From the NCBI GenBank assembly GCA_031409335.1, contig JANNWY010000058.1, forward strand, positions 1 through 15,212: 15,212 nt of DNA. The letters run 5' to 3'. This DNA comes from Chthoniobacteraceae bacterium. Its GTDB lineage: Bacteria; Verrucomicrobiota; Verrucomicrobiia; Chthoniobacterales; Chthoniobacteraceae. The notes under the pieces were generated by a model. It did not search any database. It saw only the letters and a program-made list of their open reading frames with translations, and was not told where the DNA came from. Made by a program: the position numbers and the translations under genes. Position 1 is the stretch's first letter, and the number at the start of each line of letters is the position of its first letter. Positions 1-15,212 of the stretch are shown piece by piece.

Positions 1-591
1 TCCAAGGGTGGACAGGCGGCTTTTACAGAAACGATCGAGACGATCCTCGATCACATGAAAAACAATGCGAATTATCCGACGCCCACTCCGGCTTTGCCGG
101 CGGTGGAGGCGGCGTTTGCGGCCTATAAAACGGCGGCGGCGAATGCGGCTCAGGGCGGGCGGGAAAATACGGCGATCCGCGATGCGCGGCGGGCCGAGCT
201 GGAGGTGATGATTCGCCAACTGGCGAGCTATGTGAATGCGACGGCGAATGGCGATATGGCGAAGCTGCTGAGCAGCGGCTTTCCGGTGCAAAAGGCGGTG
301 CGGACGCCGATCGGGCCGCTGCTGGCGCCGGGCGCGCCGACGGTGACGCAGGGTGCGGTCTCGGGGATGCTCGCGGCGGTGGCCTCGCCGGTGTACGGGG
401 CTTCGAGCTATAACTGGAGCGTGGCGCTGGCTTCCGCACCGGAGGGGGAGGTGCAGGTGGCGCAGACGACGGGGGCGCGGGCGCACTTCACCGGGCTGAC
501 GCCGGGCAAGGTGTATCAAATCTCGCTGAATGCGGTGGGCTCGGCGGGGTTGAGCAATTGGAGCGACACCGGGAGCCTGATGGTGATCTGA
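1..591 (+). CDS. Fibronectin type III domain-containing protein, 5'-truncated by the window edge
   Basis: Frame 1 is open from base 1 (SKGGQAAFTETIETILDHMKNN...) to TGA at 589-591, so the true start probably lies upstream. The C-terminal part has an Fn3-like pattern (ASSYNW...FTGLTPGKVYQISLNAVGSAGLSNWSD). Codons are strongly GC3-biased and a terminator follows. Confidence 0.75.
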   Translation, partial: SKGGQAAFTETIETILDHMKNNANYPTPTPALPAVEAAFAAYKTAAANAAQGGRENTAIRDARRAELEVMIRQLASYVNATANGDMAKLLSSGFPVQKAVRTPIGPLLAPGAPTVTQGAVSGMLAAVASPVYGASSYNWSVALASAPEGEVQVAQTTGARAHFTGLTPGKVYQISLNAVGSAGLSNWSDTGSLMVI

Positions 592-611
592 GCACGACCA
601 CGAGCAGTCTT

Positions 612-654
612 AAAAAGAGCGGCGTGTTCAGAGATGAGCGCGCCGCTTTTTTTT
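612..654 (+). terminator. Rho-independent terminator, probably bidirectional
   Basis: Stem agcggcgtgttca (618-630) / tgagcgcgccgct (635-647) with two G-U pairs and a GAGA (GNRA) loop, followed by T8 (647-654) and preceded by A5 (612-616). Starts 21 nt after the Fn3 stop. Confidence 0.9.
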
Positions 655-716
655 GCGAGTGGGTTTGTGGAAAGGGTGTGATGAAAAGTGGTGCAAGCTC
701 CGAGGCCAACGGTCTC

Positions 717-758
717 TGGACGTTGAGCGTTGGAAGTTGAAAGTTGGACGTTGAGCCC
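717..758 (+). repeat. 7-bp tandem repeat array, 6 units, consensus TGRRMGT
   Basis: tggacgt tgagcgt tggaagt tgaaagt tggacgt tgagccc. Confidence 0.9.
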
Positions 759-812
759 CGCGCAGCGGCGGTGGAACTTTGATTGCGCCTGTAGATGTCC
801 GGGGTGCCTGCG

Positions 813-854
813 GCGCTCAACGTTCAACTTCCAACGTCCAACTCCCAACTTTCA
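813..854 (-). repeat. 7-bp tandem repeat array, 6 units, inverted copy of 717-758
   Basis: Plus strand gcgctca acgttca acttcca acgtcca actccca actttca; each unit is the reverse complement of a TGRRMGT-like unit. Confidence 0.9.
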
Positions 855-966
855 AAGACCTCCTGTGCTTCCGCACTTGCACCACTTTGAATCACACTCT
901 TCCTTGAAAGGGAAAGGCGGGGCGTGACTGCCATTTCTCCCGATCCCATTCGCGGGTTTCGCGGGA

Positions 967-1025
967 TGTGGTTGGAAGTGGGTCCAATCATCGGGACCAA
1001 CGGCCCGGACCCACTTTCAATCGCA
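967..1025 (+). repeat. 19-bp inverted repeat / hairpin
   Basis: tgtggttggaagtgggtcc (967-985) pairs with ggacccactttcaatcgca (1007-1025): 16 Watson-Crick plus 3 G-U pairs, 21-nt loop. Confidence 0.8.
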
Positions 1026-1161
1026 CCGGGCCGCACAAAAATACCACAATCGGGTGACGATTGCGTGCCGTTTCGTGGATTTGCGTTGTCACGGAAATGA
1101 ATCGCGTTAAAGGAAAACTCCGCGTGCGCATTTCTTTTCAGCGCTCGCCGCGGAATACTCC

Positions 1162-4100
1162 TTGAAGACTTTACCCCAGATCAGGCGAACCGTCTTTCGG
1201 CGGACATGGGCGGCGTATCTGACGCTCGCCTTTGCGCTCCTGCCTGCCTTCGCCCCGGCGCAGCAGCCAGTCGGGAAATCCGAGGCGCAGATCCTCGCCG
1301 AGATTTACAACGCGGCGATGAAGGCGTTTCAGGCGGGCAATTGGAGCGAGGCGGCGAGTGGGCTGGAGAAGCTGATCAAGATGGTGCCGAATGAAGGCCA
1401 GGCGCAGATTCACCCGGCTTACCTGACGCTCGGCGCGGCTTACTACAACCTGCCGAATTTCCCGAAGGCGATCGAGGTCTTCACCGGATTCATCACGCGC
1501 TTTCCAAACGCGGAGCGGCTCATGGACGCGAAGCTCGGGCTCGGGCAGACGCATCTCGCGGCGAAGAATTACGACGAGGCGATCAAGGTGTTTGTGGCGC
1601 TGGAAAATGTGGCGGCGGTGCGCGAGCGGGCGCTCGGCTCGCAGGCGCTGGCTTACAGACTTCAAAAGAAAATCGACGACGCGATCCGCGTGCTGGAGAA
1701 GCTCGTGGGCGCGGACATCAAGACGACGCCGCAGGCAAATGGCGCGGTGATGCTGGTCGAGCTTTACGTGGAAAAAAATGAGACGGCCAAGGCGTCGGCG
1801 CTGCTGGAAATGCTCCAGGCGCGGATCGCGATCATCGACAATCTGGTGACGCTGAACACCGTGGCGATGAAGCTGGCGGATGGGTTTGCCGACAAAAAAA
1901 TGTATGGCGAGGCGATCAGTTGCTACCGGCTGATCCGTTCGCGCGATGAGATCATCCGCTTCCAGACCGACCGCATCGCGAAAATCGAAAAGCTGATCTC
2001 GTACAACGCGAACGTGGGTCCGGCGGACCCGGCACGCTACGTCGCCGCGCAGCAGCAGAATAATTTGCTGAAGAATGCGGTGGAGGATTCCAAACAACTG
2101 CTCGCGGGATTCAGCAAGCTGCCGGACTACGCGTCGGCGATGATGTTCCGCGTCGCGCGCTGCTGGAATGAGTGGGACAAAAGGTGGGAGGCGCTGGTCA
2201 TTTACAAGCGATTGCTCGCTGAATTTCCAACGGCGGAAGAGCGCGAGCCCGCGATGTTCGACATCGTGGCGACGCTCGGGGATTTGAATCGCATCAAAAG
2301 CACGCAGGCCGCGTGTGAGGCTTATCTAAAGGAATTTCCGAACGGCGAAAACGCGGGCACGGTGGGATACATGAGCGGAGCGGTGGCGCTGCAGGCGGGG
2401 GATTATCCCGGCGCGGAATCGTTCTTCACGACGATGCTGGAGCGGCAGCCGAAGAGCACCTATCGCGGCACGATGATGTATCTGCTCGGCAATGCGAAAT
2501 TCGCGCAGGGCCGGTATGACGACGCGAATGCCGATTACGAAAAGTATCTTCAGGCGTTTCCCGAAGGCACCACGGACGGCGCGGCCGGACTTTTCGGCAT
2601 CGGCGGAAGTCACGCGGAGGAATGCACGTTCCGACTCGCGGTGAGCCAGGTTTTCCTCGGCCACTATGAAAAGGCGCTCGAACGGCTGAACGCTTACGTC
2701 GCGAAATATCCGAAGGGATTTTTCCTGCCGGATGCGAAGTATCGCATCGCGATCTGCTACTACGCGGCGTCGCAGTACGAAGACGTGGTGACGCAGTGCG
2801 AGGCGTGGTCGCGCGAGTTTCCCGAAGATCAGATGGACGGCGAAGTGCAGGCGCTGCTCGGGGACGCGCACGCGGCGCTCGGACATCGGGAGCCGGCGGT
2901 GACCGCTTACGTGCGCTCTTACAAAAAAGCGGGCACGGACGAGGTGCTGAACTATTCGCTCTTCGAGGCGAGCAAGCACATGCAGAAACTCGGCCGGTGG
3001 GATGATGTGGGGAAGCTGTTCACGGAGTTCGTTGCGGAAAAGCCGGATCATCCGGCGGTGGTGGCGGCGATGTATTGGATCGCGAAGGCGCGGGCGAAGG
3101 AGGGTCGCGGCGATGAGGCGAAGCAGTTGCTCGTCGAGAATTTGAAGAAATACATCGCCGAGCCGAAGCGCGAGGCGGTGGAGCAATTGCTCTCGCAGAT
3201 GGCGCAACTTTGCTCAAAGCAGGTGCGGAGCGCGGCGGGAAGTAGCGCAGCCGCCCCGGCTGCCGATGGTCCGCCGGGCGCCCCGCCCGGCGAACGAACT
3301 GCGGGCGCGGCGCCCGCGGAACCGGCGGCAGGCGAGGCGCCTGCGGAACTGGCAGCAGGCGGGGTGCCTGCGGAACTGGCAGCAGGCGGGGCGCCTGCCC
3401 TACTTCCTCCGTACGATCCATTCGCGGAACTCGCAAAGCAGCTCAAACCGATCGACGACACGGCCACTCCTGCGATCAAGGCGCGGCTGATGTTTGCGCA
3501 GGCCGAGATGGCGACGATCAAGAAGCAGCCCGCGATGCGGGAGAAAATCCTGCGCGAGATGTCGGACCGCTTCAAACCCGAGGAGCTGAGCCCTCCCCTG
3601 CTCGCGCTGATCGGCGACTTTCTGCTCGAACACGGCGAGCCGGAGCGGGCGGCGAAGCTGTTTGATTTGATGCGCGAAAATTTTCCAAAGAGCGATCACC
3701 TGGATGTCGCGTACGTCGGCCTTGGCGAGATCGCGTTCGCGAAAAAAGAGTACGACAAGGCGCTGAAACTTTTCTCGGACGGGCTGGATACCGTGACCGC
3801 TTCGATGAAGATGAAGGAGGCGACGATCGGGAAGGCGAAGACGCTGATGGAACTCGGGAAGCTCGATGAATCGAAGAAGCTGTTCGAGCAAGTGGCATCC
3901 ATCCGCGAATGGCGCGGCGATGCCACGGCGCTGGCGGTGTTCTCGCTCGGCGAGATCGAGGCGCGGCAGAATCGGTTTCCCGAAGCGATTGCATTTTACC
4001 GCCGCGTGTTTGTCGCATATCAAAAATATCTGCCGTGGGTCGCGAAGTCGTATCTCAGGGCAGCCGACTCCTTTGAAAAAATGGGCAAACGACAAGACGC

Positions 4101-4206
4101 CATCGAAAACCTCCGGGACATGCTCCGCAACGAGAAGCTGCGTGAACTGCCGGAAACACAACAGGCCCGCAAACGCCTCGAAGAATGGGGAGTCGCACAA
4201 GGATGA
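1162..4206 (+). CDS. Large exported tetratricopeptide-repeat protein (BamD/CpoB-like TPR arrays), 1014 aa
   Basis: Long ORF with TTG start and a Sec-type signal peptide (RRTWAAYLTLAFALLPAFAPA-QQ). Many TPR units of the 'A..lG..y...g.y..A...f..fl..fP' type (AYLTLGAAYYNLPNFPKAIEVFTGFITRFP; MMYLLGNAKFAQGRYDDANADYEKYLQAFP). ATGA overlap with the next gene. Exact start uncertain. Confidence 0.85.
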   Translation: MKTLPQIRRTVFRRTWAAYLTLAFALLPAFAPAQQPVGKSEAQILAEIYNAAMKAFQAGNWSEAASGLEKLIKMVPNEGQAQIHPAYLTLGAAYYNLPNFPKAIEVFTGFITRFPNAERLMDAKLGLGQTHLAAKNYDEAIKVFVALENVAAVRERALGSQALAYRLQKKIDDAIRVLEKLVGADIKTTPQANGAVMLVELYVEKNETAKASALLEMLQARIAIIDNLVTLNTVAMKLADGFADKKMYGEAISCYRLIRSRDEIIRFQTDRIAKIEKLISYNANVGPADPARYVAAQQQNNLLKNAVEDSKQLLAGFSKLPDYASAMMFRVARCWNEWDKRWEALVIYKRLLAEFPTAEEREPAMFDIVATLGDLNRIKSTQAACEAYLKEFPNGENAGTVGYMSGAVALQAGDYPGAESFFTTMLERQPKSTYRGTMMYLLGNAKFAQGRYDDANADYEKYLQAFPEGTTDGAAGLFGIGGSHAEECTFRLAVSQVFLGHYEKALERLNAYVAKYPKGFFLPDAKYRIAICYYAASQYEDVVTQCEAWSREFPEDQMDGEVQALLGDAHAALGHREPAVTAYVRSYKKAGTDEVLNYSLFEASKHMQKLGRWDDVGKLFTEFVAEKPDHPAVVAAMYWIAKARAKEGRGDEAKQLLVENLKKYIAEPKREAVEQLLSQMAQLCSKQVRSAAGSSAAAPAADGPPGAPPGERTAGAAPAEPAAGEAPAELAAGGVPAELAAGGAPALLPPYDPFAELAKQLKPIDDTATPAIKARLMFAQAEMATIKKQPAMREKILREMSDRFKPEELSPPLLALIGDFLLEHGEPERAAKLFDLMRENFPKSDHLDVAYVGLGEIAFAKKEYDKALKLFSDGLDTVTASMKMKEATIGKAKTLMELGKLDESKKLFEQVASIREWRGDATALAVFSLGEIEARQNRFPEAIAFYRRVFVAYQKYLPWVAKSYLRAADSFEKMGKRQDAIENLRDMLRNEKLRELPETQQARKRLEEWGVAQG
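3310..3398 (+). repeat. In-frame 27-bp tandem repeat (~3.3 units) in an Ala/Pro/Gly linker
   Basis: gcgcccgcggaaccggcggcaggcgag / gcgcctgcggaactggcagcaggcggg / gtgcctgcggaactggcagcaggcggg / gcgcctgc, encoding APAEPAAGE-APAELAAGG-VPAELAAGG-APA. Confidence 0.9.
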
Positions 4207-5114
4207 AAACACTCTGCATCATTCCACTGCTCGTCGGAGCGACGCTCGCCGCCCGCGCGGATATCACCATTCAAAAAAAGGATGGCACCGCGCAGGTCGC
4301 CAAAGCACTGCGCAGGGAGAAGGACAACATCATCGCGACGATCGACATCCCACCGGCCAAACCCGGCGACGCCGTGCAGACCGGGGACATCGGGCTGCCG
4401 ATCGCGCAAATCGCGAAAATTGAATTTGGCGAACCTGCCGCGCTGAAGACTGCGCCGGAGCTGCTGATCAAGGGCAAGGGCGATGAAGCGATGGCGCAGA
4501 TCGATCTCGCGTTGAAATACTACGCCGGTTTTCGCGACGCGCCCGGGAGCTGGTGGGCGGATCTTTTACTGATGAAAATGAACGCGCTCGTGAGCCTCGG
4601 GCGCGAAAAGGAGGCGGATGCGCTCGCGGAAAGCATGAACGGACAAAGCACCGATCCCGAGTCGAAACGCGCCGCGAAAGTGCTGCTCGCATCCTCGACG
4701 CTGCGCAAAGGCGACGCGAAGTCCGCGGCCGTATCGCTCGACGCCGTGCTGAAAGACGGGGCGAAACCGGACGTGCTCGCTGCCGCCGCAATTTACAAGG
4801 GGCAAACGCTGCTCGTGCTGAAAGACTGGGAAAACGCGCTGCTCAGTTTCCTGCAAGTGCCCGTGCTTTACCCCGAGCAAAAGGCGCTCGCGCCAGCCTC
4901 GATGCTCGGCGTGGGACGCGCCCATTTCGGGCTGGAGGATTTCGAGGCGGCGAAAAGAACGCTAAGGGAATTGATGAAGACTTTCAAAGGCACGCCTGAA
5001 GCCATCGCCGGGAAGGCAGAAATGGAGGCCATCGCGAAACGCGAAAAAGCTCTCTCCGATCCGACGGCCCGTAAAGACCTGACGGCCCCGCCCAACGCGC
5101 CCGCCCCGAATTAA
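4203..5114 (+). CDS. Exported TPR protein (CpoB/YbgF-like C-terminal TPRs), 303 aa
   Basis: ATG 4203 overlaps the upstream TGA (ATGA) and gives a clean signal peptide MKTLCIIPLLVGATLAARA-D, so I prefer it to the track start at 4185. TPR-like C-terminus (AAIYKGQTLLVLKDWENALLSFLQVPVLYP; SMLGVGRAHFGLEDFEAAKRTLRELMKTF). Confidence 0.8.
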   Translation: MKTLCIIPLLVGATLAARADITIQKKDGTAQVAKALRREKDNIIATIDIPPAKPGDAVQTGDIGLPIAQIAKIEFGEPAALKTAPELLIKGKGDEAMAQIDLALKYYAGFRDAPGSWWADLLLMKMNALVSLGREKEADALAESMNGQSTDPESKRAAKVLLASSTLRKGDAKSAAVSLDAVLKDGAKPDVLAAAAIYKGQTLLVLKDWENALLSFLQVPVLYPEQKALAPASMLGVGRAHFGLEDFEAAKRTLRELMKTFKGTPEAIAGKAEMEAIAKREKALSDPTARKDLTAPPNAPAPN

Positions 5115-5141
5115 CCGCAATTTTCCCCAACCCACGAACCC

Positions 5142-5966
5142 ATGAAGCTGAAACAAATTTACCTTTTCTCCATCCTCCTCGCCGGCCTGCTCGTTTTTGT
5201 CGGCGGGCTGCAAGCGCAGGAGGCCACACCGGCAAAACCGTCGGTCTCGGAAACGGCGCCCATTCGCAACAAAACGCTGATGCACCAGATCAAGGAAGGC
5301 GGCTGGGTGATGATCCCGATCGCGGCGTGCTCGATTCTGATGGTTTACCTCATCATCGACGGCGTCCTGCGGACCAGTCCGAAAAAGGCGCTCCCGGCCG
5401 AGCACGTCGAGTCGGTGAAGAGCCTGTTCCGCCAGGGCGATTACGTCGGCGCTTACAACTGCTGCAAATCGAATCCGTCACCTTTCACCAATGTCTGCCG
5501 CGTCGCGGTAAGCCAGTTGGGCGAAGGAAAGACCGCCGTCGAGGAGGGAATTTATTCGGAAATCTCGAAGGAGAATTCCCGGATGCAGACTTACATCAGC
5601 TACCTTTCCGTCATCGGCGTCTGCGCACCGATGATCGGGCTGCTCGGCACGGTGACGGGAATGATGTCGGCGTTTTCCACCCTCGGCACATCTGGCATCG
5701 GCGATCCATCGAGCCTCTCGGCAGCGATCGGCGAAGTGCTCACCGCGACGGCTTCCGGCCTGTTCATCGCGATCCCGGCGTTCGGCTTTTACTACTACCT
5801 GCGCAGCCGTGCGGCGAAGATATTGCACGACATCCAGGACACGATGGCGAGCCTGCTGCGCAAGATGCCTTACGATCAAATCGCCGGCGCACACATCGGC
5901 GACGAGGAGCTTTACGCTGCCACGCCAAACTGGATTTCCGCGAGCCAGGCAGCCGCGCAGGCTTAA
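5142..5966 (+). CDS. exbB: MotA/TolQ/ExbB proton channel family protein
   Basis: GGWVMIPI first TM, APMIGLLGTVTGM (TM2) and IGEVLTATASGLFIAIPA (TM3) signatures. Cleavable-looking N-terminal signal (GLQA-QE). Followed by two exbD genes. Confidence 0.92.
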   Translation: MKLKQIYLFSILLAGLLVFVGGLQAQEATPAKPSVSETAPIRNKTLMHQIKEGGWVMIPIAACSILMVYLIIDGVLRTSPKKALPAEHVESVKSLFRQGDYVGAYNCCKSNPSPFTNVCRVAVSQLGEGKTAVEEGIYSEISKENSRMQTYISYLSVIGVCAPMIGLLGTVTGMMSAFSTLGTSGIGDPSSLSAAIGEVLTATASGLFIAIPAFGFYYYLRSRAAKILHDIQDTMASLLRKMPYDQIAGAHIGDEELYAATPNWISASQAAAQA

Positions 5967-6008
5967 CGGCAGTTTTTTGACGAACCATGAACCGGAGGAG
6001 CTACTAAC

Positions 6009-6464
6009 ATGGCCGGCGGTGGTGGCGGCGAAGGTGAGCCGGAATTCCAGATCGCGCCGATGATCGACGTGCTGCTGGTGCTGCTCATTTTTTTCATGAG
6101 CATCACCACCGCGCAGGTCTTGAAGGTGGACAAAAACGTGAAACTTCCGCTCGCGCCGAATGCGATCAAGAAAGACACGCAGCGCAGCGAAGTGATCATC
6201 AACGTGCGATGGGATGAAGCGGCGAAGAAGGCCAACTACATCGTCGATGAGAAGGTGTTTTTGGAAACGGGCGAACTGACCAAGGCCGTGACCGCCGCCA
6301 AGTTCGCAGGCGAGACGCGCGTGACGAAATCAGCGAACCCGACTTTCCGCGCGGTGATTCGTGGCGATCGCGACGCCACCGCGATGTATATCTCGCGGGC
6401 CATGAACGCGGCGGCCGAAGCGGGCATCAGCGACATCTCATTTTCCGCGGTGAACAAGGAATGA
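6009..6464 (+). CDS. exbD: ExbD/TolR family protein (copy 1)
   Basis: FQIAPMIDVLLVLLIFFM transmembrane motif with the conserved Asp; C-terminal VIRGDRDA...AGISDISF; SD ggagga just upstream. Confidence 0.92.
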   Translation: MAGGGGGEGEPEFQIAPMIDVLLVLLIFFMSITTAQVLKVDKNVKLPLAPNAIKKDTQRSEVIINVRWDEAAKKANYIVDEKVFLETGELTKAVTAAKFAGETRVTKSANPTFRAVIRGDRDATAMYISRAMNAAAEAGISDISFSAVNKE

Positions 6465-6922
6465 AAAAACCGTCCCGCCGCTTCGATTCATCCGGCGACG
6501 CTGTGCATCTGGGATTCCAGATCGCGCCGATGATCGACGTGGTTTTTGTCATCATGCTGTTCTTCATGGTCATGGCCGGCTCGGTGAAAGTGGAGAAGGA
6601 GCTGAACTCCCAGCTTCCCGGAAATGCCGAGACTTCCGGCGCAACGGATTTCGTGGATGAGCAGATCATCAACATCGCCGAAAATGGCGAGGTGCAGCTC
6701 AACGAAGAACCGATGGACACGGCAGCGAGTCGCGACTTGCCGCAACTCACCGCGACGCTCACCCGGCTGAAAAAAACGGGCGACGAAGCGAAAACGCCAA
6801 CGCTCGTGACCGTCGTGAGCGAGCCGAATGCGAAATACAGCCGCACCGTCGATGTCCTCGATTCGCTCGCCGTTGCGGGCGTTACGAACGTCACCTTCAC
6901 CGTGAGCGATGAAGAACCATGA
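6461..6922 (+). CDS. exbD: ExbD/TolR family protein (copy 2)
   Basis: FQIAPMIDVVFVIMLFFMV with the conserved Asp; C-terminal YSRTVDVLDSLAVAGVTNVTF; ATGA overlap with copy 1. Confidence 0.92.
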   Translation: MKKPSRRFDSSGDAVHLGFQIAPMIDVVFVIMLFFMVMAGSVKVEKELNSQLPGNAETSGATDFVDEQIINIAENGEVQLNEEPMDTAASRDLPQLTATLTRLKKTGDEAKTPTLVTVVSEPNAKYSRTVDVLDSLAVAGVTNVTFTVSDEEP

Positions 6923-6952
6923 GCGTTCTGATTTCTCCAACGACCTAAAATC

Positions 6953-7975
6953 ATGGACGTGATCTCGCCATCCATCCCGATCAAGCCGAGCTTTTGGCAG
7001 AAAGCCACGTCGAGCAAGGTGCTGGTGATCAGCGTCGTCATTCACCTGATCTTTGGCGCGATCGCGACCTACTTCATCGTGCAGCGCATCCAGACGAAAC
7101 GAAAGATGACCTTCCAAGGCGGCCCGCCCGCCGTGAACGCGAGCAAGCGCGCGCTCGAACACAAAATGTCGCTCGGCAAAAAGAAGGCCGTGATGAGCGC
7201 GCCCGCGCAGGCGAAACGCATCATGTCTTCCGGCCTCGCGAAAGTGGCGCTCCCGGATTTGCCATCGCTCCCCTCCTCGACCGATGCCGTGCCAAATCGC
7301 ATGGGTGGAATCGGCGGCGTGGGGAATAGCTTCGGCGGTGGTGGTGGCGGCGGCGGACTCGGTGGCGGCGGCGGTTCGGGCATCAACTTCTTTGGCCTGC
7401 GCTCGATGGTCCAAAGTGTGGTGTTTATCGTCGATGTCTCAAATAGCATGATCTCCGGTGACAAGAATGCGCGGACATACGTCACGCTGGAGAAGGAAGT
7501 TGAAAAAGTGGTGAGCGGGCTCGATCCGCTGGCAAAGTTCGGCCTGATCTGCTTTTCCGCTGACGCCATTCCCTATCGGACCAGCCTTACCAATGCGGTC
7601 GGCTTTGAAAAACGACGCGCGATCGAATGGATGAAAAAGCAAAGCCCCGTGGAAACACTCGACACAAAGCTAAAGGACAAGGCGCTCGAAGACGCTCGGC
7701 ACCGGCACATGGGCACTCATGCGGACGAAGCCCTCAAGCGGGCGTTTGCGATGAAGCCGGACACGATCTTTTTCATCTCGGACGGGGAACCCACCGGCAC
7801 CAGTGGCAGCGACGTCATTAAGGAAGTGAAAGATCTTCAGAAAACGCTGCCGCGTCCCGCGAAAATCCATGTGATCGCATACGTGCCGGATGACGGGCAG
7901 GACTTCATGCGGGAGCTCGCGCGCTCGAACGGCGGGGAATATCGCGTGGTGAATCTCAACGAAGCGGGAAAGTAG
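6953..7975 (+). CDS. Membrane-anchored vWA domain protein with a TonB/TolA-like N-terminal anchor and Gly-rich linker
   Basis: Single TM helix VLVISVVIHLIFGAIATYFIV with SxxxH (7031-7045); Pro/Lys/Ser then Gly-rich linker; vWA MIDAS elements VVFIVDVSNSM (DxSxS at 7433-7447), GT..EAL..AF and IFFISDGEPT; C-terminal FMRELARSNGGEY. Confidence 0.85.
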   Translation: MDVISPSIPIKPSFWQKATSSKVLVISVVIHLIFGAIATYFIVQRIQTKRKMTFQGGPPAVNASKRALEHKMSLGKKKAVMSAPAQAKRIMSSGLAKVALPDLPSLPSSTDAVPNRMGGIGGVGNSFGGGGGGGGLGGGGGSGINFFGLRSMVQSVVFIVDVSNSMISGDKNARTYVTLEKEVEKVVSGLDPLAKFGLICFSADAIPYRTSLTNAVGFEKRRAIEWMKKQSPVETLDTKLKDKALEDARHRHMGTHADEALKRAFAMKPDTIFFISDGEPTGTSGSDVIKEVKDLQKTLPRPAKIHVIAYVPDDGQDFMRELARSNGGEYRVVNLNEAGK

Positions 7976-8008
7976 GCGGGGCGTCAGCGGCGGGAAGAGT
8001 CACGCTGC

Positions 8009-8024
8009 TGGCACGGTTTCGGCT
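8009..8024 (+). promoter_or_regulatory. Putative sigma54 (-24/-12) promoter for fliW-csrA-flagellin
   Basis: TGGCACGGTTTCGGCT has a perfect TGGCAC -24 box and exact GG-N10-GC spacing (consensus TGGCAC-N5-TTGCW; the TT is CG here). It ends 25 nt before the fliW ATG. Confidence 0.65.
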
Positions 8025-8049
8025 ATGCAGGGGGCAGCCTCTTATACCT

Positions 8050-8502
8050 ATGCAATTCGTTACAGAACTCCCATCGACTCATGCGGGCCCGGACACCTTG
8101 CGCATCGACATTCCTCACGGTCTGATCGGTCTCTCACACCTGCGCAGCTTCGACGTCACACCGGCCAAAGATGCCTGGCCATTCGTGACTCTCCACGCCA
8201 TCGGCGACGATGAACTCAACTTTCTGGCGATGGAGCCACAAAGCATTATCCCCAACTACAATCTGGAACTCACAGATTACGACGCCGAAATCATCGGCCT
8301 CACTGATCCAAAAGACGCGTTGATCTATAACATCGTCACCGTCCATCCGACGGCGAAGAACTACGTCACGGCGAACCTCGTGGCTCCGCTCGTGGTCAAC
8401 AAACTCACCCTGGTCGGCAAACAAGTCATCCTCGCCAACGGCGAATCCTTCTCCGCAAAACATCCCTTGATCGACGAACGCGAAATCGCGGCGGTCGCCT
8501 GA
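8050..8502 (+). CDS. fliW: Flagellar assembly factor FliW (CsrA antagonist)
   Basis: [34 protein letters not shown] and [11 protein letters not shown]...GKQVIL match FliW motifs; directly upstream of csrA. Confidence 0.93.
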
Positions 8503-8519
8503 AATGGGGGCGCGCTCTC

Positions 8520-8771
8520 ATGCTGATCCTCAGCCGAAAGGCCAGCGAAAGCATCATGATCGGAGACGACATCGAGATTCGAGTCTCGCGGATCGATTCC
8601 GACGTGGTAAAAATTGGCATTGAGGCCCCGCGTCACCTGCCCATTTTTCGCAATGAGATCTACCGGCAGATTAAAGCCTTCAACCTCGCCGCAGTGCGCC
8701 GTGCCGATGCGCAGATCCCAGCACTAAACCTTCCCAAAACGATTCCGACTATCAACGCCTCGCATCCATGA
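8520..8771 (+). CDS. csrA: Carbon storage regulator CsrA, FliW-partnered type with C-terminal extension
   Basis: [22 protein letters not shown]...[22 protein letters not shown]-binding R44 present, and N55 present (the residue needed for FliW antagonism in Bacillus subtilis CsrA). Confidence 0.96.
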
Positions 8772-9616
8772 CAATCAATACCAATCCGGCCGCCACCGCC
8801 GCCGCCCGCAATCTGAGTCACAGCCAAGACATGCTGAACAAGTCACTGAACAGACTCAGTTCCGGCTCGAAGATCGTCCTGCCTTCCGACGATGCCGCCG
8901 GGCTCGCCGTATCGGAAAAGCTCCAGGCACAAAATCGTCGCCTTGGCGCCGCCTCGACCAATGTGCAAAATGCAATGTCATACATCCAAACCGCCGATGG
9001 TTTCATGAGCAGCATGAGCAAGGTGCTCACGCGCATGAGTGAACTTTCGATGATGGCAAAGGACGTCACGAAGAACGCGGGGGATGTCGCTTTGTACCAG
9101 CAGGAATTTCAGGCTCTCCAGCAGCAGTTGAGTGACACCGTCGGCGGTGGCGCGCTTGCAACTCCTTTGGGAACTTTCAACGGTATAACCCTTTTCGCGC
9201 CGAACCCGACGGGCCTTGCTGTGACCATCGGTGAAGGACCAGGGCAGACCATGACCATCGCGGAAACAAACCTCCAGGATGGCGCGCTGAACGCAATTCT
9301 CGGCCAGGCAGCCCCGCCTGCTTTTGATGTATCAGTCACGACCGCAAACATCGCCACCTTGGTAATCGACGCGATCCAGGATATCGCGACGGAACGCGCG
9401 ACACTTGGAGCCGCTCAATCACGCCTCGACGTGGCGTCCACGACACTCAGTGTCGAAAGTCAGAATCTCGAAGCTGCGATCTCGCGGATCCGGGATGTCG
9501 ATGTGGCCACTGAAAGCACCCAGTACGCGAAGAACAACATCCTCGTGCAATCTGGCACTGCCATGCTCGCTCAGGCAAACCAGCTTCCCCAGTCCGTCCT
9601 GAAGCTCCTTCAGTAG
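8768..9616 (+). CDS. fliC: Flagellin 1, short (282 aa)
   Basis: N-terminal MTINTN...[11 protein letters not shown]...DDAAGLAVS and C-terminal [11 protein letters not shown]...[15 protein letters not shown]...[21 protein letters not shown] overlap with csrA. Confidence 0.97.
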
Positions 9617-9747
9617 CAGCACGGCACTTTCGGCGCGGCTCTCGCGCTGAAACGCAGGCTTTCGGAACCGGAACATCCCAGGCGGTAGGGATGCTTCGCA
9701 CAAAATCGCTAAAACTCAGCACTCCCCAGCGCTGCCGCTAGCTCGCA

Positions 9748-11139
9748 CTAGCTCAACAAACCCTTCCCGATCCGGTATTCGTTCAACTTATTGCGAAGAG
9801 TACGAATGCTGATGTCCAGCATCTCCGCCGTTCTGGTCCGGTTGCCGCCATTCTGCTCGAGTGAACGGATGATGTGATCGCGCTCAACCTCGGACAATGG
9901 CCTCACTTGTCCCGCACCCATCGGACCGCCACCACTACACCGCGGGGTGACCTCGCGGGAAAAGGACATTGCGCCACTCCCACCAAGGCCAAGCGAATCC
10001 GCCGCAACCAAAGTCTGATCATCGGTAAGAATCGCCGCCCGTTCGATCGTGTTTTGCAGCTCACGGACGTTCCCGGGCCATGTGTGAGAACACAGCACGT
10101 CCATGGCTTGGTCTGTAAATCCCGGAATCCGCAAGCCATGCCGCCGTGAACACCGTCCCAAAAAGTGCGCCGCAAGCATCGAGATGTCGTCCAGACGATC
10201 GCGCAACCGTGGAACATGGACAGGAAAGACATTCAGGCGATAAAATAGATCTTCGCGAAATTCACCGGCGGCAACCGCCTTGGAAAGATCGCGATTCGTC
10301 GTCGCGAGCACTCGCACGTCCACCTTGATTGTCTTTGTTCCGCCGACACGTTCGAACTCGCGCTCCTGAAGGACGCGCAACAATTTCGCCTGAAGCCGTG
10401 GTGAAATCTCGCTAATCTCATCCAGCAACAGCGTGCCGCCATTTGCCAGTTCGAAGCGGCCCTCACGTCGCTCGCTGGCTCCGGTAAAAGATCCCTTCTC
10501 GTGCCCGAAAAACTCACTTTCGATCAAGGTGTCCGAAACTGCCGCGCAGTTCACTTTGATATAAGGTGCCTGCGAGCGCCCACTGCCGTGAAAGATCTCG
10601 TGCGCCACAAGTTCCTTACCAGTCCCGTTCTCGCCTTGAATCAGCACCGTGGCTTCTGTCGGTGCCACCTTGCGAAGCATCGACCTGAGAGAAACGATCG
10701 CCGCGCTATTACCGATCAGGTCACTGGCATCGCTGACTTGCGCTGCCAGGTATTCATTCACTTGAACCACCTGACGGTAAGACTCCGCCTTCTTGACGAT
10801 CACCTCGATTTGACCCAGCGAGAATGGCTTGATGAGATAGTCGAAAGCTCCGCTCTTCATGCAATCGACCGCCGTTTCAATCGTTCCGAATCCACTCATC
10901 ACCACCGTGAGTGGGCGGTGTGGCAGATTCGCGAGTCGGTCTAGCAGATCCGTCCCGCAACCGTCCGGGAGTCGCACATCAAGGAATAGCAAATCGAATG
11001 CATCCCGTCTCAACAGCTTTTCCGCATCTTGAAGGGTGCCCACCGTCGCAATGCCATACCGCTTTGGACGCAGCAATTCCTCGAAGCTCTTTCGAATCAT
11101 CGGCTCGTCATCGAGAACGAGTATCTTTTCAATTGCCAT
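9748..11139 (-). CDS. Sigma54-dependent response regulator (REC-AAA+-Fis HTH), FleR/FlgR/NtrC family
   Basis: REC (LVLDDE, LLFLDVRLPDG, MSGFG, YLIKPF), Walker A GENGTGKE, ESEFFGHEKGSFTGA, Walker B LLLDEI, FREDLFYRLNV, WPGNVRELQN, HTH NGGNRTRTAEMLDISIRTLRNKL. Confidence 0.95.
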   Translation of the reverse strand: MAIEKILVLDDEPMIRKSFEELLRPKRYGIATVGTLQDAEKLLRRDAFDLLFLDVRLPDGCGTDLLDRLANLPHRPLTVVMSGFGTIETAVDCMKSGAFDYLIKPFSLGQIEVIVKKAESYRQVVQVNEYLAAQVSDASDLIGNSAAIVSLRSMLRKVAPTEATVLIQGENGTGKELVAHEIFHGSGRSQAPYIKVNCAAVSDTLIESEFFGHEKGSFTGASERREGRFELANGGTLLLDEISEISPRLQAKLLRVLQEREFERVGGTKTIKVDVRVLATTNRDLSKAVAAGEFREDLFYRLNVFPVHVPRLRDRLDDISMLAAHFLGRCSRRHGLRIPGFTDQAMDVLCSHTWPGNVRELQNTIERAAILTDDQTLVAADSLGLGGSGAMSFSREVTPRCSGGGPMGAGQVRPLSEVERDHIIRSLEQNGGNRTRTAEMLDISIRTLRNKLNEYRIGKGLLS

Positions 11140-11174
11140 TGGGATCTATCGCGCTGGTGCCCTCGTTGACGCGG

Positions 11175-11558
11175 TCAGCGCGCGGTCGCGTGGCCGTAAA
11201 GCCGTTGCAGTTGCGCGGCAGCCGGGCGCATTGCTGGGAGCTGCACTCTTCGCTGCATCGTGCATTTGAGCAAAAGCTGTTCGTTTTCCCGATCAAGCAG
11301 CAGGGCTTTCATGATTGTCTTCTGCGCTTTCTTCACGCATTGCCGGACTTCTGTGGAAGTGGGCAATGATTCTGTTAGTCCCGCGCGCAATCTCTCCAAA
11401 GAGAACGAGAGTGTTCCCAGCAAGACACTCTTCCGACTCAGCAGGGTGTCCGCGGGAGGTTGTCCGGAACGCCGCAGATGGCGATTCTCTTCAATCATGA
11501 GATCGTAGATCTCGTCGCAGAGTGCAGTGTGGCTGGTCAGGGTCTCGGGCAGGCTCAT
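11175..11558 (-). CDS. Small helical protein, probable FlgN-like flagellar export chaperone
   Basis: 127 aa, helical/coiled-coil pattern with early 'LMIEENRHLR', 'LLSRKSVLL' and late 'LLLDRENEQLLL' resembling the FlgN layout; flagellar context; 6 nt downstream of the TPR gene. Confidence 0.6.
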   Translation of the reverse strand: MSLPETLTSHTALCDEIYDLMIEENRHLRRSGQPPADTLLSRKSVLLGTLSFSLERLRAGLTESLPTSTEVRQCVKKAQKTIMKALLLDRENEQLLLKCTMQRRVQLPAMRPAAAQLQRLYGHATAR

Positions 11559-11564
11559 GGGAAT

Positions 11565-12875
11565 TTATTGATTGACTGATGCGGACTTCGCGCTTTGGGG
11601 ACGCGACTCCGGTAAGGATTGGGGTTCACCGAGCAGACGCTGCAACTGGGTCTCGGCCGTGTAACTCCACGCCAGTTGCTCGCCACGCCACTGGGCCATC
11701 TGGAGTAAATTGGCAAGGGTCTCCGATAGTTCGACTCCATCGGTTTCACCCTTCTTTGACTGATCAATAATGTACTTGTATGCCTCGCCTGCCCGACTAG
11801 TCAGGCGCAGCCGTTCAAACGTAAGTCCCATCTGGTAGATCACGGGCCATTGCCACTCTGGATCTTCACTGAGTTTTGCGAGTGTCTGATAGATCGAAAG
11901 CGCGCTCAGGAAGTCACCCTGCTGATAGAATTGATTGGCAAACTCGTTGCCTGTCTTTTTTTGCCAGTATGCCCATCGTTCCGGTGCCTTTTCCCTCAAC
12001 GCTTTCTCTCCCCGCAGCAATGCGAGGACCACATCGAACGCTTCCTTCTTCCGGCCAATGGAGCGAAGCGCCGAGGCTTGGATGAATCTCACTTCCGGAA
12101 CTGCGGGATCTTCGGGATAGTCGGTTAAGAACCTGTCTGCCGCGGTCACTGCACCCGCGGAATCATCCAGCAGGAACTGGCAGTGCAACAATTTGAAGCG
12201 CACTCGCGGACGCTGACTGTCCTCCAGTTCAGTGCGCGCAAGAAGCTGGTAAAATTTTGCCGCCTGCTTGTAGTCGCCAGTCAGCAGGTAGGTTTCGGCG
12301 ATCTCCATTTGAGCGCGTTGCGAGAGATCGCGATAGGAATCAACCCCGCGCTCGTTAATTTTCAGAGCGGTATTGAGCACGCTGTAAAAGCGCGACACTG
12401 CCCGGCCATATGCTCCGGTTTCACGGTAAAGCTGGCCGGCCTTGAAAAGAAACTGAGGCAGATCCGGATCGGTCGGGAATAGTTCGATCATCTTCTCCAG
12501 GATCGTTACCGCCTTGGTCAGTTGACGGTGCTTTTCGTACTCCTCCGACAATTCCCGCAACGCGGCCTTCTTTTCCGAGTTGCCGCATGGCAATTCGACG
12601 AGCAGCCGGAGGAAATGGTCCGCGAGCGGCCACTTTTTTTGATCGGCTGCCTCCCGGGCCAGTTGCGTGTAGCCGGCAATTTCAGTCTCTATGCTGACAT
12701 CATGCGGGCTCGCGGGTCGGGCAGGAATGCGGATCTCCTCGGGTTCAGCGTGCCCGGTTTCGCTTTCCACGCTGCGCGCGCTATGTGGCAAGGAACTCAG
12801 CGTCAATGCCACTAAGGCGGTGAAACGTAGTGAATTACTTTTGGACGGAAGTAGCTTTGCTTTTTGGCAGGTCAT
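11565..12875 (-). CDS. Exported TPR protein in a flagellar operon, 436 aa
   Basis: Hydrophobic N-terminal segment LRFTALVALTLSSLPHSARS; TPR units (FLFKAGQLYRETGAYGRAVSRFYSVL; AQMEIAETYLLTGDYKQAAKFYQLL; VIYQMGLTFERLRLTSRAGEAYKYII). Start overlaps the upstream gene by 41 nt, so it is uncertain. Confidence 0.8.
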   Translation of the reverse strand: MTCQKAKLLPSKSNSLRFTALVALTLSSLPHSARSVESETGHAEPEEIRIPARPASPHDVSIETEIAGYTQLAREAADQKKWPLADHFLRLLVELPCGNSEKKAALRELSEEYEKHRQLTKAVTILEKMIELFPTDPDLPQFLFKAGQLYRETGAYGRAVSRFYSVLNTALKINERGVDSYRDLSQRAQMEIAETYLLTGDYKQAAKFYQLLARTELEDSQRPRVRFKLLHCQFLLDDSAGAVTAADRFLTDYPEDPAVPEVRFIQASALRSIGRKKEAFDVVLALLRGEKALREKAPERWAYWQKKTGNEFANQFYQQGDFLSALSIYQTLAKLSEDPEWQWPVIYQMGLTFERLRLTSRAGEAYKYIIDQSKKGETDGVELSETLANLLQMAQWRGEQLAWSYTAETQLQRLLGEPQSLPESRPQSAKSASVNQ

Positions 12876-13332
12876 TGGGCATTACCGGCTGAAAGATGGG
12901 ATCGAAGAGGTAAGCGCGACGAACGGGCCTTCCTTCCGTGTTTTTGAAGAACTCCAGTACTTCATCTGGCACTTTGGAGAAGTCCGGCTGCAACGGCTTT
13001 GGATTGGAATCCACCGTGTTGCCACCAGGAGCAGCCGAAGCGGCAACATGCTCGGCGGGCTGCTTCGCTTCCAGAACTGGCGCTTCCGGCGCGACTTCTT
13101 TGCTCGCGATCACCGGCGCGGCAGGCGGGCGGCGCTGTTCGCACTGCGGCGCGGACGCCGAAAACCGCATCGGCAGTGGTCCTCTGCTCGCGAGGTAGCC
13201 CTCTGGCTTAAAAATATGCGGATACGAAACCGTTTCCTTAAACTGCTGCCGTGGAGCAATCGTGTCGCCTGCGCGCACGAACCCGCCCGCGCACAAGGCA
13301 AGCAAGGCAAGGCAAGTTGGAAGATTTTGCAT
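12835..13332 (-). CDS. Hypothetical secreted Pro/Ala-rich protein, 165 aa
   Basis: ATG 13332 gives signal peptide MQNLPTCLALLALCAGGFVRA-G. The track start at 13389 lies in the terminator tail and upstream of the sigma54 motif. Ordered-looking motifs YLASRGPLPMRF and VPDEVLEFFK...LFDPIFQP...LPKSKAT flank a low-complexity core. Confidence 0.65.
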   Translation of the reverse strand: MQNLPTCLALLALCAGGFVRAGDTIAPRQQFKETVSYPHIFKPEGYLASRGPLPMRFSASAPQCEQRRPPAAPVIASKEVAPEAPVLEAKQPAEHVAASAAPGGNTVDSNPKPLQPDFSKVPDEVLEFFKNTEGRPVRRAYLFDPIFQPVMPNDLPKSKATSVQK

Positions 13333-13344
13333 CACGTCATACTC

Positions 13345-13360
13345 AGCAACTTCCTTACCA
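13345..13360 (-). promoter_or_regulatory. Putative sigma54 (-24/-12) promoter for the minus-strand four-gene operon
   Basis: Minus strand reads TGGTAA-GGAAG-TTGCT: exact GG-N10-GC with a perfect TTGCT -12 box. It lies between the flagellin-2 terminator and ATG 13332. Confidence 0.7.
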
Positions 13361-13382
13361 TCCGAACGAGCGGATCGCTCCC

Positions 13383-13425
13383 AACACAAAGAAAGCTCCC
13401 CCGGATAACGAATCCGAGGGAGCTT
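13383..13425 (-). terminator. Rho-independent terminator of flagellin 2
   Basis: Minus strand aagctccctcggat-tcgtt-atccgggggagctt (14-bp stem, one G-U) followed by tctttgtgtt; starts 28 nt after the flagellin stop. Confidence 0.85.
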
Positions 13426-13452
13426 CCCCTGCCATTTTGGCAGAATTGCCTT

Positions 13453-14253
13453 TTAACGCAGCAGTGTCAGGACCGACTGGGACGAGGCATTCGCCTGTGC
13501 CAGCATCGCCGAACTCGCCTGCACGAGGATGTTGTTCCGTGCGAGTCTGGTGGATTCACTCGCCACGTCCACGTCCACGATCCGGCTGTTGGCCGCTTCG
13601 AGGTTCGTCCGGTTTGCGGTCAACAGATCCCCCGCGAAGCCAAGGCGGCTGCCTTCCGCGCCGTTTTGCGCGCGTGATGTGGCCACCGAGGTGATCGCGT
13701 CGGTAATCCCAGTCGTCGTCGCAGCGCCGATGCTCCCGAAACCGACCACGGCAGCAACTGCCGTCGTGAGTGCCGATTGCGTGACGGTCAATGTTTGAGC
13801 ACCGTCTTCCGATGTTTCAACAGTCAGACCCGCCGCGTTGTCGAACAGCGCCACCCCGTTGAATTTTTCGGAGGTGATGCTGGTCAACTGCGTTTTTAAC
13901 GCGGCGAATTCCACGTCATAGTTGGCGATGTCGGTCGCACTCTTCGTTACGTCCGTGGACAACGTTTTCAGCTCGGCGATACGCTCGAGGACTTTGCCCG
14001 CTGTCTTCAAGCCGCCATCCTGCGTTTGCAGGAAGGACTGGGCATTGGCGACATTCGTGCTGGCAGCGTCGGTTCGGCGAAGGGCCGCCTCCATACGCAT
14101 CGAGACCGCGAGGCCGCCCGCATCATCGGAAGGCGCCGTGATCTTCGACCCGCTCGAGAGACGAGCGAGGCTCTTTTGAAGCATCGAATTGTTGTTGTTG
14201 AGATTCACCGAAGCAGCGGTCGCTGCAGTGTTAGTGTTAATTACGAGACTCAT
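13453..14253 (-). CDS. fliC: Flagellin 2, very short (266 aa)
   Basis: MSLVINTN...[14 protein letters not shown]...DDAGGLAVS and C-terminal RAQNGAEGSRL...NLEAANSRIVDVDVA...MLAQANASSQSVLTLLR; SD aaagga upstream; own terminator. Confidence 0.97.
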   Translation of the reverse strand: MSLVINTNTAATAASVNLNNNNSMLQKSLARLSSGSKITAPSDDAGGLAVSMRMEAALRRTDAASTNVANAQSFLQTQDGGLKTAGKVLERIAELKTLSTDVTKSATDIANYDVEFAALKTQLTSITSEKFNGVALFDNAAGLTVETSEDGAQTLTVTQSALTTAVAAVVGFGSIGAATTTGITDAITSVATSRAQNGAEGSRLGFAGDLLTANRTNLEAANSRIVDVDVASESTRLARNNILVQASSAMLAQANASSQSVLTLLR

Positions 14254-14260
14254 TACTTTG

Positions 14261-14298
14261 TATCCTTTCTTGGATTTGATCTGCGACTTCCGCGTCGC
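14261..14298 (-). promoter_or_regulatory. Putative pair of CsrA-binding sites in the flagellin-2 leader
   Basis: mRNA reads gcgac-gcGGAa-gtcgc (5-bp stem, GGA in a hexaloop, 14298-14283) and then aaaGGAua overlapping the SD (GGA at 14265-14263). Confidence 0.6.
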
Positions 14299-14361
14299 GA
14301 CGGGCCACTTTGTATTCGGTGTCTGACCTCACCGGACGGGGCATTCGCTCCGACACTTGAT

Positions 14362-14388
14362 GAGTCGGCAGGAGATCTTGCGGCTTTA
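14362..14388 (-). promoter_or_regulatory. Putative sigma28 (FliA/SigD) promoter of flagellin 2
   Basis: Minus strand TAAA-gccgcaagatctcct(15 nt)-GCCGActc versus consensus TAAA-N15-GCCGATAA; about 110 nt upstream of the flagellin ATG. Confidence 0.7.
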
Positions 14389-14447
14389 GCGCTTTCGTCG
14401 AAAAACTTTGCAGATGCGCACGCGTCCTGTTCTTGGGTCAGGACGAA

Positions 14448-15023
14448 ATGTTCGCCCGATTGCCGTTTACGACCGCCAGTATTGCGATGCTCGCACTGTT
14501 CCCTTGTGCCGGTTCGGATGTCGGGCAGGAATTCAAGCCACCATTCGGCCTGGCATGGCAAATGCGCGCGATCGATCTGGAAGTCGCACTGGTCGGTGCC
14601 AATGGCCAGATCCTTACTCGAACGAAACACGCCCGTGAGGGGGAAACGTGGTTTGTCGAAGGCTTGCCACAACTGGCGCTACAGCGTGTCAAATTCCATC
14701 TCGCAAAAGACCGTCTCGTCGCCGTGGAACTTGAATATGGAAAGGTGGACTGGACCGCCGCAAACTATGACGGTTTTATGAGAAGCGTCCACCAGCGCCT
14801 CGAAGAGAAACACGGGGCTGGCACGCAAATCGTCAGGAAACAAGAGTCGGGCCGCGGTGTCATGCAAACTTTGCTCGGCTACCGATGGCCAGTGACTGGT
14901 GGCTCTATCGAGCTAATTTACTTTGCTGCGCAAAATCCAACCAACATCTTCCGAACCATCAGCCTCCACTACGCGTCTGAACCACCTGAAGTGTTATCAG
15001 AAAACGCGGCTGACTCCCGCTGA
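14448..15023 (+). CDS. Hypothetical exported protein, 191 aa
   Basis: ATG 14448 preceded by agga; signal-like N-terminus (MFARLPFTTASIAMLALFPCAGS); PFGLAW motif and alternating beta-strand patterns (VKFHLAKDRLVAVELEY, SIELIYF, ISLHY). No family recognised. Confidence 0.7.
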   Translation: MFARLPFTTASIAMLALFPCAGSDVGQEFKPPFGLAWQMRAIDLEVALVGANGQILTRTKHAREGETWFVEGLPQLALQRVKFHLAKDRLVAVELEYGKVDWTAANYDGFMRSVHQRLEEKHGAGTQIVRKQESGRGVMQTLLGYRWPVTGGSIELIYFAAQNPTNIFRTISLHYASEPPEVLSENAADSR

Positions 15024-15212
15024 GAGCCCATCCGGAAAGTCCCTCAAATTTAGGACTTGTACTAAGCATAACATCCATACATCAAGCTTGGGATGCACTC
15101 ATCCCAAACCTATCCCAGTGACCTCACCGACCTCGAATGGAAGCTCCTTGAACCGCTCCTTCCCAAGCCCAAAGACGGCGGGCGACCCATCACGCACTCG
15201 CGCCGGATCATT
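15024..15212 (+). mobile_element. Left end of an IS5-family insertion sequence (IS1031-like subgroup), running off the window
   Basis: Begins GAGCCCATCCGGAAAG directly after TGA (a TNA-type target), followed 69 nt later by an IS5-type transposase N-terminus. The right IR and target duplication are not visible, so the boundary is inferred. Confidence 0.7.
15093..15212 (+). CDS. IS5-family transposase, N-terminal 40 aa (3'-truncated by window; absent from the ORF track)
   Basis: Translates MHSSQTYPSDLTDLEWKLLEPLLPKPKDGGRPITHSRRII; YPSDLTD.EW.LLEPLLP...GRP is the hallmark N-terminus (DUF4096-type) of IS5-family transposases. Confidence 0.9.
   Translation, partial: MHSSQTYPSDLTDLEWKLLEPLLPKPKDGGRPITHSRRII

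Follow-up and report, generated by a model that had tools for sequence, protein, structure and literature searches.

The window analyzed here, a stretch of 15,212 nucleotides from a contig of a Chthoniobacteraceae bacterium (JANNWY010000058.1; phylum Verrucomicrobiota), contains a module of six genes on the same strand, in the order large TPR protein, small TPR protein, exbB, exbD1, exbD2, and a gene for a vWA-domain protein, hereinafter the arm, which comes last. The intergenic gaps along the module are -22, 27, 42, -4, and 30 bases, and in relatives at 84-87% identity, which are Chthoniobacterales-type Verrucomicrobiota, the gene order is identical. The features are as follows:

1162-4206, + strand: large TPR protein of 1014 aa with a signal-peptide-like N-terminus, opening the module (Pfam TPR and NCBIfam YbgF-type matches)
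4185-5114, + strand: small TPR protein of 309 aa, likewise with a signal-peptide-like N-terminus; weak likeness to Mul1B (NF052542 at E 0.0066, which is under the cut-off)
5142-5966, + strand: ExbB/TolQ-type motor subunit (PF01618, E 1.6e-26); Ser64 of TM1 at 5331-5333
6009-6464, + strand: ExbD/TolR-type subunit 1, with the invariant Asp20 (PF02472, E 6.1e-16)
6461-6922, + strand: ExbD/TolR-type subunit 2, with the invariant Asp26; 4-base overlap with subunit 1 (PF02472, E 2.2e-18)
6953-7975, + strand: helix-linker-vWA protein (340 aa), predicted force transducer (Pfam, AlphaFold2 model, Foldseek, conservation)
7019-7081, + strand: single transmembrane helix of this protein, residues 23-43, with Ser27, His31 and the near-invariant Ala38 on one face (hydropathy, conservation)
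7031-7033 and 7043-7045, + strand: Ser27 and His31 of the transmembrane helix
7082-7378, + strand: linker, residues 44-142, conserved over residues 50-107 and followed by a Gly-rich hinge (conservation, composition, low pLDDT)
7379-7972, + strand: vWA domain with a complete MIDAS (Pfam VWA, conservation, model, Foldseek)
7433-7447, 7715-7717, and 7781-7783, + strand: MIDAS residues D161/S163/S165, T255, and D277 of the vWA domain

A promoter scan returned 0 sites, and terminator-like sites were at the chance level (12 vs 10.9). Upstream of the module lie a 5'-open fn3-like ORF (positions 1-591) and a 570-base gap, the translations of which suggest short repeated elements. The large TPR protein carries an Ala/Pro/Gly-rich insert with short tandem repeats (approximately 3230-3420), and the start of ExbB (5142-5220) resembles, by eye, a cleavable signal peptide, as it does in many relatives. 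Positions 8050-14253, right after the module, are occupied by a flagellar cluster comprising fliW, csrA, two genes for short flagellins (of 282 aa and 266 aa), one for a sigma-54 regulator, a FlgN-like gene, and a TPR gene. This cluster is not conserved beside the module in 90 loci; MotA/MotB-like genes of the same genome are located on contig C179. To our knowledge, flagella seem unusual for the order Chthoniobacterales.

The 340-aa arm contains one hydrophobic segment (the highest 19-residue Kyte-Doolittle mean is 2.42, at residue 25, and past residue 60 the mean is at most 1.43), which is preceded by 22 residues and falls within a helix confidently predicted at residues 14-51 by the AlphaFold2 model built with 32 homologues. 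The initial annotation, made from the DNA sequence, had described this segment as a TonB-like SxxxH anchor, and one helix with Ser27 and His31 is indeed what we find; of the SHLS motif, S and H alone are retained, the places at i+11 and i+15 being taken by Ala38 and Ile42. Its second proposal, that a vWA domain replaces the C-terminal domain of TonB, is equally well founded: the Pfam VWA match exceeds the cut-off (E 1.6e-6), residues 151-330 are modelled with pLDDT above 90, Foldseek matches of the modelled tip are vWA-domain proteins, such as ITIH1, CLCA1, BatB, and CMG2, the MIDAS residues D161-S163-S165/T255/D277 are all in place, and Pfam and NCBIfam searches detected neither a TonB_C nor a TolA C-terminal domain in the protein. 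The intervening linker, annotated as a stretch of about 100 aa, is 99 aa long (Gly 22, Ala 10, Ser 10, Lys 9, and Pro 7) and appears disordered, with pLDDT below 50 at residues 52-60 and 65-140; it is not a plain spacer, however: its first half is nearly invariant, a feature that the initial annotation did not mention. The near-invariant positions are R50, K51, F54, E69, H70, K77, A83-R89, and L100-P104, and the conserved segments 50-54, 69-73, 87-91, and 97-101 are candidate motor boxes, with no strand at usable confidence within residues 50-107 of the monomer model. Assignment of the arm to the trans-pore-helix vWA family (PMC12204202, Fig. 4c,d) was considered and rejected: no ExbD-type Asp is present in helix residues 23-43, and two exbD genes lie upstream.

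To count conservation in the near family, we took the 120 best of the 278 homologues, at 38-89% identity; it exceeds what chance would give. In this set, His31 is found in all 117 rows that cover the position, and Ala38 in 114 of 118, whereas Ser27 is present in 80 of 117 covering rows, being replaced by Ala in 23, Val in 13, and Thr in 1. All five MIDAS residues (D161, S163, S165, T255, and D277) are present in 120 of the 120 homologues. The His is also present in 71 of 71 aligned anchors that were selected through patterns in the linker, of which the His is not a part. Counted against our main reading, the His is replaced by Gln in 2 of 23 distant anchors, both from family f9 (L103 and L110), and a Gln takes its place also in a 94-aa anchor fragment at locus L012. 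Likewise counted against it, of 14 distant vWA tips 9 retain DxSxS and 5 do not; the metal grip envisaged at the outset is invariant in the near family only. One further arm, L106:7848-10217, carries a tandem pair of vWA-like domains, neither with DxSxS. An SxxxH inside a helix is rare: among 854 single-helix-like ORFs of the same genome, spurious frames included, it occurs in 7, and 5 of these display the helix-linker-domain layout, namely, the window protein, TonB (contig C214), a TonB-like protein (C226), and two barrel-tipped arms (C102).

Relatives of the arm with additional domains point to an N-inside orientation, which would place the vWA domain in the periplasm: in such fusions, SAM and Ser/Thr kinase domains precede the helix, whereas PA14 domains follow it. 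SAM or Ser/Thr kinase fusions at the N-terminus were found in 16 of the 27 non-vWA relatives scanned, and a SAM fusion in 5 of the best 120 of 278 vWA homologues. The kinase precedes the helix at loci L037 and L051 (Pfam) and at L044 and L067 (by eye), and SAM precedes it at L008, L012, L045, L046, L048, L052, L053, L056, and L057. The charges flanking the helix are symmetric, with Lys+Arg counts of 3.7 before and 3.5 after it in the vWA members, so that the positive-inside rule leaves the topology undecided; this we count against our main reading.

In the motor genes preceding the arm, the proton-binding aspartates are conserved: Asp20 of ExbD1 and Asp26 of ExbD2 are each present in 23 of 23 rows. 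Ser64 of the window ExbB aligns with the His-docking serine column, where a TonB-linked ExbB of the same genome (contig C148) has SxxxW; in E. coli, Ser16 and His20 of TonB sit on Ser34 and Trp38 of ExbB, according to the structural account in PMC12215075. Among ExbBs linked to an anchor, the serine occurs in all 28 whose sequence includes TM1 (this region is missing from one more row) and in 11 of 11 distant representatives. The window ExbB has Val68 where the E. coli contact has Trp, which we count against our main reading. Three TonB_C genes (C214, C148, and C325), each near an exbB of its own, and seven transporter matches are found in the same genome, so that the window module is an additional system. 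Given the transporter matches, a partner for the arm encoded elsewhere in the genome is possible. A second module with motor genes of the same subfamily, consisting of a small exported protein, exbB, exbD, and exbD, is located at C39 47435-50104; its ExbB keeps the Ser, and no arm gene adjoins it. At C102 3370-6403 (- strand), two tandem SxxxH-anchored proteins are tipped with alpha-barrels, and their linker is a different one. As no motor gene was seen close to these barrel-tipped arms, they may use the motor of C39 or of the window.

Across the phylum, the anchor profile matches 70 of 301 genomes and the ExbD2 subfamily 97 of 301; both are present in 69 of the 70 anchor-positive genomes, a count in which kin are not independent of each other. 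The ExbD2 subfamily spans 59 of 149 genera, and the module marked by it was not found in 204 of the 301 genomes searched. Modules of the window type are also encoded in distant families of the phylum. The large TPR protein recurs in 51 of 90 loci. Beyond the six module genes and their antisense frames, no neighbour is present in more than 8 of these loci; in particular, neither a TonB-dependent transporter nor tolB or pal recurs beside the module, and no recurrent outer-membrane partner was found in the 90 loci. For any model of transport, this absence is the main gap.

Using two patterns from the linker as seeds, a scan yielded 68 loci with 78 anchor-bearing ORFs, the tips of which are vWA domains (31), PA14-like domains (25), or alpha-barrels (16), with 6 cut short. 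The three tip types occupy the same position in the operon: the gene directly after exbD2 encodes a vWA-tipped arm in 7 loci, a PA14-tipped arm in 11, and a barrel-tipped arm in 4, and in loci L006, L008, L012, and L056 tandem arms carry different tips. In L056, the anchors of the vWA and PA14 arms differ by one residue. A tree of 71 of the 78 anchors (7 were dropped as too short or badly bounded, including the 94-aa Gln fragment) requires 14 tip changes against a possible minimum of 3, on 99 columns only and with many open forks. In 20 loci from distant families, the tips are vWA (14), PA14 (5), and barrel (1), and the motor and large TPR genes adjoin the arm in 11 of them. Collectively, these sequence comparisons show the anchor-linker unit to be a standard handle, the tips of which (vWA, PA14, or alpha-barrel) have been repeatedly exchanged in the same operon slot. 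In the PA14 tips, one Asp is invariant and the next residue is Asp or Asn. This pair aligns with the corresponding motif of Epa6, a lectin of solved structure that the PA14 profile matches weakly (E 0.018); the Asp-Asp/Asn motif binds calcium. The barrel tip has a predicted (alpha/alpha)6 barrel fold, for which Foldseek places terpene cyclases, AprG, and GH76 indistinguishably close (TM-scores 0.53-0.65).

The small TPR gene is present in the locus of all 28 vWA anchors with at least 1.5 kb of upstream sequence, many of which form one clade, near 14 of 21 PA14 arms, and near 7 of 16 barrel arms; its product is a candidate ligand of the vWA tip. The tip itself, with its intact MIDAS, is predicted to bind a ligand in a metal-dependent manner. 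Against our main reading counts the finding that exbD is included in the retrieved locus for only 12 of these 28 vWA anchors. A suggestion that the domain senses force as the integrin I domain does is not supported: integrin I-domain allostery works via the C-terminal helix, and in the AlphaFold2 model the vWA domain is suspended by its N-terminal strand, with the C-terminal helix free.

Taken together, the position of the arm after exbB-exbD-exbD, the invariance of His31 (117/117), and the conservation of ExbB Ser64 and of both ExbD aspartates agree with the TonB-architecture transducer originally proposed, and we consider it very probable that the arm is a motor-coupled TonB-like transducer. 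The complete explanation, which we hold to be somewhat more probable than its opposite, is that the arm is the inner-membrane transducer of an ExbB-ExbD1-ExbD2 motor, with a metal-dependent vWA grip on a periplasmic partner. By analogy with the Ton and Tol structures of E. coli, His31 would dock onto Ser64 of ExbB, and a strand of the conserved linker would be caught between the two different ExbDs, much as the D-box described in PMC10907165. Proton-driven turning of the ExbD pair could then reel the linker in, and the MIDAS metal would bind an acidic residue of its target, for which the small TPR protein of the module, or a cargo carried by both TPR proteins, is the likeliest candidate. As for the job, the most likely one is capture and inward movement of large polymers, although we would not give it an even chance; it is suggested by the kinship with the motor beside Mul1B (see below) and by the lectin-type PA14 tips. 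Should polymer handling hold, the module would explain how large-glycan uptake is energized without the classical TonB route in Verrucomicrobia.

The same motor coupling could also serve other ends. Tol-like tethering or remodelling of the envelope, with the arm pulling a periplasmic TPR scaffold so as to keep the outer membrane in place or alter its shape, would fit the matches of both TPR families to the CpoB/YbgF model, the best scores of ExbB and the ExbDs against TolQ and TolR models (all below cut-off), the lack of a recurrent transporter in the 90 loci, and the occurrence of the ExbD2-marked module in 59 of 149 genera. Yet tolB and pal do not recur beside the module in those loci, the module was not found in 204 of the 301 genomes searched, and repeated tip swaps and tandem arms with mixed tips suit a variety of ligands better than a single housekeeping target; we consider this job unlikely. 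We are more sceptical still of gliding or surface adhesion resembling that driven by Agl-Glt of Myxococcus, with vWA and PA14 domains as adhesin heads. Both are adhesion folds, and one ExbB with two different ExbDs as well as the SAM/kinase tails resemble AglRQS and GltG/GltJ; a role of this kind is also suggested in PMC12204202. However, with some 100 residues of linker between it and the inner-membrane helix, the tip would be expected to stay in the periplasm, no outer-membrane platform recurs in the 90 loci, and the genome encodes flagellins and MotA/MotB-like proteins.

Two further readings were considered. If the main role of the arm were to sense a ligand or mechanical load, an event of binding at its tip would tilt the helix and either gate the motor or signal to the cytoplasmic SAM/kinase tail; the N-terminal fusions (16 of 27 non-vWA relatives and, for SAM, 5 of the 120 vWA homologues) are in line with this, and signalling through a Ser-His network has been proposed in PMC12215075. 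Only 22 residues precede the helix in the window protein, however, and both ExbD aspartates are invariant, as a working motor predicts; we regard the sensor as quite improbable. Hardly any probability attaches to the view that the arm, a vWA adaptor anchored in the membrane, makes no contact with the motor, its SxxxH being a chance likeness. The lack of exbD in the retrieved locus of 16 of the 28 vWA anchors and that of the E. coli contact Trp in ExbB would agree with such an adaptor, but the His is invariant, SxxxH is rare in single helices (7/854), the ExbB Ser is present with arms and absent without them, and the anchor co-occurs with the ExbD2 subfamily in 69 of 70 genomes.

The proposed architecture is not new. 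vWA force transducers with this gene order have been predicted in PVC bacteria, with AF3 models (Williams-Jones et al. 2025, PMC12204202), and transducers of the Tichowtungia aerotolerans type are reported there from Verrucomicrobia as well; the window protein is a further member of this published, predicted class. As in the published description, it combines an SHLS-type His helix, a disordered linker of about 100 residues, and a C-terminal vWA fold, and its gene comes after TPR and tolQ-like genes and a pair of tolR-like genes that differ from each other. The description in PMC12204202 names one TPR gene, whereas the window has two. The main text of that paper does not mention MIDAS, metal, or Akkermansia, and one of its supplement files does not mention PA14, squalene, prenyltransferase, MIDAS, or Akkermansia.

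With TonB-ExbBD and TolA-TolQR of E. coli, as described in PMC12215075 and PMC10907165, the window module shares the single Ser-x3-His helix, the TM1 serine of ExbB, the ExbD aspartate, and a periplasm-spanning linker. Unlike these systems, its arm has no TonB_C or TolA domain, the Leu and second Ser of SHLS are replaced by Ala and Ile, the linker is conserved in sequence and Gly-rich rather than Pro-rich, ExbB lacks the Trp, there are two different ExbDs, and no TonB-dependent transporter, TolB, or Pal adjoins the module. The Leu and Ser of SHLS are reported to be less conserved in TonB itself (PMC12215075). Classification of the arm as TonB or TolA proper was rejected, both the TonB_C/TolA domain and the full Ser-x3-His-x6-Leu-x3-Ser motif being absent. 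The window module is also comparable to Agl-Glt, the gliding machine of Myxococcus, which resembles it in combining a single TolQ-like subunit with two that are TolR-like, in having TonB-like arms that bear signalling tails in the cytoplasm, and in its vWA adhesins. In Agl-Glt, however, the vWA domains belong to lipoproteins of the cell surface, whereas a TonB_C-like domain terminates the arms, and no Glt outer-membrane platform recurs in the 90 loci.

The remaining comparison concerns MUL1, the mucin-uptake locus of Akkermansia (PMC12570417, bioRxiv 2024.03.27.586211), in which mul1A mutants fail in mucin use (PMC12570417) and which has been likened to Sus, with no synteny in aquatic relatives according to PMC13174399. 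Every one of the 23 genomes of family f11 has a match above the cut-off of the Mul1B model (NCBIfam NF052542, 75 bits), and we infer on this ground that f11 is Akkermansiaceae; the model finds no match over cut-off in the genome of the window, where the small TPR protein scores 15.7 bits. Nine loci retrieved around Mul1B matches have the order exbB-exbD-exbD-large TPR-Mul1B and thus carry the five other gene types of the window, in a different order. The large TPR protein beside Mul1B we take, from the gene order, to be Mul1A. The window large TPR protein is a distant relative of this TPR family (hhalign 99.9% over 807 columns), and two of the Mul1B-adjacent large TPR proteins, used as queries, have it as their only match among 48,228 ORFs. 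In contrast, a profile of all nine prefers another TPR protein of the genome and does not list that of the window; the preferred protein (C293 31558-34734) is exported and 1059 aa long, with no motor gene seen adjoining. For the small TPR protein, the match to Mul1B (93.7%) is no better than a generic TPR match, that to the large TPR protein reaching 93.2%. The Mul1B-adjacent ExbBs form a long branch within a clade (SH-aLRT 97) that also holds the window type and two more ExbBs of the same genome.

The arm itself is not part of this kinship. No anchor gene is found beside the nine Mul1B-adjacent motors, and all 22 of the 22 genomes from the Mul1B-locus genus lack a match to the anchor, so that a vWA arm in MUL1 itself was rejected. 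The docking Ser is absent from the Mul1B-adjacent ExbBs (0/9), a loss that counts as one event in one clade. Orthology of the two motors was likewise rejected: they occupy separate branches of the ExbB clade, and both types coexist in one genome (G081), which makes them paralogues. Because the MUL1 paralogue is armless, the mucin phenotype bears at best on the core of motor and TPR proteins, not on the vWA arm. Searches of openly accessible literature found no report of either the kinship of the MUL1 motor or the exchange of tips on a common anchor and linker.

A broader scenario, which we offer tentatively and regard as rather doubtful, is that Verrucomicrobia possess a third motor of the Ton/Tol type, with a standard handle, exchangeable grips (MIDAS vWA, PA14 lectin, or alpha-barrel), and two TPR scaffolds, that hauls large polymers across the periplasm and of which MUL1 would be a derived, arm-less offshoot. 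This scenario includes repeated switching of tips by recombination and occasional wiring to cytoplasmic SAM/kinase domains and, if true, would supply the energy source for polymer uptake in the phylum. For the published class of vWA transducers, the comparison adds the small TPR protein as a candidate ligand and, with the motor beside Mul1B, a relative whose phenotype, mucin uptake, is known, and it renders the class testable through the pair of His31 and ExbB Ser64, both ExbD aspartates, the MIDAS, and natural tip-swap variants.
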